IMG/VR virus record: IMGVR_UViG_3300034127_000005
Span: 1-64,000 of that record
DNA from: a virus
Taxonomy: Duplodnaviria; Caudoviricetes
Reading direction: 5' to 3' (one strand)
DNA: 64,000 nucleotides
Program-made: the position numbers and the translations under genes
Notes under the pieces: generated by a model
What the model was told of the DNA's origin: nothing
Databases searched by the model: none
What the model saw: only the letters and a program-made list of their open reading frames with translations
Shown here: one piece after another, positions 1 through 64,000 of the stretch
Layout of the letters: each line of letters starts with the position of its first letter
Position numbering within the stretch: position 1 is the stretch's first letter

Positions 1-3
1 CGT

Positions 4-291
4 GTGGTAGAGTTGCAAAACATTCTCACTACACCAGATGCCAACAAATTCATGGTCGTGTGCGGTGATGAACACCCTATGCCGATCAACTTCGAAGCGA
101 CCGACCCTAAATGGCCTTGGACTAATGTCGAAGGTGCTACAAAATGGAATAGTGTCCAGTTCGCAAATGCGAATGCTTCCAAAGTGGTTAACGGTAATGC
201 ACAAGTGGGCAAGGCTGTACTAGTGGCGGATCATATCGAATGGGATATCGCCAACCTCGAAAAGCTTGTAAAAGATTTGAAAGCTGAATAA
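4..291 (+). CDS. hypothetical protein (probably 5'-truncated by window edge)
   Basis: ORF open from the window start, phage-like codon usage. Confidence 0.6.
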   Translation: MVELQNILTTPDANKFMVVCGDEHPMPINFEATDPKWPWTNVEGATKWNSVQFANANASKVVNGNAQVGKAVLVADHIEWDIANLEKLVKDLKAE

Positions 292-359
292 ATAAGTGTT
301 GTACAGGGAGCATTCTCTAAGGTAGAATGCTCTCACACCAACCAGAAAGAGTAATCCCT

Positions 360-485
360 ATGTTCTTCGTCCTGATGATCCAAGCCGCAAGCTACCTGTT
401 CATTGCAGCCCCATTCATTGGCGTAGCCGTAGGTGTTGCTACTCTAGTTTCTGACTACCGTTTCAACAAGTCGATAGGGCGTTAA
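360..485 (+). CDS. 41-aa membrane peptide (MFFVLMIQAASYLFIAAPFIGVAVGVATLVSDYRFNKSIGR)
   Basis: ATG..TAA read manually, below ORF-track cut-off; TTGTAC..TAGAAT promoter-like element at 299-328 upstream. Confidence 0.6.
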   Translation: MFFVLMIQAASYLFIAAPFIGVAVGVATLVSDYRFNKSIGR

Positions 486-487
486 TC

Positions 488-730
488 ATGAAAAAGATTC
501 AAACCTTCACTAACGCAAACCTTGAAGCTGTCAAGATTGCAAACATTTTCCAAACCACGCCACAGCCGGGGATGGAAGCAATACACGTGCCATCTTTCGA
601 AGTGAGCACCACAAGTGGCGGCGTCGATGTTGGTTGGAAGTTTGAAAGCTTTGCACAGTTGGAAGATGCACAGCAGTATGCTTTGCAGTTCATCATGCCT
701 AAAGGAATGATTTGTAAGATTGTCTCTTAG
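488..730 (+). CDS. hypothetical protein
   Basis: 80-aa ORF directly following the previous gene. Confidence 0.7.
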   Translation: MKKIQTFTNANLEAVKIANIFQTTPQPGMEAIHVPSFEVSTTSGGVDVGWKFESFAQLEDAQQYALQFIMPKGMICKIVS

Positions 731-812
731 ACCATCGTTTCAGCCTAAAATAAAACTTCCATTCGTTGTGTAGAGTCGATACAATGGCCCTACACACAAA
801 GGAGCTACACAA

Positions 813-908
813 ATGACTTTCACCGACTTGATTATCAATCTTTCGATTATCAGCTTGTCTGCATTCATCCTGATTACCATGTTCAATCTCGCCAAGGGTG
901 TGAAGTAA
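813..908 (+). CDS. 31-aa hydrophobic peptide
   Basis: AAGGAG RBS, MTFTDLIINLSIISLSAFILITMFNLAKGVK, TAATG overlap with next ORF. Confidence 0.6.
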   Translation: MTFTDLIINLSIISLSAFILITMFNLAKGVK

Positions 909-1054
909 TGAAAACTCTCAACTGCCTGACTTGGTTGAATTGCCGCAAGTGTGGTGCAATCAACTATGGTGCCAGTAAGCACAAACCCGTGTACGCAAAT
1001 GGTAAAGTGTGGTGCGGGCATTGCGGCGGCAATCTCAAAAAGGATAACAAATAA
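908..1054 (+). CDS. 48-aa zinc-ribbon protein
   Basis: CRKC...CGHC; TAATG-coupled on both sides. Confidence 0.65.
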   Translation: MKTLNCLTWLNCRKCGAINYGASKHKPVYANGKVWCGHCGGNLKKDNK

Positions 1055-1311
1055 TGTTCGCTCTCATTCTCTCACTCTGCATTAACGCCACGTCCTGCAA
1101 CGACTACATAATCGATAGTAGTCCTGTGGAGAAAGATTGCACACAGATGCTAGAGAGCTATGGTGACTCTTTTGCAGTGGCATGGGGCAGTGACTATGCT
1201 AATGATGATCTTCGCTTGTGGCTCAAGCCTTACAACATCATCGAACCTGTAGAGCGTGTGACAGACTACGACTTCACTTGCCCATTCATTCCAGAGAGCG
1301 ATATCCCGTGA
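1054..1311 (+). CDS. DUF1482/YebW-like small protein
   Basis: N-terminus MFALILSLC....C.D..ID......C pattern. Confidence 0.55.
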   Translation: MFALILSLCINATSCNDYIIDSSPVEKDCTQMLESYGDSFAVAWGSDYANDDLRLWLKPYNIIEPVERVTDYDFTCPFIPESDIP

Positions 1312-2110
1312 ACGAACAAAGCTTTACCAACAAAACAGCCGCTACCCTCTTTCGGGATCAAATGCGGCTAGCTGGGTTTAATGCATATTCAATACGTATT
1401 ACCCATGATTGTGTTCTAGTTCGCTTTTGGAAGGCTTAGCACGAAAGCGACAGCTTTCAGAGTGAATAATATCTGTAAGCTTCGCTTACGTCTTAGCACA
1501 GAACAAAGCGAAGCTTTAAGCACAAAACACAAGATTAAGAAAAGGGGTTTTTTCATTAATGAAAACCCCTGTAAAACCTCTCTAAAGGTACTCGAAATCA
1601 TAGCTTACGCTATGGAGCTACCCTAGCTAGGGCCAAGCCCTAAAACGTCTCCTATGGCCTTACAGGCCCCTTAGAATAAGGCTTTGAGCTATATCAGCCC
1701 ATAGCTGCCGCTATGCAAGAATAACCCTCAAAACATGATAAACCCCTTTCCCGCGCTGGCATGCAGTATGCAGGCTACCTGATACCCCTCTTGAGCTAAG
1801 CGAAAGCCTTTTTCTCTCTCAGTTTCTCATATGCGAAGCATTCCTAATACCCATATGTGGCATGAAGGGTGCATACATGTGTGCGTGTATCTCATATCTA
1901 CTATGTACCACTAGCGTAGCGTTCGCTACAGCAGTAGAGCAAAGGCATGCTACATAGCTTCACGTGTTGCTCACACGCTTCTCTATATATCATGCGACAC
2001 TATATCAGATTATGCATAACGCTCTATTCCGGGCCTCTTAGCGTAGGTAGTATGCACAATTATGCATACTCTCTGTGTGCTAGTTGTCCTGTGTGCGTGT
2101 GTTCATGCAT

Positions 2111-2126
2111 TGTTTCACGTGGAACA
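2111..2126. promoter_or_regulatory. parS: parS-type palindrome TGTTTCACGTGGAACA
   Basis: Matches the bacterial chromosomal parS consensus TGTTNCACGTGAAACA on the reverse strand (TGTTCCACGTGAAACA). Confidence 0.8.
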
Positions 2127-2287
2127 TTCGTGTGCGGTGGGTATGAATGAGGGTGTACGTGTGTGCTAGAGGCATTCTTTTATGCATGGTTCGTGCCAGC
2201 TTATTTCTCAAAAGATCGGCCAGCTATATGGCCCCCTTGCTTCTTGCTAAGTGCATATGAGTTCTGGTGGGTTTTCAGACAGGCATG

Positions 2288-2319
2288 AAAAAGCCCCCAA
2301 TGAAGGAGGCTTTATTTTT
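2288..2319. terminator. bidirectional intrinsic terminator
   Basis: AAAAGCCCCC-AATGAA-GGAGGCTTTATTTTT at the end of the - strand arm. Confidence 0.7.
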
Positions 2320-2333
2320 GGCGGGATTTGGTT

Positions 2334-2789
2334 TCACGTACAGAAAGAGTAGACTTCTGAAATTTCGGCGGTTGGGTTTTTGCGTTGGTATCTCCACATT
2401 TTATTGTAGAGTCTATCGTGTGCTAGTCCAACTATCTCAGGATGTTTCGCACGTACCCAAGCTCGAAGACCTCCCTCGACAATGTTCGCAGAGTTGTTCT
2501 GGTTATTCCCTGTCTTTGTCGTCCAACGAAGATTATCCTTGTGGTTGTTCATCTTGTTCCTGTCTTCATGGTCAACAAAGTCAAGACCCTCGGGCTGTTC
2601 GTGCCAAGCCATTGCCACCAGACGGTGGACACGCATAAGCTTACTCGAACCATCTTCAAATACAATCGTAGTATACTTATACGCAGGTTTCCCAGTCAAG
2701 CATTGTGCCTTCCATATCTGGCTCTGTTCATCCCATATCCTTCCATCTTCTGTTGCCCAGTACCTCGGGGCTATTGGTATTTGCCTCAC
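2334..2789 (-). CDS. HNH homing endonuclease (NUMOD4/HNH_3 type)
   Basis: VHRLVAMAW...VDHEDRNKMNNHKDNLRW motif. Confidence 0.9.
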   Translation of the reverse strand: MRQIPIAPRYWATEDGRIWDEQSQIWKAQCLTGKPAYKYTTIVFEDGSSKLMRVHRLVAMAWHEQPEGLDFVDHEDRNKMNNHKDNLRWTTKTGNNQNNSANIVEGGLRAWVRAKHPEIVGLAHDRLYNKMWRYQRKNPTAEISEVYSFCT

Positions 2790-3040
2790 GTATCCTCCTT
2801 TGGTAGTGTTAGCACTGTACGGTTACACTTCTGGCTTCTATACTCTCGTGTGCGAATGACAAGGCCATCCTCGATGAGCTTCCGTAGAATCGGAGTGCGA
2901 CTAAGGCTTGGCATATGTCGGCAGTTGACAGCCATCCCGTGAGGCTCACGCCTCGCTAGTTCAGCAAGCCACCACGCACGTTGCTCCTTTGGTGACAGCA
3001 TGAGTAATCTTGTGTCCCAAGTATCTGTCTCTGCTCTCAT
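2786..3040 (-). CDS. hypothetical protein
   Basis: ATGA-coupled ORF; start refined to MRAETD. Confidence 0.6.
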   Translation of the reverse strand: MRAETDTWDTRLLMLSPKEQRAWWLAELARREPHGMAVNCRHMPSLSRTPILRKLIEDGLVIRTREYRSQKCNRTVLTLPKEDT

Positions 3041-3327
3041 TGTCTCCCCCTCACTCTCGATAGTGCGTAGCTTAGACAATCATGTGGGAATGAGATGTCG
3101 AACATCACTTGTGTGAATTGAAGACCAGCAATTTTGTTCTGATCTTGGTATGTCTCCATCAACACCCAAGTGATTCTACTACCGTCGTCAAACTCCATCT
3201 GCATGTGTGGCTTCATACATTTCAGTAGGACATTCACATCAGCTCTTGCAGTGAAGCGTAGGATATCATCTTCCAGTGCCAGCATGTTACCAAACATTCT
3301 TGCTTCATGTTCTCTCATCATGACCAC
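3037..3327 (-). CDS. hypothetical protein
   Basis: ORF in coupled operon. Confidence 0.6.
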   Translation of the reverse strand: MVMMREHEARMFGNMLALEDDILRFTARADVNVLLKCMKPHMQMEFDDGSRITWVLMETYQDQNKIAGLQFTQVMFDISFPHDCLSYALSRVRGRQ

Positions 3328-3490
3328 CCTATCAGACTATCCACATCCCCATTCTCACGAATGTAGAACACAGGGTGGAACACTTCATTTGTCTCAACGA
3401 CGTTAACACAGAACTCTAATCCAACGTCGAAATAGGCTTCCATTGCGTCAAACTCATCAAGGTCTTCCAGAGTCTCTACGTCGTATTCTA

Positions 3491-3691
3491 TCATTGTGGT
3501 TTACCCAAGTTCAGTTGGATAGGTGCCATTTGGATATCCATACGATCAATCACCACTTGCAAAGCATTACGAATAGCATTCTCAACGAGAAGCTTTGTAG
3601 CTGTACGGTTGGCATCGCACATATAGATGGCGTGTTCTGCTCGATCTGCAATCTGTGCTATCTCTTGTGCTGTTGGCATTGGTAGCTTCAT
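3491..3691 (-). CDS. hypothetical protein
   Basis: AAGGAG RBS upstream. Confidence 0.65.
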   Translation of the reverse strand: MKLPMPTAQEIAQIADRAEHAIYMCDANRTATKLLVENAIRNALQVVIDRMDIQMAPIQLNLGKPQ

Positions 3692-3812
3692 ACTTTCACT
3701 CCTTTTATATACTGCGTCAGCAGAACTTTGTAGTCAATTATGGCTGTTGGATGTTTCGCCTTGAAGGCTTCCACATAAGCTGTCCACCCTGTAGTGCTAT
3801 CGCCCTTGTGCA

Positions 3813-4340
3813 TCAGAGTGCCTTCCATTCGAAGCATCCCGCACGTACAGCAGGGACATCTCCGCCACAGACACAGTTATCCCCCATACGGCAGTAGCCT
3901 TTAGGGCGAAGAGCGTAGGCAACACCCAACTCCACCACTTGATCAAATGTAGAGCAAGAGTCGTAAACAGCATCCATTGCTTCTTTAGCTTCCTTGAGGC
4001 CACAGCGAGCTTGTTCACGGATGTCTTTGATCATGTTTACCTTGTGCCCCATTGTACGTTGAGCTGCTTCAGTTCCTCTATAGACAGGGCGGGAGGCTTG
4101 TTGGTATTCGTAATACGAGTGACCACTATTATCCATTCCAGCAAAAGCAGGCAAAGGTTGGTTCTGACGTAGCCAGAGGATTGTGCGATAAGCCCTGAAG
4201 CCCACATCAGTACGTGTAAGCTCTTTCATGCACTGACAGCCACCATTTGTCACCATAGTGCCCGGTGCCTTGTAGGCGAAGATACAGCCACCATCAGAGC
4301 AGCCCATCATACCCGGAACATATTGTGCTTCATTCATCAT
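3813..4340 (-). CDS. Cys-rich hypothetical protein with a ribosomal L7/L12 CTD-like segment
   Basis: KVNMIKDIREQARCGLKEAKEAMD resembles the L7/L12 KI.VIK.VR..TGLGLKEAK motif. Confidence 0.6.
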   Translation of the reverse strand: MMNEAQYVPGMMGCSDGGCIFAYKAPGTMVTNGGCQCMKELTRTDVGFRAYRTILWLRQNQPLPAFAGMDNSGHSYYEYQQASRPVYRGTEAAQRTMGHKVNMIKDIREQARCGLKEAKEAMDAVYDSCSTFDQVVELGVAYALRPKGYCRMGDNCVCGGDVPAVRAGCFEWKAL

Positions 4341-4663
4341 AGACTCTCCATCACATTAAATTGATGTACAGCCGAGTGGTATTCAGCAACAGATAGTCCA
4401 TTGTCTACCCACCCGTCTTGGTAGAGTGAAACATCCGTGATATTTTCACGCACTTGAATGAAAAGCTCATCGTGAACACGTCTCACCCAGAACAACCCAT
4501 CCGGGTATTGCTCAAGGGTAAAGCCGTCTCGCAATAGTTGTTCTTTAGTAAGCATTGTGTTCCTCCGTTCCATCGATAGTAGAAATTGCAGGTAGCAACG
4601 ATCATGATAGTTTCGCACGTGCGTCAGGGCGAACTCAAGGGCTTCAATCTTAGTCATGATCAT
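4337..4663 (-). CDS. hypothetical protein
   Basis: ORF in coupled operon. Confidence 0.6.
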   Translation of the reverse strand: MIMTKIEALEFALTHVRNYHDRCYLQFLLSMERRNTMLTKEQLLRDGFTLEQYPDGLFWVRRVHDELFIQVRENITDVSLYQDGWVDNGLSVAEYHSAVHQFNVMESL

Positions 4664-4889
4664 CTCCTATAAAGCGTTTCATTGAGAGGCATTCTAGCAT
4701 AGGTTGGAACCATGTGCAACACTTCCCGCAGACATATGGATCGCCAACGCTAGGGCGGTTTCCGTTAGGATAGACCCATTGTTCAGCCGCTAGGGCGTCC
4801 CCGTACTTTGGTTCGGGTAGTGGGCAGCTATGTGCAAATGGTTCCTCACAGTGGCTACAATGCAGAGTCCATTCTGCGATGATAGTCAT
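4650..4889 (-). CDS. zinc-binding hypothetical protein
   Basis: CSHC...CGKC; start refined to MTIIAEW. Confidence 0.6.
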   Translation of the reverse strand: MTIIAEWTLHCSHCEEPFAHSCPLPEPKYGDALAAEQWVYPNGNRPSVGDPYVCGKCCTWFQPMLECLSMKRFIGDDHD

Positions 4890-5047
4890 AGCTCGTTGTA
4901 CGCGGCAACTAGGGTTACACCGCCAATAATCATCCCGCCGATGATAGGAGCGCCCCACATCTTAAGGTCGAGGGTAAAGCCGTAAAGGCCAAACCCAATC
5001 ATCGTCATAGCTGTAACGCATGCCATCAAAGTAATCACTACTTTCAT
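4886..5047 (-). CDS. small two-TM membrane protein
   Basis: two hydrophobic stretches, GGAGG RBS. Confidence 0.6.
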   Translation of the reverse strand: MKVVITLMACVTAMTMIGFGLYGFTLDLKMWGAPIIGGMIIGGVTLVAAYNEL

Positions 5048-5460
5048 TGTACACCTCCATATTGACATTGTAGTCGAGCTAGTTCAGCAAGATCGTGTTG
5101 ACGCTTACGTTCCGCAGCTCGTTGACTTTCCAGAAGATCAGACTCTGCCTTGCGAAGAGCCTTCGTATTCTTGTACTCCTTGGCGATAGCCTTAGCTCCG
5201 TCTGTGATGGATTCTAATAGAGTCCCATCTTCGAAGTAAAGGTCTTTCCCGTCTACGAGGACAGTTAGTTCCCAGAGCTGTACAGCATAGTCACCTTCAG
5301 CGTCAACATCCATCTTCAGGTACTCCGCATACATGTTTTGTAGGTGCGTAAGGTCTTCGGTAAACTTCATCCCAAAGTCACTTGAAGAGCTTCCCATATG
5401 GCAGCCTCGGCAGTAATCAGCACCATCTTCTCGGTATGCAACCAGTGTATAAGTGGTCAT
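5044..5460 (-). CDS. hypothetical protein
   Basis: 138-aa ORF with RBS. Confidence 0.7.
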   Translation of the reverse strand: MTTYTLVAYREDGADYCRGCHMGSSSSDFGMKFTEDLTHLQNMYAEYLKMDVDAEGDYAVQLWELTVLVDGKDLYFEDGTLLESITDGAKAIAKEYKNTKALRKAESDLLESQRAAERKRQHDLAELARLQCQYGGVQ

Positions 5461-5461
5461 C

Positions 5462-5683
5462 TCATTCTCCCCAATAACTTAGTTCTTCTTGGACAGCTTC
5501 CTGCGGTGTTGCATCCGTAGAGCTGCCATCATTGTTAGCACCTTCCCACAGGCTCTCTGCAAGCATATAAGCGGCTGTGTGTTCCAGTGTGCTATAGACG
5601 CCCAGCTCTACCAGATACTGTGTAGCCTGTGCAACCCATGCGTCCTTTTGTAGTGCGAGTAAATCGTCTCGTGTGAGGAACAT
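5462..5683 (-). CDS. hypothetical protein
   Basis: C-terminal TPQEAVQEELSYW. Confidence 0.7.
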   Translation of the reverse strand: MFLTRDDLLALQKDAWVAQATQYLVELGVYSTLEHTAAYMLAESLWEGANNDGSSTDATPQEAVQEELSYWGE

Positions 5684-6027
5684 TATGCACTCACATCAGC
5701 GTATGTCACGCTGTCATAAGAGAATTCGGAGAAGCCTGTAACAACAGGAACACGATTACCTTCAGAGTCAAGTGTGAAATAGTTTACGACATATTCCTCT
5801 GTGTACTCTGGCTGGTTCGCACCGAACATTGCCTCACGGGTGATGATGTGGATCACGCTCCATTGTGGCTGTGCTTCGTGTAGCTGTTTGAACATCGCCA
5901 CTTCATCCTCCACTACCTCTTCATCAGAGTTGAAGCTTGGGATTACGAAGTAGAAGTGTTTCAGTCGTGGAACGAAGGCGTCTCGCCCGTCCATGTTGTA
6001 CGGTGCGTCGAATAGAATATCAGTCAT
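5683..6027 (-). CDS. hypothetical protein
   Basis: AAGGAGG RBS. Confidence 0.7.
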   Translation of the reverse strand: MTDILFDAPYNMDGRDAFVPRLKHFYFVIPSFNSDEEVVEDEVAMFKQLHEAQPQWSVIHIITREAMFGANQPEYTEEYVVNYFTLDSEGNRVPVVTGFSEFSYDSVTYADVSA

Positions 6028-6038
6028 TTGAAACCTCC

Positions 6039-6281
6039 TTATGCAATGGTACAGCCGTTAGTTAGGAGACATTGTACCACGCCTACGATCATCGCAACAA
6101 GCGAAATAGTAAGACCTAGCATCCCAAGCCCCATGCCCCAATGAATCAGCACTTCACCGGGGTTATTCCAGAGGCGACCATCGAACACAGTCCAACCCAG
6201 TCCAACTAAAGCCACCACACACCCAATAAGCACAATCAAAAACGAAATACCCATTGCCATATCCATCAGAAGTTCCTCCAT
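6039..6281 (-). CDS. two-TM membrane protein
   Basis: hydrophobic helices. Confidence 0.7.
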   Translation of the reverse strand: MEELLMDMAMGISFLIVLIGCVVALVGLGWTVFDGRLWNNPGEVLIHWGMGLGMLGLTISLVAMIVGVVQCLLTNGCTIA

Positions 6282-6787
6282 TTAGCGTTACGCTCTTCGC
6301 GTTCTTTAGCCTCTAGCCATTTACGTTGCTCATACTCTACATCGATACTACCGAACAGAAGACACACGCCACCCCCCAAGAAGATGGCGCCAAATAGTAC
6401 ACCATTGAACATCAAAAGTCTGATCCACAGCGGAGTCTCTACACCTTTGTCATTCCTGTTCAGTGTGATGTAGGCAGCCATCGGCTGACGACCCTTGTCA
6501 ACGAAGCTGTGATAGAAGAAACCGTCAATCTCCCGGTTGTACATCTTACCATCTTCTTCCAGCTTGAATCGACCCATGAACTCTTCACAGCTCTTGTGCT
6601 TCCCGCACCCTTGCATGGTGCTGTAGGCTTGCTCAAGCGTTGCATTGTGCGAAGTGTCCTCAGTGTATGGGGCATCCAACTTAAAGCCTAGAGCACAGCC
6701 ACCGAACGTTACAATGCTGAACAACAGCCAAATCTTTACCAGATTGGCGAACTGCTCGGCTGGACTCTTACCCTCAAATTTAAACAT
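6266..6787 (-). CDS. membrane protein with periplasmic loop
   Basis: two TM segments flanking a soluble domain; AGGAGG RBS. Confidence 0.7.
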   Translation of the reverse strand: MFKFEGKSPAEQFANLVKIWLLFSIVTFGGCALGFKLDAPYTEDTSHNATLEQAYSTMQGCGKHKSCEEFMGRFKLEEDGKMYNREIDGFFYHSFVDKGRQPMAAYITLNRNDKGVETPLWIRLLMFNGVLFGAIFLGGGVCLLFGSIDVEYEQRKWLEAKEREERNAKWRNF

Positions 6788-6863
6788 ACTGCCTCCTATT
6801 GCTACTCACTGCGTTAGCTCACCACTGGTGAGAAATTTTATGCGACGGCCTTCGGCTACTACT

Positions 6864-6887
6864 AAAAAGCCCCTCCGAAGAGGGGCG
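6864..6887 (-). terminator. intrinsic terminator after terD
   Basis: GCCCCTC-TTCG-GAGGGGC-TTTT on - strand. Confidence 0.8.
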
Positions 6888-6892
6888 ATTCA

Positions 6893-7468
6893 TTACACGA
6901 AAGCTTTCATTACATCGTTTGGACCGGCAGTAGCTGCCTCGCCCATTGGTTGGAAACCCCAACCACCAGCAGCTTGACGCTTCAGAGTACCGACGTGGAG
7001 AGCAGTACCATTCACGAACTGTTGCAGCTTGTAGTCCTGAATCATCTTGCCGTCTTGGTCGTACAGAGTAAACGCACCGTTTGCGATCATGCTGAAGTCT
7101 TGTTTACGGACGTCTGCTTGGTGCAAGAAGACGAAGTGCTCGATGCTGTGGATGTGATCAGGAATCTTGCTGATTGTGGTCAGGATTTCTTCATCATCAT
7201 CACCTTCGCCAGTACGGTTATCACGAGGGTAAACTACAGCACCGTTGTAAGCCGACATATTGTTGAAGAACACTACATCGTTTGTGCTACCGAGTTTACC
7301 ATTTACGTCGAGGCAGAACACGAAGACGTCAAGGTCAAAGCCGAACTCTTGCGAAGCTCCGTGAACTGGATGGCAGTCCCAATTCAGCAGACCTTTCAGG
7401 ATGGTCAGTTGTGGGGCAGCTTTGGTCAGGTCCAACATCATAGTATTTTTGCTCAAGTTAAGCTCCAT
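6893..7468 (-). CDS. terD: TerD/TerZ-family stress protein
   Basis: FDLDVF, VVFFNN, DNRTGEGDDDEEI, W.F.P.G motifs; start refined to MELNLSK. Confidence 0.9.
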   Translation of the reverse strand: MELNLSKNTMMLDLTKAAPQLTILKGLLNWDCHPVHGASQEFGFDLDVFVFCLDVNGKLGSTNDVVFFNNMSAYNGAVVYPRDNRTGEGDDDEEILTTISKIPDHIHSIEHFVFLHQADVRKQDFSMIANGAFTLYDQDGKMIQDYKLQQFVNGTALHVGTLKRQAAGGWGFQPMGEAATAGPNDVMKAFV

Positions 7469-7527
7469 TTTCAAGTCCTCTTTAGTTTGTTTGTGTGGGG
7501 CCACAATGGCCCCTTTTCAAATGAGTG

Positions 7528-8202
7528 TCAAGCAGTCTTTTTGAATACTTTGTTAGCGTAAGCAGCAGCTACAACCATGCCACCACCAATCACTTTCGCC
7601 AGAATGTGGTTAACTTCACCAACATGTTGTACGAAGAATGGATCGCTTACCAGCATTTCAGCACCAACGACACCCAACATTGCAGCACCAATCCAGATAA
7701 TGATCTTGTACTTATCCATCAGACCAGACAGGTATTTCGCACCATATACGATAACTGGGATGCTCAGAGCGATACCAGCGATTGCGTAGAGAGTCGAATG
7801 CTCAGTACCAGAAGCAGCACCAGCAACAGCCATTACGTTGTCCAGCGAGAGCATGAAGTCAGCTACGATGATGGTCCATACAGCGCCCCAGATAGTGTCT
7901 TTCTGTGCTACTTCGTGTGGTTCATCGTGCCCAGTCAGGAGTGAGTAACCAATCCAGACAAGATACAGGCCAGCCACCAGCTTCAGGAACGGAACGCCCA
8001 AGAGGAACGTTGCGAAGACTAGCAGAACAGCTCGAAGAGCGATGGCACCAGCAGTACCCAGTAGGATTGCCTTACCACGTACACTTACAGCCAGAGTCGC
8101 ACATGCCAGAGCAATTACGATGGCGTTATCAAGGCCGAGAAGCAGATCGATCATCACGATCTTGAAGATTGCAGCCCAGTCCAACATTGCGAAAAATTCC
8201 AA
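7528..8202 (-). CDS. terC: TerC-family integral membrane protein
   Basis: IDLLLGLDNAIVIALA and ADFMLSLDNVMAVAGAA signatures; TTG start after AAAGGAGA; own TTGACA-17-TAAGAT promoter. Confidence 0.92.
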   Translation of the reverse strand: MEFFAMLDWAAIFKIVMIDLLLGLDNAIVIALACATLAVSVRGKAILLGTAGAIALRAVLLVFATFLLGVPFLKLVAGLYLVWIGYSLLTGHDEPHEVAQKDTIWGAVWTIIVADFMLSLDNVMAVAGAASGTEHSTLYAIAGIALSIPVIVYGAKYLSGLMDKYKIIIWIGAAMLGVVGAEMLVSDPFFVQHVGEVNHILAKVIGGGMVVAAAYANKVFKKTA

Positions 8203-8265
8203 TTGTGTTCTCCTTTGTTTGTTTGATGTGGCCATCTTACCGACTGGCCCTCTTCGTGTCAACGT

Positions 8266-8916
8266 TTATTTTACTGCGAAAGCTTTGAATTCTTCGTTCA
8301 ACAGCATTTCGTAGAACTTGTCCTGAGTCACTGCTTTCGGGTTCGAGATGTACAGCACTTCAACAGTGTCGTATTTGGCAGCGATCGTATCCAAGTAGCG
8401 AGTGTCACAGCCGTTGCCGATAGCTACGATCTGCACGAAGGTGTTCTCCAGAGAATCGAGCTGAGCTTCAAACTCTCGCTTATCGTTGTTGGCGCCATCA
8501 GTGATCAGGGCCAGATAAGTTGGAGTAGATGGTTTGGCAGCACCAAAACCAAAGAAACCTTTCTTGGTTGCAGACCCTTTCAAGCCCTTGATAGCATCAG
8601 CGAAACAAGTACCGCCACCCGCAGTGATGCGGTGCTTACGAACATAGATGCCGTGGTCGTCTACGGTTGCATCTGGTGTACGGTCGAAGCTGGTGTTGAA
8701 GAAGCCAACTTCCATCTTACCATCGTCATCGAATTTCATGGCAGCAGCCAAGAACAAGTCGATTGTGTCTTGTACCCAACCACAACGGAACTCATCATCC
8801 ATCGAGCCAGATTTATCAACCGCCAGCTTTACAGCCATGGTGATTGGGGTGAAGATGTTCGCTTTCACGAGATTCAGTTCCAGCGATTTAGTCAGGTCCA
8901 ACATTGCCATACCCAT
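8266..8916 (-). CDS. vWA-domain protein (TerF-type)
   Basis: MIDAS DKSGSM, GGT, ITDG motifs. Confidence 0.88.
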   Translation of the reverse strand: MGMAMLDLTKSLELNLVKANIFTPITMAVKLAVDKSGSMDDEFRCGWVQDTIDLFLAAAMKFDDDGKMEVGFFNTSFDRTPDATVDDHGIYVRKHRITAGGGTCFADAIKGLKGSATKKGFFGFGAAKPSTPTYLALITDGANNDKREFEAQLDSLENTFVQIVAIGNGCDTRYLDTIAAKYDTVEVLYISNPKAVTQDKFYEMLLNEEFKAFAVK

Positions 8917-8938
8917 ATATCCTCCTTTGGATTAAGTT

Positions 8939-10060
8939 TTAGATTTTACCCTGTTGTGTCAGTGCTGTCAACAGCGATTTCTGACCTTGTACTAGTTCAA
9001 CAGCATCGTTTGCTCGTTGGTCACGACCAGCCAGCTCTACGCGGTTTACTTCGGTTACAGTTTCCAGCATCTTGGCACGCAGAGTCTGAAGAGTCTGTGT
9101 GGTGATCACTGGAGTGTTCATTGCTTGAGCTGATGCAATGGCAGCCATCTTAGCCCCCTCAGCACCTTGTGTCAAGGTCTTTGTTGCCAGATTTCGCACT
9201 TCGGAAGTCAGCGACACACTCTTCTGCACGTCCAGCGTTTGCAGGAACATTGCGAATTCCATTTTGATAATAGGAATCGTTTGAGTGATTACGTCCTTGA
9301 GAGTCGAGATAGTAGCACGACTTGCATCTTGTTGCGAGCGAATCTTTGGACTGTTGATTTCAGTCATTGCTTTCAAGCGACGAAGGTTATCAGCCTTCAT
9401 GTCCAGACGATTCACCTTGGTCTGTGCGTCACGCAGCAGTTGAGCCTGCATCGCAGCTTCAGGGTGATTCAGGTCAATCTCAGGCCACGAAGCGATCTGC
9501 TGTTCAGCATAAGCCTTCAGCTTCTCCACTTCAGCAATCTCAGCGACGATCTTCTGGTAGTGATGGAAGTTTTCGAGGTATAGGGAGTCCAAGTCAACAA
9601 CCCAAGCACTTTGCACTGTGATATGACCGCTGATCTTCTCTTCCAGCCCTTCGAAGACTTGTTGAGCAGAGCTTAGGCGAAGCATGAGCTTCCCTTTCAC
9701 ATCTGTGAACTTGTTTTGGAACCAACCTACGAGGCCATCCTTCTGGATCGAAGATGGATCAAGCTTATTGGCTTCGTTGCTAATCTGAGTCAGAATTGCT
9801 CCCAGCTCATCGAACTTACCAACAGCCATCTTGTTGATGATCTTCTGTGTGGTTGCACCGATGTCACGGGAAACAGACTCACCGATCTTATCGATATCTG
9901 CATCAGTGATGATAGTCAGTTGACGCATCTGTGGAGCTACTTGGGCTGTAACGGGGAAACGGGAGCGGCCTACGGCTGTCTCTGCTACGAGCACGTCAAT
10001 AGTGCCCTTAGCTACGCCACCAGTTTTCTCAGTAACTCCAGCTTTAGCGAATACGCTCAT
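8939..10060 (-). CDS. telA: TelA/toxic anion resistance family coiled-coil protein
   Basis: long helical protein with TIPIIK and N-terminal pattern typical of TelA; Ter-cluster context. Confidence 0.8.
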   Translation of the reverse strand: MSVFAKAGVTEKTGGVAKGTIDVLVAETAVGRSRFPVTAQVAPQMRQLTIITDADIDKIGESVSRDIGATTQKIINKMAVGKFDELGAILTQISNEANKLDPSSIQKDGLVGWFQNKFTDVKGKLMLRLSSAQQVFEGLEEKISGHITVQSAWVVDLDSLYLENFHHYQKIVAEIAEVEKLKAYAEQQIASWPEIDLNHPEAAMQAQLLRDAQTKVNRLDMKADNLRRLKAMTEINSPKIRSQQDASRATISTLKDVITQTIPIIKMEFAMFLQTLDVQKSVSLTSEVRNLATKTLTQGAEGAKMAAIASAQAMNTPVITTQTLQTLRAKMLETVTEVNRVELAGRDQRANDAVELVQGQKSLLTALTQQGKI

Positions 10061-10533
10061 TTTGTCCTCCGGTAATAGATGAATGTTTCTGGGTATGTCA
10101 ACGATTGTACAGTGAAATCGCAGTAACCGTCAATCAATTTCTGGTGAGCTAACTCACACGCTTTATAGTAACGCATCGACTGTCTACGTCCCATTTGAAG
10201 CAATTCGCTGATATACGATGGACTGATGATATCAAGAGAGCAAAAGACTTTCAACATCTTTCCCATACTCAAGGGCACTTGATCTTCATCCTGTGCATAC
10301 CAGTCTAAACGGCTGATTCCCGACAAGACATCATCAATCCAGAGCGGCCAGTCTTCTCCGCTCATTCGTACATCCATCATTTCAGGTAACACGCAATTAC
10401 CGAAGGAGGCTGGGGGTCGCCCCAGCTTTCCAGTGCTTGCAGTGTACACAGTCCGCTGAGCTTTGGCAATCAGACGATCCGCATTTCTTCCAATACGGAA
10501 GTCTAACGCTTTCAACTCAGACGGACTCAGCAT
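10057..10533 (-). CDS. hypothetical protein (possible HTH)
   Basis: ISELLQMGRRQSMRYYK segment. Confidence 0.65.
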   Translation of the reverse strand: MLSPSELKALDFRIGRNADRLIAKAQRTVYTASTGKLGRPPASFGNCVLPEMMDVRMSGEDWPLWIDDVLSGISRLDWYAQDEDQVPLSMGKMLKVFCSLDIISPSYISELLQMGRRQSMRYYKACELAHQKLIDGYCDFTVQSLTYPETFIYYRRTK

Positions 10534-10838
10534 TACGCCTCCGGTGTTGGAACCAAAGGTACTGGGGCTAGCTCGGGATGAACAGCACCCAAGCTCATTT
10601 CCAGAGCTTTGAACTCACGTGTATTGTGTTTACTGTGACCGCCATCCTGATACCACACGTGCCATTGTGAGACGGCATAGTGGTTAGGAGAGGCAGCGTC
10701 CAACGCTGCAACGTCTGCCAAGATGCCAGCAGAACCTGCTGTAGTTGCATCGACCCAGTAACTCTCCACGATTGCAGAGTAAGAAGGGTTGTGTGCCAGA
10801 ATCCATGCTGTTACTTTTACCATTACTCGTAGTGCCAT
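10533..10838 (-). CDS. hypothetical protein
   Basis: AGGAGA RBS. Confidence 0.7.
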   Translation of the reverse strand: MALRVMVKVTAWILAHNPSYSAIVESYWVDATTAGSAGILADVAALDAASPNHYAVSQWHVWYQDGGHSKHNTREFKALEMSLGAVHPELAPVPLVPTPEA

Positions 10839-10858
10839 TTTATTTCTCCTGTGTTGTT

Positions 10859-11089
10859 TTAGGCGCCATCGCCCATTCCTTTTGCATACCAGTGAGCATC
10901 ACTGTACCCACCATCATAACCACTTTCCAATGCATCGTCAATCAAATACATGATTGCCGAGATAAGTCCGGGGTCAATATCTTCAGCGATGAGCTGTTTG
11001 CACAGTTCAAGCTGTTCATCTTTCACTTCTTGCAAGGTCAGACGCTTCCGTGTCGTCTCTGCGGCGAGGTTTGCGAAGTCGATAAACAT
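10859..11089 (-). CDS. hypothetical protein
   Basis: GGAGG RBS, TAATG coupling. Confidence 0.65.
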   Translation of the reverse strand: MFIDFANLAAETTRKRLTLQEVKDEQLELCKQLIAEDIDPGLISAIMYLIDDALESGYDGGYSDAHWYAKGMGDGA

Positions 11090-11243
11090 TACGGTCGTCC
11101 CTCCAGTTTACGCCAAGCCCGGTCTGTCTCTGCGAGCAAAGCTAATAGTTTGTTGTGTGGAGTCAAAGGGCCACTCTTCAGTTGTTTCTGATGTGGATTC
11201 TTCTTCCACTCCTTGTAAAGCTCGAAAGCCTCAGAGCCGGGAG

Positions 11244-11465
11244 CTAGGAAGTGGTTTGGTGCCCATTCGATTGCGTCTCTGTACATTCTGCATCCTCCAC
11301 TGAAGCTGAGATAAGTTTCACGCAAGGGGCACAAACGTAAATGCTTTGCCCTCTGTTGCGTCGAGAATACCAGTATACAGCAGAGTCTACACCACGTACA
11401 AGCCTTTTATCGCAGACTCGGCAGTACCCAGTCCCTTCCATCAAACGGTAAATTGGATTAGTCAT
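11244..11465 (-). CDS. zinc-finger hypothetical protein
   Basis: CRVC...CAPC; AGGAGG RBS. Confidence 0.65.
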   Translation of the reverse strand: MTNPIYRLMEGTGYCRVCDKRLVRGVDSAVYWYSRRNRGQSIYVCAPCVKLISASVEDAECTETQSNGHQTTS

Positions 11466-11481
11466 TTCTTCCTCCTACAAG

Positions 11482-11500
11482 AAAGCCCGCCGAAGCGGGC
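11482..11500 (-). terminator. intrinsic terminator
   Basis: GCCCGC-TTCG-GCGGGC-TTTCTT on - strand. Confidence 0.8.
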
Positions 11501-11507
11501 ACAATAG

Positions 11508-11597
11508 TTAACGACGCCAGTTGATAACAATCAAACCAGCAAGACCTACCACACCGATCACGATGCCTGTAATGGCACCAAGAACAAACCAGATCAT
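11508..11597 (-). CDS. 29-aa single-TM peptide
   Basis: MIWFVLGAITGIVIGVVGLAGLIVINWRR; ATGA-coupled. Confidence 0.55.
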   Translation of the reverse strand: MIWFVLGAITGIVIGVVGLAGLIVINWRR

Positions 11598-11650
11598 ACG
11601 TGACGCATCAGAAGTAGAACGATGATTACAGTTAGGAATACAGTGAGCAT
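11594..11650 (-). CDS. 18-aa hydrophobic peptide
   Basis: MLTVFLTVIIVLLLMRHV; TGATG-coupled to upstream gene. Confidence 0.45.
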   Translation of the reverse strand: MLTVFLTVIIVLLLMRHV

Positions 11651-12075
11651 CAGATTACCTTCCGAAACAGGCCGTAAGCATTGGTGCCGACATTGCCACG
11701 TTCGTGGTAGTCATTGTTCTCGGACTCTTCAGGGCTTTCGCAATAGACCCAGTGACCATCTAAACTGTTGCCAGTGATCGAGAACGGCAACTCACCGTCA
11801 TATTCTTCTGGATCTTCAACGTCGTCAATAATATAGATGCCCGGTTCCGCATACCCAACACCATGCAGTTTGAAACGAGTTTGAACACGGATCATATCAC
11901 CAATATTCAGGTCACGCCAATCCACAGGCGCACCTACAACTGGCGCTGGTGTGGAGTTGCCAACAGGTAGTTGACGGAATACACCACCTTCTAGAATGAA
12001 GGTCATGTCTTTGTGAAGGGTCAGCAGCTCAGCCGACAGCTCACCAATACGTGCAGTAATTTGATTCAAATTCAT
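11650..12075 (-). CDS. hypothetical protein (coiled coil plus SH3-like domain)
   Basis: start refined to MNLNQ after AAGGAGA. Confidence 0.7.
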   Translation of the reverse strand: MNLNQITARIGELSAELLTLHKDMTFILEGGVFRQLPVGNSTPAPVVGAPVDWRDLNIGDMIRVQTRFKLHGVGYAEPGIYIIDDVEDPEEYDGELPFSITGNSLDGHWVYCESPEESENNDYHERGNVGTNAYGLFRKVI

Positions 12076-12076
12076 T

Positions 12077-12418
12077 TCAGTCTCCTTGAGAGTGTAAGAT
12101 TGCGAATGGATTGTCGTCCACCCAGATAGACACCTTAATGTCTTGTTGTTCCATGTACTGCTTCTTAGCTTGGCGAGAAGTGTAGTAGATTTTGAAACCC
12201 TTGTCAACCAGAAAGTCCAGATCAGTCGGCCACTCTGTAGGCTTACGCCAAGTGACGATCACGACGTGGTAGCCGATACGCTCCATCAGAAGCAGGATTT
12301 GAAGCCAGCCTTCTGGATTGTCGCTGATCGTCTCATCGAAGTCAACACCAATCACCTTTGGTTCGTAAGCCATGAACGCGTTACGACTCCAAGGATCAAC
12401 CATTTTATGATGGCTCAT
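12077..12418 (-). CDS. HAD-superfamily phosphatase-like protein
   Basis: VDFDETI, VT.R, K, WVDDNP motifs. Confidence 0.8.
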   Translation of the reverse strand: MSHHKMVDPWSRNAFMAYEPKVIGVDFDETISDNPEGWLQILLLMERIGYHVVIVTWRKPTEWPTDLDFLVDKGFKIYYTSRQAKKQYMEQQDIKVSIWVDDNPFAILHSQGD

Positions 12419-12606
12419 TGTACCACCTGAGTGAAGTAGACAGTCGAACTGCATAGTTCACATTTGGCTTCATACCAAGAATCGTGGTAGTCACTCTCGT
12501 ACTTCAGGTCGCCTTGTAGGGCGATATACTCAGACTTGCAGGTTGAGCAAGTCCCTTTGTATGGCTTCTCAGCAGGCAGCTCACCACGTTTGGTCATTCT
12601 GATCAT
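12415..12606 (-). CDS. zinc-ribbon protein
   Basis: CSTC...CELC. Confidence 0.7.
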   Translation of the reverse strand: MIRMTKRGELPAEKPYKGTCSTCKSEYIALQGDLKYESDYHDSWYEAKCELCSSTVYFTQVVQ

Positions 12607-12614
12607 GCGTCCTC

Positions 12615-13073
12615 CTATTTGACGTAAATGGTTACATCGATCCCACCGAAGTGCTTCACGATTAGTGCTTCAACATCAGCCCATTTCGCTCCACCTAAGC
12701 CAGCACCCAGTTTTGGAAAGCCTACACTCTTGTGTTCACCAGCATCTACGAATAGTCGCATGATTCGTAGTGCTTCGTCAAGTGCTTCCAATCTCGTATA
12801 AGTCACACCCTTCTCACGCCCGTAGTCGTATTGGCCGTATAGGTTGAAGATTGGTCCGTGTTCGCAGATGGTCATACTGAGTGTTCCCAGCTTGTTCATG
12901 TCACCTTTGATGGTTTGGCAGTCAGCTTCATATACTTGAGGCCATTCAGCCCGTAGAGCCTTGGCTACACCAGAGCCCATTGTATTCATGCAGTTGGCTT
13001 GGTGAGCAATCGCTTCCACTTCACCAGCTTTGAAGCCTTCGATCAGACAGCCTTTCTTAGTCGTTACAGCCAT
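12615..13073 (-). CDS. macrodomain (ADP-ribose binding/hydrolase) protein
   Basis: IAHQANC..MGSGVA, NLYGQ, PKLGAGLGGAKW motifs. Confidence 0.92.
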   Translation of the reverse strand: MAVTTKKGCLIEGFKAGEVEAIAHQANCMNTMGSGVAKALRAEWPQVYEADCQTIKGDMNKLGTLSMTICEHGPIFNLYGQYDYGREKGVTYTRLEALDEALRIMRLFVDAGEHKSVGFPKLGAGLGGAKWADVEALIVKHFGGIDVTIYVK

Positions 13074-13091
13074 AAAACCTCCTTTGAAAAG

Positions 13092-13121
13092 AAAGCCCCA
13101 CCGCATATAGTCAGTGGGGCT
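13092..13121 (-). terminator. intrinsic terminator after Nampt
   Basis: AGCCCCAC...GTGGGGCTTTCTTTT on - strand. Confidence 0.7.
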
Positions 13122-13126
13122 AGATT

Positions 13127-14881
13127 TTAGATGTTGACCAGACGGCCTTTGATGGTGTTCAGGTCATCTAACCAGAAGCGACCATTCTCGAACAGTAGCT
13201 TCAATGCACCGCCACGTTCTTCTTCGAATGTGCATTCGTCTTTCAACACATACTCACCATCAATCAAGTCAACACGCAGCAGACCTTTGGCAGACTTCTT
13301 CAGCTTGTCGCCAGTCGTAGGGTCCTTGTAAATCTCTACAAATTCGCCGTTGACGGTGCAAGCAGTGGCCTTAACAGCAAAGCCGAAGGTGTCTCGTGTG
13401 TTCATTTGGTAGGTGTAAGAACCGATACCGAACACAACACAGCCGGAGCAGAAGCCCAGTTCATCCATGCGTTTCAGAATCGCTTCGAAACGTTGCAGGG
13501 TGATGCTGTCACCATAGATCAGACCAATGTGCGAATCCAGCAAACGATAACCAGCGTCGGTAGTAGTGCCACCGAAGATTTCCCACAGGATTTCCAAGGA
13601 GCCTTTCTCTTCAGCGGTACGCTCGTGCTTGAACCAGCAGGCAATCTCAAAAGCCTTAGTACCGTCATACTCTCCTAAAGCAGTAATCTGAGCAATCTGG
13701 AACACACCATCCGAATCACGGACCATCAGTTCAAAGCCAGCACCTTCATCTAGATCGAATTCGTACTTGTCTTTGTTCTGGTAGAAGTATTTGATCACTT
13801 CCGATTCCATGTCACCTTGGTCATTCGACTTCAGGTCAATGTAGAAACGACCACAAATCACTTCCAGTGGATCACCAGAATCAGGACGGATAACCAACTT
13901 GCCGTCACGAGCCATGATTGTCTCTTTGAGACGTGGCAGCACAGTGGTCAACACACCCCAGTAATCGTAGGTGTCAGCTACATACGATGCAATGCCGGTT
14001 GGGACAATGCGAGTAATATAGTCTTGCATGAACTCGACTTCGGCTTCCAGTCGAGTGTCCAACTCATCTGGATTAATACCTTGCAAAGCGATTGCTTGTA
14101 GGATACGAGCCTGACGGAACAGGATGTTGCTAGAGCTTACAGCGTGTTCGGTTGCAGCTACAGAGCAAGCGATCAGTTGTTCGTCGCTGTTAACACCGTA
14201 GTAGTCTTCCAGATAGTCGATCACTGCGAAAGTGTCAGTACCCGAGAAGAACAGGCTGTGACCAGAAGCAGAGCGAATCGCATCTTCCAGACCAGACATA
14301 CCCCGCATTTCGAAGCCGTGACATTGGAACTGAACGAGGTTCAGGTCGAAGCCAGTTTTCAGTGCATAGTGGATAGCCAGTCGGCTGTATTCACCAGCGA
14401 TTGTAGCGTTAGTTGCTGTCTTCCAAGTCATGTTGGACATGATGGTTTCAAGGTAGTTCGTTACCCAGAAAAACTCAGGGAAGGTAGACATCACAGTGAA
14501 CATTGGAACTTTCATCGCAATGCGAGTGCCTTCTGGCATGGTCTTCACACGGATAGGCAAGAAGCCCAGATCATGGAGTGCAGCCATACGTTCTACGTTT
14601 ACAACACCCTCACCGAGGTAAGCATTCACTCGACGTGCAAAGCGAGCAATCACTTTGTCTTTTGGCTGAGAGAAGAACGATTCGTTCCAGTATTCAACGA
14701 TTTCTTGAAAACCACCTTGTGGACCGAAGACAACCAGTTTACCGTCGTAGAGCGAAGAGCCCTTGAACAGACGATTGGATCGTGGAGTGTTGTTCGAGTA
14801 GACCATTTCAGTACCTTGTGGGTACATTTCAGCGTGGCCCAATTTATACCCATCAGTACCGTGCGGCGCAAATACTTTCAT
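13127..14881 (-). CDS. nicotinamide phosphoribosyltransferase family (Nampt/Namat-like)
   Basis: TDGYKLGH, ATEH, VADTYD, IRPDSGDP, IYGDSIT, KKSAKG motifs; start refined to MKVFAPHG. Confidence 0.95.
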   Translation of the reverse strand: MKVFAPHGTDGYKLGHAEMYPQGTEMVYSNNTPRSNRLFKGSSLYDGKLVVFGPQGGFQEIVEYWNESFFSQPKDKVIARFARRVNAYLGEGVVNVERMAALHDLGFLPIRVKTMPEGTRIAMKVPMFTVMSTFPEFFWVTNYLETIMSNMTWKTATNATIAGEYSRLAIHYALKTGFDLNLVQFQCHGFEMRGMSGLEDAIRSASGHSLFFSGTDTFAVIDYLEDYYGVNSDEQLIACSVAATEHAVSSSNILFRQARILQAIALQGINPDELDTRLEAEVEFMQDYITRIVPTGIASYVADTYDYWGVLTTVLPRLKETIMARDGKLVIRPDSGDPLEVICGRFYIDLKSNDQGDMESEVIKYFYQNKDKYEFDLDEGAGFELMVRDSDGVFQIAQITALGEYDGTKAFEIACWFKHERTAEEKGSLEILWEIFGGTTTDAGYRLLDSHIGLIYGDSITLQRFEAILKRMDELGFCSGCVVFGIGSYTYQMNTRDTFGFAVKATACTVNGEFVEIYKDPTTGDKLKKSAKGLLRVDLIDGEYVLKDECTFEEERGGALKLLFENGRFWLDDLNTIKGRLVNI

Positions 14882-14937
14882 GTTTCTCTCCTTTGTTCGT
14901 TTTGATGTGCCCATTTTAGATAAATGGGCATTCCATG

Positions 14938-15099
14938 TCAAGCGTTTTCTTTGAACTTTTTCAGTTCTTCGATCAGAGCGTCCACTTGGTCAGGATGTAC
15001 AATCACAAGATCAAGGTCTTGCCATAGTGAGATGTATCCCAAGTCCGACGCGTGGCCTACTTTCAGTGTCGAAGTGGATTGTGTTGTTGGAATAATCAT
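14938..15099 (-). CDS. 53-aa hypothetical protein
   Basis: manual ORF MIIPTTQSTSTLKVG...; ATGA-coupled. Confidence 0.5.
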   Translation of the reverse strand: MIIPTTQSTSTLKVGHASDLGYISLWQDLDLVIVHPDQVDALIEELKKFKENA

Positions 15100-15680
15100 T
15101 GTTCTGGCAACAAATTAGGGTTGACTTTGAAGAACGCATCAGAAGGCTCTGCCAACTCTTTACGTACTTCTTTTAGGTCTTCGGCAACCTGATCTTGCTT
15201 ATCGTCACGTTCCTGTTGAGCTTTAGCTTCTTCGATACGGATTTGCTCTTGTTGTAGCTTCAGAGCTTTCTCGCCTTCGTCTTCAGTCAGTGCATCCATC
15301 AAGAGCATGCCACCAGCAGCACCTACCGCACCCCCAACGATGGAAGTACCCAGCCCAGAACCACCGCCCATGCCACCAGAAGAATAACCACCGTTGTAGC
15401 CGCCACTCCGATTATATCCATTACCACCTCCGTAGTAGTTCTTCTGAATCACTGTAGTGTTCCGTGGAGCCGAACGGTAAACAGGAGTCTGTTTGGTCAC
15501 TGTGCGTGTTACAGTGGGACGACTGGACACACTTGGACGTGGAGCAGAATACGATGATTTCGACACGCTGCGAGAGAAGCTAGGCTTCGAACTTACTCGG
15601 CTCTTTGCTTCAGCCGTAGCCACACCAACAGCCAATACCACACCCGCCAATACCGCAACTACCAATTTCTTGAAACTCAT
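15096..15680 (-). CDS. signal-peptide protein with low-complexity S/R/G region and glycine zipper
   Basis: MSFKKLVVAVLAG...AEA signal; GGAVGAAGG. Confidence 0.75.
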   Translation of the reverse strand: MSFKKLVVAVLAGVVLAVGVATAEAKSRVSSKPSFSRSVSKSSYSAPRPSVSSRPTVTRTVTKQTPVYRSAPRNTTVIQKNYYGGGNGYNRSGGYNGGYSSGGMGGGSGLGTSIVGGAVGAAGGMLLMDALTEDEGEKALKLQQEQIRIEEAKAQQERDDKQDQVAEDLKEVRKELAEPSDAFFKVNPNLLPEQ

Positions 15681-15703
15681 TTGAATCCTCCTTTGGATTT
15701 AAG

Positions 15704-16111
15704 TTAGTCGCAACCGCCACCAGAACTACCGCTATCGCTGCTTGAAGAGCTGCTATCACTCGAACTACTAGAGCAAGAAGAGTGACTGGAGCTACTGTGA
15801 GAAGGAGTGTACGCCGAACCCCAACCGCTGTCAATATCATTATCAAAAGAATTATCACGACGTTTCACCTCGGAAGCAACACGCGTAGTCACGCGTGCAG
15901 TTGCAGGCTTTCCCGTGGTCACTGGAGCGGATCGTGGTGCATATTGCCGCTCGTATGCCGCAGATGCTGCACGTGCACGCTCAACTTGAATCTCACGTAC
16001 ACGTTCCGCACTCTTACGCTTGAAGACGCGTTGTGATTCAGTCTCTCCGAATACGAAGTACAGGGCCAGAGCTACAAAGCCGATACCAAATACACCCATT
16101 ACAATTTCCAT
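15704..16111 (-). CDS. membrane-anchored protein with Ser-rich tail
   Basis: N-terminal TM; ...SSDSGSSGGGCD tail. Confidence 0.75.
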   Translation of the reverse strand: MEIVMGVFGIGFVALALYFVFGETESQRVFKRKSAERVREIQVERARAASAAYERQYAPRSAPVTTGKPATARVTTRVASEVKRRDNSFDNDIDSGWGSAYTPSHSSSSHSSCSSSSSDSSSSSSDSGSSGGGCD

Positions 16112-16120
16112 TGATCCTCC

Positions 16121-16951
16121 TTAAATTTCGATTACAGTGAGGGTTGGGCCGCTCAGGATTGGGCCAAACGAATCAGTCGTATATACGTGGTCGTATTTCT
16201 CACCAACAACCTCAAAGCCCTTTGAGAAGATGCCGTGGGTTACTGCGAGTTCCAGCTTACCCATACCACCATCGTTGAACTTGTCAGCCAATTCAATGAA
16301 TGTGCGACCGCCATCACAGATATCATCCAGCACCAGATAATTCTGGTTAGGGTAGATTGGATCAAGACATTTCATACCAGTGATCTTACCAGTAGACAGT
16401 TCACGAGTCTTGCTGAACGTAATCACGCCAGCAGCACCTACTTTCTTCGCAAACTCTTCACACTTTTTTGTTGCGCCTTGGTCTGGTGCTACGATTGTCC
16501 ACTCACGAAACGAAGACTTGATGTCTTTGAAGATATCGAACTGATCACGAACAGACACGTTATTAAGGCAGGCCAGAGACACAGCACTGTGTGGATCAAC
16601 GACTTGCACGAGGTCGTACTTCAGGCTATTGATTAGACGACCAAACACCTTGATGCTCAGAGCCTCACCAGCATTACACACACGGTCTTGACGTGCGTAT
16701 GGGATGTAAGGCAGGTCAAGCATAAACTTTGCAAGCGGATACTCCATACGCAGAGCGTCAGTTACCATCAGCAGGGCCATCACATCATCACTGTTCTGGA
16801 TTCGTGCGTCAACGCAGACACGTTGTACCTTCATGCCATCCACTTGCGAAAGGTTGTTGATGTCAACACCAACCTCACCGCCGGGAAACTTCCACTGACG
16901 GATTTGAATGCTCACGCCTTTGCCCAGAGTATCGGTAGTATAAGTGATCAT
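16121..16951 (-). CDS. ribose-phosphate pyrophosphokinase family (Prs/Adps-like)
   Basis: FPGGE, PYIPYARQDR, DPHS, APDQGA, LDDICDGGRTF, THGIFS. Confidence 0.95.
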   Translation of the reverse strand: MITYTTDTLGKGVSIQIRQWKFPGGEVGVDINNLSQVDGMKVQRVCVDARIQNSDDVMALLMVTDALRMEYPLAKFMLDLPYIPYARQDRVCNAGEALSIKVFGRLINSLKYDLVQVVDPHSAVSLACLNNVSVRDQFDIFKDIKSSFREWTIVAPDQGATKKCEEFAKKVGAAGVITFSKTRELSTGKITGMKCLDPIYPNQNYLVLDDICDGGRTFIELADKFNDGGMGKLELAVTHGIFSKGFEVVGEKYDHVYTTDSFGPILSGPTLTVIEI

Positions 16952-17102
16952 TGCGCTTCCTCCACTTCTTCAATTCGAACTTCACAAGAGAATATACCAT
17001 CGTCGAAGAACAAGTCAAGTAGAAGTTCTCCGAGTTCTTCACGACCAGACGCAGCACCCAGTGGCTCCCCAGTCTCTTTATGGAAAAGATTAAAGCTTAC
17101 GT

Positions 17103-17315
17103 TCATCCTGATTTCTCCTTACTGTTAAAGTAGCGACGGATTGCATAACCTCGTGCGAGGCTCCAAACCGTACAGCCTAATGTTGTACTGGTCGCAATAG
17201 CCATTGCTGACGTGAATACACTGAGACAACCCATTGTAATCAACCAACTCCCAGCCATCCCGAGAAAGGTGCCCGAAAGCACCTCTTTAATCGTCTGACG
17301 CTTAGACTGAGCCAT
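17103..17315 (-). CDS. small membrane protein
   Basis: MAQSKRQT..E...T.WSLARGYAIRRYFN. Confidence 0.7.
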   Translation of the reverse strand: MAQSKRQTIKEVLSGTFLGMAGSWLITMGCLSVFTSAMAIATSTTLGCTVWSLARGYAIRRYFNSKEKSG

Positions 17316-17737
17316 TAGAGCTTCACCGAGAATCGATTACGCATCTTGGTCATCGTCTCTTCAGGGACGTCGTGAATGCTTGGATTACCGTGGCGCCCCT
17401 CGACGATCAGTGTGGTGACATCATAACCGTGTTCGGCTGCCAACGCAAGATATGGTTTCAATTCTTTTTCAGTCGTGAAGGTGTTGGATACTACGATGTT
17501 ACACCCGTCACACATACAGTCAGTAGTCCAGTCTTGACAAGCTTTATGAGCCTTGTGCAGCTTATCCTTGTCAAACAGGTACTCTTCTGTCCAGACTGTT
17601 GTACCAGATGGCCCTTCCTTGAAGTGGAAGAAATGGTCTGCTTCGTGGTGGCACGCATCCAATGCTGTTGCCAATCGCTCTGCAAATGTAGATTTACCAG
17701 AACCCGGCAAACCCCTAACGAGATATAACATACGCAT
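17315..17737 (-). CDS. P-loop kinase (AAA_33/polynucleotide kinase-like)
   Basis: RGLPGSGKST, EAD, VSNTFT, HDVP. Confidence 0.9.
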   Translation of the reverse strand: MRMLYLVRGLPGSGKSTFAERLATALDACHHEADHFFHFKEGPSGTTVWTEEYLFDKDKLHKAHKACQDWTTDCMCDGCNIVVSNTFTTEKELKPYLALAAEHGYDVTTLIVEGRHGNPSIHDVPEETMTKMRNRFSVKL

Positions 17738-18671
17738 CGCGATACTCCCAAAATAGTTCGATTTGAGCCTTACGTTCTTGGTCGGTCATCGCCAAGAAGT
17801 CATCCTTGCGGATGTTATCCTTGATGTAGTCAACAAGATCGTAGTATTCCTCATCGATAGTTGTTTTGAATTGTGGATCGTTGTATAGCAACTCCACTTT
17901 CTTAGCTCCCATGCGCATGAGGAATTTCTTCGTCAGGTAGTGTGGAGTCTTGATCTTCATCACTGTGGTGCCATCCAGCAACCGTACCATAAAACCTTCG
18001 TGCTCCACTTCTCGGGATAGCTTCACAAGATCGCCAAACTTCATCCGCATCCAGTCAGGACGCAGCATGTCAGTGCCCTTAGCGATAGCGTCAAGGTGCT
18101 GCTCAGTGAACATCAGACCAGTTTCGTGGTTACGGCCTCCGATAAGCCAAGCTCCAGCCATTTCATCTACGATATGTGGGTCCGTTGGGTGGCAGATTTC
18201 AAACAACAGAGTGTTTACGTCGGTTGTTAGGTTCTGAACGATAGACCGGATGGACGGCACGTCTAAATATTCCTTAGCCAGTGCAACGTACTCACTATCC
18301 AGTGTTCCTGTTGTAGCAATGATCATCTCCCCTTTGTGGGACGAAACAGAAGCCATGAAGCCGTTCACTTTACGTGGAGCGATCACCATTTCATCTGGAT
18401 TACACTTCGTGCCGTTCTCGTGATGGTTGAACACCTTGGTGAAGGGCCAGATGACCACCTCACCAGTAATGGTGTCGAACACAATGCCACGAGCTTCATT
18501 CAGCAACTTATCTTGGCTCCAAAGGTTATCGTAGAACACTTTCCCTTGGTATTTGATTACACAGAGATTTTGCTCTGGGTAATCTTTCACACGAACCAGC
18601 TTCTGCTCGATCAACGAATCGAAGTCACTCAGTTTGATTGCTGCTTTGTATGGTGCTGGTGAGCAGGACAT
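17715..18671 (-). CDS. RNA ligase (T4 Rnl1-like)
   Basis: EARG, PFTKVFN, motif I KVNG, FE, EGF, KIK. Confidence 0.88.
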   Translation of the reverse strand: MSCSPAPYKAAIKLSDFDSLIEQKLVRVKDYPEQNLCVIKYQGKVFYDNLWSQDKLLNEARGIVFDTITGEVVIWPFTKVFNHHENGTKCNPDEMVIAPRKVNGFMASVSSHKGEMIIATTGTLDSEYVALAKEYLDVPSIRSIVQNLTTDVNTLLFEICHPTDPHIVDEMAGAWLIGGRNHETGLMFTEQHLDAIAKGTDMLRPDWMRMKFGDLVKLSREVEHEGFMVRLLDGTTVMKIKTPHYLTKKFLMRMGAKKVELLYNDPQFKTTIDEEYYDLVDYIKDNIRKDDFLAMTDQERKAQIELFWEYRDAYVISR

Positions 18672-18683
18672 TGTGTTCTCCTA

Positions 18684-19112
18684 TTAGTCAACGATACGAA
18701 CGATGGTGCAGATGCCGTCTTTCTTATCTTGCATTGCCTGAATCATCAGCGAGTGACGACGATCAGACCACTCAGAACCGTGCTTGACCAACAGGTTGAG
18801 CAGGCAGATAGTTAGGCAGATAGTAACAGCGATCCATCCAAGTGTTGCGAATCCCAAGAAAGGTTCAGCAATGTGTACGAGTGGCGCGAAGAAGATCAAA
18901 AGTGGAACTGTGATCATGCTACCCAGAATCAGGGCAGCCAAGATGCCCATACAGCCAAAGAATGCTGTGCATGTGACAGCAGCTACTACAGCATAGATGA
19001 AGGCACGGATGTACGAGCAAGTGGTGTGTTGACCACGCTTACATTTACCAGCGAAAGAGCTGATGAAGGTGTCAGTGAAACGGTAGTGCCACGAGGAAGT
19101 AGAAATTTGCAT
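18684..19112 (-). CDS. membrane protein
   Basis: SWHYR..C.Y then TM helices. Confidence 0.7.
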   Translation of the reverse strand: MQISTSSWHYRFTDTFISSFAGKCKRGQHTTCSYIRAFIYAVVAAVTCTAFFGCMGILAALILGSMITVPLLIFFAPLVHIAEPFLGFATLGWIAVTICLTICLLNLLVKHGSEWSDRRHSLMIQAMQDKKDGICTIVRIVD

Positions 19113-19122
19113 TTGGTTCTCC

Positions 19123-19362
19123 TTAGTTTGTGAGTGAGATAGAGCCAGTTGCCAGATCGAAGCAGTCTACAACATAGTTGCCGTAATCTCCAGTTCTCAG
19201 ATCAACACCAATAAAGGTGTTACCTGCTCGTGGCCCACAGGCCATCACCATACGACCCAGATGGACTTTGCCGTCCGCTCTACTATCCTTCAGCCGATAA
19301 ACTTGGCCCTTTACGATTTCCGGTTCTACGATTGATACCGGGTTATGTTGTAGCTTAGCCAT
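19123..19362 (-). CDS. hypothetical protein (paralogue of the next gene)
   Basis: AAGGAGG RBS; ends GSISLTN. Confidence 0.7.
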   Translation of the reverse strand: MAKLQHNPVSIVEPEIVKGQVYRLKDSRADGKVHLGRMVMACGPRAGNTFIGVDLRTGDYGNYVVDCFDLATGSISLTN

Positions 19363-19372
19363 TGTAGCCTCC

Positions 19373-19606
19373 TTATTGTGTCAAAGTAATCGAGCCTTCA
19401 AACAGCGTAAACTCGCTGCCGATGAAGGAGTTCAAGTGTACACCAGTATCGAGAACAGCGCCAGTAAAATCTCCAGCTTGTTCGCCTTCCAGTGCAGTCA
19501 CCAGAACAACCATCGCTGGTGGCTCGTTGTGAACCATAAGACTACCGATTTCCATTTCCTTTGTCAAGTTCTTTTGTTGATCAATGCTGATAAATGGCTT
19601 TGTCAT
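19373..19606 (-). CDS. hypothetical protein
   Basis: ends GSITLTQ. Confidence 0.7.
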   Translation of the reverse strand: MTKPFISIDQQKNLTKEMEIGSLMVHNEPPAMVVLVTALEGEQAGDFTGAVLDTGVHLNSFIGSEFTLFEGSITLTQ

Positions 19607-19797
19607 TGTACCTCCTTCACATGGATATGGTGCATTTCATAGATACCAGTACGCTCATTGATACGGTTTGTATACCATTCATCATCCCACTCATCACCTT
19701 CAGGTTGACATGCAGCACGTGCTTTATCCATCGAGTCGAAAACACCGACTACATTATCCCAACCAATGTCGAGATTTACAGCTACATAAACTCTCAT
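19603..19797 (-). CDS. hypothetical protein
   Basis: start refined to MRVYVAV. Confidence 0.6.
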   Translation of the reverse strand: MRVYVAVNLDIGWDNVVGVFDSMDKARAACQPEGDEWDDEWYTNRINERTGIYEMHHIHVKEVQ

Positions 19798-20372
19798 GCT
19801 CGTTCTCCTGTGTGGTGATCCATCACAGCGACTTGTTGCTTCGCCATATGTTCGCAGATTTCCTGCCATGTCCAAACCTGATGATCTGGATGGTTATCGA
19901 TGCCTACGTCCAGACGCTTCCCACGTGGGGCCAACGATCCATGGCAGTGACCATGCAGCATCCACGAGCCATGATGCGATCCGTTCCACACTTCCATTGG
20001 ATAGTGGCACAGGATTACAGGCTGTCCTTGTACTTTCAGCTCGTGATAGTCCTTGATCCATTCCATCTGAATAACGCCCGAGTCTTCCAGCAGTTGCCAA
20101 GTACGCTTGTCACAGTGGTTGCCACGGATGAAATGGATGTTACCATTCAGCTCTTTCAGAATCTCAATTAGACGATCCAGTTGCTTTGGATAGATGAACG
20201 CGAAATCACCCAGATGATAAACATCATCAACCAGACCAACACGATCATTCCAACGCTCGATCAACTTCTCAGTGTTTTGTTCCTGAGTCCACGGACGCTC
20301 CGTGTATTTCACAATGTTCTTGTGTTCGAAGTGGAAATCCGAACAGAACAGCGGGGTTTCACTCTTGATCAT
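19794..20372 (-). CDS. calcineurin-like metallophosphoesterase
   Basis: SDFHF.H, LGDF, GNH, CHYP, HGHCH. Confidence 0.92.
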   Translation of the reverse strand: MIKSETPLFCSDFHFEHKNIVKYTERPWTQEQNTEKLIERWNDRVGLVDDVYHLGDFAFIYPKQLDRLIEILKELNGNIHFIRGNHCDKRTWQLLEDSGVIQMEWIKDYHELKVQGQPVILCHYPMEVWNGSHHGSWMLHGHCHGSLAPRGKRLDVGIDNHPDHQVWTWQEICEHMAKQQVAVMDHHTGERA

Positions 20373-20857
20373 TTTGCCTCCTTGTAGTAAACCAACTCCC
20401 CAGCCCACACACCTGCGACCAGAATTGCCAATTGGGTTGGGTATTTATACATACCTTTCTTGCTGAGACTACTGAAGCTCTCATTCAAGTTGAACAAAGT
20501 ATCGCAGATTTTGACGACGTGTGCAAGAGCGTTTTCACAGCAATTGATCATATATGCTTCGTAACTCAGATCATCATTCTTGGTGATTGCTTGAACAGCC
20601 GTTGCGATAGCCAAACCAAACTCGTCAACCAATTCCTTGAATGTGGTGTCAGTGTCCTCTAGCACATCGTGGAGCCACGCTACAGCTACATAGGTAGAGA
20701 GCATAGGGTCATCCTTCATGCGTGCCTCTACGAGCTTCACAACGCCTTCCAGATGGTATCCGTAGGGCTTGTCACCATACTTTTGCTCAGCATGTCGTTC
20801 CAGAGCAAAACGCTTGGCTTTCGAGGTCAGGATACGTGCGGGAGTAAGTTCGATCAT
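20369..20857 (-). CDS. HD-domain hydrolase (SpoT/Mesh1-like small alarmone hydrolase)
   Basis: H..Q.Y...PY..HL, WLHDVLEDT, VKICD..FN. Confidence 0.88.
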   Translation of the reverse strand: MIELTPARILTSKAKRFALERHAEQKYGDKPYGYHLEGVVKLVEARMKDDPMLSTYVAVAWLHDVLEDTDTTFKELVDEFGLAIATAVQAITKNDDLSYEAYMINCCENALAHVVKICDTLFNLNESFSSLSKKGMYKYPTQLAILVAGVWAGELVYYKEAK

Positions 20858-20882
20858 ATGATTCTCCTTTTCTGTAGGGGTG

Positions 20883-20907
20883 AAAAAGCCCGCCTTGTGG
20901 GCGGGCT
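20883..20907 (-). terminator. intrinsic terminator
   Basis: AGCCCGCC-CACAA-GGCGGGCT-TTTT on - strand. Confidence 0.8.
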
Positions 20908-20911
20908 GATA

Positions 20912-21319
20912 TTAAGCTGGCTCTACGAGTTGCAGAATAGCTTTGTTCAGAGGCTTCACCATAACATCTTGTGTCACCAATTGTCCATGCCGATTTACGA
21001 CAAGTTTCACTTCTTCTACCAGCTTGCTTGCTTCAGCAAGCCGGACACCGATTGGTGTGAATCCGCTTTGCAGGGTAATTCCTTCTGGGAAGGTCTGACC
21101 ATAGCTATCAATAGTCCACTGGGAGATTGGCATGTTGTGCAGTCGAACAGCAGTGGCAAAGCTCAGGTAGCGGTTGCCTTGAGCACCACTTGCCTTTGTA
21201 ATGAACCGACCGGACTTACTCTCTTCATCGAGCGTGTAGCCCAAGGTGTACATGTAATTCAGTACAGAACGAACTTGAACTACAGTAGTGTCCAGCATTT
21301 GGAAATCTTCTTTACTCAT
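20912..21319 (-). CDS. hypothetical protein
   Basis: AAGGAGA RBS before MSKEDF. Confidence 0.7.
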   Translation of the reverse strand: MSKEDFQMLDTTVVQVRSVLNYMYTLGYTLDEESKSGRFITKASGAQGNRYLSFATAVRLHNMPISQWTIDSYGQTFPEGITLQSGFTPIGVRLAEASKLVEEVKLVVNRHGQLVTQDVMVKPLNKAILQLVEPA

Positions 21320-21329
21320 TTCTTTCTCC

Positions 21330-22571
21330 TTATTCATTTGGGACGAATTCGCCATTGACAATTTTACCTTCACGGATGTACTCTCCAGTCGGAAACTGCG
21401 GGAGTAGTGTCCCTTTGTACCGGCTTTGAAACTTCACGTTCAGATACTTGCCAATACGCAGATGTTTTTCTTCAAGAGCCTTAGCTCGTTCTGGCATGTC
21501 GCCCATTGTACATGTGAAGGTTAGGTCGTTCAAGTTGTTTTTCAACAAATACACCGATCCGTCATCTTTCGCAGGCAGGACATCTAGAATCTCGAACTCA
21601 GCATCGACAAACTCCTTGTACTTCTGGAGGTCGGCAGAGCGTTTACCGCTCTCATACATACCCATCTTGCTGCGGAGCATTACACCCTCGTAGCCACGTC
21701 GTACAGCATCTTTGTGCAAAACCTTCATTTCTTCTTCTGAGAATGCAATTGGATTCTCCGTCAGGACGATAAAATCACCGAAGAAACGATCACGAGCGTA
21801 GATGTTCAAGTCTGCAAGACGTTGATACCAAGGCTTATCAGATGGCATGTCAAACACGTGCAGTTGAAGCTTTGGACGAATCTCGTGGATCAGTTGAGCT
21901 TCCATTAGTTCAATGTAAGCCTCTTGAATAGCTTCATCACCTACTGCTTTCTCGTACTTACGTTGAGCTTGGTCAATTTTCTTCTGAGTGTCAGTCCGCT
22001 TTACAGCAGACGTAATGTCCTGCAAGACGTAGCCATGCAAGTACAGCTCAGCATCCAGAACATCTCCCGGCTGCATGAACCCCATCAACTCTTCTTTGAT
22101 GTGTGGAACATCATAGAGTTGACCAGTGCGAGACTCAATCGTGACATCCTTAATACCAAGAGCTGGCGTCAAGAAGCACTTAACCAGAGCCCGCACACCG
22201 TCGAATTTATCAGGGACGTGTACCCCTTGTTCGAAATCCATGCGATGACCGATCTTATTGAAATCCCCAGAGAGCATGGCGAGCAATGGAAGTTCTTCCA
22301 AGTCAGCCTTGTCCTCACGGTAGTTCTTGTCCACTTGCTTCTTGATTCGGCCTTCAGCTTCGCTGACAGCTTGTTCGAATGCATTACGACCTTGCTTACC
22401 TTCTGTAAAGATTTCAGTCTTTACAGTCATCTTGCCGCCTTCTTGACCGTGCGAGATAATCATATAGGAACAAGCCTGTAGGTCAAGGGCCGAAACTGAA
22501 TCATCAACCACTTCAATTTGCCAAACCTTGTACTTGCCACCTTTGTCTTTACCGTAAAATGTCTTGTTCAT
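21330..22571 (-). CDS. lig: ATP-dependent DNA ligase
   Basis: KFDGVR, DAELY, VFD, EGVMLR, KRS..LQKYK, PQFP. Confidence 0.95.
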   Translation of the reverse strand: MNKTFYGKDKGGKYKVWQIEVVDDSVSALDLQACSYMIISHGQEGGKMTVKTEIFTEGKQGRNAFEQAVSEAEGRIKKQVDKNYREDKADLEELPLLAMLSGDFNKIGHRMDFEQGVHVPDKFDGVRALVKCFLTPALGIKDVTIESRTGQLYDVPHIKEELMGFMQPGDVLDAELYLHGYVLQDITSAVKRTDTQKKIDQAQRKYEKAVGDEAIQEAYIELMEAQLIHEIRPKLQLHVFDMPSDKPWYQRLADLNIYARDRFFGDFIVLTENPIAFSEEEMKVLHKDAVRRGYEGVMLRSKMGMYESGKRSADLQKYKEFVDAEFEILDVLPAKDDGSVYLLKNNLNDLTFTCTMGDMPERAKALEEKHLRIGKYLNVKFQSRYKGTLLPQFPTGEYIREGKIVNGEFVPNE

Positions 22572-24085
22572 GCCACTTCCTCCTTTGTCATATGTTCACC
22601 ACTACGTTCGATCAATTCACGAACAGTATCGTTATAAACCATGTGCTTACGAGCACGAGTCACAGCAACATACAGCAGATTGCGTTCTTCGTCACGTAGG
22701 CCAACCCACTCACCTTTGTTGTTCCAGTTCGATGGGAAGTCGCTGGCAAGCCAAACGATGTCCCACTCACGACCCTTACTCTTGTGAGCAGTGGTCAGAA
22801 TCATTTCTGGCTTGTCTGTGTTGTGCTGCATACGCAACATACCTAACACTTTGTACACGTCTCCAGCATCAATGATCTGGAAAACACGCCCCAGCTCACC
22901 GCCTGTACCTTGAACCTCTTTGGAAAAGTCGGACCAACTCTCGTATGGCAGCAGTTCTTCATGCTTAACACCTTTCATGTTACCTGTGCGAAGCTCTACA
23001 CCCGATTCCAGAAGCTTTACGAAGTCACTGACGTCAATCTCAAGGTTGATCTTGCGACCCTCCTTGATGAACTCTACAGCGTCCAGTACGAGCATCATAT
23101 TTGTGCGATACAGCAAAGTGTAGCAGGTTTCGATGTCAGCTTGTTCGTGGTAATACTGAACAGTGGATTCGCATTGTTCCCAGCCACGAATGTTCGTCTT
23201 GACTTCACCTTGAGACAGAACAACGTTTGCAAGGTCTGCGATGGCTTGACCAAAGCGGAAACTCTGGCTCAGCTTGCTTTCCACGAATGGAAGCTTGCCC
23301 ATCGCATTGACGCTACCACGCCATTGGTAAATCTGTTGGAACTCATCACCCACAACAACGATCTTCGGCTTGGTCTGACGCATAACAATGTCCAGAACAC
23401 ACTCGTTGGTGTCTTGGCCTTCATCGAGATACAGCACGTCGTACCCGGACAGGTCAGGCTCAGACAGTTGGTACTGCTTGAGGTAAGTGTCGTGAGTAGC
23501 CAGAATGTTGCTGTTCAGGTTGGTGCGAAGAGCCCACAGTTGCTCAGCGTGCTTCTTCACCAGATCAATGTAAACCATCTGCTCAACAACGTCAAGCTTG
23601 CACTTAAGCTTTTTGATAGCGATCCCAGATACATGTTTTGCAGTGATCTTTTTGTCAGCAGAGTATTCGAAAGAATTTACAGTCTCCTTGACAGCAAGAC
23701 CGATACCATTTGCTGTAATTGCATCTCCACCAGTCAAGTAGATACCCTTGATCTGGAAGTAGCGAGCAATCTCACCACCAGTGCCACACACGTTCTGGTA
23801 CGAACCTTGAGGACGCTTCAGTTTGGTTGCAAGCTGACGACCATAGACAGCGTAGGCTAAGGCGTGTGTAGTGCTAACCCTTACCCACTCCGGGAACTTC
23901 TCACGAGCCTCTACAGCCATACTCTTGTTGTACGCAAGGTACAGAGAAGGCAAGCACAGGTCTTGAGCAACCATCGACAGAGTTGTGGTTTTGGAGCAAC
24001 CAGCATAAGCATTGAGCTTTACACGTTGGTTGTTTTTAACCACTTCAATTGCTGTGGTCTGTTCCTGAGTTGGTACAAGTTTCAT
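22568..24085 (-). CDS. SF1 UvrD/Rep-like helicase
   Basis: LDEGQD, VGDEFQQIYQWRG, SFRF, TAHKSKGREW, LYVAVTRA. Confidence 0.92.
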   Translation of the reverse strand: MKLVPTQEQTTAIEVVKNNQRVKLNAYAGCSKTTTLSMVAQDLCLPSLYLAYNKSMAVEAREKFPEWVRVSTTHALAYAVYGRQLATKLKRPQGSYQNVCGTGGEIARYFQIKGIYLTGGDAITANGIGLAVKETVNSFEYSADKKITAKHVSGIAIKKLKCKLDVVEQMVYIDLVKKHAEQLWALRTNLNSNILATHDTYLKQYQLSEPDLSGYDVLYLDEGQDTNECVLDIVMRQTKPKIVVVGDEFQQIYQWRGSVNAMGKLPFVESKLSQSFRFGQAIADLANVVLSQGEVKTNIRGWEQCESTVQYYHEQADIETCYTLLYRTNMMLVLDAVEFIKEGRKINLEIDVSDFVKLLESGVELRTGNMKGVKHEELLPYESWSDFSKEVQGTGGELGRVFQIIDAGDVYKVLGMLRMQHNTDKPEMILTTAHKSKGREWDIVWLASDFPSNWNNKGEWVGLRDEERNLLYVAVTRARKHMVYNDTVRELIERSGEHMTKEEVA

Positions 24086-24121
24086 TCGGTGTCTCCGTTG
24101 TGCGTTTCGATGAGATGAATT

Positions 24122-24343
24122 CTACAGAGCTTCGAATGCGTCGTCAATAGCCTCATAGATTTTATTTTTCAGTGCTTCGGCAGAGGCACACTCAGACACT
24201 TGCAACGGTTCGACGCTCACTTGTCCCAGATATGCGAAGTCCTCCAGCGTTGACATGGTTTCGATAATCTCTTCAGCAGTGCCAGTCTCACACCACAGGT
24301 AGTGATCACCCGATTCAGATATAGCTGAGATTGCAACGATCAA
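24122..24343 (-). CDS. hypothetical protein
   Basis: AAGGAGA RBS, TTG start. Confidence 0.6.
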   Translation of the reverse strand: MIVAISAISESGDHYLWCETGTAEEIIETMSTLEDFAYLGQVSVEPLQVSECASAEALKNKIYEAIDDAFEAL

Positions 24344-24678
24344 AATGGAGTCTCCTTTGTGTGATGTGGGCAGTTGTCCATTGTGATCCGATATGGAGCA
24401 CCCATCAGATCGTGGTTGTCCATCTTAGGGCAGGTGCAGCCAGCACGACGTAGCCAGTGGACGTGGAAGTCACGATCACGCGTGAAGCCCCACAGACCTT
24501 GCATAGTGTGTTCAATGTCTTCGATGAACTGGTTTGCCTCATATTTATCGAGACGTGGGTTGTCCACAATCTCATCCATCAGGCGATGGAGGGCTGTCAG
24601 AGCAGCGTGTTCCACTTCAGTCATCAAGCCGATACGATCTTGTAGGGTCATTTGTACTACACGAGTGGTGTTACTCAT
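24340..24678 (-). CDS. hypothetical protein with CTCPKMDN motif
   Basis: Q.LWGF..D..FH..W...GCTCPKMDN..CP.H. Confidence 0.7.
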   Translation of the reverse strand: MSNTTRVVQMTLQDRIGLMTEVEHAALTALHRLMDEIVDNPRLDKYEANQFIEDIEHTMQGLWGFTRDRDFHVHWLRRAGCTCPKMDNHDLMGAPYRITMDNCPHHTKETPF

Positions 24679-24920
24679 ACCTTTGGTTCCTCCATTTCAA
24701 TTTTATAGCGAATTTCGCCACAAGAAGCCCAGCGGCTGGAGTATAGCTGATAACCTTGAGACTTTGCAATCTCTTTGATTAACTCGCGCTGTTTGTAACG
24801 CTCCATGAAACTAGAGCATACGCCGCAGCTCTCACGCATTGTACACAGACAACCCCCAGTACAAGTGGACTCGTAAATCTTTTGCATTGGATTATCCGGT
24901 TCGTACTCATTCTGGAACAT
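24675..24920 (-). CDS. Cys-rich hypothetical protein
   Basis: GGAGG RBS. Confidence 0.6.
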   Translation of the reverse strand: MFQNEYEPDNPMQKIYESTCTGGCLCTMRESCGVCSSFMERYKQRELIKEIAKSQGYQLYSSRWASCGEIRYKIEMEEPKV

Positions 24921-25311
24921 ACTTTGTTACCTCCACGTTGTATTTCGTTAAGTAATCCAGACCATCTGTGATGCGATAGGTGTCTCTGTACACAACACGC
25001 TTCACTCCGGCACGAACCAATAGCTTTGCACATTCCAAGCAGGGCGAAAGGGTGACGTATAGATGAGCGCCTTTTGTGGATAATCCTTGCTCAAGGCACT
25101 TACCCAATGAATTGAGTTCGGCATGTACAACCTCGGGATTCCCGTTAGGTGAGAATTCCCATTGATTTGGGCCACCACTCGCCATCCCGTTGAATCCACC
25201 CGACACGATTCCCGACGCCAGTACGAGAGCACAGCCCACATGCGTGCGGGGACATTGAGACTCAGCAGCGTAGGCTTCTGCTGTCGCCATGTGCATTTTG
25301 TCATACTTCAC
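24907..25311 (-). CDS. dCMP deaminase
   Basis: HAE..., PCLECAK, GFNG. Confidence 0.92.
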   Translation of the reverse strand: MKYDKMHMATAEAYAAESQCPRTHVGCALVLASGIVSGGFNGMASGGPNQWEFSPNGNPEVVHAELNSLGKCLEQGLSTKGAHLYVTLSPCLECAKLLVRAGVKRVVYRDTYRITDGLDYLTKYNVEVTKYVPE

Positions 25312-25529
25312 GGATAAACCACGATCACAGGTTGAAACTCTTCGCTGTATTCTTCAGCCTCTTCTAGAGAGTCAACAGCGGATTGGAGGTCTTCGCTCAC
25401 GTATGTGAAGTCTGCACCACGAATCATGTCGTAAGAGTTTCCCTCCTGATCGGCTTGACCAATGATGGTAAGGTCGCCGTGCTCCGCGATCAGTGTAGAT
25501 AGTTGTGCAATCAGTTGGCTTGCTTTCAT
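25308..25529 (-). CDS. hypothetical protein
   Basis: start refined to MKASQLI. Confidence 0.65.
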   Translation of the reverse strand: MKASQLIAQLSTLIAEHGDLTIIGQADQEGNSYDMIRGADFTYVSEDLQSAVDSLEEAEEYSEEFQPVIVVYP

Positions 25530-26170
25530 CGTTTTTGCCCCTCTTCTGTGAAATAGGATTTCCATTCGTCTCCGAACAGTTCTTTGCCCTTCTTGTCATA
25601 AGCTAAGGCAGCTTGCAGTGCAGTCAGGAAGCACCCAACATAGAGCTTTACACTCTTATGTCGAATGCGAGCTGTGTATCGATCATTCCCAAACGTGACG
25701 CCCGGATAACCAGTGGCGTTCTTCTGGGATACACGCTTGTTCTGTTGTTGCGTCGAAGCATCCGCCCAACGGCAGTTGTCTTTGTTGTATCCAAGTTTGC
25801 CATCTTTTCGGTCAAGCGTCATGCCTTCTGGCCGCTCCCCCATATCTTCCAAGAAAGCTTCAAAGCTGTCAAGCCATTTCGGGTCAATCGCAACATCTTT
25901 GTAATATTCATAACTCTTGTGGTAGGGCTTACAGCGGTCTTGCATGGTACGCCAAGTGTTATGAGTTGGAGTCCCGTACATTCCATGGGTTCCGCTTGTC
26001 TCTGCCTTGCTCTTACATCCACAGGATTTCTTATCCCCTGCTTTGAGCATAGACGCGATAACCCCAAGTTCTACTCCACACTCACATCTACACAGCCATA
26101 CGACGTTCCTACGAAGCCTTTCCTCGGTCTTGAGTATTACTGTGAGGAATCCAAACTGTTGACCCATCAT
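25526..26170 (-). CDS. HNH endonuclease with C-terminal AP2 domain
   Basis: WLCRCECG, SCGC, DMGERP..MTLDR.D...GY...NCRWA, GYPGV...AALAYD. Confidence 0.9.
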   Translation of the reverse strand: MMGQQFGFLTVILKTEERLRRNVVWLCRCECGVELGVIASMLKAGDKKSCGCKSKAETSGTHGMYGTPTHNTWRTMQDRCKPYHKSYEYYKDVAIDPKWLDSFEAFLEDMGERPEGMTLDRKDGKLGYNKDNCRWADASTQQQNKRVSQKNATGYPGVTFGNDRYTARIRHKSVKLYVGCFLTALQAALAYDKKGKELFGDEWKSYFTEEGQKR

Positions 26171-26436
26171 CTTTTAGTCTGCCTCGTGGCAGTGCCAGTA
26201 CAGGACAGGCCACCAGATTCTAGTTTGGATTTAGTTGCTTGCAGCTTCGAAGCCTTTACAGTGTAACGACCTTTGCCATATTCCTCATCAACCCAGTCCT
26301 GTGCCACTTGTCGCTTAGCGGTATGAATAAAAATGTAATCACCCATTGCATTTTGAATAAAAAATGTGGCTGGTGGGACGAATGCGAGAGAAGAAAACTC
26401 TGTGAAATCGACTACAGTAATCTTCTGCTTGCTCAT
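26167..26436 (-). CDS. hypothetical protein
   Basis: ORF in coupled operon. Confidence 0.7.
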   Translation of the reverse strand: MSKQKITVVDFTEFSSLAFVPPATFFIQNAMGDYIFIHTAKRQVAQDWVDEEYGKGRYTVKASKLQATKSKLESGGLSCTGTATRQTKR

Positions 26437-26612
26437 ACATTGAACTCCATGTCTGGGATTGTCTGGTTTGTAGCACCAACAACGTACTCAATCAACTTGA
26501 TCTTCCCTTCAAGAGTCGGGACGTTCCCGCTTTTCAAGATTCGCTCGATGGTCAGCATTGCAATCTGGTTCATCTGATTCTGAATCACTTCTTTGTATTC
26601 TGCGTTGGTCAT
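26433..26612 (-). CDS. 59-aa hypothetical protein
   Basis: manual ORF MTNAEYKEVIQ...; AGGAGG RBS; TTGACC-17-TAAGAT promoter at 26639-26668. Confidence 0.6.
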   Translation of the reverse strand: MTNAEYKEVIQNQMNQIAMLTIERILKSGNVPTLEGKIKLIEYVVGATNQTIPDMEFNV

Positions 26613-26675
26613 GCTATTCCTCCTAATACTGGACGTTCATCTTACGGGAAAGCTGTGGGGCGGTCAAGCCCCTTA

Positions 26676-27464
26676 TCACTTGTGAGTCTTGTAGACGTAA
26701 GCTGGTAGGTTCTCACGCAGGTAGGTCATACCTTTATTGGTGATACGCATCTGAGTGTACACACCTTCAGTCCCTTGCTTAAGGCCGGTGGTCAGCTTCA
26801 GCAACCCACGATTCTCAGAGGTTGCGTATGGAACCAAGCTACGTGCGATATTACGGTATGCCAGCTTCTGATCGACCAGCCAGTGACCCAGCTCACGCTC
26901 GTTGCACTGGAGCACTTTGGATGCAGCACGGATACCAAGGGAGCCAGCGTCTTCAATGTACTTCTCGACGTACTCAACCTTTGGAGCTTGTTCGATCAGC
27001 AGTGCTTCCTTCTGCTCTACAACCAGAGCAAGCTGTTCGCTACGCTCGTACTCAAGAGCCCATGCACGTGCAGCTTCTGCTGGGTTGCTGAAGTTTGGCA
27101 GGGCTTGAACAGCTTGCGAAGCAACAACCTCTTCCAATGCAGTCATCCGGTCATACACAGCAGCAGAGATTGCTGGGCTGTAGGACATCGCCATCAATGT
27201 GGCTTCACGTTTCGGGAAGGCGTACATAGGCGCTTCACGTTTTGCGTTGTTTACCTCGTAAAAAGCGGTGGCTGAAAATTTAGCCGCCGCTTCTTCACCC
27301 AATGTTGCCACTACTTTAGCCAAGAAATTCTTATGGCTTAGCACCTTTTGAGTTTTACCTGTCAGAGCCTCGATAGCCTCACGTTCCTTGTTGATCATGT
27401 CAACGATTTCCAACGAGGTCATGGTGTTCTGCGAAACCTGAGTGTTCTGAGTAACTGCGTTCAT
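26676..27464 (-). CDS. Rha-like/KilA-C (ANT) antirepressor-family DNA-binding protein
   Basis: MTSLEI, FPKREATLMAMSYS, LPNFSNPAEAARAWA, APKVEY, IT.KG. Confidence 0.88.
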   Translation of the reverse strand: MNAVTQNTQVSQNTMTSLEIVDMINKEREAIEALTGKTQKVLSHKNFLAKVVATLGEEAAAKFSATAFYEVNNAKREAPMYAFPKREATLMAMSYSPAISAAVYDRMTALEEVVASQAVQALPNFSNPAEAARAWALEYERSEQLALVVEQKEALLIEQAPKVEYVEKYIEDAGSLGIRAASKVLQCNERELGHWLVDQKLAYRNIARSLVPYATSENRGLLKLTTGLKQGTEGVYTQMRITNKGMTYLRENLPAYVYKTHK

Positions 27465-27522
27465 CTATCTCTCCTTTATATAGTCGTAAAAATAGGCGGT
27501 TAACCGCCTGATGGGATGAAGC

Positions 27523-28134
27523 TTAGTCGTCCTGTGGTTCACTGTCAAGCTCATTCTGCTTCTGCATTTCGACATAAGCTGCTTCTTCCAGAGCGTAACG
27601 GTAGTCAGCGAAGGCTCCCAGACGTTGAGCAAGCTCTTCGCCTTCGAAGTAGACATCACGTCCACCCTTCACAATCTCAAGCTCTTCGGTGGTCAGGAAG
27701 CCGCTGTAGGTGTTCTCTACGAAACGGTTAACCATCTTGTCCATGTGTTGCACTTGAGCTGCCACGTTAGGAGCAACGTTGAAGCCAGTACCATATGACC
27801 CAGTGTGGACCATGAAGCTGCTGTATTCGTCAATCTCCCATTCGTCACAGGCCAATGCAATCGCAGTCCCAGCCGATGCACAGGTAAATCCGATGAACGC
27901 CTTGGTGCGAGCCTCACAGCTTCTCAGAGCTTTGCACAGGATGAGGGCAGTATTGACGCTCCCGCCGTTTGTGTCAAGGATCAATGTCACTGTATCATTT
28001 GGACCAGCGCCAGCCAGCACCTGAATTTCATCGTCGAAGTCATCAACCTCGGTGATGTCACGGCAGATTCGGATAACGTAGTCACGCGACACGTTCTCAC
28101 GCATCATGATACGGTTTGGTTCTTCGTGCTTCAT
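27523..28134 (-). CDS. clpP: ClpP-like protease
   Basis: TNGGSV, CASAGT.I, FMVH. Confidence 0.88.
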   Translation of the reverse strand: MKHEEPNRIMMRENVSRDYVIRICRDITEVDDFDDEIQVLAGAGPNDTVTLILDTNGGSVNTALILCKALRSCEARTKAFIGFTCASAGTAIALACDEWEIDEYSSFMVHTGSYGTGFNVAPNVAAQVQHMDKMVNRFVENTYSGFLTTEELEIVKGGRDVYFEGEELAQRLGAFADYRYALEEAAYVEMQKQNELDSEPQDD

Positions 28135-28892
28135 GCGTTGTCCTCCTTATGCATAGCAATAATCCACTGTTTGCAGCTCTCGCCACGTTCAATGTCGTTT
28201 ACGTGGTTGAAGTCGATAGCACCAACCTGAAGCTGGCTGTGTCGTTCAACCATACCCATGATCCACTTCAGACCAGAACGCTCCTTCAGCTCGCTCTGAG
28301 ACACGTCACCGCTGATAACCATCTTGCAGCCGTGACCTTGGCGGGTAACGATCTTACGAGCTTCATCAATTGTAATGTCTTCGCCTTCGTCAACGATGAA
28401 GAAGCACTTCTCAGCACTGTACCCTTTAACAACTTCGAGAGGCATAAAGATGATGTTGCCATTTTCAATCGCTGTTTCAAGTCCACCAGTGGTCAGACGA
28501 TCACGGAGAATGTTGATAACGGGCATCAGCCACATTTCCATCTTCTCGATTGCAGAGCCCTTGAACATCCCGAGAGATTTACTGTTAGAAATGTTTGGGC
28601 GAGTAAAGACAATCTTATCAATCTCACCTTTCAGGTAAGCGTCACAGGCCATTACTGTAGGGATGTACGTTTTAGCTGTCCCTGCGAAGCCTGTAGCGAC
28701 TGTCAGAGGGTTTTCCATGATAGAGCGGATGTAGGCCACTTGTTTCTCGTTGCGGGGCTTTAGCGGCGTTGTGTTGTGTTTCTGTGTACCCTCAGCACGA
28801 GCCTCTACAAACTTAGGTTGCACAACACGGCCACGAGCTTCCTTCTGATCTTGACGGGCTGCTTTTACTTGTTGTTGATTGCGCTTTGCCAT
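28131..28892 (-). CDS. phoH: PhoH-like ATPase
   Basis: PRNEKQ, GFAGTAKTY, TRP, IVDEGE, TR.G, GDVSQ; start refined to MAKRNQ. Confidence 0.92.
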   Translation of the reverse strand: MAKRNQQQVKAARQDQKEARGRVVQPKFVEARAEGTQKHNTTPLKPRNEKQVAYIRSIMENPLTVATGFAGTAKTYIPTVMACDAYLKGEIDKIVFTRPNISNSKSLGMFKGSAIEKMEMWLMPVINILRDRLTTGGLETAIENGNIIFMPLEVVKGYSAEKCFFIVDEGEDITIDEARKIVTRQGHGCKMVISGDVSQSELKERSGLKWIMGMVERHSQLQVGAIDFNHVNDIERGESCKQWIIAMHKEDNA

Positions 28893-28947
28893 TTGCACCT
28901 CCATAAAATAGGGGAGCAAATACTCCCCGAGTATTACAACAGAATGT

Positions 28948-29298
28948 TTACTCCGCTTCGCCAGATGGGATCAGAGTGGAAACGATTTCAATCAATTTCT
29001 CGTTGATGCTATTGGACACTTCAGTGGAAGCAACAACAACACTTACAGCGTCTTCCGACTTCAAAAACTTATCCACTTTCTTCAGAGTTGAGAAGTCAAC
29101 ACGGGACAAGAAGTCAGCACCGATCAACTTAGTCAGCTCACTCAAATCTGTATCCTGAACCTTACCAACAAGGTCTTCAGTCTTGGCATCGCTGTTGTTC
29201 ATCTCATGCACGGCAACCAGCAGACCTGTTACAGCGTTGAATGCGAATGCACCGAAGAATTCACGTTGAGCCTTCGTTAGTTTAATTTGATCAGTCAT
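28948..29298 (-). CDS. hypothetical protein
   Basis: AAGGAGA RBS. Confidence 0.7.
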   Translation of the reverse strand: MTDQIKLTKAQREFFGAFAFNAVTGLLVAVHEMNNSDAKTEDLVGKVQDTDLSELTKLIGADFLSRVDFSTLKKVDKFLKSEDAVSVVVASTEVSNSINEKLIEIVSTLIPSGEAE

Positions 29299-29300
29299 AA

Positions 29301-29744
29301 TTATTCTCCTTTCTTCGTTGGTTGTTTACGAACTGGTTTGGCAGCAGGCTTAGGAGCCTCTGTAAGCTCTTCTGAGGTGTCTTTACCCAAATCCAATACC
29401 ACGGTAGCCTTTTGCACAGAACGTCGCATGGATGCAGTCTTAAGGCCCACAGGATCGATGTTCGTTCCCTTATCTTGCACACTGAATCCTTGAAGCACAG
29501 CAGACTGGAAATTCAGGATGAATGTGAGCGGATCGTATTCAGCAATGTTCGCTTCAACGACGTCAGCACCAAGATCGAAGCGAAGCTCGGGCTTATCACC
29601 TTTGAACAAACGAGTCTGGTACGGGTACGTGGTTAGCATAGGGTATGATGCAATGGATGTGTCAGCGTAGAATCCGTCAAGGACTCCTTCTTCGATTGCT
29701 TGTAGGAAGTGCAGAGCATTCCCTTCTGTGATCTGGATAGACAT
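29301..29744 (-). CDS. hypothetical protein
   Basis: AAGGAGA RBS; start refined to MSIQIT. Confidence 0.7.
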   Translation of the reverse strand: MSIQITEGNALHFLQAIEEGVLDGFYADTSIASYPMLTTYPYQTRLFKGDKPELRFDLGADVVEANIAEYDPLTFILNFQSAVLQGFSVQDKGTNIDPVGLKTASMRRSVQKATVVLDLGKDTSEELTEAPKPAAKPVRKQPTKKGE

Positions 29745-29776
29745 AAAATCTCCTTTGATTATTTGTTTGTAAAAGC

Positions 29777-29837
29777 ATCTTAACATGTAAATTCTTTTTG
29801 TCAACCCCTTGACATCAAGAGAATCTATGGTTATACT
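29777..29837. promoter_or_regulatory. back-to-back sigma70 promoters at the strand switch
   Basis: - strand TTGACA-17-TAAGAT; + strand TTGACA(29809)-17-TATACT. Confidence 0.8.
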
Positions 29838-29879
29838 GCACTTATCAACAAGAACACTTCTTTTGATTTATATACTTAT

Positions 29880-29933
29880 TAGTTATTACTAGTATTAATA
29901 ATTATATAATAACTACTTAACTAGTAATAACTA
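29880..29933. repeat. 14-bp inverted repeat in an AT-rich tract
   Basis: TAGTTATTACTAGT ... ACTAGTAATAACTA. Confidence 0.8.
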
Positions 29934-29949
29934 TTAAAGGATTATATCT

Positions 29950-30135
29950 ATGAGATGTAAGTGCTGTGACAATATCATGACTTATAGAAATATGCAACTA
30001 AAATCTACAGGATTCGAAGATGACATCTGCGGGCATTGCAGATACCTCGCATTCTGGGCTATCACTGAACGTGAATACGTGTGTGGAGCATTTCCACAGG
30101 AAGGTGTTACACAGCCTAAACAATCTTCTGATTGA
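29950..30135 (+). CDS. zinc-binding small protein
   Basis: MRCKCCD...CGHC. Confidence 0.7.
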   Translation: MRCKCCDNIMTYRNMQLKSTGFEDDICGHCRYLAFWAITEREYVCGAFPQEGVTQPKQSSD

Positions 30136-30281
30136 CGTGCTAAAACGCTTGACAGAATGGGAATCGTCAGTTAGAATGAGCATATACACAAAGAATTTTC
30201 TATTTGAAGACGGAGCTGTTTTGTTTCCCTCCTCCTTTCAAGACGTAAGTCTACCGTCTTCACCCTATTCCAGAGGTACGT

Positions 30282-30611
30282 ATGACAGCTCCAGTGCAAA
30301 AGAACAAAGGTGGGCGTCCTTCCAATGCTGAGCTTGCTGCTCGTGGAATGACAAAGACCGATCTAGAAATTGGCTTGAAGACGCTGAAGAGATACTTCGG
30401 TAAGTCGGTAGAGAAGATTGTTGAGCTAGCCTCCAATCCTCAGTTGCCTGTTGACAAGCAGTTCAAAATGAATCAAGATGTGATCAACATGTTCATGGCA
30501 ATGCTGAAAGCAGATGCAATGCTCAAGCAGGCCATGGCAAGAGATGGCGATAACAGTGATATGGATACAGACACAGAAGATAAGCCAAAAGGCGTTGTGT
30601 TCGATTTCTGA
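30282..30611 (+). CDS. hypothetical protein, possibly terminase small subunit
   Basis: KNKGGRPS N-terminus, helical, upstream of the packaging module. Confidence 0.5.
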   Translation: MTAPVQKNKGGRPSNAELAARGMTKTDLEIGLKTLKRYFGKSVEKIVELASNPQLPVDKQFKMNQDVINMFMAMLKADAMLKQAMARDGDNSDMDTDTEDKPKGVVFDF

Positions 30612-30620
30612 AAATAGCTG

Positions 30621-30648
30621 TTGACAAGCTTCCGAAAACATGTAGAAT
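30621..30648 (+). promoter_or_regulatory. sigma70 promoter of the tRNA array
   Basis: TTGACA-16-TAGAAT. Confidence 0.8.
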
Positions 30649-30657
30649 GACCAACAT

Positions 30658-30735
30658 GAATCGCTAGCTCAATTGGTTAGTAGCATCGGACTTTTAATCC
30701 GGCGGTTCCGAGTTCGAGTCTCGGGCGGTTCACCA
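30658..30735 (+). tRNA. tRNA-Lys(TTT)
   Basis: cloverleaf, loop CTTTTAA, CCA. Confidence 0.92.
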
Positions 30736-30741
30736 AATTAT

Positions 30742-30831
30742 AGCGGATTGAGAGAGTGACTTAATCTAACGCTTTGCTAAAGCGTCGGGTCAGAAATGGC
30801 CCCGTAGGTTTGAATCCTACATCCGCTGCCA
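30742..30831 (+). tRNA. tRNA-Ser(GCT)
   Basis: loop TTGCTAA, long variable arm, GCCA. Confidence 0.88.
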
Positions 30832-30836
30832 GATTA

Positions 30837-30928
30837 TCGGGTCGCTCCCGAGAAGAAAACTACACGAGGAATTGAGCCAGCGCGCCTCGATGCATTGTAG
30901 GGGTACAAGTCCCAAGTACGCTGGTCAA
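30837..30928 (+). ncRNA. structured spacer RNA (pseudoknot-capable, T-loop-like hairpin)
   Basis: CTACA/TGTAG, CGAGG/CCTCG, TTGA-CCAGCG/CGCTGG-TCAA, GG-TACAAGT-CC. Confidence 0.4.
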
Positions 30929-30943
30929 GAATTTTAGATTTAT

Positions 30944-31032
30944 GGAGAGTAGCACCGATGGCGGTACACAGTCTTGAAAACTGCGCCACTGGTTAGTAGC
31001 CGGTGAGGGTTCGATTCCTTTACTCTCCGCCA
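30944..31032 (+). tRNA. tRNA-Ser(TGA)
   Basis: loop CTTGAAA, long variable arm, GCCA. Confidence 0.9.
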
Positions 31033-31038
31033 AACAAA

Positions 31039-31114
31039 GCTTCATTGACGCAACGGTAGACGTGTCTGTTTCAAACGCAGAATGTTCGGGGTTCGAATCC
31101 CTGATGAAGCACCA
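31039..31114 (+). tRNA. tRNA-Leu(CAA), short variable loop
   Basis: TCTGT-TTCAAAC-GCAGA, ACCA. Confidence 0.85.
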
Positions 31115-31124
31115 AACAAACAAC

Positions 31125-31201
31125 GCCCTCGTAGCCCAACTGGGAGAGGCAGCGCGCTTAGAACGCGTACAGTGAGAGTTCGAATCTCTCTGAGGGCACC
31201 A
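31125..31201 (+). tRNA. tRNA-Leu(TAG), short variable loop
   Basis: GCGCG-CTTAGAA-CGCGT, ACCA. Confidence 0.88.
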
Positions 31202-31207
31202 AACAAT

Positions 31208-31282
31208 GGACGATTGGCGAATCGGGAACGCGACGGTCTTTGACACCGTTATGAGCTGGCTCGACACCAGCATCGTCTTCCA
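31208..31282 (+). tRNA. tRNA-Gln(TTG)
   Basis: ACGGT-CTTTGAC-ACCGT. Confidence 0.85.
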
Positions 31283-31284
31283 AA

Positions 31285-31403
31285 TTTGAATGACTGGCCT
31301 TGCCTTATAGCCGAAGTGTCTGTTATTGTTGTGGAGATAAAATAGCAGAACGACTACAGGAGGGGCAGTGTCCACTACTCGTAACCTTGAGTCATTCAAA
31401 CCA
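31285..31403 (+). ncRNA. non-tRNA structured RNA with an 11-bp terminal stem and 3' CCA
   Basis: TTTGAATGACT/AGTCATTCAAA-CCA; internal TCTGTTATT/AATAGCAGA hairpin. Confidence 0.55.
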
Positions 31404-31460
31404 AACAACCTGAAGCTTCAAGCGCCTTGGGATGTAGCATAAGAAACCAACTCTTATGTG

Positions 31461-31489
31461 TTGACGCACAGACGACTGCGTGTTATAAA
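31461..31489 (+). promoter_or_regulatory. internal sigma70 promoter
   Basis: TTGACG-17-TATAAA with extended TGn. Confidence 0.7.
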
Positions 31490-31506
31490 TGTCGTCCTCG
31501 AATAAA

Positions 31507-31584
31507 GGGTCGGTAATGTTTAATTGGCAAACGGCGGGATTCCAAATCCTTGCATTCTCTGTTCGAATCGGAGTCGGCTCGCCA
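31507..31584 (+). tRNA. tRNA-Trp(CCA)
   Basis: loop TTCCAAA, GCCA. Confidence 0.85.
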
Positions 31585-31589
31585 AGCAA

Positions 31590-31664
31590 GTTGGATTGGT
31601 ATATGGGATTGTGCCTCGGCCTTCTAAGCCGATTAGACTGGTTCGAATCCAGTATCCAACACCA
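31590..31664 (+). tRNA. tRNA-Arg(TCT)
   Basis: TCGGC-CTTCTAA-GCCGA. Confidence 0.88.
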
Positions 31665-31688
31665 AATGAAATAGTTTTCAAAATATGC

Positions 31689-31716
31689 TTGACAAAGTTC
31701 ATTTGTCGTATACAAT
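31689..31716 (+). promoter_or_regulatory. internal sigma70 promoter
   Basis: TTGACA-16-TACAAT. Confidence 0.75.
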
Positions 31717-31736
31717 GGGGACATAAGCAAGACAAT

Positions 31737-31811
31737 AGTGAGTTGGCCGATTGGATTAGGCTCGGGCCTACGAAGCCCGCTAGGTAGGTTCGATCCCTAC
31801 ACCCACTACCA
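31737..31811 (+). tRNA. tRNA-Arg(ACG)
   Basis: CGGGC-CTACGAA-GCCCG. Confidence 0.88.
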
Positions 31812-31817
31812 GATTAT

Positions 31818-31890
31818 GTTGATTGTCGTCTAGAGGATAGGACACCGGCACTGACGCTGGAGAGATGGGTTCGAGTCCCGTTGATCAACA
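31818..31890 (+). pseudogene. tRNA-Glu-like gene with a 6-nt anticodon loop (ACTGAC), no encoded CCA
   Basis: intact acceptor, D and T arms; CCGGC-ACTGAC-GCTGG. Confidence 0.65.
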
Positions 31891-31902
31891 CTTGATTTAA
31901 AT

Positions 31903-31979
31903 GCTCTGCTCGTCTACGAGGTTTAGGATATGAGGTTTTCACCCTCATGAACGGGGTTCGAGTCCCCGGCAGAGTACCA
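31903..31979 (+). tRNA. tRNA-Glu(TTC)
   Basis: TGAGG-TTTTCAC-CCTCA. Confidence 0.9.
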
Positions 31980-31986
31980 AACAAAT

Positions 31987-32066
31987 GACTTATGGTACTG
32001 CATGGTGTGGTTGCTCCCCTGTCACGGGAGATGTTCAGATGGGATCGTTACCCATATAGGTCGCCA
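31987..32066 (+). tRNA. tRNA-Asp(GTC)
   Basis: CTCCC-CTGTCAC-GGGAG; atypical T-loop ATCGTTA. Confidence 0.82.
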
Positions 32067-32104
32067 AACAATCTCTGGTTAGGGATATAAAACTTTAACC
32101 ACAT

Positions 32105-32180
32105 GCCGCTATAGCTCAGATGGTAGAGCGCTTGCCTTGTAAGCAAGATGTCCCGAGTTCGATTCTTGGTGGCGGCACCA
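32105..32180 (+). tRNA. tRNA-Thr(TGT)
   Basis: canonical cloverleaf. Confidence 0.95.
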
Positions 32181-32187
32181 AATTAAA

Positions 32188-32261
32188 TGCCGGATAGTTC
32201 AAAAGTAGAACGCAGAGCTGATAACTCTAAAACGAAGGAGCGTTACCTTCTCTGGCGACCA
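32188..32261 (+). tRNA. tRNA-Ile(GAT)
   Basis: loop CTGATAA; atypical T-loop AGCGTTA. Confidence 0.82.
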
Positions 32262-32280
32262 ATTAGAAACACCAAATAGA

Positions 32281-32361
32281 TGCGAGAGCGCTAAGACGCA
32301 AGGCAAGTGTCAACCGGCTCATAACCGGACGCAAGAGGTTCGATTCCTCCTTTCGCAACCA
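32281..32361 (+). tRNA. tRNA-Met(CAT), possibly initiator-like
   Basis: CCGG-CTCATAA-CCGG; T1-A72 acceptor. Confidence 0.82.
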
Positions 32362-32379
32362 AACATGTGCTCCCCACGT

Positions 32380-32421
32380 GTACAGCCAGATAGAGTGTGC
32401 TGTATAAATATAGTCTCTATC
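32380..32421 (+). ncRNA. H-type pseudoknot in a tRNA spacer
   Basis: GTACAGC/GCTGTAT and GATAGAG/CTCTATC. Confidence 0.5.
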
Positions 32422-32429
32422 AGAATTAT

Positions 32430-32506
32430 AGGAAATGATCTCACCGGGCGTGGGTCGCGGACTGTTAATCCGCAGATGGGAGGTTCGAGTCCTCTATTTC
32501 CTGCCA
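32430..32506 (+). tRNA. tRNA-Asn(GTT)
   Basis: GCGGA-CTGTTAA-TCCGC. Confidence 0.88.
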
Positions 32507-32508
32507 AT

Positions 32509-32583
32509 TTTGGAAACTCGCGACGTGATGCTACGCGGGTATAAAGGAAGTGCAGTACGGGTTCATAGCGAACTTCCTCCAAA
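32509..32583 (+). ncRNA. three-way-junction spacer RNA
   Basis: TTTGGA/TCCAAA closing ACTCGCG/CGCGGGT and GGAAGT/ACTTCC hairpins. Confidence 0.5.
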
Positions 32584-32592
32584 GCAACACAT

Positions 32593-32677
32593 GGTTCATT
32601 GCGTCGAGCGGCGAAGACGACCGGCTGTAACCCGGCACAACGATACATCCTAGGTTCGAGTCCTAGATGAACCACCA
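32593..32677 (+). tRNA. tRNA-Tyr(GTA)
   Basis: CCGG-CTGTAAC-CCGG, long variable arm. Confidence 0.88.
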
Positions 32678-32798
32678 AACAGTAGTGAACATGTGATGCT
32701 AGTTCGTAATGTCAAAAGTCTGCTTGCAGAGCAAAGGCAACTAATGTAAAGGGAAAAGGCGATCCCTGACTCAAAAGAGTTGAAACCTCCAATTTATT

Positions 32799-32873
32799 CT
32801 CGGGGTATCTCAGAGGCAGAGAGCTGGGTTTGGAACCTAGAGGTCGAGATTTCGAAATTCTCCCCCGTGACCA
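32799..32873 (+). tRNA. tRNA-Pro(TGG)
   Basis: CTGGG-TTTGGAA-CCTAG. Confidence 0.88.
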
Positions 32874-32875
32874 AT

Positions 32876-32986
32876 TTTACTGAAAAGGGTACATTAAGTC
32901 TTTAGGACTGAAGTGTTCGTCCCAGCCACGAATGAGGTATTGAGCCTCGCTAGTGGGAGAATGGCAAGTCCTTAACTGGCAGTAGA
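32876..32986 (+). ncRNA. multibranch spacer RNA
   Basis: TTTACTG/CAGTAGA, AGGACT/AGTCCT, TTCGT/ACGAA, GAGG/CCTC; CCCA/TGGG pseudoknot possible. Confidence 0.45.
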
Positions 32987-32997
32987 CGCGATACAAT

Positions 32998-33071
32998 GGG
33001 CTGTAAGAATTTCGATAGTTCGCTACGCTTGCACCGTAGAAGGCGGGGTTTGACTCCCCGACGGTCCACCA
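32998..33071 (+). tRNA. tRNA-Ala(TGC)
   Basis: G3-U70 pair, CTACG-CTTGCAC-CGTAG, ACCA. Confidence 0.85.
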
Positions 33072-33087
33072 AATATAGGAGTGTATA

Positions 33088-33258
33088 ATGAGAATCAAAA
33101 GTGGCCTACGCCAGAACAAGATTGAATATACTCGCAAAAGAAACAAATGTCCTTGCTGCACAAGATTGAACTGTCGAGAAGAACTTCTCCGGCGATTGGA
33201 GTGCAAAGAGGCTGAGCAAGAGTTACAAAGCAATACGCTTGACTGTGAGGCTGTGTAG
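33088..33258 (+). CDS. 56-aa basic Cys-rich protein inside the tRNA array
   Basis: TAGGAG RBS; MRIKSGLRQNKIEYTRKRNKCPCCTRLNC... Confidence 0.6.
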   Translation: MRIKSGLRQNKIEYTRKRNKCPCCTRLNCREELLRRLECKEAEQELQSNTLDCEAV

Positions 33259-33318
33259 TCTGGGACTACCTTCCGGCTGTGACCCGGTTGATGCAGATCG
33301 AAACTGCACCTCACCCCA
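33245..33318 (+). tRNA. tRNA-His(GTG)
   Basis: CCGG-CTGTGAC-CCGG, C73 discriminator. Confidence 0.8.
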
Positions 33319-33324
33319 ATTTAT

Positions 33325-33400
33325 GTCCTTCTTGCCTGAGCGGCTAGGGTGCTGATTGCAAACCAGTAATAGATCGGTTCAACTCCGATAGAAGGCTCCA
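33325..33400 (+). tRNA. tRNA-Cys(GCA)
   Basis: loop TTGCAAA, U73-CCA. Confidence 0.82.
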
Positions 33401-33405
33401 AATTT

Positions 33406-33478
33406 GCAGGTACGCACAAGGTGTGTCGCCGGCCTTCCAAGCCGTGTAGCAAGGGTTCGATTCCCTTTATCTGCTCCA
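33406..33478 (+). tRNA. tRNA-Gly(TCC)
   Basis: CGGC-CTTCCAA-GCCG. Confidence 0.88.
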
Positions 33479-33483
33479 ATTAT

Positions 33484-33557
33484 GCTTCGTTCGTCTAATG
33501 GTAGGGCCGCTGCTTTACACGCAGTAGACGGAAGTTCGATTCTTTCACGAAGCACCA
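33484..33557 (+). tRNA. tRNA-Val(TAC)
   Basis: GCTGC-TTTACAC-GCAGT. Confidence 0.9.
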
Positions 33558-33561
33558 AATT

Positions 33562-33637
33562 GCATTCTAAGCTAACTTGGTAGAAGCGCTGGCTTGAAAC
33601 CCCAGATGACTTGGTTCGATTCCAAGAGATTGCACCA
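33562..33637 (+). tRNA. tRNA-Phe(GAA)
   Basis: loop TTGAAAC, ACCA. Confidence 0.82.
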
Positions 33638-33642
33638 ATTAT

Positions 33643-33716
33643 AGCCCGATAGCTCAACAGGTAGAGTACCGTGGATATGCTGCGGAGGATGTGGTTCGAT
33701 TCCACAGAGGCGACCA
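33643..33716 (+). pseudogene. aberrant tRNA-like gene (loop GATATGC, nominal TAT anticodon)
   Basis: canonical D and T arms and CCA, poor acceptor stem, no U33. Confidence 0.6.
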
Positions 33717-33722
33717 AACAAT

Positions 33723-33801
33723 GAGCTGTTCGTCTAACTAAGACACCCACACCACTCACGGTGTCAATGGGAAATCGGGTGAAAGTCCTGAATGCTCACC
33801 A
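33723..33801 (+). pseudogene. tRNA-like gene with an extended anticodon arm and 6-nt loop ACTCAC
   Basis: GAGC/GCTC-ACCA, GTCT/AGAC D arm, ACACC-ACTCAC-GGTGT, T-arm loop TGAAAGT. Confidence 0.55.
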
Positions 33802-33892
33802 AATGACTCAGACGACTTATCCACTCGGACATTGCTTCGTGCAATCAATCTAAGTCTGTCTGTCATACATAAGCTCGAATAGAGCTGAAAGC

Positions 33893-33925
33893 AAGCCCCG
33901 GCTCTAACGAGTTGGGGCTTTTCTC
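33893..33925 (+). terminator. terminator of the tRNA operon
   Basis: AAGCCCCGGCTC-TAAC-GAGTTGGGGCTT-TTCT. Confidence 0.85.
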
Positions 33926-33954
33926 GTTCTCATCATTTAATAAGGAAAATAACA

Positions 33955-34179
33955 ATGGCTACTACTGCACAAAAAGTAACACTGGTATCTCAATTGGGAT
34001 TGCTGGAAGGTATCAAGGCTGGCTTGCTAGATGGAACAGCTTCTGCTGCTTCTGTAGCGGCTATCGCTGCTCTGACAACTGTTACAACTCCAGATGGCAG
34101 TGATCCTGCAACGACTCAGACTCTGGCTAACGCCTTGAAAGTTAAAGTCAATGCCATCATTGCTGCACTGAAAGCTTAA
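33955..34179 (+). CDS. small virion protein (head-fibre-like)
   Basis: C-terminal LANALKVKVNAIIAALKA helix. Confidence 0.6.
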   Translation: MATTAQKVTLVSQLGLLEGIKAGLLDGTASAASVAAIAALTTVTTPDGSDPATTQTLANALKVKVNAIIAALKA

Positions 34180-34237
34180 AACTTGTTGACTCAACCCTTT
34201 AAATATGAAATACTTTATGGTTTTTCTATCTAAGGGG

Positions 34238-34265
34238 TTGACAACTACTAATTCCAATGTAGAAT
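34238..34265 (+). promoter_or_regulatory. sigma70 promoter of the terminase/structural operon
   Basis: TTGACA-16-TAGAAT. Confidence 0.75.
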
Positions 34266-34338
34266 GATCATATAGAGCAAGGCATAATCCTTGCATTCAT
34301 TCTTCAGGCTGCAATAGCCTACAACTTCAGGAGGCACG

Positions 34339-35823
34339 ATGGTAATCAAACCAAAAGAATATCCAGTATTCGATTTGAATCCAAACATCATCGGACCTAA
34401 ATCCCCAAAGCAATATGAGTTCATGCACACTGATGCAAACATCACCGTCTTTGGTGGTGCTGCTGGTGCTGGTAAATCTTATCTTGGTGTAATGGACTTC
34501 CTGAAGCACGTAAAACTTCCAAACTTCCGTGGTGTAATGGTTCGCCGTTCTACTCCACAGTTGAAAGGTCCGGGTGGCCTTCTTGAGAAAGCTCAAGCCT
34601 TGTTTGAACTTGTTGACCCTAAAGTACGTTGGCGTGACAAGCAGGACCACTTCCTGTTTAGTTCTGGTGCCAAAGTATTCTTGCGTCACTTCCAAGACCT
34701 CAAAGCAAAGGACGACTTCCAAGGTTGGGAAGTAAACAAATTCCTTATCGACGAAGGACAACAGTTCGAAGAAGCGATGGTCATTTACTTGATGTCGCGT
34801 ATGCGTAACCCTAGTTGCCCTGAAGTTGCACCTCACATGAAGATCACATGTAACCCTGACTATGATAGCTTCTTGCGTCATTGGTTGGATTGGTGGCTTG
34901 ATCCTGACACTGGAATCCCTATTCCAGAGCGTGATGGTGTCACTCGTTGGTTTGTTCGTCTTGATGATAAGATGTGTTGGGCAAGTAGTTGGCGTGAAGC
35001 TATCGACTTGTACGGTAATCCAAATCTATCAGACGACCACAAGAAACAAGTTAAGCCACTGAGCTTCAAGTTCATTTCGGCAAACGTATATGATAACCCA
35101 ATCCTTTGTGAAATCGATCCGAACTATGTAGCTATGCTAGAAGGTTTGGGACGTGTTGAAAAGGCTCGACTGCTTCACGGTAGTTGGCTGGCCCGAGCTG
35201 AAGGCTCTGGTTACTTCAAAGAAGAATGGGTAAACATGGTTCCACATCCTGCACTGAAAGCTGTTAAGCGTGTTCGTGCATGGGATATCTCAGGAACTAT
35301 GCCTTCCGATACAAATCCTAATCCTGACTGGACTGCTGGAGTTCTCATGAGTAAGACTCGTGAAGGACGTTATACAGTAGAAGACGTAGTTAGGGATAGA
35401 CGCCGCCACGGTGGTGTTCTTGATATGATTCTAGAAACTGCAAGACAAGATGGAGATGATGTAACAATCATTATCCCTTGTGACCCAGGTGCTGCTGGTA
35501 AAGCTTATGCTGCTAGTCTGATCCGTGACATTGCAGATGCTGGATATTATGCCAAGATGAAAGCAACTAACAAATCCAAAGTTACACGATTCGCACCGTT
35601 TGCTGCTGTTGCAGAAGCTGGTGGTATTGATGTTGTAACTGCTGAATGGAACGCAGACTACTTTATGGAGCTTACAAGGTTTGATGGTAGTCGGAATATT
35701 AAAGACGACATGGTTGACGGAACGTCTGACTCATTCCACGCACTCTCCACAGATATTCATATCCCTGACTTCATCGTTCCAGAAATGGTTCAAGTGAATC
35801 CTTTCAGGGTCTACAATACATAA
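34339..35823 (+). CDS. terL: terminase large subunit
   Basis: GGAAGAGKS, IDEG, TCNP, RAWD, DDMVD. Confidence 0.95.
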   Translation: MVIKPKEYPVFDLNPNIIGPKSPKQYEFMHTDANITVFGGAAGAGKSYLGVMDFLKHVKLPNFRGVMVRRSTPQLKGPGGLLEKAQALFELVDPKVRWRDKQDHFLFSSGAKVFLRHFQDLKAKDDFQGWEVNKFLIDEGQQFEEAMVIYLMSRMRNPSCPEVAPHMKITCNPDYDSFLRHWLDWWLDPDTGIPIPERDGVTRWFVRLDDKMCWASSWREAIDLYGNPNLSDDHKKQVKPLSFKFISANVYDNPILCEIDPNYVAMLEGLGRVEKARLLHGSWLARAEGSGYFKEEWVNMVPHPALKAVKRVRAWDISGTMPSDTNPNPDWTAGVLMSKTREGRYTVEDVVRDRRRHGGVLDMILETARQDGDDVTIIIPCDPGAAGKAYAASLIRDIADAGYYAKMKATNKSKVTRFAPFAAVAEAGGIDVVTAEWNADYFMELTRFDGSRNIKDDMVDGTSDSFHALSTDIHIPDFIVPEMVQVNPFRVYNT

Positions 35824-35832
35824 GGCGAGGTT

Positions 35833-37284
35833 ATGACTGAACTAATTGAAAAAGCAGAAACTCCTTTGCCTCGTTTGCGTCTTGGTGAAATGGGTACAAC
35901 TGGCCTTAAGATGGCTGGTGGTCGCATTAACGAAGAAGCTCGCAGAGAACTACGGTTCCCTGAAGCTTGCAAGACTTTCCGAACGATGGCTTCGGATGTA
36001 ACAATCGCTGCTGCTCTCTCTCTGTTCAAGATGATGATCAGCCGCGTTGAATGGGATGTTGACTTGGGTGCTGAACCAGATGCTGCCATGAAAGCTCGTG
36101 GACAGTTTCTGACAGAATGTCTTGATGACATGGAGCACACATGGCGATCCTTCATTCAAGAATCTACATCTGCACTGACATACGGCTTCTCTGTTCATGA
36201 GAAAGTCTACCGCCGTCGTGATCCATCGACAGGCTCTAAATACAGTGATGGTAAGATTGGCATCAAGAAGCTCCCTATTCGCTCACAGGACACGATCTAC
36301 AAGTGGCTGTACAGTGAGGACGGTCGTAACCTTCTAGGCGTCCAGCAAAGCCTCACGATGATTCAAGGGGCAGAACGCTACCTGAATCTGAATGCACTAA
36401 CAAGCACAGGCATGATTGACATTCCTCGTAAGAAGTTCCTGCTGGTCCGTGTGGACGCTGAACGTGACAACCCGGAAGGCAACTCACCACTTCGTGCTGC
36501 ATATTACGCTTGGAAGTATCGCTGCCTGATTGAAGAGCAAGAATCGATTGGTGTTAGCCGAGACATGGTTGGTATGCCAACTTTGTACTTGCCTCCACGT
36601 TATATGTCTGCGGATGCAAGTCCAGCAGAAGCCAAGATTTATCAATACTACCAGAACGTCATCCGAAACATTCAGATGAACGAACAAGCTGGTTTAATCC
36701 TGCCACAACAATTTGACCCTGAAAGCCGACAGCCATTGTTCAAGTTTGAACTGACTTCGACACAGGGTGCCAAGATGTACGATACAGACGCAATCATCAA
36801 ACGTTGGGATAACAAAATCCTAACTGCATTGTTTGCTGACGTACTGAAACTTGGACAAGATAGTGTTGGTAGTTTCTCCCTTGCTGGTGCAAAAACAAAC
36901 ATTATGGCAATGGCGATTGAAGCACGTCTTCAAGAAATCGCTGATGTTGTTAACAAAGACCTTATCCCGCAACTGTTCGCATTGAATGGTGAAGCCGCTG
37001 ATGCCAAGCTACCTAAGCTTTGCTATGGTGATCTGGATGAAGTTGACCTTGATGAATTCTCCAAAGCAATCCAACGTATGGGTTCTGTTGGTGCTCTTGA
37101 ACTTGACCGTCCTATGGCGAACAAGATTCGTAAAGCTCTTAAAGTTCCTGTCAAACCTGATGATGCTCCGATTGATAAAGAAGAGATTATGGGTGGTGAG
37201 TCTCAAGCTGGTCTAGCCGGTGTTGGGAATGGTGCTTCGAAGAAAGTCTCAGGTAAAGACAACGCTGCTGCCAACAACGCATAA
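35833..37284 (+). CDS. portal protein
   Basis: follows terL; YGFSVHEKVY, NPEGNSPLR, GSFSL. Confidence 0.9.
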   Translation: MTELIEKAETPLPRLRLGEMGTTGLKMAGGRINEEARRELRFPEACKTFRTMASDVTIAAALSLFKMMISRVEWDVDLGAEPDAAMKARGQFLTECLDDMEHTWRSFIQESTSALTYGFSVHEKVYRRRDPSTGSKYSDGKIGIKKLPIRSQDTIYKWLYSEDGRNLLGVQQSLTMIQGAERYLNLNALTSTGMIDIPRKKFLLVRVDAERDNPEGNSPLRAAYYAWKYRCLIEEQESIGVSRDMVGMPTLYLPPRYMSADASPAEAKIYQYYQNVIRNIQMNEQAGLILPQQFDPESRQPLFKFELTSTQGAKMYDTDAIIKRWDNKILTALFADVLKLGQDSVGSFSLAGAKTNIMAMAIEARLQEIADVVNKDLIPQLFALNGEAADAKLPKLCYGDLDEVDLDEFSKAIQRMGSVGALELDRPMANKIRKALKVPVKPDDAPIDKEEIMGGESQAGLAGVGNGASKKVSGKDNAAANNA

Positions 37285-37293
37285 GGAACTAAC

Positions 37294-37749
37294 ATGGCTA
37301 CATTAATCGAAGACATTCAAAATGTTATCATGAAACACTTCGGAGGAACTAATGTTCCGGCTGTTGTGAATCTTGAAGTTACTAAAGCTCTGGATGAAGA
37401 AGACCGCAAGGCTCTATTCGTCGTTCTCGCTCCTGACGTTGTTGACCTTCACGGTGATACATATACAGCAGTTGAAGTTGAGAAAGCTTGTGACAACTAC
37501 AACGCACATTGTAACGTGGCTTACCTCTTCCACCAAGTAGAGACTGAAGAAGCAACAGCCATTCAGTCCTTTATTTCCCCGGCTGATTTCACACTGGACA
37601 ACGGTGTACAGATCACTAAAGGGACATGGCTACAGTGGTGGCACTTCCCTGAAACGGAAGTTGGTGAAGCCCTCTGGCAAGGTGTTAAATCTGGCGACAT
37701 TAACGGTGTCTCTATTGGTGCTATGGCGAATGTCGAGGAACTAGAATGA
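37294..37749 (+). CDS. XkdF-like prohead protease
   Basis: PD.VDLHGD, H, KGTWL, G.INGVSIG. Confidence 0.82.
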   Translation: MATLIEDIQNVIMKHFGGTNVPAVVNLEVTKALDEEDRKALFVVLAPDVVDLHGDTYTAVEVEKACDNYNAHCNVAYLFHQVETEEATAIQSFISPADFTLDNGVQITKGTWLQWWHFPETEVGEALWQGVKSGDINGVSIGAMANVEELE

Positions 37750-38660
37750 CTATTGCAAAACGTCGCTTGACTGATATCAAGTTTGAACACGATGGGGCAC
37801 ACGTTGCCCTTGTCGGTAAACATCAAGGTGGTCCCGCTAACGGAATCACCACACTGATTACCAAAGCAACAAATAACATTACACAAGAACAAATCGAGAA
37901 AGCCTCGACTGTTAATGTGACAATGCAATTCCCTGAGTTCCTTCGTAAGTTCTTCGGAATGTACTGGGACGATGCAGAAGTCCTTTCTGCTGTTATGGGT
38001 TATGGCCGTACAGAGTATCCTGATTCTACGGAGAAGGATTACATTGATTCTCGTGTTGAGTCCATCAACATTATGAAGTCTGTGTACCGTGCCCAAGACG
38101 TGGAGAAGGCTCTCGCAGCTCTAACTCCAGAACAACATCTGGCCCTTATGGCTGACCAAGAAATGCTGGAGAAAGCATTTGCTGATCTTCCAGAACAACC
38201 AATCAAACAAGAGGAAACTCAAATGGAAACAATTTTGAAGGCTGCTCACGAAGAAGCCGTTATCGCTGCTGTAGCAATTGAAAAAGCTGCAAGTGCTGCT
38301 GCTGTTGCTGAAATCCAAAAAGCTCTAGTTGCTCAAGAAGAAGTTCTGAAAGCCGCTCAAGCTGAAGTAGTCGCATTCAAAGCTGCTGAAGTAGCTCGCG
38401 TGCAAGAAGTTCGTAAATCTGCATTGGCTGCTGTTCTGCCAAGCGAACAAGTTGAAAGTGTCCTGAAGGCTCTTGAAGCTGTTGCAGACGAAGCATTCCA
38501 AGCCGTAGTTGCTGGCTACGCTGTACAGAAGGCTGCTGTTGATAACTCTGACCTGATGGTTGAGACTGGTATCAATGGAGCTGGTGAAGCCGATCCTGTG
38601 GAACGTGACTTGACCGCTGAAATCCTGAAAGCTAAGTACGCCCCTAAAGCTGCTAAGTAA
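37746..38660 (+). CDS. scaffolding protein
   Basis: HVALV...GGPANG N-terminus; Ala/Glu-rich coiled coil. Confidence 0.72.
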   Translation: MTIAKRRLTDIKFEHDGAHVALVGKHQGGPANGITTLITKATNNITQEQIEKASTVNVTMQFPEFLRKFFGMYWDDAEVLSAVMGYGRTEYPDSTEKDYIDSRVESINIMKSVYRAQDVEKALAALTPEQHLALMADQEMLEKAFADLPEQPIKQEETQMETILKAAHEEAVIAAVAIEKAASAAAVAEIQKALVAQEEVLKAAQAEVVAFKAAEVARVQEVRKSALAAVLPSEQVESVLKALEAVADEAFQAVVAGYAVQKAAVDNSDLMVETGINGAGEADPVERDLTAEILKAKYAPKAAK

Positions 38661-38692
38661 TCTAACCCCAATTCTTATTAGGAGAAACACAA

Positions 38693-39076
38693 ATGGCAAC
38701 TTACGCCTCTGATGTACAACGTCTAAGCAACTGGCTGAAATATGAAGAAGAAGCTGGTTCGGGCACAACTCGCGAAGTTCTCGCTAAGTCTGCAACTAAC
38801 GCCACATTGACTGGTTCTGTCCTCGACAGCACAGGCCAATTGGTTGTTGCTGCTACCCTAGCTGACGCAACTTACATTCTGATTGACGACTTGACTCGCC
38901 CTGCTGCTGCTGAATACACGAAAGTGTTGGTTCTGGCTCGTGGTAAAGCCAAGGTTGGTAAACGTGCTCTGATCTTCGGTAGCGACGTTACAACAGATTT
39001 GCAGAAGGCTACAGCTTTCACCAAGCTGGCTACTCTACAAATCTTCGCTGTCGATCAAATCGACGTTTCCATCTAA
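38693..39076 (+). CDS. head decoration protein
   Basis: position before MCP; VLARG motif. Confidence 0.75.
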   Translation: MATYASDVQRLSNWLKYEEEAGSGTTREVLAKSATNATLTGSVLDSTGQLVVAATLADATYILIDDLTRPAAAEYTKVLVLARGKAKVGKRALIFGSDVTTDLQKATAFTKLATLQIFAVDQIDVSI

Positions 39077-39096
39077 TCCCACTTAGGAGAACACTA

Positions 39097-40149
39097 ATGT
39101 CTCAAGTACAAATCGCCAAGGCTGCTGTTCGTAGCTTTGCTGGCAACAACTACGAGTACACCGATCTTACTCAAAACCTGTTGATCATCCCTAACGTATG
39201 GTCGCTGGCTGAACAAATCGGTCTGTTCGGGAAAGAAACCACTAACCAAGAAACAATCACTCTAGAAGAAATCACAACTGGTTTCGGAGTTGTTGCTGAC
39301 CAACACCGTGGCGCTCGACACACTGTAAGCATGGACCACACACGCCGCATGCACGCATTTGCGTTGCCTCACTTCACCCTTGACGACGCTATCACCCCGC
39401 GTGATATCCAAGGTAAGCGTGCATTCGGTGTTGACGCACTGGAAACTGTAGCTGCTGTACGTGCTCGCAAATTGGAAACAATTCGTCAGAGCTGGGCTGC
39501 TACAATGGAAAAAGCTCACTGGCACACTATCGTAACTGGTACTGCCTACGCTCCAAACGCAACTGTTGCATACGACTGGTACACTCAGTTCGGTGCAGTA
39601 CGTAAAGTGGTTGACTTCCAACTGAACACAAGCACTACTGACCTGATCCAAAAGACAGAAGAAGTATTTGCTCACATCCAAGACAACGCTCTGGATGGTT
39701 CTGTTCGTGGTGAAATCTTCGCTGTTGCTTCTCCTGAGTTCTTCAACAAACTCATCGGGCACCCAACAATGAAGGCTCTGTGGCTGGCTTACCAACAGTC
39801 TCCACAAATCCTGCGTGATCGCCTGTCCGCTCGCGGATACGACGCTCGCTACCGCGAATTCACAATCGGTAACATCACCTACGTGGAATACCGTGGTGTT
39901 GGTCCAGATGGTGTTCGTTACATCCCAGCAGGTGACGCTTACTTCATGCCTTCGGACATGGGTGATAACTTCACTACCTACTTCGGTCCAGCGGATCACT
40001 TCGACTTTGTTAACACTCAAGGTCAAGAAATGTACGCGTTTGAATACGGCGACAACCGTGGTCAGATGATCGAAATCCAAACCGAATCCAACTTCATCGA
40101 CGTTCTGCGTCGTCCACAGTTGATCGTTCGCGGTACTGTAGGTGCCTAA
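39097..40149 (+). CDS. major capsid protein
   Basis: highly biased codons; RRPQLIV C-terminus; terminator follows. Confidence 0.92.
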   Translation: MSQVQIAKAAVRSFAGNNYEYTDLTQNLLIIPNVWSLAEQIGLFGKETTNQETITLEEITTGFGVVADQHRGARHTVSMDHTRRMHAFALPHFTLDDAITPRDIQGKRAFGVDALETVAAVRARKLETIRQSWAATMEKAHWHTIVTGTAYAPNATVAYDWYTQFGAVRKVVDFQLNTSTTDLIQKTEEVFAHIQDNALDGSVRGEIFAVASPEFFNKLIGHPTMKALWLAYQQSPQILRDRLSARGYDARYREFTIGNITYVEYRGVGPDGVRYIPAGDAYFMPSDMGDNFTTYFGPADHFDFVNTQGQEMYAFEYGDNRGQMIEIQTESNFIDVLRRPQLIVRGTVGA

Positions 40150-40155
40150 TTGACT

Positions 40156-40183
40156 GGGGGCCACGAAAGTGGCTCCCTTTCTT
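40156..40183 (+). terminator. terminator after MCP
   Basis: GGGGGCCAC-GAAA-GTGGCTCCC-TTTCTTT. Confidence 0.85.
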
Positions 40184-40203
40184 TGTTTTATCTGGAGGTA
40201 ATT

Positions 40204-40695
40204 ATGCCATACACAGGAAGTCCATCTACTAACGCAATCGATAGAATCCGCCTAGCAGTTGGTGACATCTGGGATGACATTGAAATGCTTACAGATGCTG
40301 ACTATCAATACTTCATTGATCGTAATGATGGTAATGAGAACAGAGCTACAATGGATGCCATCAAGGCTATCCTTTTCAAACTAGCACGTATGACTCGTGA
40401 ACGCACAGGCGACATTGAAGTTTACGGTAGTGAGTGGTTTTCCAATTACTACAAGATGCTACTACTTCTTCTGAAAGACCCCAATGCTTCGATCAGCCTC
40501 GCTGTTCCTTATGCTGGTGGTATTTCCAAAACGGACATGTTCCTTAACGACGCAAACTGTGACAACGTTGTCCGAGAGATTAATCTTGGATACTCGCAGT
40601 CTCGCCGTTTGTATGATTCTACATATCCAAGCAGTGGCCCTCATAACGGTGGCGACTTCTACGTAGGAAATCATATCTATGGGCTTTTCCCTTAA
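40204..40695 (+). CDS. head-tail adaptor
   Basis: DRIRLAVGD, PYAGGIS; GGAGG RBS. Confidence 0.78.
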   Translation: MPYTGSPSTNAIDRIRLAVGDIWDDIEMLTDADYQYFIDRNDGNENRATMDAIKAILFKLARMTRERTGDIEVYGSEWFSNYYKMLLLLLKDPNASISLAVPYAGGISKTDMFLNDANCDNVVREINLGYSQSRRLYDSTYPSSGPHNGGDFYVGNHIYGLFP

Positions 40696-41152
40696 AGTTG
40701 AGACAAAGAGATTAGACTCTTTGATCCGACGCACAAAAGAAATCGACAACACTGAAATTGAAGTAGGCTTCTGGGACGATAGATACGGTCCTGAGAATGA
40801 TAATCTCCCTGTAGCACAGGTAGCTGCTTACAACAACTTCGGAACATCTTTCAACCCCACAAGGCCGTTCATGGACGATACGTTCGAGGACATGATGTAC
40901 CAAACGTACATGGCCCGTGAGGTTAAACATATCTTCACTTCCGTGCTAACCAATGGACGATCCACACAAAGACTCTTGAGAGGACTTGGTAAGAGGATCA
41001 AAGAATTGATGCAGCTCACTATTCTCGAATACGCTGCGGATGGCGGTAACAGCCAGAAAACCATTGAGAAGAAAGGAAGAGATAGTCCACTTATTGATAC
41101 TGGCAAGATGCTCGAATCTGTCAGATTCATTATCCGTAAAGGAGAAATGTGA
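40679..41152 (+). CDS. neck/tail completion protein
   Basis: VG, N.FG, RPFM, PLIDTG.M. Confidence 0.78.
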   Translation: MGFSLKVETKRLDSLIRRTKEIDNTEIEVGFWDDRYGPENDNLPVAQVAAYNNFGTSFNPTRPFMDDTFEDMMYQTYMAREVKHIFTSVLTNGRSTQRLLRGLGKRIKELMQLTILEYAADGGNSQKTIEKKGRDSPLIDTGKMLESVRFIIRKGEM

Positions 41153-41526
41153 TGCTTTATCCACCACTCCTAGCGACTGGTCAAGTTACCCTCGACGTTA
41201 CACGTCGGGAGGCTCCTACTATCGACAGAGGCCGTCCGGTTCCCGGTGCTGAGTCTGTTGTTCCTGTTGTATGCAACGTACAACCAGTGTTGAAATCTTC
41301 CGACACTATCATGCTACCTGAAGCTGATCGATCTAAAGCCTGCCTTAAAGTTTATACCAAGGGCAGTGAAATGAAAGCTTTGAAAGAAGCTGGACCGGGA
41401 TGGGCAGCGGATAGATTTACATGGCAAGGGGATCTATATGAAGTCATGAGGGTCATTAACTATGCAATGGGCGTGTTGAACCACTACAAAGCAATCTGCA
41501 TGCGAGTGGAGTTGACAAGACCATGA
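41149..41526 (+). CDS. head closure protein
   Basis: NVQP, LPEADR, HYKA. Confidence 0.75.
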   Translation: MMLYPPLLATGQVTLDVTRREAPTIDRGRPVPGAESVVPVVCNVQPVLKSSDTIMLPEADRSKACLKVYTKGSEMKALKEAGPGWAADRFTWQGDLYEVMRVINYAMGVLNHYKAICMRVELTRP

Positions 41527-42098
41527 ACATTTATAAAGACCTTGAAGACAGCCTCTACAATGTAATCATCGAGCTGTTCCCTACAAGCAGAATCATCTTC
41601 GCTTACAACAACATTCCAGAGCCTCAGACTCCGTATATCGTGATTGATGTTAAGCGGCTTGACCAGCTTGGGAGTGAATACAGTTCCACCTTCGTGGACA
41701 TAGCCTCTGACGATGCACAGACGCCTACAACCTACATGAGCATCGATATGATGGCTAAGGTTAGGTTCGAGGTTGTAGGGCTCATGGACAACGACACAGC
41801 GGCTGCTGAGCTTGCTCAGAACATCCAACTTGCACTACGAACTGCCCGTGGGTATGAGAGTCAAGCAAGAAACAATCTGGCCCGTCACGGACAGATCACA
41901 AATCGCCGTATGCCTTATCGTAAGGACACGGACATGTACATGCTCTACCAAGTGGATGCAAACTTCGCATACACAGCAACTTCTCAAGATGGACAAGATT
42001 ACATCCTCACAACAGACTTCAATGGCGTCTACCACGATGCTAACCGTCCTCCTGATTATGTCCTTGAGTCTCATGTTGAAATTAACCCAAATCCATAA
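41523..42098 (+). CDS. tail terminator/completion protein
   Basis: position before sheath; P..PYI. Confidence 0.7.
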   Translation: MNIYKDLEDSLYNVIIELFPTSRIIFAYNNIPEPQTPYIVIDVKRLDQLGSEYSSTFVDIASDDAQTPTTYMSIDMMAKVRFEVVGLMDNDTAAAELAQNIQLALRTARGYESQARNNLARHGQITNRRMPYRKDTDMYMLYQVDANFAYTATSQDGQDYILTTDFNGVYHDANRPPDYVLESHVEINPNP

Positions 42099-42109
42099 GA
42101 GGAACTGAA

Positions 42110-43396
42110 ATGACACGTCTAACCGACATCATCGAAATTCAGATCAGCCGTGAAACATCTGCGGTTGCTCAAACGAACTTCAACGTACCAGCCTTTATCT
42201 CTGCCCACACAAACTTCACCGAGCGTGCTCGTGTATATAGTTCGCTGTTGGCAGTATCTGATGACTTCGCAAGCACAGACACTGCATACATTGCAGCTTC
42301 TAAGTTCTTCGGTCAGGCGATTAAGCCAGCAAACATCGTAATCGGTCGTCGTCAGATTCCCGGTGCAACTGTTAACGTTTTGACGGTAGCAGTAAGTACA
42401 CCTTACACACTGACAGTAAATGGTGTGACAGTTACTTACGTATCTCAAGCATTGGACACAGCAATCCTAATTGCTGCTGGACTCAAGACAGCCTACGAAG
42501 TTACTCCAATTCCCGGCGTTGTTCTCGTGGACAACCTTGATGGTACTTTGACATTTACATCTACTGTAGATTGGTCTTTGAAAGTATCTGCCAACCTGAA
42601 CAAAGCTAACGCTCCAGCAACTGAAACTTGGTCTACCTCGGTATCCGAAGTTCAGGACGAAAACGACACTTGGTATGCTCTGACTATCGAATCCCACAAC
42701 GAACTGGATGTATTGGAAGTTGCTGGTGTAATCGAAGCCAAGAAGAAAATCTTCGGTACTTCTTCTGCTACTGCTGCAATCAAGACAACTGGGGATACTG
42801 ACGTATTCGCTAAGTTGCAAGCACTTGGATACCAACGTACCTTCGGTCTGTTCTCTGCGACTGCTGATACAGAATTCCCAGAATGTGCTTGGATTGGATA
42901 CCAGCTACAAGAACAACCGGGTTCCAACACATGGGCTTACAAAGCTCTCTCTGGTGTTACAGTTTCTAAACTGTCGGACACTGAAGCTACTAACATCAAA
43001 GCCAAGGCAGGAAACACCTACGAATCTGTAGGCGGGCAATCCGTTACTGTCGGTGGTAAGATGTTCGGTGGAGAATGGATCGACGTAATGGTCTTCGTAG
43101 ACTGGCTGGAAGCACGTATGACAGAACGTCTGTGGTTCCGTATGGCGAACAGCAAGAAAATCCCTTACACCGCTGCGGGTGCAACTATCATCGAATCCGA
43201 AATCAGAGCCCAGCTCAATGACGGTATTCGTGTTGGTGGTTTGTCTGATAGCCCAAGCCCAGTAGTTCGAGTTCCAGACGTACTGTCTATTGCTCCTAAC
43301 CTGCGTGCTCAACGTATCTTCGAAGGAATTGAATTCGAAGCTCGCCTAGCCGGTGCTATTCACTTCGTTAAAATCCGTGGAACTGTTACCGTTTAA
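42110..43396 (+). CDS. tail sheath protein (DUF3383-like)
   Basis: PGSNTWAYKAL.GV, WIDV...DWL, KIPYT..G, LAGAIH.V.I.G. Confidence 0.92.
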   Translation: MTRLTDIIEIQISRETSAVAQTNFNVPAFISAHTNFTERARVYSSLLAVSDDFASTDTAYIAASKFFGQAIKPANIVIGRRQIPGATVNVLTVAVSTPYTLTVNGVTVTYVSQALDTAILIAAGLKTAYEVTPIPGVVLVDNLDGTLTFTSTVDWSLKVSANLNKANAPATETWSTSVSEVQDENDTWYALTIESHNELDVLEVAGVIEAKKKIFGTSSATAAIKTTGDTDVFAKLQALGYQRTFGLFSATADTEFPECAWIGYQLQEQPGSNTWAYKALSGVTVSKLSDTEATNIKAKAGNTYESVGGQSVTVGGKMFGGEWIDVMVFVDWLEARMTERLWFRMANSKKIPYTAAGATIIESEIRAQLNDGIRVGGLSDSPSPVVRVPDVLSIAPNLRAQRIFEGIEFEARLAGAIHFVKIRGTVTV

Positions 43397-43427
43397 TTAC
43401 GGTGCAGTCCCCTACAAGGAGACTTAA

Positions 43428-43952
43428 ATGGCTACTCAACGCGCCTCTACATACGCACCGAACCAAGTAACCGTAGTTATCACACAAGATAGCAGCGGTA
43501 TTGCTCACGTCGTATCCGGCTACTCTGAAGATAGCATCGTTTCTATCGAACGTTCTGCTGAAACCTTCACAATGTACACTGGTGCCGATAACACCATGAC
43601 TCGTATCTACAACGCTAACACATCTGCTATGATCACACTGAGTCTGCAACAAACTTCTGCATCGAACGACATCCTGTCCTTGCTGTACCAAAACGATGCA
43701 GCTAGTCTGACTTCGGACACAATGTTCTCGCTACAGATCAAAGACAACAGTGGTCGCTCGAATTACTTCAGTGATAACGCTTACGTTGGAGTTGTTCCTA
43801 ACTCTGCGTTCAGCAACAGCATGAACACTCGTGATTGGGTTATCCATGCAGCAGACCTTCAAACCTACATTGGCGGTAACGCTAAAGTGGTCCCAGCAGA
43901 TCAAGATACCATCCAGACACTTGGTGGAAATCTAGACGCTCGTTGGCTGTAA
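43428..43952 (+). CDS. tail tube protein
   Basis: TYAP.QV, GADN, LQQTS.SNDIL. Confidence 0.85.
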   Translation: MATQRASTYAPNQVTVVITQDSSGIAHVVSGYSEDSIVSIERSAETFTMYTGADNTMTRIYNANTSAMITLSLQQTSASNDILSLLYQNDAASLTSDTMFSLQIKDNSGRSNYFSDNAYVGVVPNSAFSNSMNTRDWVIHAADLQTYIGGNAKVVPADQDTIQTLGGNLDARWL

Positions 43953-43963
43953 TCTACATCGAC

Positions 43964-43995
43964 GGGGCTTCCATCTAACGGTGGGAGCCCTTTTT
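43964..43995 (+). terminator. terminator after tube gene
   Basis: GGGGCTTCCA..TGGGAGCCC-TTTTT. Confidence 0.8.
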
Positions 43996-44015
43996 CGTTT
44001 CTATAGGAGAACAAT

Positions 44016-44519
44016 ATGGCTGTCGCACTCTATTCCCCGCAAGACGTATTCATTTCGCTAGCGGGCTTGCACACAATCTCTGGATACGCAGACGGTACAT
44101 TCGTTCGCATTACAAAGGACATGAAACCATTTTCCAAGGTGAGAGCAATGGATGGAGAAATGGCCCGTATGTATAACGAAGACGAAGGATTCAGAGTTGA
44201 AGTTACAATCGCTCAATCGTCTAGCAGTAACAACATTCTGTCGTCCATCTATAACGTGGACGCTGCAACACAGATGGGTAAATTCCCACTACTAATCAAA
44301 GATACCAAGGGACAGACAAGCTTCTTTGCTTCTACTGCTTGGATCGAACAAATTCCTGAAGTCACTTTCTCCAATCAGCTTGAGACGCGTACATGGACAT
44401 TCGGTTGTTCTGGTGCTGCGATCACGATTGGTGGTAATGGTGATACAAGCTTGCTCGAAGATGCACTCCTACTTGGGTCTGCGGGCTTGAGCGTTCTAAA
44501 ACAATTCGGTGTCTTTTAA
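44016..44519 (+). CDS. tail tube-like protein 2
   Basis: paralogous to tube (YSPQDV, QSSSSNNIL). Confidence 0.78.
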   Translation: MAVALYSPQDVFISLAGLHTISGYADGTFVRITKDMKPFSKVRAMDGEMARMYNEDEGFRVEVTIAQSSSSNNILSSIYNVDAATQMGKFPLLIKDTKGQTSFFASTAWIEQIPEVTFSNQLETRTWTFGCSGAAITIGGNGDTSLLEDALLLGSAGLSVLKQFGVF

Positions 44520-44531
44520 GGAGGATAATAT

Positions 44532-45056
44532 ATGGCCGGTGACATCTTGACTTACGCACCTTCGACTGTTACACTGGTACTCTGTGGCTACGTTCTTACA
44601 GGCGTTGTTTCTGTGAGTCTGCAATGGAAGTCCAGTCCGTTTACAGTAAGACGTGGAATCCGTGGTCAACACACCCGTACAGGCAGTAAGGACAGACAGT
44701 CCACTGTCACCATCGAAGTATTGCAAACCTCTATCACCAACGACATTCTATCTGAGATTCTTGAACAGGACACCCGGAACTATTCTGGCCGTCTGGAATT
44801 CTCTGTGAAGGATGCTTCTGGTACAACTCAATGGGCAACAACTCAGTGCTTCCTACGTGGATGGGCCGACGCTTCTTTCAGTGGCGAAATCCAAACACGT
44901 AAATGGGACATTGAGATTCTATCGTTCATCAGCGGTAAGATTGGTGGTAACGCTCGACAAGGCTTCGACCTGTTGGACTCTTTCAATGGGGCATCAGACT
45001 ATATCACTAAGGGAGTTGACGGTATCGCTGACTCCGCATCGAATCTATTTACCTAA
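44532..45056 (+). CDS. tail tube-like protein 3
   Basis: TYAPSTV, LQTSITNDIL. Confidence 0.75.
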   Translation: MAGDILTYAPSTVTLVLCGYVLTGVVSVSLQWKSSPFTVRRGIRGQHTRTGSKDRQSTVTIEVLQTSITNDILSEILEQDTRNYSGRLEFSVKDASGTTQWATTQCFLRGWADASFSGEIQTRKWDIEILSFISGKIGGNARQGFDLLDSFNGASDYITKGVDGIADSASNLFT

Positions 45057-45069
45057 TTAGGAGAATCAA

Positions 45070-45450
45070 ATGGCTATCAAACAAAAAACAATTGAAGTGA
45101 ATGGCAGCGAATACCTGATCACACAACTTGGTGCATTGAAAGGAACTCGCGTTCTGAAGGAAATCACTAAACTGGTTGGGCCTGCTTTCGCTCAGATGCA
45201 AAAGAAAGACGGTGAAGGACAATCTGGAACTCTTGGTGATGCCCTTGGTATCCTGTTCGAGAACTTGGACAATGCAAACATTGAAGGTATGATCATGGAG
45301 CTGGCTAACACTGTTGCCAAGCCTAATGGATCGCCAATCACTTTCGACATGGAGTTTGCTGGAGAATACGACAAACTGTTCCTCGTTCTGAAGGAGGTTG
45401 CCGAATTCAACTTCGGTTCGGTTTTTACTCTGTTCGGTTCTCGGGAGTAA
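45070..45450 (+). CDS. tail assembly chaperone
   Basis: position before TMP; ends NFGSVF with a slippery site. Confidence 0.82.
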   Translation: MAIKQKTIEVNGSEYLITQLGALKGTRVLKEITKLVGPAFAQMQKKDGEGQSGTLGDALGILFENLDNANIEGMIMELANTVAKPNGSPITFDMEFAGEYDKLFLVLKEVAEFNFGSVFTLFGSRE

Positions 45451-45722
45451 CAGCAAGCCCTGATATGCAAGTAAGCATGGATGGGACAACCCTTGAACCA
45501 GCGGCTGTACATCCTAGATTGCAACGTGTCCAAGATCAATTCAGTCAGGACTGGGAAGTGTATAATGTCCTAACCAGTCCTCTGCAACTTGCTACATACG
45601 TTGAACTAGATACAGTCTGCAACACGGAAGACTTGTACAAGATGTTTGAAATAGTGCAAGTGCATAAAGAGATTGAGATTGTGGCTCAAATCCAAGCCAA
45701 ACTCACAGAAGGAAGTAAATAA
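45420..45722 (+). CDS. tail assembly chaperone, -1 frameshift extension
   Basis: G GTT TTT at 45420-45426; -1 frame open through to 45722. Confidence 0.7.
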   Translation, partial: GFYSVRFSGVTASPDMQVSMDGTTLEPAAVHPRLQRVQDQFSQDWEVYNVLTSPLQLATYVELDTVCNTEDLYKMFEIVQVHKEIEIVAQIQAKLTEGSK

Positions 45723-47965
45723 TGATCACCGAGGAAATCGCGAGGCTTACTGGTAAGCTGGTGTTCCAAGTTGACAACCGCCCTCTTATGGCGTTCGAGA
45801 AGAGACTGAATAGCGTTATCAGTCAACTCCGTCAACTGGAAACACTGGCAAACAAGAAGTTCAATATCAAAGTCCAGCTAGACTCTCGTACCTTGCGTGA
45901 GCAACTGGCAAAGGCAGCTAGTGCCAAAGTTACACTGAAGGATGTTAACGTCTCTCAGGAAGCTATGGCACTTGCTGCTAAGCGTATTACTGAGAAGTTG
46001 GAAAGTACGCCAATCAACCTGAACAAGATTCGTGTTGATATTTCTTCCCTGATTCAGCAGAAGAAACTTGTACGCACTCTGCTAGGGCAAATGGATATTC
46101 GACTTCCAGTTAAGTTCCAGCGAGCTGGTGCTGACAAAGATTTGAAGGCATGGAAGAAAGATATTCAGGACAAGTACCCAGTCAAGATTGGGATTGACCG
46201 TGCCCACCTTAAGAATGAAATCAGAGATGTATTGGCTCAGATTCGTCGTGAAACTACTATCCGCGTAGACCTGCGTGGTGATAGTGGAATGCGTGACAGA
46301 CAACGTAGTCCGGTGGCTGATCGTGGGGCAAGAGGCCATGCATTCGGTGGTGGCTTGATGGGAGCTGGTATGGGCTTCGCTCGTGGCGCTCTACCGGGTC
46401 TAGGAGCTGCGTTCGCTATCGGTGCAGTCAACAAGATCAACCAAGAGCTGGTAGCGACTAGCACAGCCTTGGAGGCCGTCAGCGGAGGTGCAGAAGGGTA
46501 CGCAAGTAACCTGAAGTTCCTTGAAGACTTGACCCAAGAGCAAGGACGTAACATGAGAGACATCGGTCCTCAGTTCAACTCCGTTCTTGCATCTGCAAAG
46601 GCCAGCATTGGAAACCAAGGTGTTCAAGATTTGTTCCGTGGTATGTCTAAATACGGAACTGTAATGGGTCTTGATCAGGAGGCCATGAAAGGTAGCTTCC
46701 GTGCTATCAGTCAGATGTTCTCGAAAGATAAGATTCAAGCTGAAGAAGCACAAGGTCAGTTGGCTGAAAGATTGCCAGCGGCTATGCAACTTCTTGCTGA
46801 AGCGAACGGGACTGATGTTCCCGGCCTTCGTGAGATGATGCAGAAGGGTAAGCTCGATCCTAAGAAAGTGCTGCCAGAGATGGCTCGCATTATGGAACGA
46901 CTTGCTGAAGCTAATGGCGCATATGCCAAGGCTCTAGAGTCTACACGAGTTGCCCAAGGACGAATGAACCGTCAGTTTGAACGCTCTGTTCAAATCTTTG
47001 CTGCTGGTGGTTTCGACAAAGGCATCCGAGATTTCTTTACAACTATGGCAGATGCCATGAGAGATGCTGGCCCGCTTGTCAAATCCCTTGGAGCTGCATT
47101 CGAATTCCTCGTTCGTCCACTCAACGCTCTGATTAAGATCGGTGCAGGTATTGGTCAGAATTGGGAGAAGATCGCAGGTGTCTTTGGAATGACAGGGGAT
47201 CAACTAGCTAAGCTTCTAGCTGTAGCTGGTATCGCTGCACTACCATTCGGAACACTAGCGCTTGCTATTTCTGCTGTTGCATTGGCAGTTCAAGATGTAA
47301 TGACTTACGCTGATGGCGGTGATTCACTATTTGGACGTTTCCTTGAAAGCAGTCCTGAGGCTAAAGCCGCACTGGAAGGTTTCACAACAGAAGCTAAACA
47401 GTTTGGTGAGTATCTACAACTAGCCGTTACAAACGCTCTTGAGCTTGCTGGTGGATTGGAAGGTCTATCCCTGCCTGAGATGTTCATTAGCACCATGCGT
47501 GAACTCTCCGCTATCCTGAAGCTGTTCAATGATACTGTTGACCGTATGGTTGCTGCTGGGCAATATGCTCAAATGATGAACCCAGACGGAGGTACTATTG
47601 GAACTAACATGTCCAACATGCGTGCCATGTACGAAGGACCAGAGTGGGCAAGACAACAAATGTCTGACCATATTGCAAGAGGCTTTGCAACGCAGCCTGT
47701 AGGAGCAGCAACGCCGGGAGTTAATTCCCTGACGCCTGAGACTATGGCAGCAGCAATCGCTGAAGCTATTGGAAGACAGCAAGCAGTGAGTCAACTAAAC
47801 AAACAGTACATGGAAGCCAACATCAACGTCAATGTCGAAGGTGGTGTTGTATCCGCTGGCGACCTAATGACTGCCCTTAACGAGCCGATGAAACAGATCG
47901 CTATCAAAGCCTTTGGCGAAGTAGTGAACAGTGAACGCTCTACACAATCGCAGGTGAGACAATGA
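45722..47965 (+). CDS. tape measure protein
   Basis: 747 aa, helical; QM.SK.KIQAEE...QLAERLP tape-measure domain. Confidence 0.92.
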   Translation: MITEEIARLTGKLVFQVDNRPLMAFEKRLNSVISQLRQLETLANKKFNIKVQLDSRTLREQLAKAASAKVTLKDVNVSQEAMALAAKRITEKLESTPINLNKIRVDISSLIQQKKLVRTLLGQMDIRLPVKFQRAGADKDLKAWKKDIQDKYPVKIGIDRAHLKNEIRDVLAQIRRETTIRVDLRGDSGMRDRQRSPVADRGARGHAFGGGLMGAGMGFARGALPGLGAAFAIGAVNKINQELVATSTALEAVSGGAEGYASNLKFLEDLTQEQGRNMRDIGPQFNSVLASAKASIGNQGVQDLFRGMSKYGTVMGLDQEAMKGSFRAISQMFSKDKIQAEEAQGQLAERLPAAMQLLAEANGTDVPGLREMMQKGKLDPKKVLPEMARIMERLAEANGAYAKALESTRVAQGRMNRQFERSVQIFAAGGFDKGIRDFFTTMADAMRDAGPLVKSLGAAFEFLVRPLNALIKIGAGIGQNWEKIAGVFGMTGDQLAKLLAVAGIAALPFGTLALAISAVALAVQDVMTYADGGDSLFGRFLESSPEAKAALEGFTTEAKQFGEYLQLAVTNALELAGGLEGLSLPEMFISTMRELSAILKLFNDTVDRMVAAGQYAQMMNPDGGTIGTNMSNMRAMYEGPEWARQQMSDHIARGFATQPVGAATPGVNSLTPETMAAAIAEAIGRQQAVSQLNKQYMEANINVNVEGGVVSAGDLMTALNEPMKQIAIKAFGEVVNSERSTQSQVRQ

Positions 47966-48783
47966 CAATCGCTATCCGCCGTGAGAACGGCGACATTCTA
48001 TGGTTTGACGCTGTTGAGGGCTTCGATGAAGTCCTCAGTTCCATGGTAACTAAACATCCAATTGCTACAGGCAGTTTTGTTGCAGACCACATCACGAAAG
48101 ATAATCCAAAGTTCACTCTTCGTGGAGTCCTATCTGATGCTGACTTTAACTTCAACAGACCACAGTTGGATTACAACGCAACGCTGAATGTTATTGGGCT
48201 CGGACAAGAGGAAGTAACATTCCCTATGAATGGTGTTAAGAAACAATACACGAACAATACACCAGTCGATAACCCAGTCTCTATTAACAGTAACAAGAAT
48301 ACATTCAAGAGCTTCTTGCCTGAAGCTATCTCTCAGTTCACTAGCACGAGTATCCCTGAAGTTGTTGTAACTGAGCAACCAAAGGTTAAGTCTGCATCTG
48401 CTGTACGCCTAGATTTGGTGCGTATCCGTGAGATGAAAGAAGAGTTCACCCTTGTAGACTATGAAGATAATTTGATCCGTCGTAGTTGGTCTGGATGCGT
48501 TCTTGTCAATCTCTCTTTCAGTGAAGACGCTGATGGCGGAGACTCCAGTGCTCTATTCCCTGTTATGGAAATCGAACAGGTTGTATACACCAATGTTGAA
48601 AACGTTCGTATCAAGTTGAAGCCAGTTAACAAAGGGCGTCAACAAGGTGCAGCATCTAAGCGTGACACTGTTGAAGGGGATGATGCTAAGACTCAACCAA
48701 CTAACTTGTCGGGTGGATCATCTGAAGCTCTGAAGGCTAGTGGTCTAGCTAAACCTAAACCTAAATTTGGAGATGCCCCTTGA
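47962..48783 (+). CDS. baseplate/tube initiator (Dit-like)
   Basis: FDAV, VTKHPI.TG..VADH. Confidence 0.75.
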   Translation: MTIAIRRENGDILWFDAVEGFDEVLSSMVTKHPIATGSFVADHITKDNPKFTLRGVLSDADFNFNRPQLDYNATLNVIGLGQEEVTFPMNGVKKQYTNNTPVDNPVSINSNKNTFKSFLPEAISQFTSTSIPEVVVTEQPKVKSASAVRLDLVRIREMKEEFTLVDYEDNLIRRSWSGCVLVNLSFSEDADGGDSSALFPVMEIEQVVYTNVENVRIKLKPVNKGRQQGAASKRDTVEGDDAKTQPTNLSGGSSEALKASGLAKPKPKFGDAP

Positions 48784-49121
48784 CAACTAACTTTATTAGC
48801 ATGCCGTTGTATACTGAACTCACTTACCGCTACAGCATCTCTCTAGAGAACATCTCGTGGCAGTTCAAGTTCTATTGGGTTGCACGTGCAAAGCAGTGGC
48901 ATTTCGACATTCGTCGAGATGATCAGACACCTATCATCCTAGGATATGCCTTGGTTCCACAGTACCCTATCCTTGAAGACGTACCACTTGAAACTTTCGG
49001 GCTTACTGGAAGATTCGTATTGATGCCTGCCAACGTTTCTGTTGCAACATCGATCACACAAGAATCTTCTGTCATGCCTGAATTCTTTGAACTTTTTTAT
49101 ATGTATGAAACGGAGGACTAA
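48780..49121 (+). CDS. baseplate protein
   Basis: position in baseplate cluster. Confidence 0.7.
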   Translation: MTTNFISMPLYTELTYRYSISLENISWQFKFYWVARAKQWHFDIRRDDQTPIILGYALVPQYPILEDVPLETFGLTGRFVLMPANVSVATSITQESSVMPEFFELFYMYETED

Positions 49122-49122
49122 C

Positions 49123-50043
49123 ATGATCCAGAAAGAACGGGTTTATGAATTAATCGTTGGTGACTACCGTACAGGAAATGGCCTACGGATCACCGCAGGC
49201 ATCCCCGACGAAGAGGGGTTTTTGAATGTTGGTCTACAGATCACATTTGATATTTCCAAGATGGCGGACAACAAGAAAACAAAAGGCAACTCTGCCTCGA
49301 TTGAAGTTTATAACCTGTCGCGTAGTCAGGCTGCTCTACTGGAAGGTGAGTATCTTGAATGCACATTCTCTCTTGGTTATGAAGAACAAGGTCCACGAGT
49401 TGTCGTGACAGGTAATGTTACTGACATCTCCACACGAAAGAGTGGCGAGGATCGTATTACAGTCATTCGAATGGGGGAGGGTTATACAGACCTTAACCAC
49501 AAGAAGCTTAAACAAATGGTAAGTCCGGGTAAAACTGTTCAAGATGTCATCAACGATATCCAGAAACAAATGCCCGGTGTATCCCGTGGAAGTATCACTG
49601 GAACCAACCTCAACAATCCAATCGTACATGGATGGCGTCTAACAGGCACACCGCGTGAGATGTTGAAGAAGGTGTGTGATGCCTACGATCTAGAATACAA
49701 CGTCTCTGGGGGCGTCCTGAACGTCACTGACGAGAATGGATTGTCTACCAAGGACGTACAAAATGCTCCAGTAATTAGTCCAACAACAGGATTGATTGAT
49801 GAACCATTTTACACATCTGAAGACGGACGTAAACATCCAAAAGATAAACGTCGCCGTCGTGGTGTCCAATTCACTTGTCTGTTGAATACAGAACTGCTAC
49901 CCGGACGTATCGTTAAACTGGAAGACACCGTTATCAACGGGTTCTATCGAATCAACGCTACAAGATTCAACGGAGATTTCCGTGGGAACAACTGGTATGC
50001 AGAGTGTCTGTGTTCAGAGATTGCAGCAGAGGAACTACAATGA
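49123..50043 (+). CDS. baseplate hub
   Basis: YNLS, TGLI..P, LLN....G, GD.RG..WY; GGAGG RBS. Confidence 0.82.
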   Translation: MIQKERVYELIVGDYRTGNGLRITAGIPDEEGFLNVGLQITFDISKMADNKKTKGNSASIEVYNLSRSQAALLEGEYLECTFSLGYEEQGPRVVVTGNVTDISTRKSGEDRITVIRMGEGYTDLNHKKLKQMVSPGKTVQDVINDIQKQMPGVSRGSITGTNLNNPIVHGWRLTGTPREMLKKVCDAYDLEYNVSGGVLNVTDENGLSTKDVQNAPVISPTTGLIDEPFYTSEDGRKHPKDKRRRRGVQFTCLLNTELLPGRIVKLEDTVINGFYRINATRFNGDFRGNNWYAECLCSEIAAEELQ

Positions 50044-50837
50044 TTCCCGGTCTACTGAATGAATATCTAAAAACTGAATTCGAATACTCTATGGCGGAAT
50101 ACTGGTTCGCATGTCCGGGGATTGTCACTGGTGTATCTGGTGACTTCTCCGATCTACGTGTAACAGTGAAGCCAGCTATCAATGAATTGTATGCCGATGG
50201 CGTCAGCGAAGAACACTTGGACATTCTGAGTGTTCCAGTTGTAATGCCGGGGAGTGCTACATCTCTTGTTAGTTTTCCAGTCAATGCCGGTGACACTGTA
50301 CTCCTTGTATTCAGTCAGCGCTCGATGGACAACTTCAAGATTGGTAGCGGATTGCCAACACAACCAAACGATGCACGAAAATTCCAAGCCGAGGATGCTA
50401 TTGCCATTCCCGGCTTGTTTACGTTCTCGAAGAGTGTTAACCGCCCTTCGATTCGTAAATACCCACACAACCCCAAAACTGACCTAGTAGTTGCCCATAA
50501 CATTGCGAGCGGTACTGAGGTAATGATTCACTTCAAACAGTCTGGGGACATGATTGTGAACACAGAGCAGGCTGTAACCGTCAATTGCAAAACTGGCGAA
50601 GTCAATGCTACCGAGTCTTACACGATCAATACACCAACAATGAATGTTAACGCTGATACAACAACTTGGACTGGTGATATTGCTCATCAAGGTAACACAA
50701 CCCAAACAGGCAATTACACTCAGACAGGCAATTACACAATCACTGGACAAGCCAGATTCAATGGTGTCTTGTTCGATACTCACTTCCATTCCGGTGTTAC
50801 TCCCGGTGTTAGCAACTCTGGCCCTGTGGCTGGCTAA
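50040..50837 (+). CDS. baseplate spike (gp138/gpV-like)
   Basis: VPV..P, GD.VLLVF..R, C-terminal HFH motif. Confidence 0.88.
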   Translation: MIPGLLNEYLKTEFEYSMAEYWFACPGIVTGVSGDFSDLRVTVKPAINELYADGVSEEHLDILSVPVVMPGSATSLVSFPVNAGDTVLLVFSQRSMDNFKIGSGLPTQPNDARKFQAEDAIAIPGLFTFSKSVNRPSIRKYPHNPKTDLVVAHNIASGTEVMIHFKQSGDMIVNTEQAVTVNCKTGEVNATESYTINTPTMNVNADTTTWTGDIAHQGNTTQTGNYTQTGNYTITGQARFNGVLFDTHFHSGVTPGVSNSGPVAG

Positions 50838-50847
50838 GGAGATTCTT

Positions 50848-51222
50848 ATGGACTTGCTACTCAATACAGACACGGGAGATATGGTTTTTGTGAACGGTGG
50901 CGCTCCAGTCACCCAGCACACTGCCGATGTCGTTGCCCAGCGTCTACGAATTACACTTTACACATTTCTCGGAGAGTGGTTCCTTGACACAACAGTCGGG
51001 GTTCCATACTTCCAACAAATCTTCGGTAAGCTACGAACAAAAGCTTCCGTTGACTTGATCTTTCAACAAATCATTACTGATGACCGTGACGTTATTGAAA
51101 TCCTAACGTTTGAGTCCACACTTGACCGTGGGGCTAGAGGTTACAGTATGACATTCCAAGTGCGTGTAAGTGATAACACTGCATCGCTCCCAATTACAAT
51201 CGACCTAGGAGACGTTATCTAA
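50848..51222 (+). CDS. baseplate wedge subunit
   Basis: QRL...L.TF.GEWFLD...GVPY. Confidence 0.82.
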   Translation: MDLLLNTDTGDMVFVNGGAPVTQHTADVVAQRLRITLYTFLGEWFLDTTVGVPYFQQIFGKLRTKASVDLIFQQIITDDRDVIEILTFESTLDRGARGYSMTFQVRVSDNTASLPITIDLGDVI

Positions 51223-52676
51223 TGGCTGGTCTTACGCGTGAAGGTCTTGAGATTAAAACCCAAGACGAAGTATTGAATGACAACCGTATCCGAGCGTCTA
51301 ACTTGTTCGCTGACCTTGTGCCAGCAGGAGACATTGTTGACGTTGGGGCTAACGGAACTATCGGGCGTCTCATTGGCGTTGTCTCTCCAGCAGAGGCGAG
51401 CATGTGGGAAGCCATTCAACAAGTTTATAACAGCTTCAACCCAGCAACTGCCATCGGTATTGCTCTCGACAACGTAATCGCTCTCTCTGGTATCTCTCGA
51501 CTTGTTGCACAACCAACAAGAGCACAGGTGATTCTGGAAGGTACAACGAATATCGCTATCAGCTCTCCGCTTGGTAAAGCATATAGCTCTACAACTCAGA
51601 GAGTTTTCTCGATCCTGAATCCAGTTATCCTGAGTCCAATGTCCGCTTCTGGTATTGGCATCGTTCCAATCACAGTGGCTGACAGCACTAACTACACATT
51701 CAGCTACTCTCTAGACGGTGTTAACTACATCGACACAGTATACAATTCTGGGATTGGTGCAACATCTTCTTCCATTCTCGCCGGATTGAAGACAAATGTT
51801 GATTTAATTTTGGGTGGGGTCTTTACAACTTACTATCAAGATGGTAGACTGTTTATAACTCGTACTGATCCGTTCCAAGTTGCTGACTTCACTGTCAGTG
51901 TCAATCTTCGTATCGAAAAGGTTAGAAAACTTGGTATTGCCGTAGATGATATCGTGGGAGCCTTCCCACAACAAGCTATGAGCATCGATACTATTTCTGT
52001 CCCTATTCCGGGGTGGGATAGCATTCTCAACCCTATCAGCGCCACCACAGGCCGTCTGGTAGAGACTGACGAAGAGCTTCGTGAACGTTTCCGTAACTCT
52101 AAATTCTTCCAATCTCAGAATATCCTTGAAGCTTTGCTCGACGCACTCCGCAACGTAGATGGTGTCTCTGACGTCGTTGTCTATGAGAACGATACAGATG
52201 CTCCTGATGTTAACGGTGTACCGGGGCATAGCTTCTTGCCTATCGTTCTGGGTGGATTGCCTTCGGACATCGGAAACACTATTTGGCAAAACAAGCCAAC
52301 GGGTATTCCTTCTGTGGGAGATACAACTGTGCAAATCGCGGATAGCCAAGGCTTCTTGCACAACATCTCTTACAAGCGTCCGACAGAAATTCCAATCTAC
52401 ATCACTGTAAGCATCTCGAATGCTGGTGGTCTAGCGGGTGACGCACAAGCTCAGATTCGTCAGAACATTGAAAACTATGGAGAGTCTAACTACTTCATTG
52501 GGGATGATGTGATCTACTCTCGATTCTACACTCCAATCAACTCTGTACCGGGGCACATGGTTAACTCTTTGTTCATTGGAACTTCTCCAAGCCCAACAGA
52601 TACAGCTAATATTGAGATTGACTTCGATGCAGTTGCAACATTCAACCCAGCCAACATCATCGTCAACCTAGTATGA
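51222..52676 (+). CDS. baseplate J-like protein
   Basis: A.G.ALD, G...ETDEELRER, ENDT, P.HS. Confidence 0.88.
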   Translation: MAGLTREGLEIKTQDEVLNDNRIRASNLFADLVPAGDIVDVGANGTIGRLIGVVSPAEASMWEAIQQVYNSFNPATAIGIALDNVIALSGISRLVAQPTRAQVILEGTTNIAISSPLGKAYSSTTQRVFSILNPVILSPMSASGIGIVPITVADSTNYTFSYSLDGVNYIDTVYNSGIGATSSSILAGLKTNVDLILGGVFTTYYQDGRLFITRTDPFQVADFTVSVNLRIEKVRKLGIAVDDIVGAFPQQAMSIDTISVPIPGWDSILNPISATTGRLVETDEELRERFRNSKFFQSQNILEALLDALRNVDGVSDVVVYENDTDAPDVNGVPGHSFLPIVLGGLPSDIGNTIWQNKPTGIPSVGDTTVQIADSQGFLHNISYKRPTEIPIYITVSISNAGGLAGDAQAQIRQNIENYGESNYFIGDDVIYSRFYTPINSVPGHMVNSLFIGTSPSPTDTANIEIDFDAVATFNPANIIVNLV

Positions 52677-52706
52677 TGAATACTCACCTAGTGTAAGGAG
52701 CCTCCA

Positions 52707-53438
52707 ATGAGCGTCAATCCGTTTGATACTGTACCCTTCGTTGATGAGGCTCGTAGCCGTATCACTGAACAGTTCAAAGAAAAACCAATCATCGATAAAT
52801 ACATTCGACTACTCATCGGTGAATGGGAAGAGATGCAAGTCGTTCTAAAAGATTTGCAACAACTCCGTTCTATTGATACTGCTGTTGGTGCTCAACTCGA
52901 TGTCATTGGTGAAATCGTAGGTCGTCCACGTGGGCTTGTAACTGCTGACCTGTTCTACTACTTCGGTTTCGAAGGGGCTCCCTTGTCTGGGAGCTTCGCC
53001 TCTACAACTGACCCAACTGTTGGTGCTCCTTGGTACTCCATCGATGCTCCAACTGGAATCTCTCGTGAACCTTCTGATGAAGAATACCGTCTGATTCTCA
53101 AAGCTAAGATTATCAAGAATAGAACAATGTCACGCCCTGAGGACGTAATTCAGGCTTACAAGTTCCTATTCCAAACTGGGACTGTAACTCTTGACGAATA
53201 TGAGCCTGCAAAAGTTCGCATCGGGATCGGTAAGATTCTTACGAACGTAGAACGCGGACTACTGTTTGACCTAGGAGGTGCAGGAACACTGCTACCAAAA
53301 ACTGTAGGTGTTAGTTACGCCTATTCTGAATTTCAAGCTGGACGTGTCTTTGCAACAGAAGGATTTCCCGGCGGTGTTGGTGTTGGTGATCTAACCGACC
53401 CACTGTCCGGTGGTATCTTGTCCAACCTAATCACTTAA
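52707..53438 (+). CDS. baseplate wedge (DUF2612-like)
   Basis: DTAVGAQLDVIGEIVG, D..YR..LKAKI. Confidence 0.85.
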   Translation: MSVNPFDTVPFVDEARSRITEQFKEKPIIDKYIRLLIGEWEEMQVVLKDLQQLRSIDTAVGAQLDVIGEIVGRPRGLVTADLFYYFGFEGAPLSGSFASTTDPTVGAPWYSIDAPTGISREPSDEEYRLILKAKIIKNRTMSRPEDVIQAYKFLFQTGTVTLDEYEPAKVRIGIGKILTNVERGLLFDLGGAGTLLPKTVGVSYAYSEFQAGRVFATEGFPGGVGVGDLTDPLSGGILSNLIT

Positions 53439-53456
53439 TTAAAAGGATCATTTTAC

Positions 53457-54797
53457 ATGGTTGATATTATCAAGCAAAATATGACGGATATTTGGGCATC
53501 TGCCGGGGATATTACTGCCCCAGATCCTTCAAAGATTGCGGCTGGATGGGTGGTCGAGGCTGTTCCCCGTCAATGGTGGAACTGGTTTGAAAACCGCCAA
53601 GATACAAACATCGCCTACATGCTTCAGAAAGGTTTGCCTGAATGGGATGTTGATACAGAATACCTGACAAATAAATCTTACGTCCAACGTAATGGTGTTG
53701 TTTATAAATGTATCCTGACTAACACTAACCTAGACCCGGCTACAACTCCCGCTAACTGGGTTAAGGCATTCCCAGAGTCCTCTGCGAGCCTTGAAGCGAT
53801 TCGAGCAGTTACCCCTGTAGCTGATACGTTCGTTTACTTTACAAGCCCTACAGCGGCTGCTACAAGCTCTGTGACGGCATTCATGCGTACACTGCTTGAT
53901 GACGTAGATGCAGCTACAGCTCGTGCCACCTTGCAAGCTCAAGTAGCAAGTGCTGTTCTGACAACTCTGGCAACACTAAGCCCAGCAACAAACAAACTTC
54001 CTTACTTCACTGGGACATCGACTGCTACAACAACCGATCTGACAGCCTTTGGTCGCTCTCTACTGGACGATACAGACGCCGCAGCAGCTCGTTCCACTCT
54101 TGGAGTTGATAGTTCTTCTGATGCTGCCGCTGCTCTTGCAGCAGGATTGGCAACTAAACAACCACTGAATTCTCTTCTGACTAGCGTTTCTGCTCTTAAC
54201 CCAGCAGCTAACCAGATGATCTACTACACAGGCACAAACACTGGTGCAACCACAGCGTTGACAGCGTTCGCCCGTAGTATCCTTGATGATGCAGATGCTG
54301 CAACAGTTAGAACAACTATTGGTGCTAACGATGCAGCTAACTTGACAACAGGTATTCTGGATTTGGCTCGCCTTCCAGCGTCACTGACAGGTAAGAATGC
54401 TGCAACAGCAACAGCCTTGCAAACACCTCGTACAATTCAAGGTGTTGCATTTGACGGTACAGCAAACATCACGCTCTCTGTAGTTGATAAAGATTCTGCT
54501 GTCGGTGCTGCTGCAATCCCTGCTGGTAGTACGGCTCAACGTCCTGCAAACGGTGCTGGTAAGTTCCGATTTAACACTGATACAAGTCGTGCTGAAATCA
54601 ACAACGGTACAGCTTGGGGCAGCTTGGGTGGGGCATCTGGGGGTGGTAACGATTCGGTCTTCTACTTGAACGATCAAACAGTTACCGCAGACTTCACAGT
54701 ACCTGCTGGACAGAATGCAATGTCTTCTGGTCCTATCACAATCGCAAACGGCGTCACAGTTACTGTTTCCAACGGTTCTGTCTGGACCATCGTTTAA
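53457..54797 (+). CDS. tail fibre protein 1
   Basis: N-terminal WA..G/GW...P..QW anchor; TAF.RSLLDD.DAA.AR.TL repeats; VWTIV adaptor end. Confidence 0.88.
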   Translation: MVDIIKQNMTDIWASAGDITAPDPSKIAAGWVVEAVPRQWWNWFENRQDTNIAYMLQKGLPEWDVDTEYLTNKSYVQRNGVVYKCILTNTNLDPATTPANWVKAFPESSASLEAIRAVTPVADTFVYFTSPTAAATSSVTAFMRTLLDDVDAATARATLQAQVASAVLTTLATLSPATNKLPYFTGTSTATTTDLTAFGRSLLDDTDAAAARSTLGVDSSSDAAAALAAGLATKQPLNSLLTSVSALNPAANQMIYYTGTNTGATTALTAFARSILDDADAATVRTTIGANDAANLTTGILDLARLPASLTGKNAATATALQTPRTIQGVAFDGTANITLSVVDKDSAVGAAAIPAGSTAQRPANGAGKFRFNTDTSRAEINNGTAWGSLGGASGGGNDSVFYLNDQTVTADFTVPAGQNAMSSGPITIANGVTVTVSNGSVWTIV

Positions 54798-54810
54798 GGA
54801 GAATTATATA

Positions 54811-55239
54811 ATGCCAACAAAAATTGATGGACTTCTAGGTGTGGATACTGTTGCACCAGCGAGTATCGATGTCGGTGATCTGAAATGGACACCGCCTTTC
54901 ACTAAAGAATTTGTAAGTACGCCGCAAACAATCACGCCTCTTGGTGGTTTGACAATCTCCCATGGGCTTGGCGTAAAGCCAAAGCTCGTAAGAGCTTACC
55001 TTGTCTGTACAGTAGCCACAGGTAACTGGGCTGTTGGGGATGAAACTTTCCTTGATCTTGACTACGAACAAGCCAACGCCTCGTTGGTCATTTTCGGATA
55101 TATCTGCAAACGGGATGCAACGAATCTAATCATCCGTTTCGGACAGGGCAACTTCCTGATCGACCCTGTTACTGCTGCTGTTGTACCATCTACAACAGTA
55201 ACCACCAACTTTAAAATCGTATTCGAGGCATGGGCATGA
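54811..55239 (+). CDS. tail fibre-associated protein
   Basis: HGLGVKP domain; AAGGAG RBS. Confidence 0.65.
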   Translation: MPTKIDGLLGVDTVAPASIDVGDLKWTPPFTKEFVSTPQTITPLGGLTISHGLGVKPKLVRAYLVCTVATGNWAVGDETFLDLDYEQANASLVIFGYICKRDATNLIIRFGQGNFLIDPVTAAVVPSTTVTTNFKIVFEAWA

Positions 55240-55712
55240 CAGTCGCAACTAATAACATCCAACTTGGAACGTCCGGTACACCAACAAACAACTTTGTAAT
55301 CACAGCCGAAGCTGCTAACGGTACAATGAAGATTGCCCGTGGGAACGCGGGTGCCACAACACAAGACATTCTCTCTGTCGCTTCCAACGGGGATGTAACC
55401 TTCGCAGCGACAGTGCTTGGAGTTGGTCTTGGAGTTGGTCAAACTTGGCAAGGTGTTGGTGGTAGCCGAGTAGCGGGTACAACTTACACAAACACCACAG
55501 GAAAGCCTATTGTGGTTTCTGTCTACCAGAGTGGTGGTGGAACAAACGCAAACTTGTCGTTGACTGTCGGTGGTGTTCTTGTAGCTTATGCAGGTAACGG
55601 AAGTTCTCAACAGACTTACCAAACTGTAACAGCCATTGTACCCAATGGTGCAACTTATGTAGTTAGCGTATCTGGCGGTCAGAGTATTTCTGGCTGGGTA
55701 GAACTGCGTTAA
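55236..55712 (+). CDS. tail fibre tip-like protein
   Basis: GVGQTWQ..R..GTTYTNTTGKPI...WVELR. Confidence 0.72.
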   Translation: MTVATNNIQLGTSGTPTNNFVITAEAANGTMKIARGNAGATTQDILSVASNGDVTFAATVLGVGLGVGQTWQGVGGSRVAGTTYTNTTGKPIVVSVYQSGGGTNANLSLTVGGVLVAYAGNGSSQQTYQTVTAIVPNGATYVVSVSGGQSISGWVELR

Positions 55713-55739
55713 TCATCTTGAATAATTATCGGAGGGTAT

Positions 55740-56042
55740 ATGAAACATTATATTGATCGTACAACAAATGAAATCTTCGCCTATGAAGCTGACGGCTCTC
55801 AAGACGATTACATCCGTGCAGACCTTGAACTTCTGACAGATGGTGGGTTGATTGCAGCGCGTGAGGCTCAGAAGCCGTCAATCGAAGTCCTTAATCAAAT
55901 TGCAGACGCTCAACGTCTAGCAGCCTACGCAGCAGAAGCTGACCCACTCTTCTTCAAATACCAACGCAAGGAAGTAGCGAAGAAAGTATGGACAGACAAG
56001 ATTGCTGAAATCAAAACTCGTTTCCCTAAGACGGAGGAATAA
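55740..56042 (+). CDS. tail fibre assembly chaperone
   Basis: AYEADGSQD, R.AAY..EADPL, EIK.RFP. Confidence 0.75.
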   Translation: MKHYIDRTTNEIFAYEADGSQDDYIRADLELLTDGGLIAAREAQKPSIEVLNQIADAQRLAAYAAEADPLFFKYQRKEVAKKVWTDKIAEIKTRFPKTEE

Positions 56043-56045
56043 TAT

Positions 56046-57086
56046 ATGTCTAGTTCTCTAAGAGCGGACGCCTCTGGACTTCTGGGGGCACTAACAATCA
56101 ATGGTACGGACTCTGTAACATTCGATGCTGCTGGTATTTCAGCAGGTGTTGAACACCCACTAAAATCCATTGTAGCTTCTGTTGCTGCTAACGCACTAAC
56201 TGTTGGACTGGCAGCGACAACCCTTGAGTTCCGCAGCAGCACACTGTCTATCGGTGCTACAACACGTTTGGCTACGCCATCCTTGACAATGACTGTTCCT
56301 TCTGGAGCAACACTCGGTACGGTCAACGCTGTTTCGTCTCGTATCCTACTGCTAGCCATTAACAACGCAGGAACTATCGAACTCGCAGTGGCTAATTCCA
56401 GCCTGACCCTAGACGAGACTACGCTAATTAGCACAACAGCTCTAAGCTCTTCTGCTAACTCTGCAAGTGTTGTCTACTCTGTAACAGCTCGCACAAACGT
56501 CCCATTCCGAGTGATTGGGTATGTTGACTCCACGCAAGCCGTTGCTGGCACGTGGGCAACAACACCTTCGACTGTGCAGGGTTCTGGTGGGAGCTTGTCT
56601 TCTGCAAGTGGTTCTAAATTGGTTTCTGCTGGAGCACAAGCTTCTACTTCTGGTACATCCATTGACTTCACTGGAATCCCATCTTGGGCTAAAAGAATCA
56701 CTGTGTTGTTCAACTCTGTAAGTACGAATGGTGCAAGTGCTATTCAAGTCCAGATTGGTAACGGAACAGCAGAGACTACTGGATACCAATCTGGTAGTCT
56801 CGGCGGTGCTCCGGGTAACTCACTGTCTGGTGGTACGAACACCACAGGATTCTTGCCAACGGCCATCTTCACAGCAGCTTCCACCATCACATCTACTATG
56901 ACTTTGCACAATATCTCTGGAAACAACTGGATCGCATCTGGTATTGGTGGGGCTACGGGTGGTTCTACACTGTTCTTGCTGTGTGGAGTCAAAACCACAA
57001 GCAACGTCGTTGACCGTCTCCGCGTTACAACAGTTAACGGTACAGATGTATTCGACGCAGGTACAATCAACATCTTTTGGGAGTAA
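56046..57086 (+). CDS. tail fibre/receptor-binding-like protein
   Basis: S/T/G-rich beta protein; TSIDFTGIPSWAKRIT, FDAGTINI. Confidence 0.72.
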   Translation: MSSSLRADASGLLGALTINGTDSVTFDAAGISAGVEHPLKSIVASVAANALTVGLAATTLEFRSSTLSIGATTRLATPSLTMTVPSGATLGTVNAVSSRILLLAINNAGTIELAVANSSLTLDETTLISTTALSSSANSASVVYSVTARTNVPFRVIGYVDSTQAVAGTWATTPSTVQGSGGSLSSASGSKLVSAGAQASTSGTSIDFTGIPSWAKRITVLFNSVSTNGASAIQVQIGNGTAETTGYQSGSLGGAPGNSLSGGTNTTGFLPTAIFTAASTITSTMTLHNISGNNWIASGIGGATGGSTLFLLCGVKTTSNVVDRLRVTTVNGTDVFDAGTINIFWE

Positions 57087-57107
57087 TCCCAGTTAAGATT
57101 TTATCCA

Positions 57108-57130
57108 AAGCCATCAACCGATGGCTTTTC
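57108..57130 (+). terminator. intrinsic terminator
   Basis: AAAGCCATC-AACC-GATGGCTTTT. Confidence 0.75.
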
Positions 57131-57148
57131 TGATTTAAGGAGTTCGAT

Positions 57149-58420
57149 ATGGCTAACATTCCAAAGCCTACAAACCTGAACACTATCTGGGCATCTACAG
57201 GAACACGTGTTGATCCGGGTGTTACAAAAACAAACATTGGATGGGTCGTTCAACTCCCTCCATACGAATATCAAAACTGGGCAATGAACCGTTCTGACAC
57301 AGCTATTGCTCACTTCAACCAGCACGGTATTCCAGAGTGGGACGGTAACACAGAGTATCAGGGGAGCTTGTCTTACACGCAGGGCTCCAACGGGTTGATC
57401 TACAAGTGCATCCAAACCAACACAAACCTTGATCCGATCAACACAAACAACAACCTGTACTGGGTTCGTGCGTTTGAAGAGTATGGTAGTGTTCAAGTAG
57501 TTCAATCTGCATTGACTGCACACCTAACAAACTATGCAACATTGTCTGGTATCTCTAACGTTGTAGCCGCTCGTTCTAACCTGTCTGTTTACAGCAAGGC
57601 TGAAGGAGATACACGTTATGCATTCAAAGGTGGTGATAACGCAACTCCATTCCTTGTTGGTACTGCAACAAACCCACAACATGCTGTACCTTTGAGCCAG
57701 ATCAACTCTCTATTGCTCCCTGCAACTGAATCTACTTACGGTACGACAGCATATGCTACAACAAGTGAAACAGAGGGTGGTGTTATTGATAACAAGGCTA
57801 TCACTCCACTCAAAGCTTCTACAATTCTTTTGAAGAAGTCTGGTAACTTGGCTGGCCTTGGCAACATTGCAACAGCACGTACGAACTTGGGACTAACATC
57901 TGTAGCGACTGCTGATCCAGCCACTATTATGTTTAAGGCTGACAACCTTGCAGGCTTGACTAACACACAATCTGCCCGTAACAACCTTGGACTGGGGACT
58001 ATCTCAACGGAGCCTACATCTTCCTTCTTGAGAGCGTCTAATAACCTATCTGAACTGACTAACACACAATCTGCCCGTAACAACCTTGGACTTGGTAGTG
58101 CAGCAGTTCGTAATGTCGTAGGAGCCCCCGGGGATCTAGACTTTACATGCCTAGCGGGGAATCCGGGATATACAATCCTTCCAAACGGACTGGTGTTCCA
58201 GTGGGGCAATAACAATGTACCATTCGCTGGTCTTTATATCACACCGCCTTTGCCTGTTTCTGCAATCTACTCTTTGACCGCAACAGCACATGCTACTACA
58301 AATGGTGCAGACGGTGTTGAAGTTAACATCAACTCTCCTACACAGATCCAACTGGTTTGCTACTCTGGTATTAACCAGAGTAGTGGGCGTGTTAGTTGGT
58401 GGTTGGTTGGGAAGCTTTGA
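57149..58420 (+). CDS. tail fibre protein 2
   Basis: same anchor domain as fibre 1; NL..L.N...AR.NLGL repeats; GYTILPNGLVFQWG tip. Confidence 0.9.
   Translation: MANIPKPTNLNTIWASTGTRVDPGVTKTNIGWVVQLPPYEYQNWAMNRSDTAIAHFNQHGIPEWDGNTEYQGSLSYTQGSNGLIYKCIQTNTNLDPINTNNNLYWVRAFEEYGSVQVVQSALTAHLTNYATLSGISNVVAARSNLSVYSKAEGDTRYAFKGGDNATPFLVGTATNPQHAVPLSQINSLLLPATESTYGTTAYATTSETEGGVIDNKAITPLKASTILLKKSGNLAGLGNIATARTNLGLTSVATADPATIMFKADNLAGLTNTQSARNNLGLGTISTEPTSSFLRASNNLSELTNTQSARNNLGLGSAAVRNVVGAPGDLDFTCLAGNPGYTILPNGLVFQWGNNNVPFAGLYITPPLPVSAIYSLTATAHATTNGADGVEVNINSPTQIQLVCYSGINQSSGRVSWWLVGKL
57957..58092 (+). repeat. 37-bp direct repeat (2 copies, 99 bp apart) in fibre 2
   Basis: TGACTAACACACAATCTGCCCGTAACAACCTTGGACT at 57957 and 58056. 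Confidence 0.9.
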
Positions 58421-58421
58421 T

Positions 58422-58979
58422 ATGCTAACTGATAGTGATTATAAAACAGCAGCAGAGTTGTTGGGTGTTGAAGTTGCTTGTGTTAAAGCCGTTACTCAAG
58501 TGGAGAGCCGTGGAAGCGGCTTCCTCCCTATTGGAGCCCCTGTGATTCTATTTGAGCGTCATTGGATGTACAAACTGCTCAAGGCTAAGCTTGGTAAAGA
58601 GCCAGCCTTGAGTGACGTTGTAGACCCTAAGGCGGGAGGTTACAAAGGTGGTGTTGCGGAACACACAAGACTTGAGAATGCTGTAGCGATTGATCGTGAA
58701 TGTGCTTTACAGAGTTGCTCTTGGGGATTGTTCCAGATCATGGGATTCCACTGGAAGGCTTTGGGATATGGAAGTGTTCAGCAGTTTGTCAACGCTCAAT
58801 ATAAGAGCGAGGCAAGTCAGCTAGATACATTCGTTAGGTTCATCAAGATCAACCCTAGTATGCTGAAAGCACTAAAGGCAAAGGATTGGGCTGGATTCGC
58901 TAAGGCGTATAACGGACCAAAATATAAAGATAATAACTACGACACGAAGTTGGCACAGGCATACGCTAGTTTCGTATAA
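58422..58979 (+). CDS. endolysin, N-acetylmuramidase (DUF3380-like)
   Basis: VES.G.GF, ILFERH, SWGLFQIMGF, FA..YNG. Confidence 0.92.
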   Translation: MLTDSDYKTAAELLGVEVACVKAVTQVESRGSGFLPIGAPVILFERHWMYKLLKAKLGKEPALSDVVDPKAGGYKGGVAEHTRLENAVAIDRECALQSCSWGLFQIMGFHWKALGYGSVQQFVNAQYKSEASQLDTFVRFIKINPSMLKALKAKDWAGFAKAYNGPKYKDNNYDTKLAQAYASFV

Positions 58980-58998
58980 CTAATCGCGGAGGTTCCAC

Positions 58999-59202
58999 AT
59001 GTCAAAGAAAATGAAGATGGGGTTGGGCATTCTAGCGGCTGTGTTTCTTGCAGCAGAGCCCCTGATGATGTTGTGGCAACCTCTTCTTCCGCAAGGTTCA
59101 TATGCAGGGATTGCAACATTCGTGGCAATAGTTCGAGCTGGTCTTGTCTATTACACAACGACGGAAAAGACCGAAGGAGAAGAAGATGTTCCTACAAATT
59201 AA
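58999..59202 (+). CDS. holin candidate
   Basis: two TM helices, charged tail, follows endolysin. Confidence 0.65.
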   Translation: MSKKMKMGLGILAAVFLAAEPLMMLWQPLLPQGSYAGIATFVAIVRAGLVYYTTTEKTEGEEDVPTN

Positions 59203-59608
59203 AACGTATCTAACTGCAATCCTTGTAAGTTTTCTATTGATTACTGGTGGATATGCATATTACGCATACACAGAGATTCAACACTTGAGTCTCGAAGTTA
59301 CAACATACAAGATTGCATCAGAAGACAATCTGAAAGCCAAAGAACAGTCTGATGCAAGCTGTTTGATCACAGTTGAATCTCTCACTGAGCATTACCGCAC
59401 TCAGGCAGCCCTCACAAGCTCCCAGAAGGCCACAGGAGACGCGATCAACGCCCTACCCACCCTGACCCTAAGGGAGAGTTCTAATGCAGCTCCTACGAAG
59501 CCTCAAGGTTTCTCTGATGACGATCGTCTTAGCCCTAGCACTATGCAGTTGCTCGACAACGCGTATTGTGACGGTGACAAAGACCATTGTGCTAGTCCCA
59601 CCAAGTGA
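59186..59608 (+). CDS. i-spanin (Rz-like)
   Basis: N-terminal TM plus periplasmic coiled coil, C-terminal Cys. Confidence 0.75.
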   Translation: MFLQIKTYLTAILVSFLLITGGYAYYAYTEIQHLSLEVTTYKIASEDNLKAKEQSDASCLITVESLTEHYRTQAALTSSQKATGDAINALPTLTLRESSNAAPTKPQGFSDDDRLSPSTMQLLDNAYCDGDKDHCASPTK

Positions 59609-59774
59609 GTTCTTTCTCCCTTGTACCCCTGAACGTGTAAAGGAAAACACTGTTCGTGCATTGGCTCACGGTTACGTGGTCAACACATTCGAAGTATGGA
59701 AGTGTAACTCAAGAATTGCAAACCACAAGAAATGGTTTGAAGAGCAGGAGAAAATCTATGGCAACAACAAATGA
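59517..59774 (+). CDS. o-spanin (Rz1-like lipoprotein)
   Basis: MTIVLALALCSC lipobox; overlaps i-spanin; PP...PC...CN. Confidence 0.78.
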   Translation: MTIVLALALCSCSTTRIVTVTKTIVLVPPSEFFLPCTPERVKENTVRALAHGYVVNTFEVWKCNSRIANHKKWFEEQEKIYGNNK

Positions 59775-60054
59775 CATGGTAAAAGGTGTTCTCAGTTATG
59801 TAGCTGGAGCTTTACTGATGGTTTGTGTCGGTGTTGTAGGATACCAACAAACACAAATTGGGAAGTTGGATGACAGGATTTATACACTACAAGCCACAAC
59901 AGTAACAGAAGACAAACTCAACACTGCAATCAGCCGACTTGAATCTTCTATGGACAACAAGATTACATCCATTAAGAACGAGCAGCAAGTCACCAACAAA
60001 TGGCTGGAACGTTTGATGGATAGATTGGAGTCTAATAACACGGCTAAGAAATAA
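59758..60054 (+). CDS. single-TM coiled-coil protein
   Basis: AGGAGA RBS; start MATTND. Confidence 0.7.
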   Translation: MATTNDMVKGVLSYVAGALLMVCVGVVGYQQTQIGKLDDRIYTLQATTVTEDKLNTAISRLESSMDNKITSIKNEQQVTNKWLERLMDRLESNNTAKK

Positions 60055-60065
60055 GGGGAACTACT

Positions 60066-60389
60066 ATGACAAGGGAACACGAATGGCCGCTAATCATTAC
60101 TGGTAGTGGTCTGGTAATCGCACTCCTTGTCTGCATTCTGCTACTGGCTTTCCCTGCCTATAATAATAAAACAGGCCAACTAGAACTAGAAGTTGCAAAA
60201 CAAGATTATACGCGACAGATAGTTGCGATGGATCGCAAGTATGAAGCGAAGGTCAACAGTCTACAGGAGCAGGTTAACACTCTGCAATTCGTTGCCAATA
60301 AGAGATATGACTTGTTGGATGACGATATGAAAAGGATGAAACGTGAAATTGACGATCTTCGAGAACGAGTAAGAGCCCGCACACGGTAA
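60066..60389 (+). CDS. single-TM coiled-coil protein
   Basis: TM then heptad pattern. Confidence 0.7.
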   Translation: MTREHEWPLIITGSGLVIALLVCILLLAFPAYNNKTGQLELEVAKQDYTRQIVAMDRKYEAKVNSLQEQVNTLQFVANKRYDLLDDDMKRMKREIDDLRERVRARTR

Positions 60390-60405
60390 CGTGGCGGGCC
60401 TTTTT
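60375..60405 (+). terminator. terminator at the end of the late operon
   Basis: GCCCGC...GCGGGC-CTTTTT. Confidence 0.75.
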
Positions 60406-60416
60406 ACGTCTACGAT

Positions 60417-60635
60417 TTAGTAACTCTGATACGAGTGTCCAAGGATGTAGAATGGACCTTGTTCTTCCCACTTACCCATTCCAACATACGCCCTTACAGT
60501 TTCTGGTAGGTCTGGGACGTACAGGTCAGCATAAGCACCATCTGCATAGTACCCAGCTTGAGTTACAACCACTGGATGATCGCCGTGGATAGCTACTTGT
60601 TCCAACAGTTTCTTTGCGTACTCTGAAGCTAACAT
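60417..60635 (-). CDS. hypothetical protein
   Basis: AAGGAGG RBS. Confidence 0.65.
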   Translation of the reverse strand: MLASEYAKKLLEQVAIHGDHPVVVTQAGYYADGAYADLYVPDLPETVRAYVGMGKWEEQGPFYILGHSYQSY

Positions 60636-60818
60636 ATCATTCCTCCTTTTTTCAGATAGTTTTTGGAAGGATGGCGATGCCGTCGTTTCCGCCCATGTGG
60701 AGGCTACGCTTCAATGCTTCTGCATCCTCCATATTGGAGAACACATCTACGAACCGCCCTTGCACAGTAACGATGAATACCTGCATGTTGTTTCCTCCTC
60801 TGTGTTTCGATGTCGGCC

Positions 60819-60846
60819 ATTCTATACACAATCAGCACAGTGTCAA
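60819..60846 (-). promoter_or_regulatory. sigma70 promoter
   Basis: TTGACA-16-TAGAAT on - strand. Confidence 0.75.
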
Positions 60847-61471
60847 TAGCAAAATCAAAAGAATTTATTTTCTTTCTGCTCTTGACAAATCGGATTTTCT
60901 GAGTACCCTAAAAGCTTTTAAAGCTCTTGATCTTAGAAGAAGTAATAAAATACTATTAAAAGATATTGACTTTCATAATATAATACTATAAGGTATACAC
61001 AAATCAGAAGGAGGTGTTCATGTACAACCTAGCTAAGTTTGAAGAGTACACATTACGTAAGCATCTTGGAAATGAACCAGTGCTTGCATGGAGCTTGAAA
61101 AACGGGTATCATTTCCTCTCGTTCATCGAACGACACACATCCGTGCAGGATTTCAAGATCATTGGTGTACTGAAGAATGAAGACTGATCCAAATAGCGCT
61201 TGCACGAACGTAAAAGAGGTGCTACGATGGGCCATATTACATGACGCAGTGTGTCACCCACTGATGGCTCTCTCGGGCTACAGCGATTGGTCAAGGCGTT
61301 TCCACGATTACACATCAAGGAGAGCATGGCCCCGATGACAAAGCCTCGTATCAAATATTGGAAGCACGGGCTCTGGGAATGCTCAGGGATCGGATTGAAT
61401 TCGTTTGACAAGAGTCCAGAAGCCGCGTACATTCGCTGGACACAATTTATCACCAGAATGAGGGTTGAATA

Positions 61472-61666
61472 ATGAATCGAGACTTGGCACATGCCTTCTT
61501 CAAGCTACGAGTATCCGAACGAACCGCAGTGATGCAACGAGTTGACATCACCTTTACACAAGGTCACTCAGAATCAAATACAGATTTTGCTAAAAGGGTC
61601 TTGCAAGCGATCAGTAATGATGGTAAAGTGCGTGAACTAGAGCAAGCAATGCTCTCATTTCAATAA
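61472..61666 (+). CDS. hypothetical protein
   Basis: TAATG-coupled ORF. Confidence 0.6.
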   Translation: MNRDLAHAFFKLRVSERTAVMQRVDITFTQGHSESNTDFAKRVLQAISNDGKVRELEQAMLSFQ

Positions 61667-61683
61667 TTCAAAAGGAGAACAAA

Positions 61684-62022
61684 ATGAAGAATCAGAAATT
61701 CAAAGTAGCTAACGCAACCATCAGCCGTCTTCTGCAAGAAGAGCTATTCAAACAGGGTTACGGCTGGGGCATCAACGGCACCAATATTGTACACGAACTA
61801 AAACCTTTCATCTACACATACGACACCGGCCTGATCACACACGGCATTACTCCATCACATTTTGATGAAAGCACTAACGCAGAAGTGCGTATTATCACCG
61901 AAAACAAACTGGTGATCGCTGAACTTCAACCTGTACGTGAGAAGGTTATCGTCTTCGGCAAGACCTACTACAAAGACGATGTAGACGCAGCACTGGCAAA
62001 ACTGGAGGTAGCACGAGTATGA
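61684..62022 (+). CDS. hypothetical protein
   Basis: AAGGAGA RBS. Confidence 0.75.
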   Translation: MKNQKFKVANATISRLLQEELFKQGYGWGINGTNIVHELKPFIYTYDTGLITHGITPSHFDESTNAEVRIITENKLVIAELQPVREKVIVFGKTYYKDDVDAALAKLEVARV

Positions 62023-62492
62023 GCATTGTCAAAGCAGGTACTAAGGTTGTAGTTCTGGACAGCCACGTAGGCTTCTTCGTTCCGGGCCAGATTGTAACCT
62101 CACTGGGTAGTGTATGTGAATACGACGGTGGGCATGAGTTTACCGGCACTGCTCGTGACTACCCATATGATGAGATTATCCAATGCCTTGAGACAGAGGA
62201 TTTCAACGTGATTGGGAACCTCACACGTGAGATTCTTGAAGGGGCGAGCTGGCGTATCTTACCATTAGATGCTCTGCCAGAAGATAAGTTTGTTGCGGAT
62301 ATGGTGTTTAAATCGCTTGACACCAATATGTTTCCGGGCCATACTGTCGCTCATGGTTACATCTTCAACGACAGTCGTGGTGTGTTCTGCGATGGCGATC
62401 CTGTCCGTACATCGTCTATTGCACGGATGTTTAGTGTAGAAGGCACAGACTACATCGAAACACGCAACACGATCTACAAATTGCTGAAATAG
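62019..62492 (+). CDS. hypothetical protein
   Basis: G.IFNDSRG.F.DG..VRTS...ETRNTIY C-terminal domain. Confidence 0.75.
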   Translation: MSIVKAGTKVVVLDSHVGFFVPGQIVTSLGSVCEYDGGHEFTGTARDYPYDEIIQCLETEDFNVIGNLTREILEGASWRILPLDALPEDKFVADMVFKSLDTNMFPGHTVAHGYIFNDSRGVFCDGDPVRTSSIARMFSVEGTDYIETRNTIYKLLK

Positions 62493-62495
62493 TGG

Positions 62496-62523
62496 TTGAC
62501 AGCAGGTGAAAGCCTGCTACAAT
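62496..62523 (+). promoter_or_regulatory. sigma70 promoter with a palindromic spacer
   Basis: TTGACA-16-TACAAT; AGCAGG-TGAAAG-CCTGCT. Confidence 0.8.
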
Positions 62524-62556
62524 GACCACATCAACGAATACAAAGGAGGATTCAAA

Positions 62557-63171
62557 GTGACTCAAATTTCTATTACTCGGGCCTTGGCTCAGGTTAAATC
62601 GCTGAACGATCGTATCGCTCGTGGCAGCAACGCAAACTTCATCACTACGCTGACAGGCGGCAAGCACGGTACTGGCGTGAGCGAGCAGGAAGCTGCTGCA
62701 ATCATGGTATCGAACCTGCAATCCGTACAAGGTCTGATCGCACAGCGAACTGCACTGAAGTCGGCTATCGTCAAGAGCAACGCTCTGGCTACCGTTTCGA
62801 TCAACGAAGTTGTTATGACTGTCGCTGAAGCCATCGAGCGTAAGGGTTCCATTCAGTTGGAACAAGTGCTTCTGCAAAACTTGCGACAGCAACTGGCTGC
62901 TGCAACCCAACAAGTTGAACGGACCAACGTCCAAGTAAACCAACGACTGGATCAACTGATTCAGACTACTGTCGGAAAAGACCGCAAGGTTGATGAAGCT
63001 GAAGTAGCTGCCATCCGTGACCCATTCCTGAAGTCCAACGAAGCCAAGCTTCTGGACTCCAACAAGCTTCAAGGTGTGATCGACAAGCTTCAAGCAAGCA
63101 TCGAAGGCTTCCTTCTGGAAGTTGACTACGCTCTGTCGGAAGTGAACGCCACTACTAAAATTACCCTGTAA
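62557..63171 (+). CDS. coiled-coil protein (DIP1984-like, tentative)
   Basis: AAAGGAGG then GTG start; ITRAL..K.L..RI, AI..SNA, MTVAEAIE.K, VD..LSE.NATT.I; highly biased codons. Confidence 0.8.
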   Translation: MTQISITRALAQVKSLNDRIARGSNANFITTLTGGKHGTGVSEQEAAAIMVSNLQSVQGLIAQRTALKSAIVKSNALATVSINEVVMTVAEAIERKGSIQLEQVLLQNLRQQLAAATQQVERTNVQVNQRLDQLIQTTVGKDRKVDEAEVAAIRDPFLKSNEAKLLDSNKLQGVIDKLQASIEGFLLEVDYALSEVNATTKITL

Positions 63172-63179
63172 CAAGGGTA

Positions 63180-63474
63180 TTCTGTAGCGATGAGTTGTCT
63201 AAATTCAGTGGGGCACCAGCCATACGCCCTAAGTATGGCTACCATAATTGGATAATTAAACGACATTCTCAGTCTTTTATACGGGGTTCAAATCCCCGAT
63301 AAGCTTGCATTGACTACGAACAAAGTTTAACTACTAAAGATTATGGCTTAAGGCTCAACAATGAACCTTTTAAATATGCAACAACGAAAGCCGAAAGATC
63401 ATCGAATCTTGGATTATGGTTTCGTGGAGTTCACTGAGCATCCCTAATGACGCCCCAAGCTGTCGTCTACAGAA
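63180..63474 (+). ncRNA. ~295-nt structured RNA with a T-arm and heptamer array
   Basis: TTCTGTAG/CTACAGAA, TGGGGC/GCCCCA end pairing; AGCCATAC/GTATGGCT; CGGGG-TTCAAAT-CCCCG; no credible ORF; followed by a terminator. Confidence 0.7.
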
Positions 63475-63480
63475 GCACTT

Positions 63481-63503
63481 AGCCCGCCATGAGCGGGCTT
63501 TTT
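63481..63503 (+). terminator. intrinsic terminator
   Basis: AGCCCGC-CATGA-GCGGGCT-TTTT. Confidence 0.85.
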
Positions 63504-63530
63504 GCTGCCTAAAATATGTGAATATGGCAC

Positions 63531-63558
63531 TTGACACGCACTGGAAACGGTGTAGAAT
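63531..63558 (+). promoter_or_regulatory. sigma70 promoter
   Basis: TTGACA-16-TAGAAT. Confidence 0.8.
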
Positions 63559-63588
63559 TGCCGAATCAACCAAACACGGAGAAACAAA

Positions 63589-63774
63589 ATGAAGATTCCA
63601 GCAGCCATTCTAGCTTTCGTCATGACCATGCTTTTGTTCTTCCTAATGGGCGCCTTCGTTGGCAACAGCTTCAACATCAGTGATTGGAGTCACGACGGAC
63701 GGTTTATGTGCATGATGTTAGGGTTCGTTATTGGTTGTGTAGCAGCCGGGTTCACTTATCAGGAGGTAAAGTGA
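63589..63774 (+). CDS. two-TM membrane protein
   Basis: GGAGA RBS; hydrophobic. Confidence 0.7.
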   Translation: MKIPAAILAFVMTMLLFFLMGAFVGNSFNISDWSHDGRFMCMMLGFVIGCVAAGFTYQEVK

Positions 63775-64000
63775 GACAAACAAACGTAGGTAAGTTGCAA
63801 GACTTCTTGAACGCACTCTCTGATAAGGTGCCAGCGGACTTCTCTGTACGTGCCTCGCCAATCTTCGGACAGGAATGGCTGGTGATTATTGAGTCAGCCA
63901 CACAGAAAGACCAGTATCACCTTGACTTAGAGAACGAAACGTGGGTAAGATATGTCTAAGCCAGTACGCAATCCATTAGCTGGTCCTAATCGACGTGTGA

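Follow-up and report, generated by a model that had tools for sequence, protein, structure and literature searches.

Structured non-tRNA RNA families interleaved with the tRNA genes of a Pseudomonas phage

Annotation of phage tRNA clusters usually stops at tRNAs and 'hypothetical' mini-ORFs. In phage T4, rnaD and rnaC are annotated as small stable RNAs directly after tRNA-Arg. The roles of RNAC (species 1) and RNAD (species 2) are still unknown (PMC3014915). These non-tRNA RNAs of 119 to 139 nt are encoded on the same strand as the tRNAs of the cluster, 1 to 6 nt away from them. In E. coli, 3'ETS-leuZ and internal spacers are reportedly small RNAs left from tRNA operon processing, and bacterial tRNA-spacer small RNAs pair with other small RNAs together with Hfq. 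Pseudoknotted acceptor helices occur in the tRNA-like structures (TLSs) of plant viruses and in the tRNA-like domain of tmRNA. Finally, some phage genomes contain HDV-like theta ribozymes, which are structured RNAs with a pseudoknot and lie next to tRNA genes (PMC10879173).

In this report, we analyzed the tRNA array of a ~95-kb Pseudomonas phage of the phiPsa374/KIL/Bitten group, contained in a window of 64,000 nucleotides, which is the whole stretch of DNA studied (IMG/VR record IMGVR_UViG_3300034127_000005). Our main finding, to which the comparison of related arrays lends firm support, is that the array harbors at least five uncatalogued, conserved and folded non-tRNA RNA families, designated G1, G6, the G8 hairpin module, G9 and G11c. 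Among known systems, T4 RNAC and RNAD are their closest precedent; in the window too, structured non-tRNA RNA genes lie on the same strand as the tRNAs and abut them. However, apart from one hairpin of G1, no overall kinship of the window elements with rnaC or rnaD is apparent in sequence or fold, T4 carries two RNAs at the cluster end whereas the window array has at least five families scattered among its tRNAs, and the hosts and phage families are unrelated. The reading that we favor, with a probability of roughly 60%, is that of a tRNA transcription block with interleaved RNA families, whose processing enzymes excise discrete RNAs.

The tRNA array and its transcription signals

All features described here, promoters and terminator included, lie on the plus strand. 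The array (30658-33637) comprises 23 decoding tRNA genes, each with an encoded CCA: Lys, Ser (two), Leu (two), Gln, Trp, Arg (two), Glu, Asp, Thr, Ile, Met, Asn, Tyr, Pro, Ala, His, Cys, Gly, Val and Phe. ARAGORN detected 19 of them by default and four more at relaxed settings only (Trp, 31507-31584; Ile, 32188-32258, also added by an Rfam search; Met, 32284-32357; His, 33244-33317); with -ps80 it reported 23 decoding tRNAs and one with a 6-nt anticodon loop. The count of 23 tRNAs for all 20 amino acids given in the preliminary description is thus borne out. No tmRNA was found by ARAGORN. Adjacent tRNAs are 5 to 10 nt apart, and A/T-rich linkers follow the CCA of all tRNAs. The flanks contain a conserved 109-aa ORF, a 74-aa ORF (33955-34179; the gene at the same position in Bitten is annotated as a head fiber protein) and the terminase gene, as annotated in relatives.

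Part of the supposed cassettes prove to be ordinary signals: promoters of the sigma-70 type, the array's terminator and the gene of a small protein. A sigma-70-type promoter stands at the front of the array (30621-30648; TTGACA-16-TAGAAT, 11/12 matches), and two internal ones precede tRNA-Trp (31461-31489; TTGACG-17-TATAAA, conserved in at least seven phages) and tRNA-Arg(ACG) (31689-31716; TTGACA-16-TACAAT, 11/12, conserved in L022). The tRNA-Trp promoter is spanned by a covarying helix (31471-76/31491-96), the letters of which change in step between phages. The intrinsic terminator of the array (33893-33920; 12-bp stem and T run, z -5.2) is preceded by a small hairpin (33872-33886). Translation revealed a gene for a protein of 56 aa with a KCPCC motif (33088-33258), which has a 49-aa homologue in L042 and a stop codon overlapping the start of tRNA-His. 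Neither this ORF nor the internal promoters had been listed in the preliminary description.

Structured elements between the tRNA genes

Seven longer gaps had been described as each folding. We scored their folding energies against dinucleotide shuffles (z). The gaps at 31285 (z -2.1), 32380 (z -3.6) and 33803 (z -2.9) were better than shuffles, but those at 30837 (z -0.2), 32509 (z -1.0), 32685 (z -0.7) and 32876 (z -0.75) were not. Folding energy is therefore beyond chance in three gaps of seven, and that each of them folds is not remarkable in itself. Comparative evidence rescued 30837, 32876 and, of 32685, the 5' half; it also confirmed 32380 and 33803. The preliminary observation thus largely holds, with real elements in six of the seven named gaps and G7 unsupported. 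Stems do start shortly after the upstream CCA, within 1 to 5 nt for 31285, 32362, 32509, 32876 and 33803. In Rfam 15, no family matched any non-tRNA cassette (G1, G2a and G9 included), even when the gaps were searched by themselves at E<=10, and the tRNA family RF00005 gave no match for G1, G2a, G6, G7, G8, G9 or G11c at E<=10.

Conservation of the elements equals or exceeds that of the tRNAs. In IMG/VR, their families occur in a single phage clade, so that there is no independent recurrence. Alignments of related phage tRNA arrays demonstrate elements that keep their position and, through compensating changes, their predicted base pairs. Such changes are present in G1, G6, G9 and G11c; these four are conserved and structure-constrained and, therefore, not the unconserved spacers, no more stable than shuffles, with which the preliminary description had contrasted its reading. 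Segment 32067-32104 showed no conservation.

G1 (30833-30934), a predicted pseudoknotted RNA supported by covariation, was found at 21 loci, in a single copy per array and always directly 5' of tRNA-Ser UGA/AGA. Its first hairpin, hp1 (30837-41/30847-51), has an invariant UCGCU loop and is followed by helices P1 (30860-63/30897-900), P2 (30865-69/30885-89) and P3 (30874-82/30919-26), the P2 loop pairing with the 3' tail to form P3 and hence a pseudoknot; a T-arm-like hairpin at 30901-13 shares 85% identity with the T arms of the array itself. There are 10 distinct compensating variants in hp1, 14 in P2 and 14 in P3, and permutations of own versus swapped partners gave 0, 0 and 3 of 10,000, respectively, a statistic that is inflated by the kinship of the sequences. 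No consistent reading frame exists in G1 on the minus strand, the strand compared, and spurious CDS calls cover the array's elements in several relatives. The L001 copy of G1 is called 'tRNA-Pro' by ARAGORN, which the covarying helices contradict.

The 5' end of T4 rnaD carries a 4-bp hairpin with a GGG-UCGCU-(A)CC core, as in hp1. When 8 kb of T4 were searched with the G1 model, this hairpin was the best match, with only 10 bits and an E of 0.26; it falls in the part of rnaD that T-even phages conserve best; UCGCU-loop hairpins are not generally enriched in the window. Unlike G1, rnaD is a rod fold without P2/P3 pseudoknot or T-like hairpin. As in a TLS, the T-arm-like hairpin of G1 is followed by a strand that forms a helix via a pseudoknot, but G1 has neither CCA nor canonical T loop, and the strand order differs.

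G6 (32362-32429), found at 24 loci directly 5' of tRNA-Asn, is a predicted hairpin (32363-32381) followed by an H-type pseudoknot (S1, 32381-86/32399-404; S2, 32389-95/32415-21). It is 84 to 99% identical to the window copy, compared with a median of 68 to 79% for tRNAs, and 87% of its cells are paired versus 23 to 57% when slid. S1 is invariant; compensating changes occur in S2 and the first hairpin.

G9 (32874-32992), a multi-arm RNA with 12 distinct members, starts right after the CCA of tRNA-Pro and is built of a 7-bp closing stem, a covarying arm A and an invariant 3' tail. The closing stem is unbroken in all 12 members, with a G-C/A-U exchange in five sequences, and six of the 15 predicted pairs show double changes. 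In the HDV-like fold, P1 is formed by the first nucleotides, and P4 and the 3' strand of P2 come after the 3' strand of P1; in contrast, G1 opens with a local hairpin, and the closing stem of G9 is followed by a short tail only. The ribozyme role suggested earlier finds no backing: these topologies, which covariation supports, differ from the nested double pseudoknot of HDV-like/theta ribozymes, which starts at the cleavage site and has a catalytic C in J4/2, and no Rfam HDV family matched. Nor is a ribozyme needed for the 3' ends of the tRNAs here, which encode CCA.

G11c (33803-33866; 31 loci, 23 distinct sequences) invariably separates the terminator from the last tRNA, regardless of which tRNA that is. 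Its outer stem, with one bulge, surrounds a 5-bp hairpin in which A-U and U-A are exchanged in nine sequences and G-C occurs in two; the outer stem shows a U-A/G-C exchange, and phages Bitten and ventosus keep the shape with other letters. Like 3'ETS-leuZ, G11c and the terminator fill the 3' external spacer from the last tRNA to the terminator. They may conceivably form a 3'-spacer-derived small RNA, although, in contrast to 3'ETS-leuZ, no target or seed is evident in G11c and its unpaired stretch is not conserved.

The conserved 5' module of G8 (32681-32745) consists of a 4-bp hairpin and two small hairpins, and lies 3' of tRNA-Tyr in L005, L022, L044 and L036. The 11-nt hairpin loop (A-Y-G-U-K-A-U-G-C-U-A, 32691-32701) is the same in all five instances, each of which has a different 4-bp stem combination. 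No conservation was seen in the 3' half of G8 (32746-32798).

G2a (31285-31404) is a young element of 120 nt, known from two phages only, its sole relative being L016/L032 at 87%. Its long non-tRNA hairpin body is framed by a terminal stem of 10 bp, a T-like hairpin of 5 bp that abuts this stem, and a 3' CCA, an acceptor-type arrangement reminiscent of TLSs; T4 rnaC, likewise, carries a canonical T arm close to the 3' end, much as G2a has tRNA-like ends. Comparison with the relative, read by hand on the predicted fold, gave three compensating double changes and three disruptions.

Possible release and roles of the modules

The proposed block would consist of several promoters, one terminator, the 23 decoding tRNAs and three kinds of passenger: the structured RNA families and G2a, three non-decoding tRNA-derived genes, and the signals with the small protein gene. 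Each module is bounded upstream by a tRNA CCA and an A/U-rich linker, and downstream by the next tRNA 5' end or the terminator, so that the host enzymes of tRNA maturation would excise it: RNase P at each tRNA 5' end, and RNase E together with 3' exonucleases behind every CCA. Discrete RNAs of 60 to 125 nt would result, guarded by end-closing stems. By analogy with T4, whose RNAC and RNAD arise in this manner from the tRNA cluster, we infer co-transcription, excision and stability of the modules; release by tRNA processing is plausible.

A possible alternative, which we consider a minority reading, is that the modules act in cis only: they would insulate folding, let RNases enter or block them, or serve as leaders and trailers that set the order of maturation and shield the ends of adjacent tRNAs, the excised pieces being degraded. 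Neighbors are indeed fixed (G1 with tRNA-Ser UGA/AGA, G6 with tRNA-Asn, G9 with tRNA-Pro CCA, G11c with the last tRNA and the terminator), and the modules are absent from the more distant arrays L041-L047. However, constant neighbors are expected anyway because overall gene order is syntenic among related arrays. Moreover, a pseudoknot and invariant loops on changing stems exceed the needs of an insulator, and most tRNAs here mature with 5- to 10-nt linkers and no such element.

From the invariant loops on changing stems (UCGCU, 11-nt and T-like) and the near-invariant G6, one might guess that the RNAs bind host or phage factors in trans. It is a speculative and rather doubtful extension that the operon is a factory for trans-acting RNAs that would, during infection, titrate host RNA-binding or tRNA-targeting factors, with the UCGCU hairpin a functional module common to G1 and T4 RNAD. 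The set would comprise the tRNA-minihelix-like pseudoknot G1, the near-invariant G6, the fixed-loop hairpins and the tRNA mimics with 5- or 6-nt loops; if true, this would tie them to the long-unexplained stable RNAs of T4. Type III antitoxin RNAs of the ToxI kind consist of tandem direct repeats of about 30-40 nt beside the gene of an endoribonuclease toxin. A role as antitoxin mimics, raised in the preliminary description, finds no support: there is no tandem repeat in 30600-33950, hence no ToxI-like array, and the flanking genes are the 109-aa ORF, the 74-aa ORF and terminase. The families, at least five, are defined and cheap targets in culturable phages of plant-pathogenic and soil Pseudomonas, and could reveal the purpose of the RNAC/RNAD class.

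It is quite unlikely that G6 is a signal at the DNA level (a promoter or operator, a site of packaging or recombination, or the target of a homing endonuclease) and not an RNA. Its 30 invariant columns of about 70 go beyond structural need, it contains a TATAAA-like stretch, homing endonuclease genes are frequent in related arrays, and the array end is a recombination breakpoint. Against this, the -10-like hexamer is spoiled to TCTAAA in six phages and has no good -35, S2 is kept through paired deletions and a U-A to C-G exchange, and the first hairpin covaries.

Genes derived from tRNAs

It is highly improbable that the spacers in general are decayed tRNA genes and neutral filler folding as composition predicts: the z values of G1, G7, G8 and G9 within one standard deviation of shuffles, the T-arm resemblance of the G1 hairpin, the tRNA origin of the three genes below and the lack of relatives for G7 and parts of G8 would fit, but the many independent compensating changes in G1, G9, G11c and G6, conservation at least equal to that of tRNAs, and aberrant loops kept across phages in the tRNA-like genes do not, and covariation refutes this reading for G1, G6, G9 and G11c. 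It stands for G7 (32509-32586), a window-specific spacer with one conserved-loop hairpin (loop 32523-32533) and no relative in about 45 arrays, apart from the loop motif common to G8.

Three genes are clearly tRNA-derived and no longer able to decode. The first (31818-31891), scored '???' by ARAGORN, lacks CCA and has a 6-nt anticodon loop, which recurs in L037; a 7-nt loop version exists in L018. The second (33644-33716), present at 12 loci, has CCA and normal D and T arms, a 3- to 5-bp acceptor, and a 6-bp stem with a 5-nt loop in place of the anticodon arm; the Rfam tRNA model matches at positions 8-63 only, with 23.8 bits for a threshold of 29. Sub-threshold score or 6-nt loops rule out tRNA status (RF00005 and a 7-nt anticodon loop) for the three. 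The 'decoy' role proposed earlier is possible only for such genes with 5- or 6-nt anticodon loops, and their conservation bears on work on phage tRNAs and host anticodon nucleases. The two CCA-ended genes after tRNA-Phe were additions to the preliminary list; the second of them (33722-33802), related to copies in L025, L004 and L006, has an anticodon loop of 6 nt, and its anticodon arm is the best conserved part.

Composition and setting of the array

The window is part of the genome of a Pseudomonas phage that belongs to the ~95-100-kb phiPsa374/KIL/psageK4/Bitten group. In all relatives, the tRNA array is flanked by a conserved ~105-aa ORF on one side (window 30282-30611, placed by alignment across relatives) and by head-fibre and terminase genes on the other, and in comparison with database phages the region 30600-33950 matches in tRNA-sized pieces only, at 80-95% identity. 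Sigma-70-type promoters lie on the + strand at 30621-30648 and, internally, at 31461-31489 (kept in at least seven phages) and 31689-31716, while a strong intrinsic terminator (33893-33920, z -5.2) closes the array. A 6-bp helix (31471-31476/31491-31496) spans the internal promoter that precedes tRNA-Trp, with its strands in the spacer and just after the -10; its letters co-change in relatives (GACGAC/GTCGTC versus GGAGAC/GTCTCC), and it can form only in read-through RNA or in DNA.

Default ARAGORN found 19 tRNAs in the array, Rfam added tRNA-Ile, and relaxed ARAGORN raised the total to 23 decoders, besides a gene whose anticodon loop has 6 nt. Every tRNA encodes its CCA, neighbours are spaced 5-10 nt apart and all 20 amino acids are represented, so that the count of 23 and the full coverage claimed in the preliminary description are borne out. 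Four of the 23 are atypical (Trp, Ile, Met, His); the CAT-anticodon tRNA (32281-32361), for which Met, initiator and Ile2 are the candidate identities, has an expanded D region in which a ~26-nt hairpin replaces the normal D arm, a feature conserved clade-wide.

Three further genes are tRNA-derived and, judged on their sequences, incapable of normal decoding: 31818-31891 (6-nt loop, no CCA), 33644-33716 (6-bp stem with a 5-nt loop and a weak acceptor; 23.8 bits, below the threshold of 29) and 33722-33802 (6-nt loop). The aberrant loops of all three are retained in other phages, and the most conserved part of 33722-33802 is its anticodon arm; a decoy role, as proposed earlier for the gaps, is conceivable for these genes. 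Within the 33644-33716 family (L001, L005, L010, L011, L016, L017, L044), the letters at the anticodon position vary among close relatives (TAT, TAA, TTA, TAG) and the remainder of the arm is fixed, the loop being just 5 nt provided that the sixth pair forms.

The array also holds a gene with a ribosome-binding site (33088-33258) for a small basic protein of 56 aa with a KCPCC motif, whose stop codon shares bases with the start of tRNA-His. In one related array (L042, 8762-8911), a homologue of 49 aa is flanked by tRNA-Pro and tRNA-Gly.

Conserved RNA structures in the gaps

According to the preliminary description, the longer gaps between the tRNAs each fold. By energy this holds for G2a (31285-31404, z -2.1), G6 (32362-32429, z -3.6) and G11c (33803-33866, z -2.9), but not for G1, G7, G8 and G9, with z of -0.2, -1.0, -0.7 and -0.75, respectively. 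As predicted folding exceeds chance only partly by energy alone, the case rests on comparison across related arrays. Some 45 of these were retrieved from phage records and IMG/VR via the terminase and the upstream ORF, and each gap was searched against them by nhmmer. The comparison shows the gaps to contain RNAs, encoded on the strand that is transcribed, that are conserved and constrained in structure.

G1 (30833-30934) was found by its covariance model in exactly one copy per array at 21 loci, each time directly 5' of tRNA-Ser(UGA/AGA). The common fold of its 20 distinct sequences has a 5-6-bp hairpin (hp1) whose UCGC(U/A) loop is invariant, followed by a single strand that is A-rich and conserved. 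A short helix P1 comes next, then a 5-8-bp helix P2; by pairing with the 3' tail (P3), the loop of P2 forms an H-type pseudoknot. An additional hairpin is optional, and a last one, GGGG-UAnnAGU-CCC, is invariant and 85% identical to T arms of the same array. Distinct compensating versions number 10 for hp1, 14 for P2 and 14 for P3. In tests of 10000 permutations each, strands paired better with their own than with swapped partners every time for hp1 and for P2, and with 3 exceptions for P3; these figures are inflated by relatedness, from which the variety of compensating versions is independent. ARAGORN calls the L001 and L003 copies of G1 'Pro(cgg)', but folding the element as a class II or otherwise odd tRNA leaves stems mismatched and conflicts with the covarying helices. 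Protein coding, for which only the minus strand was compared, is ruled against by the lack of a conserved frame: no frame is consistently open there, and stop-free frames occur at about chance frequency. A minus-strand CDS is annotated over G1 in Bitten, and in published relatives several 'hypothetical protein' mini-CDSs overlie structured RNA elements (L001 1604-1699, L003 3564-3725, others); such calls are probably spurious.

G6 is present at 24 loci with 84-99% identity to the window (tRNA median 68-79%). It is predicted to form a 7-bp hairpin followed by an H-type pseudoknot (helices S1 and S2) or, alternatively, by an extended hairpin. Across 16 distinct sequences, 87% of cells are paired versus 23-57% with slid partners; S2 pairing survives a single U-A to C-G exchange, a single wobble and two paired deletions, and the first hairpin covaries too, while S1 is invariant and hence gives the pseudoknot prediction no covariation signal. 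A promoter reading of G6 was rejected, the -35 being weak and the -10-like hexamer spoiled in six phages. Between tRNA-Met and tRNA-Asn in L001, L003, L022 and L045, an hp1-like hairpin, GGG-U(C/U)GCU-CCC, replaces the first hairpin of G6, with a different element downstream.

G9 (32874-32992) has 12 distinct members, each starting at the CCA of tRNA-Pro. Its 7-bp closing stem is unbroken in all of them, and five sequences show G-C/A-U exchange in it; several double changes fall in arm A, and the tail beyond the closing stem is invariant. A 13-nt motif common to G1 and G9 in the window raised the idea of a second G1 copy, which was dropped, as other phages have a variable G9 arm there and the G1 model gives one copy per array. 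G11c occurs at 31 loci (23 distinct sequences), always between the terminator and the last tRNA, whichever that is. Nine sequences have U-A in place of A-U in the inner hairpin and two have G-C; the outer stem shows U-A/G-C and G.U/A-U exchanges, and the shape is kept with different letters in Bitten and ventosus.

In G8, conservation covers the 5' half, which four other phages also carry 3' of tRNA-Tyr. The first hairpin of this half, the copy in G7 included, is found in five instances that carry one 11-nt loop on five different 4-bp stem combinations, a pattern that marks the loop as selected. Neither the 3' half of G8 nor the remainder of G7 had relatives by nhmmer among the ~45 arrays. The ends of G2a are of tRNA type, with CCA and a 10-bp terminal stem abutted by a 5-bp hairpin, and they enclose a long hairpin body; against its single relative (87% identity), reading the alignment by hand on the predicted fold gave three compensating double changes, against three disruptions.

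The finding of the preliminary description is real. It is richer than that account in its pseudoknots, its covariation and its tRNA-like non-decoders, and poorer in that one gap is unsupported, some contain only ordinary signals, and folding energy by itself does not reach significance.

Release, mode of action and known systems

In tRNA maturation, RNase P cuts 5' ends, and RNase E and exonucleases act after the CCA. On one side, the modules border on a CCA with its A/U-rich linker, and on the other, on the 5' end of a tRNA or on the terminator; tRNA-maturation enzymes, acting as established for tRNAs, would cut them free as discrete RNAs. Action in trans is our preferred reading, given that loops stay fixed while their stems change and that G6 is nearly invariant; action in cis only is the competing explanation.

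T4 offers a precedent: its record places two small stable RNAs, rnaD (119 nt) and rnaC (139 nt), directly after tRNA-Arg; their roles are unknown according to a T4 review (PMC3014915). Within 8 kb of T4, the G1 model matches best at the 5' hairpin of rnaD (10 bits, E 0.26), which shares the core GGG-UCGCU-(A)CC with hp1 and lies within the best-conserved part of rnaD across T-even genera. Outside this hairpin, G1 and rnaD differ, and UCGCU-loop hairpins are not enriched in the window generally (7 versus 4.6 +/- 2.2); we regard a true shared module as possible, though less likely than not. Ribozymes had been suggested for the gaps, and HDV-like ribozymes adjoining phage tRNAs have been described (PMC10879173), but no Rfam ribozyme matched, and none of the topologies that found support is of the HDV-like type. 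Rfam at gathering-free thresholds, over the whole region and each gap, returned only tRNAs and noise, with no family match for G1. Antitoxin mimics, likewise suggested, found no backing in a search for ToxI-like tandem repeats, which gave none. The set is a multi-family variant among the known, unexplained stable RNAs of phage tRNA clusters; IMG/VR pattern scans for G1, G6 and G11c each returned members of the same phage clade only, and the RNA families have so far been seen in a single clade of Pseudomonas phages.

Exchange of cassettes and the array boundary

Compared with one and the same relative among L001, L002, L004, L005, L016, L017, L022 and L025, single tRNAs of 30658-33637 range from 58% to 100% identity in a patchwork, which would indicate that single cassettes are often exchanged between arrays. 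No array copies were gained from L007 and L019, two IMG/VR contigs with 99% identical terminase protein. Downstream of the terminator they are ~87% identical to the window (L007 1-1104, L019 1-801); the similarity stops entirely at the array end (window 33942), upstream of which they are without tRNAs. Divergence exactly at this point argues that the array boundary is a recombination breakpoint.

What the first reader, a model, noticed from the sequence alone, without database searches (positions are those of the whole stretch)
62496..63504. Candidate two-component system: coiled-coil protein plus a co-transcribed ~295-nt structured RNA
Seen: one self-contained unit made of a TTGACA-16-TACAAT promoter, a strong RBS, a 204-aa helical protein with strongly biased codons, ~300 nt with no credible ORF, and then an intrinsic terminator. 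The non-coding part pairs end to end (TTCTGTAG-CGA 63180 with TCG-T-CTACAGAA 63474; CAG-TGGGGC with GCCCCA-AG-CTG). It also contains an 8-bp hairpin, a perfect T-arm and a heptamer array. The protein has an internal repeat (SITRAL..SNA / TVAEAI..VNATT) like the uncharacterised DIP1984-type coiled-coil proteins; this is recalled similarity, not searched. In a genome where most genes overlap, 300 nt of folded sequence before the terminator is unlikely to be filler. Inference: an oligomeric protein that binds its cognate RNA as a ribonucleoprotein of unknown function.
Basis: partly seen in the sequence, partly recalled or inferred. Interest (0 to 1): 0.92.

Follow-up and report, generated by a model that had tools for sequence, protein, structure and literature searches.

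The report
Phage helical protein with knotted heptad-repeat RNA
Right behind a small helical-protein gene this phage encodes a real, about 300-base, doubly knotted non-coding RNA carrying a row of 7-base repeats. The same uncatalogued gene-plus-RNA pair recurs in phage T5, hundreds of other large phages and some Bacillus-type chromosomes, so it is probably an undescribed protein-RNA particle.

Summary
One promoter (62496-62523), a 204-aa helical-protein gene (62557-63171), a 296-nt ORF-free RNA (63180-63475) and an intrinsic terminator (63481-63504) form one unit.

The RNA fold is backed by covariation:
- a 13-bp closing stem;
- a P2/P5 pseudoknot;
- a 5' H-type pseudoknot;
- a 7-nt periodic A-rich array, unit AAAGnYn.

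Of the full proposed structure, 92.7% of cells pair, against 76.6% when partners are shuffled and about 42% when they are slid.

An RNA core profile finds this RNA directly downstream of the protein gene, on the same strand, in 102 of 107 phage loci and 77 of 80 bacterial loci. The phage loci include T5, Bacillus, Vibrio, Lactococcus and jumbo phages. In the two bacterial genomes examined the pair stands alone in ordinary chromosome.

Nothing in Rfam, Pfam, NCBIfam or PADLOC matches. The protein resembles only PDB 3KDQ, of unknown function, and is predicted to self-associate.

Physical binding of protein and RNA is inferred, not shown. The function is unknown. This scan has already reported the same module from at least six other genomes. 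The closest analogues are VIPR, GOLLD/ROOL and Ro/Y RNA, and the module meets the membership test of none of them.

The parts
62496..62523 (+). sigma-70-type promoter TTGACA-16-TACAAT with an extended -10 TG
   Evidence: 11 of 12 matches. The equivalent position is annotated as a promoter in phage KIL2.
62557..63171 (+). gene for the 204-aa helical, self-associating protein (phrog_1491; T5 ORF080 family; 3KDQ-like fold). GTG start behind AAGGAGG.
   Evidence: phrog_1491, E 5.5e-65; no Pfam or NCBIfam family; AF2 pLDDT 84.6; 3KDQ Z 11.5; self-association score 0.56 against a best control of 0.01; 3599 cluster representatives.
63180..63192 (+). P1, 5' strand of the closing stem
   Evidence: 13 pairs, 8 with compensatory changes, 98.9% paired. 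Family-wide partner-swap test.
63194..63199 (+). P2, 5' strand (GUUGUC). It pairs with 63446-63451 and crosses P5, which makes a pseudoknot.
   Evidence: 6 pairs, 4 compensatory, 97.6% paired; a run of >= 6 bp in 90% of matched against 16% of swapped partners.
63211..63240 (+). 5' H-type pseudoknot: S1 GGGC 63211-14 / GCCC 63226-29; S2 (A)GCCAUAC 63218-25 / GUAUGGC(U) 63233-40
   Evidence: all 11 pairs show compensatory changes. The same topology is read in T5, L063 and L011.
63241..63310 (+). variable domain. Here it holds an anticodon-arm-like hairpin and a canonical T-arm (63282-63298).
   Evidence: identity is only 0.32-0.53; a T-arm in 12 of 154 RNAs; a whole tRNA-Thr in L070 and a YrlA-like tRNA mimic in L011.
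63311..63407 (+). 7-nt periodic A-rich array (about 13 units, AAAGnYn), including the hairpin AAGG 63350-53 / CCUU 63366-69
   Evidence: A autocorrelation 0.265 at lag 7 and 0.216 at lag 14, against about 0 in shuffles, over 126 arrays; phases 0-3 and 5 are conserved, phases 4 and 6 are variable.
63408..63459 (+). 3' core: P5 CUUGG 63408-12 / CCAAG 63455-59; P6 GGUU 63418-21 / AUCC 63440-43; P2 3' strand AAUGAC 63446-51
   Evidence: on a sequence-only alignment of 76 unique phage RNAs, P5 is 99.7% canonical against 69.4% with swapped partners, with up to 6 pair types per position. One search gives the same helices in the Pseudomonas-phage clade.
63461..63474 (+). P1, 3' strand (UGUCGU-C-UACAGAA), preceded by the near-invariant GCUG
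   Evidence: A soil RNA-library contig of a relative ends at 63473 and runs straight into Illumina adapter.
63481..63504 (+). intrinsic terminator that closes the unit
   Evidence: A terminator-like element follows the RNA in 45 of 73 phage and 40 of 57 bacterial unique loci.

Best explanation
This is a conserved two-part module: a gene for a roughly 205-aa helical, self-associating protein, co-transcribed with a roughly 300-nt non-coding RNA.

Shown:
- The RNA is real, strand-specific and intricately folded. It has a closing stem P1, a P2/P5 pseudoknotted core, a 5' H-type pseudoknot, a free-evolving variable domain and a 7-nt periodic AAAGnYn array.
- The RNA is genetically locked to this protein family in phages of Gram-negative and Gram-positive hosts, and in solitary chromosomal copies in Bacillota.

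Inferred:
- The two form a ribonucleoprotein. Protein dimers or oligomers dock on the periodic heptads, roughly one binding unit per 7 nt, while the knotted 5' and 3' domains clamp the array into a closed scaffold.
- The variable domain, tRNA-like in several lineages, is an exchangeable adaptor.
- In phages the particle probably acts early in infection on host or phage RNA or translation components, given that it sits in tRNA islands. The biochemical activity is unknown.
For: Linkage:
- The RNA core is found directly downstream on the same strand in 102 of 107 phage loci and 77 of 80 bacterial loci, with no hit elsewhere or on the other strand.
- The loci the profile 'missed' still show P1, P2 and P5 by eye.
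- In B. safensis and Lysinibacillus the pair is the only conserved unit, sitting in ordinary chromosomal context.

One transcript:
- There is a single promoter and a single terminator.
- An RNA-library contig of a relative spans the 3' part of the CDS and the RNA.

Fold:
- 92.7% of cells pair, against 76.6% shuffled and about 42% slid; 28 of 45 pairs show compensatory changes.
- P5 is 99.7% canonical against 69.4% with swapped partners.
- P1 duplex energy is -18.3 kcal/mol for matched strands against -9.5 for swapped.
- P2 forms a run of >= 6 bp in 90% of matched against 16% of swapped partners.
- By my tally of the pair table, roughly 76 G-U cells, including the invariant G63192-U63461, fit only the + strand RNA.

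Periodic platform:
- Peaks at lag 7 and lag 14 in 126 arrays.
- The array is as conserved as the helices, 0.62-0.78 identity.

Protein self-association:
- ipSAE 0.56, best of 3 controls 0.01.
- That mark was reached by 20 of 30 proteins solved as pairs of one chain and by 1 of 23 proteins solved as single chains.
- The runs agree in at least 86% of contacts; partner pLDDT is at least 81.
- Four copies and my own alignment were used, unlike the calibration.

Precedent: phage proteins that polymerise on a periodic repeat RNA exist, namely VIPR (bioRxiv 10.64898/2026.04.26.720920 and 10.64898/2026.04.26.720927).
Against: - There is no direct evidence that the protein touches the RNA.
- The protein is not basic (pI 7.95; family median 6.4).
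- It has no recognised RNA-binding fold. Its only clear structural relative, 3KDQ, has no known function.
- An RNA this ornate could work on its own, as the literature proposes for GOLLD and ROOL.
- The tRNA neighbourhood holds for phages (33 of 73 loci) but not for bacterial copies (5 of 57). It may only reflect where accessory genes sit.
- The RNA-seq evidence is from contigs of a relative in a metatranscriptome, so DNA carry-over cannot be excluded.
Confidence: 0.5

Rival explanations
1. RNA-centred machine. The RNA acts on its own, as a scaffold, multimeric assembly, decoy or ribozyme, in the manner proposed for ROOL and GOLLD. The upstream protein is a functionally linked helper (chaperone, effector or regulator) that does not form a stable particle with it.
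For: - The fold is elaborate, with two pseudoknots and invariant junction nucleotides (AAAUC, GCUG, and a conserved G-U at the inner end of P1).
- It shares genomic ecology with ROOL and GOLLD: phages, tRNA islands, and tRNAs nested in a variable region.
- The protein is near-neutral and lacks an RNA-binding fold.
Against: - Near-absolute one-to-one linkage and co-transcription, even in solitary chromosomal copies.
- The 7-nt periodic single-stranded array looks like a platform for repeated protein units.
- No ribozyme or known RNA family matches.
Confidence: 0.2
2. Antagonistic pair of the toxin-antitoxin, defence or counter-defence kind. The RNA neutralises or licenses the protein, as in type III systems. 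Bacterial copies would be small selfish or immune islands, and phage copies would be weapons or antidotes.
For: - The two-component module stands alone in unrelated chromosomal contexts, next to an IS element in Lysinibacillus.
- The same module is carried by many lytic phages.
- It has a repeat-bearing RNA and one small protein.
Against: - There is no credible PADLOC match.
- The protein is helical, not a ToxN/AbiQ-type nuclease.
- The repeats are 7 nt inside one folded RNA, not tandem units of about 36 nt upstream of the gene.
- The gene order and the single terminator give no excess of RNA over protein.
- Only 2 of the 80 bacterial loci had their surroundings examined; both lie in ordinary chromosomal context.
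Confidence: 0.13
3. Cis-acting 3' UTR. The structure only stabilises or autoregulates the mRNA of the upstream gene.
For: - It lies on the same transcript, starts within a few bases of the stop codon, and is followed by a terminator.
Against: - Three hundred nucleotides with two covarying pseudoknots and a periodic array, conserved from Lactococcus phages to T5, is far more than a stabiliser needs.
- Parts of the RNA are more conserved than the coding sequence.
- In several loci tRNAs are nested in it or follow it directly, so processing would detach it from the mRNA.
Confidence: 0.07
4. It is not an RNA: either a hidden small protein gene or a DNA-level element (origin, iterons, packaging site).
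For: - A 23-codon ATG frame (63376-63447) is also open in phage Milchi.
- AT-rich periodic repeats can be DNA-binding sites.
Against: - The frame is broken in close relatives (ACG UAA in L017 and L019).
- The longest + strand ORFs are short and not conserved.
- Helices covary with many G-U pairs that would be A-C mismatches on the other strand.
- All profile hits are on the gene's strand.
Confidence: 0.02

Closest known systems
VIPR systems (Vipr protein + vrRNA), bioRxiv 10.64898/2026.04.26.720920 and 10.64898/2026.04.26.720927
   Same: - Mostly phage- and prophage-borne, with some chromosomal copies.
- One small protein gene beside a non-coding RNA that has a short-period tandem array (fixed bases alternating with variable bases), followed by a conserved pseudoknotted 3' part.
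- In VIPR the protein polymerises along the repeats.
   Different: - Vipr is a RAMP/RRM-fold protein; this protein is an all-helical 3KDQ-like one.
- vrRNAs are about 100 nt with 9-16 YNNGG (5-nt) units, often several per locus. This is one RNA of about 300 nt with AAAGnYn (7-nt) units enclosed by P1, P2 and P5.
- VIPR's NN positions are hypervariable; this array is as conserved as the helices.
- No target or DNA-guiding role is shown here.
ROOL (RF03087) and GOLLD (RF01998) large ornate RNAs
   Same: - Large, multi-pseudoknotted RNAs of unknown function.
- Found in phages and prophages, often near tRNA islands.
- tRNAs are sometimes embedded in a variable linker. Here a tRNA-Thr is nested in L070, and co-oriented tRNAs flank 33 of 73 phage loci.
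   Different: - There is no match to either Rfam model.
- The size is about 300 nt, against about 580-800 nt.
- This RNA has a dedicated, always-adjacent protein gene and a heptad array. No protein partner is known for ROOL.
Ro60/Rsr with Y RNA (YrlA)
   Same: - A protein gene is followed by a non-coding RNA whose 5' and 3' ends pair in a long stem.
- Its internal module mimics tRNA. L011's variable domain hits Rfam YrlA at 44.5 bits (E 9e-7), and the window has a canonical T-arm.
   Different: - The partner protein is not a TROVE/vWA Ro protein.
- The YrlA score is below the gathering score of 69, and the match is confined to one lineage.
- The RNA is three times larger, with pseudoknots and a repeat array that Y RNAs lack.
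TRAP on the trp leader and HutP on hut mRNA (own knowledge)
   Same: An oligomeric protein reads a row of short, evenly spaced RNA motifs.
   Different: - Those are beta-rich ring proteins binding triplets in a 5' leader to control attenuation.
- This is a helical protein, a 7-nt unit, and a 3'-located, closed, knotted RNA.
PDB 3KDQ, function-unknown protein of Corynebacterium diphtheriae
   Same: - It is the only clear structural relative: VIA-align Z 11.5 with 150 of 152 residues aligned, next best 7.8.
- Foldseek probability 1.00.
- Profile E-value 0.013.
   Different: - It has about 150 residues against about 205, and 19% identity.
- No NCBIfam or Pfam family links the two.
- Whether that family has a partner RNA was not tested.

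Membership tests
Any Rfam 15 family | covariance-model match at or near the gathering score | tested here: not met
   Searches (window; E up to 10 on 63100-63560; 15 loci) gave only terminator-like chance hits, tRNAs, and a sub-threshold YrlA hit in L011.
DIP1984 family (NCBIfam) / 3KDQ-like proteins | match to the NCBIfam family model | tested here: not met
   no such model matched at E <= 1.
DIP1984 family (NCBIfam) / 3KDQ-like proteins | shared fold with the solved C. diphtheriae protein | tested here: met
   (Z 11.5, 150 of 152 residues aligned). I could not verify that 3KDQ is the product of locus DIP1984.
VIPR | RAMP (RRM core, G-loop, thumb) Vipr protein | tested here: not met
   The AF2 model is helical with a small beta tip. 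No RAMP appears among the fold matches.
VIPR | vrRNA of YNNGG pentamer repeats with hypervariable NN | tested here: not met
   The period is 7, unit AAAGnYn. Array identity within clades is 0.72-0.78.
VIPR | protein-RNA co-purification and noncontiguous target pairing | not testable with these tools
   This needs pull-down and binding assays.
ROOL / GOLLD | match to RF03087 or RF01998 | tested here: not met
ROOL / GOLLD | phage or prophage location near tRNA islands, with tRNAs nested in a variable region | tested here: met
   (33 of 73 phage loci have co-oriented tRNAs; nested tRNAs in L070 and L067). This does not hold for bacterial copies (5 of 57).
Ro/Y RNA (YrlA) | adjacent Ro60/Rsr (TROVE) gene | tested here: not met
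   The adjacent protein has no Pfam family and a helical fold.
Ro/Y RNA (YrlA) | tRNA-like module plus an end-to-end stem | tested here: inconclusive
   P1 is universal. A T-arm is present in 12 of 154 RNAs. The YrlA model scores 44.5 bits, below 69, in L011 only.
Type III toxin-antitoxin (ToxIN, CptIN, TenpIN) | tandem repeats of about 34-45 nt upstream of a ToxN/AbiQ-type endoribonuclease, separated by a terminator | tested here: not met
   The RNA lies downstream, its repeats are 7 nt, and the protein is helical. PADLOC gave nothing credible.
tmRNA / RNase P RNA | ARAGORN or Rfam detection; acceptor-CCA end (tmRNA) or conserved P4 core (RNase P) | tested here: not met
   Only the order of the strands P1-P2-...-P2'-P5'-P1' recalls the P1/P2/P4 topology of RNase P.

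The most novel reading that the evidence does not exclude
This is a second, non-RAMP kind of periodic-repeat RNA-protein filament in phages. The helical protein polymerises on the AAAGnYn heptads and presents the two or three less-constrained bases of each unit as a noncontiguous reading head for a nucleic-acid target. That would be convergent with VIPR. The tRNA-like variable domain would recruit tRNA-handling factors.
Probability: 0.06. Interest if true: 0.95.

Novelty: categorically new. Interest (0 to 1): 0.85.

Why it matters
- If the pair is a particle, it is a widespread ribonucleoprotein that has escaped annotation.
- The protein family has 3599 cluster representatives at 50% identity.
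- It occurs in 736 deposited phage genomes, including the model phage T5, and in Bacillus, Lysinibacillus and Brevibacillus chromosomes.
- There is no Rfam family for the RNA and no Pfam family for the protein.
- The RNA is a compact, doubly pseudoknotted fold that displays a protein-sized periodic array. That makes it an attractive structural target.
- Because it is present in T5 and in culturable Bacillus species, its function is directly testable.
- It also explains a recurrent 'empty' gap of 300-500 bp in many phage genome annotations. The PHROG label 'tail fiber protein' has no support in the fold or in the genomic context seen here.

Tried and rejected
Hypotheses tested and dropped:
- Small ORF in the RNA (ATG 63376). 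It is open in Milchi but broken in L017 and L019, so it is rejected.
- Guide-like hypervariability of the array is not seen.
- tmRNA, RNase P, group I introns and known ribozymes: none are detected.

Database searches with no result:
- Rfam at the gathering score and at E <= 10 found no family.
- ARAGORN found no tRNA or tmRNA in the RNA region.
- Pfam, NCBIfam and PADLOC found no family for the protein. The PADLOC rows are weak coiled-coil noise.
- The ESM Atlas returned only unnamed viral clusters; DUF6847 appears on 16% of members of a cluster scoring 0.88, which is a lead only.

Tests that did not discriminate:
- The shuffle test of P1 with RNAduplex on 100-nt 5' regions (median z -2) and the ungapped 8-mer test. 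They were replaced by the partner-swap test.
- The unanchored duplex test of P2. It was replaced by the anchored test.

Other limits:
- RNA run X24 laid nothing on the stretch, which proves nothing.
- A full-length covariance model could not be built, because a model of about 300 positions exceeds the calibration limit. nhmmer and descriptor scripts were used instead.
- Seven literature searches found no description of this module. The 7-nt-period cluster in bioRxiv 10.64898/2026.10.21.760802 is a different element, from Patescibacteriota and with an inverted second array.
Full report
**What is in the window.**
- The stretch is a compact unit on the + strand. A near-consensus promoter lies at 62496-62523 and an intrinsic terminator at 63481-63499 plus its T run; the next promoter starts at 63531.
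- AAGGAGG and a GTG at 62557 open a 204-codon frame that ends at 63171.
- The 296 nt from 63180 to 63475 hold no conserved reading frame.
- The window is a large lytic phage assembled from a peat metagenome. It is related to Pseudomonas Otagovirus/Flaumdravirus-type phages and carries a tRNA array at 30.6-33.6 kb.

**The protein.**
- It belongs to phrog_1491 (E 5.5e-65), labelled 'tail fiber protein' there. It has no Pfam or NCBIfam family and no credible PADLOC match.
- tblastn finds it in 736 phage records, including T5 ORF080, Bacillus phage Bcp1, Vibrio phage Brizo, Ralstonia jumbo phage RsoM2USA, Erwinia phage Deimos-Minion and Lactococcus phage AM2.
- A profile search finds 3599 cluster representatives, nearly all 200-215 aa long.
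- AlphaFold2 (pLDDT 84.6) gives long antiparallel helices with a small beta tip built from the N-terminus, residues 79-88 and the C-terminus. Most of the nearly invariant residues lie in or next to those tip segments: S74, N75, A76, T78, V80, T88-A92, S194, N197 and T200.
- The only structural relative that stands out is PDB 3KDQ, a function-unknown C. diphtheriae protein: Z 11.5 with 150 of 152 residues aligned, next best 7.8.
- Four copies are predicted to associate: ipSAE 0.56 against a best control of 0.01. That mark was reached by 20 of 30 solved one-chain pairs and 1 of 23 single chains. Contacts agree at >= 86% and partner pLDDT is >= 81. The job differed from the calibration in copy number and alignment.
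- The protein is not basic: pI 7.95, family median 6.4.

**The RNA is real.**
- Against Milchi and Astolliot the non-coding stretch aligns along its whole length, with blocks more conserved than the coding sequence.
- In fourteen divergent Pseudomonas-phage-clade sequences (alignment A6), the structure I derived was counted by the count of structure pairs. It comprises P1 (13 bp), P2 (6 bp), an H-type pseudoknot S1/S2, a hairpin, P5 (5 bp) and P6 (4 bp).
- The result is 92.7% of cells paired against 76.6% in shuffles (0 of 500 as high) and about 42% when partners are slid by 1-3 columns. Compensatory changes appear at 28 of 45 pairs. RNAalifold found P1, S1, P5 and P6 independently.
- P2's 5' strand lies outside P5 and its 3' strand inside it, so the core is a second pseudoknot.
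- By my tally of the pair table, roughly 76 G-U cells, including an invariant G-U at the inner end of P1, fit only the + strand transcript.
- The single sequence folds better than all 200 dinucleotide shuffles (z = -3.76).

**Family-wide picture.**
- Every annotated homologous locus I opened (T5, PE09, KIL2, RsoM2USA, Bcp1, Brizo, Xoo-sp15, SSE121, Deimos-Minion, AM2) has an unannotated gap of 300-535 nt behind the gene.
- An iterated nhmmer profile of the RNA core hits directly downstream on the same strand in 102 of 107 loci. The loci it 'missed' still show P1, P2 and P5 by eye.
- On that sequence-only alignment of 76 unique phage RNAs, P5 is 99.7% canonical with up to six pair types per position, against 69.4% when partners are swapped among sequences.
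- P1 strands bind their own partner at -18.3 kcal/mol against -9.5 for foreign partners. The own partner is the best of all in 51 of 68 cases.
- P2, anchored next to P1 and P5, forms a run of >= 6 bp in 90% of matched and 16% of swapped combinations.
- In T5 the RNA is AY587007 complement(43064..43414). It has an 18-bp P1 and the same pseudoknot topology.

**The array.**
- Between the variable domain and P5 lies an A-rich tract with a median length of about 98 nt. Its A content is periodic at 7 nt: autocorrelation 0.265 at lag 7 and 0.216 at lag 14, against about 0 in shuffles, over 126 arrays.
- In the Pseudomonas-phage clade the unit reads A-A-A-G-n-Y-n. Phases 4 and 6 are the least conserved.
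- The array as a whole is as conserved as the helices (0.62-0.78 identity). The variable domain is not (0.32-0.53).
- So the array is under constraint and is not a fast-changing guide.

**The variable domain.**
- The window's perfect T-arm is shared only with close kin.
- Canonical T-arms recur there in 12 of 154 unique RNAs from several clades.
- L070 has a complete tRNA-Thr nested in this domain.
- Erwinia phage Deimos-Minion has a permuted tRNA mimic that hits Rfam YrlA at 44.5 bits, E 9e-7, below the gathering score of 69.

**Context.**
- In phages the module often sits in or beside co-oriented tRNA clusters: 33 of 73 unique loci have one, and in 10 a tRNA starts within 150 nt after P1.
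- A scan of one genome per prokaryotic species found 80 loci, mostly Bacillota (Brevibacillus, Paenibacillus, the B. pumilus group, Lysinibacillus, Solibacillus). The RNA lies downstream in 77 of them, with no hit elsewhere or on the other strand.
- In B. safensis and a Lysinibacillus chromosome the pair stands alone among ordinary metabolic genes, with no prophage genes within 10 kb.
- The module is therefore self-sufficient and not phage-specific. The tRNA neighbourhood may be circumstantial, since only 5 of 57 bacterial loci have a nearby tRNA.

**Expression.**
- No infection transcriptome exists for this phage.
- In a soil RNA library, contigs of a relative cover the gene and the RNA. One contig runs from the 3' part of the CDS into the RNA, ends at 63473 (one base inside the last P1 pair) and continues into Illumina adapter.
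- That is a hint of co-transcription and of a 3' end at the foot of P1. Contigs cannot prove it, and DNA carry-over is possible.

**Interpretation.**
- Shown: a new, deeply conserved, doubly pseudoknotted RNA family, always paired with one protein family.
- Inferred (about 0.5): the two form a particle in which self-associating protein units sit on the heptads.
- The rivals are an RNA-only machine with a linked helper protein (0.2), an antagonistic toxin/defence-type pair (0.13), a cis-acting UTR (0.07) and a non-RNA reading (0.02).

**Comparison with known systems.**
- The nearest analogue by working logic is VIPR, a phage-borne RAMP protein that polymerises on about 100-nt RNAs of YNNGG repeats capped by a pseudoknotted tail. 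Every defining feature I could test is not met: fold, period and hypervariability.
- ROOL and GOLLD share the ecology but not the models, the size or the protein partner.
- Ro/Y RNA shares the gene-then-RNA layout, the end stem and, in some lineages, the tRNA mimic. It does not share the protein.
- I found no description of this module in Rfam 15 or in seven full-text searches.
- The same module has already been reported by this scan from at least six other genomes. A later check of another note kept the observation and dismissed its bold reading, so I keep the bold reading here at low odds.

Noticed in passing
L011:2247-2310 (Erwinia phage vB_EamM_Deimos-Minion, NC_041972.1): Inside the variable domain of this phage's copy of the RNA lies a permuted tRNA-like element (T-arm, capped acceptor-like hairpin, D-arm). 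It hits Rfam YrlA at 44.5 bits, E 9e-7, below the gathering score of 69.
   Followed up: partly
L070:1938-2014 and L067:1913-1987 (IMG/VR contigs): Complete tRNA genes (tRNA-Thr; one of undetermined identity) are nested between the 5' pseudoknot and the heptad array. Processing would then yield a two-piece RNA held together by P1 and P2.
   Followed up: partly
L107:2219-2347 (Paenibacillus xylaniclasticus): A skipping-rope RNA (RF02924, 54.1 bits, above the gathering score) lies immediately downstream of the module in this bacterial genome.
   Followed up: no
window 32188-32258: Rfam calls a tRNA (46 bits) in the tRNA array that ARAGORN did not list, so the array has at least 20 tRNA genes.
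   Followed up: no
window 63160-63179: A 6-bp hairpin (UACCCU/AGGGUA) encloses the stop codon of the protein gene, right before P1. It could mark a processing site or a pause. It has no T run on the + strand.
   Followed up: no
L001:2522-3114 (Pseudomonas phage Milchi, PQ464597.1): The homologous gene is annotated as two CDS (a 41-aa 'hypothetical protein' plus a 'tail fiber protein'), although tblastn aligns it to the full 204 aa in one piece. The 'tail fiber' name of phrog_1491 has no support in the fold or context seen here.
   Followed up: partly
window 62431-63174, minus strand: A 247-aa open frame runs antisense to the protein gene. It has no family support and is most likely a by-product of the codon bias of the + strand gene.
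   Followed up: no
L188:11043-12235 (Lysinibacillus sp. chromosome CP154840.1): An IS3-type transposase pair sits directly downstream of the solitary chromosomal module. This hints that the module may move as or with mobile DNA.
   Followed up: no

Follow-up and report, generated by a model that had tools for sequence, protein, structure and literature searches.

In the window (the whole 64,000-nt stretch of phage DNA analysed here), the gene for a 204-aa orphan helical protein, phrog_1491 (62557–63171, + strand), is followed by a 335-nt ORF-free gap (63172–63506) that runs from the stop codon of this gene to an intrinsic terminator and contains a tandem array of degenerate heptamers. Transcription is predicted to start from a sigma-70-type promoter at 62496–62523 (+; TTGACA, a 16-nt spacer, TACAAT and a TG extension, an 11/12 match) and to end at the terminator at 63481–63506 (+; a 7-bp GC stem followed by a U run). 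As the promoter ahead of the ORF is strong and no terminator was found between ORF and RNA, the RNA encoded in the gap is likely made as the 3′ part of the mRNA of the protein, the two predicted signals bracketing ORF and RNA as one unit. RNA-library contigs, which cannot prove transcription, ends or levels, cover both the ORF and the RNA of a T5-like homologue (L108). At this locus two runs have no cover beyond about position 1970 and per-contig depth is higher over 1547–1830, neither of which is proof of ends or levels, and one contig stops at 1914 beside adapter sequence, contig ends being no proof of RNA ends.

Inspection by eye reveals a small hairpin at 63162–63179 (+) that holds the TAA stop codon of the phrog_1491 gene in its loop, an arrangement that, again by eye, is kept with different stem letters in the relatives L004 and L015 and in phage Milchi. 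Hairpin-forming palindromes also occupy the spacers of two near-consensus sigma-70 promoters, the one at 62496–62523 (GCAGG-ugaaag-CCUGC) and another at 63531–63558 (CACUG-gaaa-CGGUG), the latter recurring together with its palindrome in L004 and L015. The tRNA array of the window (30658–33637; 19 genes called by ARAGORN, and an additional Rfam tRNA-like match at 32188–32258 that ARAGORN does not call) lies 30 kb from the gene and its RNA.

AlphaFold models the phrog_1491 protein with confidence (pLDDT 86.5) as an elongated bundle of helices, one end of which carries a small sheet. Foldseek returned no PDB entry at E ≤ 0.001, the best VIA-align hits (Z of 8.9, syntaxin-like bundles) are within the noise for helical proteins, and a fold search of BFVD found only uncharacterised phage proteins; there was likewise no usable match for the protein in PDB sequence profiles, Pfam, NCBIfam, PADLOC or the ESM Atlas, and the fold searches gave no known RNA-binding fold. 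The DIP1984 family (NF038048, 70-bit cut-off) does not match the protein of the window, and a Calothrix homologue reaches 13.7 bits (E = 0.05). The protein is near-neutral (pI 6–8). Its invariant residues are concentrated in the N-terminal helix, in the strand region, where the long helix starts and at the end of the C-terminal helix, from which we infer that together they make up a single conserved end of the bundle. The label 'tail fiber protein' carried by some records is a propagated one, the record of phage bastian crediting Yersinia phage phiR201.

A structured RNA downstream of the gene

The array lies inside an RNA of ~295 nt (63180–63474, +) whose 31 pairs fall in four helices, one of them crossing another. 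Homologous sequences were aligned with nhmmer and MAFFT, and the helices were assessed on an 18-sequence alignment (A2), in which they are 97.8% paired, compared with 79.3% in column shuffles and 35–49% when the partners are slid. Compensatory changes are present in 22 of the 31 pairs, and none of 500 shuffles was as good. The RNA at 63180–63474 is real, structured and pseudoknotted, and its compensatory pairs bear out the earlier suggestion, made from the letters of the window, that the array is part of an RNA.

The closing helix P1 joins 63180–63192 to 63461–63474 (+; 13 pairs, 8 compensatory, 99.6% paired) and contains invariant G-U pairs, which identify the + strand as the transcribed one. 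Next to it P2 pairs 63194–63199 (GUUGUC) with 63446–63451 (+; 6 pairs, 4 compensatory, 98% paired). A 5′ pseudoknot at 63210–63239 (+) is formed by GGGGC (63210–14) and GCCCU (63226–30), with a core of 4 covarying pairs, the latter sequence being the loop of a hairpin (63219–25 with 63233–39, +) in which 7/7 pairs are compensatory. In the 3′ pseudoknot, which crosses P2, CUUGG (63408–63412) pairs with CCAAG (63455–63459; +, 5 pairs, 3 compensatory, 100% paired). Between the two knots lies a hairpin resembling a tRNA T arm (63282–63298, +; CGGGG-UUCAAAU-CCCCG), which relatives keep with another stem; in L004 and L015 it reads GCUGG-UUCGAAU/UUCGAAC-CCAGC, so that its stem covaries.

Neither RNAalifold nor a covariation scan found a covarying helix inside the array, which is left unpaired and whose 3′ end abuts the covarying strand of the 3′ pseudoknot. 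A conserved TGACTACG word precedes the 5′ end of the array, and no pairing partner was found for it. In the minimum-energy fold, a local hairpin is possible across units 5–7 of the array in the window. A mid-array hairpin between unit 5 and the pyrimidine-rich junction of units 7 and 8, which had looked plausible in the window and in Milchi, VCM and L115, was rejected as a feature of the family, as unit 5 is no more complementary to the junction than the other units are (72 arrays). A pairing of GGCU (63345–48) with AGCU (63458–61) proposed by the covariation scan was set aside because it overlaps the better-supported pseudoknot and involves a palindromic word, and a small ORF at 63361–63447 (28 aa) was dismissed as a gene since its start codon is not kept in relatives.

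The RNA matches no catalogued family in the searches made here. At the gathering threshold, Rfam 15 finds only the tRNAs of the 30.6–33.6 kb array in the window, and over 63100–63600 at E ≤ 10 the best matches are terminator look-alikes and a 13-bit tRNA match; ARAGORN calls no tRNA or tmRNA in 63172–63506, where RF00005 reaches only 13.3 bits (E = 9.7). The homologous loci give no Rfam match over the RNA. RAGATH-27 (RF03100; an 86-position model with a gathering score of 76.1 bits) has no match at E ≤ 10 anywhere in the 98-kb genome and is absent from the results for 37 homologous loci (E ≤ 1 or E ≤ 0.01). The RNA resembles ROOL and GOLLD in kind, as these too are large RNAs with several structured parts, are frequent in phages, occur in prophages and are often found beside tRNA genes, but no sequence or structure match to them or to other large ornate RNAs was found in the window or the homologous loci, and to our knowledge ROOL, GOLLD and their kin have neither a heptamer array nor an obligatory partner gene. 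We found no description of the array, the RNA or the phrog_1491 module in the literature.

A periodic array of twelve heptamers

A sequence-only reading of the window had described twelve degenerate heptamers at 63321–63406, and the letters there match its quotation exactly, with both 1-nt slips present. In its phase, 12/12 units have A at position 2 and 10/12 have A at position 3, and a pyrimidine occupies position 7 of units 1–11. Autocorrelation, one of the checks it had proposed, gives a lag-7 identity of 0.506 within the 86-nt array (z = 4.68) and of 0.329 over the whole 335-nt gap (z = 3.28), values as high being found in 0/2000 dinucleotide-preserving shuffles in either case. The coincidence of A with A at lag 7 is likewise raised (z = 3.4), and none of the other lags from 2 to 15 exceeds z = 2.4. 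The 7-nt period is thus non-random, and the periodicity of 63321–63406 is real and local. When a weight matrix built from the family was used to scan either strand of the complete IMG/VR virus record (98,292 bp), with a dynamic-programming parse into units, a single array was found, at 63319–63404 (+), with 12 units and a score of 43; the runner-up on either strand scored 18. In this parse the units have the phase n-U-Y-A-A-A-G and all 12 differ from one another. Units 1–7 are in phase and are followed by one extra nucleotide, unit 8, a further extra nucleotide and units 9–12.

The same unit is found throughout the family. Among 33 non-redundant arrays, consecutive AAAG words are spaced by 7 nt 43 times, by 14 nt 30 times and by 8 nt 8 times, where fewer than 0.5 are expected for each. 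A logo of 442 units has any base at position 1, U at position 2 (75%), a pyrimidine at position 3, A at positions 4 (98%), 5 (83%) and 6 (65%) and G at position 7 (66%). Taken over the phage-type and bacterial arrays, conservation is position-specific, with U at 75–89% and the two A residues at 96–98% and 83%, and these are the very positions (7, 2 and 3 in the earlier phase) that had been picked out as fixed from the window.

The number of units and the positions of the slips are fixed as well. Phage-type arrays have 11–12 units in 30/39 cases, and in most of the exceptions a hairpin inserted after about unit 6 splits the array; among 77 distinct bacterial arrays 58 have exactly 12 units. Steps between units in the latter 77 are 7 nt in 743/854 cases, and in the 58 twelve-unit arrays 69 of the 80 slips come after unit 7 or unit 8. 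The array of the window follows this bacterial 12-unit plan, so its two slips, after units 7 and 8, are conserved landmarks and not signs of decay. Where a GC-rich hairpin is inserted mid-array after about unit 6 (L026, L028, L029, L031, L039, L053 and L063), the flanking units stay in register.

Within this plan the units are not interchangeable. In bacterial arrays A at unit position 4 reaches 100% in eleven of the twelve units, and unit 8 stands apart as pyrimidine-rich; units 1, 2, 7 and 9 usually carry AAAG, and units 6, 8 and 10 rarely do. Each of the 12 places in the array has its own conservation profile, which makes the units non-equivalent. The commonest units in bacteria are CUCAAAG, UUUAAAG and UUCAAAG, and some arrays are far more regular than that of the window, with L043 reading CUUAAAG UUCAAAG CUCAAAG UUCAAAG. 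Units vary inside each array, yet hosts from Pseudomonas to Bacillus and cyanobacteria share the phase, the number of units and the A-A core. The period therefore derives neither from coding nor from a slippage microsatellite, as the sequence-only reading had also held. The near-identical units and the variation in number between close relatives that mark such a microsatellite were not seen, the number being 11–12 over very distant hosts.

Distribution of the gene and its RNA

Relatives of phrog_1491 are present in 745 phage records and many metagenomic contigs, the phages including the T5 group, Vibrio Thalassavirus, Bacillus Bastille-like phages, Erwinia jumbo phages, Lactococcus 949 and a Clostridioides phage. 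A conserved counterpart of the gap follows the homologous gene in the Pseudomonas phages Milchi, Astolliot, phiK7A1, Bitten, VCM, ventosus, PE09, KIL1 and SYP, and likewise in Pectobacterium phage Bobbio and in IMG/VR contigs. In the window, the 3′ half of the gap shares 80% DNA identity with Milchi, whereas the ORF shares only 67%. With a Pseudomonas-clade RNA profile, nhmmer finds positions about 140–290 downstream of proteins that are only 33–44% identical, and these positions correspond to the array and the AAAUCC..GG word that follows it. The array is the most widely conserved part of the RNA.

The array was found downstream of the gene, within 560 nt, in 81/87 non-redundant metagenomic and phage loci with enough sequence, compared with 0/87 in the ORF itself and 4/87 on the reverse strand, and within about 600 nt in 77/79 bacterial chromosomal loci, surveyed at one genome per species. 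Comparison across relatives thus shows the array downstream of homologues, and the linkage of gene and RNA is obligatory. The array is seen, for example, in T5-like VEc33, in Bacillus phage BCP01 and in Vibrio phage Noelle, whose unit consensus is UUUAAGU. In the T5 group the whole module is present in 441 records, and the RNA is annotated in none of the 60 records listed.

Bacterial carriers are Bacillales (Brevibacillus, Paenibacillus, the Bacillus pumilus group, Lysinibacillus and Solibacillus), Clostridia and many filamentous cyanobacteria, with the module in nearly every sampled species of Lysinibacillus and of the B. pumilus group. Its neighbours in Bacillales are unrelated genes (a permease, Ig-like proteins, DinB, an IS element, a two-component regulator), so protein and RNA together make up the complete conserved module. 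The array is the signature element of this widespread, undescribed protein–RNA module. A contig of a Candidatus Bathyarchaeia MAG (L123, 59 kb) has a 45%-identical copy with a 12-unit array, for which mis-binning or a virus is a possible explanation.

The surroundings are of a different kind in cyanobacteria, where the module sits inside long tRNA arrays. In cyanobacteria and some other bacteria a genuine tRNA of varying identity lies between gene and array (L138:2207-2280, L175:2195-2267 and L189:2191-2260; also L180, L181, L183, L191, L193 and L194), and it is at this place that the window holds its T-arm-like hairpin. In phages the module often borders tRNA genes. That many loci lie in or beside tRNA arrays, with a tRNA or a tRNA-like arm just 5′ of the array, suggests a link to tRNA biology.

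Possible role of the array

The array most likely serves as the docking track of a protein–RNA particle that has not been described. In the reading that we favour, to which we would assign a probability of roughly 45%, the ~85-nt loop, tied to a pseudoknot at its 3′ end, provides twelve sites of 7 nt each for an oligomer, probably that of the co-transcribed protein. The array would then be the functional centre of a ~295-nt non-coding RNA transcribed from the phrog_1491 promoter to the terminator at 63481–63506, with a pseudoknotted core (P1, P2, the 5′ knot and the 3′ knot) holding out an unpaired loop of twelve units that would run straight into the 3′ knot. Each unit would present a U at position 2, A-A at positions 4–5 and often A-G at positions 6–7, and the twelve words may serve as contact points for twelve subunits or binding surfaces of an oligomer, the most likely partner being the protein encoded immediately upstream. 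Protein and RNA would form a ribonucleoprotein of fixed stoichiometry, as TRAP does, possibly with one unit to one subunit.

The sequence-only reading had likewise likened the fixed bases to the per-subunit binding sites of TRAP. The conservation of these bases, the unit number held at 11–12, the unpaired state of the array, its 3′ end against a covarying pseudoknot strand and the upstream protein as the only other conserved component are all consistent with such sites; the part of the proposal that fares less well is their equivalence, as identical sites would not predict units with profiles of their own. This non-equivalence argues for a fixed three-dimensional path, perhaps of 7+1+4 units, over twelve identical sites. 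Further points weigh against a twelve-site docking track: the candidate partner is near-neutral and lacks any known RNA-binding fold, AAAG is rare in units 6 and 10 and unit 8 is rich in pyrimidines, and the minimum-energy fold allows units 5–7 of the window a local hairpin. As for docking of the neighbouring protein, the ligand could instead be a host factor.

Characterised systems offer partial parallels for the docking track. On the Bacillus trp leader, a 5′ leader that acts by attenuation, the TRAP ring binds 9–11 (G/U)AG triplets separated by spacers of 2–3 nt (a period of 5–6); the RNA wraps the protein ring, and there are as many words as subunits (11 trp-leader triplets). Like this leader, the array is a run of roughly 11–12 short conserved words that recur at a fixed period where the RNA is unpaired, but the period here is 7, the word is U-Y-A-A-A-G, the words lie in a loop of a knotted RNA 3′ of the gene, and the helical candidate partner is unrelated to TRAP (MtrB) and has no Pfam or NCBIfam family. 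HutP recognises UAG followed by four spacer bases on the hut mRNA, with one site per subunit of the oligomer, two sets of three sites for a hexamer, and causes antitermination. Its sites have a period of exactly 7 nt, as here, but the G of U-Y-A-A-A-G comes two bases later than that of UAG, and a Pfam scan found no HutP domain in the phrog_1491 protein. The operator of T4 gene 32 likewise has a pseudoknot beside an unstructured A/U-rich run of repeats. It contains UUAAA-like words that are bound cooperatively, with a site size of 7 nt, by the protein made from the same mRNA; this operator lies in the 5′ leader and overlaps the ribosome site, has far fewer repeats and lacks a closing helix, and gp32 is an OB-fold single-strand-binding protein.

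If the ligand is a host factor, the array might act as a multivalent decoy or sponge, for example for a tRNA-loop-recognising enzyme or nuclease, an A-rich-specific endoribonuclease, Hfq or S1, and we consider this rather unlikely. U-Y-A-A-A looks like the U-turn core found in T loops (U-C-R-A) and in anticodon loops, the common units CUCAAAG, UUUAAAG and UUCAAAG resemble the T-loop word UUCAAAU at 63287–63293, the tRNA surroundings and the true tRNA or T-arm-like hairpin just 5′ of the array fit a tRNA-directed target, and sponge RNAs with many short sites do exist (CsrB, CrcZ). A sponge, however, needs neither a fixed set of 12 units nor fixed slips nor a knotted scaffold, and it would leave the constant attachment of one orphan protein gene unexplained. 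The factor would moreover have to be universal, since the hosts are Gram-negatives, Firmicutes and cyanobacteria, and stems, which loop-recognising enzymes require, are missing from the units. A sponge of the CsrB/RsmZ type in particular would carry many GGA words in loops, but the RNA has just two of them (63250s and 63411–13), neither inside the array. The constant gene–RNA pair could also be an addiction module akin to type III toxin–antitoxin systems, in which the repeat RNA neutralises many copies of the protein and thereby stabilises mobile DNA such as phage genomes and tRNA arrays. Like ToxI, which makes a closed assembly with its protein, the array is a tandem-repeat RNA genetically coupled to one protein in phages and bacteria; the module is an autonomous two-part one, scattered over phages and chromosomes and sometimes beside IS elements, and several ClyA-family pore-former chains are among the weak Foldseek results. 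This proposal nevertheless strikes us as improbable. The ClyA-family results are non-significant (E > 0.1), the protein shows no ToxN, AbiQ or CptN-like fold, with no PADLOC or Pfam match to the ToxN/AbiQ type and only weak helical-bundle hits in fold searches, and the near-universal presence in sampled Lysinibacillus and the B. pumilus group looks vertical rather than addictive. ToxI repeats, which are cut by the toxin, an endoribonuclease, are about 34–36 nt long and lie upstream of the toxin gene, whereas the units here are 7 nt long and lie downstream.

Two further explanations were weighed. The array could be a length-calibrated, unstructured A-rich spacer between two folded domains, its period a by-product of 7-nt duplication; the predicted lack of pairing is in line with this, as are the apparent unit replacements in units 2–5 between close relatives (the window and L004). 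A mere spacer would hardly retain U-N-A-A or keep specific bases at 83–100% in phase over very large distances while their neighbours drift, nor would it fix unit number and slip sites, and we think it a doubtful account of the array. The repeats could finally act at the DNA level, as iterons in replication, partition or packaging, or they could serve as discontinuous guides by pairing with some nucleic-acid target. Short tandem repeats beside a small protein gene do resemble centromere and iteron loci, but RNA helices that show compensatory changes, and G-U pairs valid on one strand only, enclose the array, which is always on the coding strand behind the gene. The variable bases, which the sequence-only reading had thought might carry guide-like information, are unconserved between relatives (A2), and matches and complements of 10–13-mers of the array within the phage genome are no more frequent than chance. 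This claim was thus not upheld, and a role as iterons or guides seems to us very improbable.

Returning to the docking track, a bolder version would have the twelve-unit loop thread around or along a phrog_1491 assembly of twelve (or 7+1+4) subunits, giving an RNA-scaffolded ring or rod of an undescribed kind that is common to large tRNA-rich phages (the T5 group, Bastille-like phages, Otagovirus and jumbo phages), cyanobacterial tRNA arrays and Bacillales chromosomes and that acts on tRNA supply or in defence against tRNA-targeting immunity. We offer this as speculation and think it rather unlikely. If a docking track is present, an unannotated ribonucleoprotein would be carried by the T5 group, which has served as a model for 70 years, by more than 700 sequenced phages and by whole bacterial genera. 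Its RNA has a loop of 12 × 7 nt on a double-pseudoknot scaffold, an architecture without a match among catalogued RNA families. The fixed unit number yields a sharp, testable prediction of stoichiometry, and the link to tRNA arrays would point to unexplored tRNA biology or phage–host conflict. As the checked records label the protein 'tail fiber protein' or 'hypothetical protein' and leave the RNA unannotated, annotation pipelines should be corrected.

Individual loci show other elements next to the module. In Paenibacillus xylaniclasticus a skipping-rope RNA (RF02924; 54 bits, above its gathering score) follows directly (L115:2519-2647). In some T5-group phages, among them Salmonella phage bastian (L195:1315-1827), falkor and 1586, a homing-endonuclease gene is inserted directly 3′ of the RNA, with ORF and RNA intact. 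Two contigs of jumbo-phage size, Ga0209728_1000004 (349 kb, L045/L046) and JGI24024J18818_10000001 (332 kb, L056/L057), each have two copies of the gene, and each copy is followed by an array of its own.
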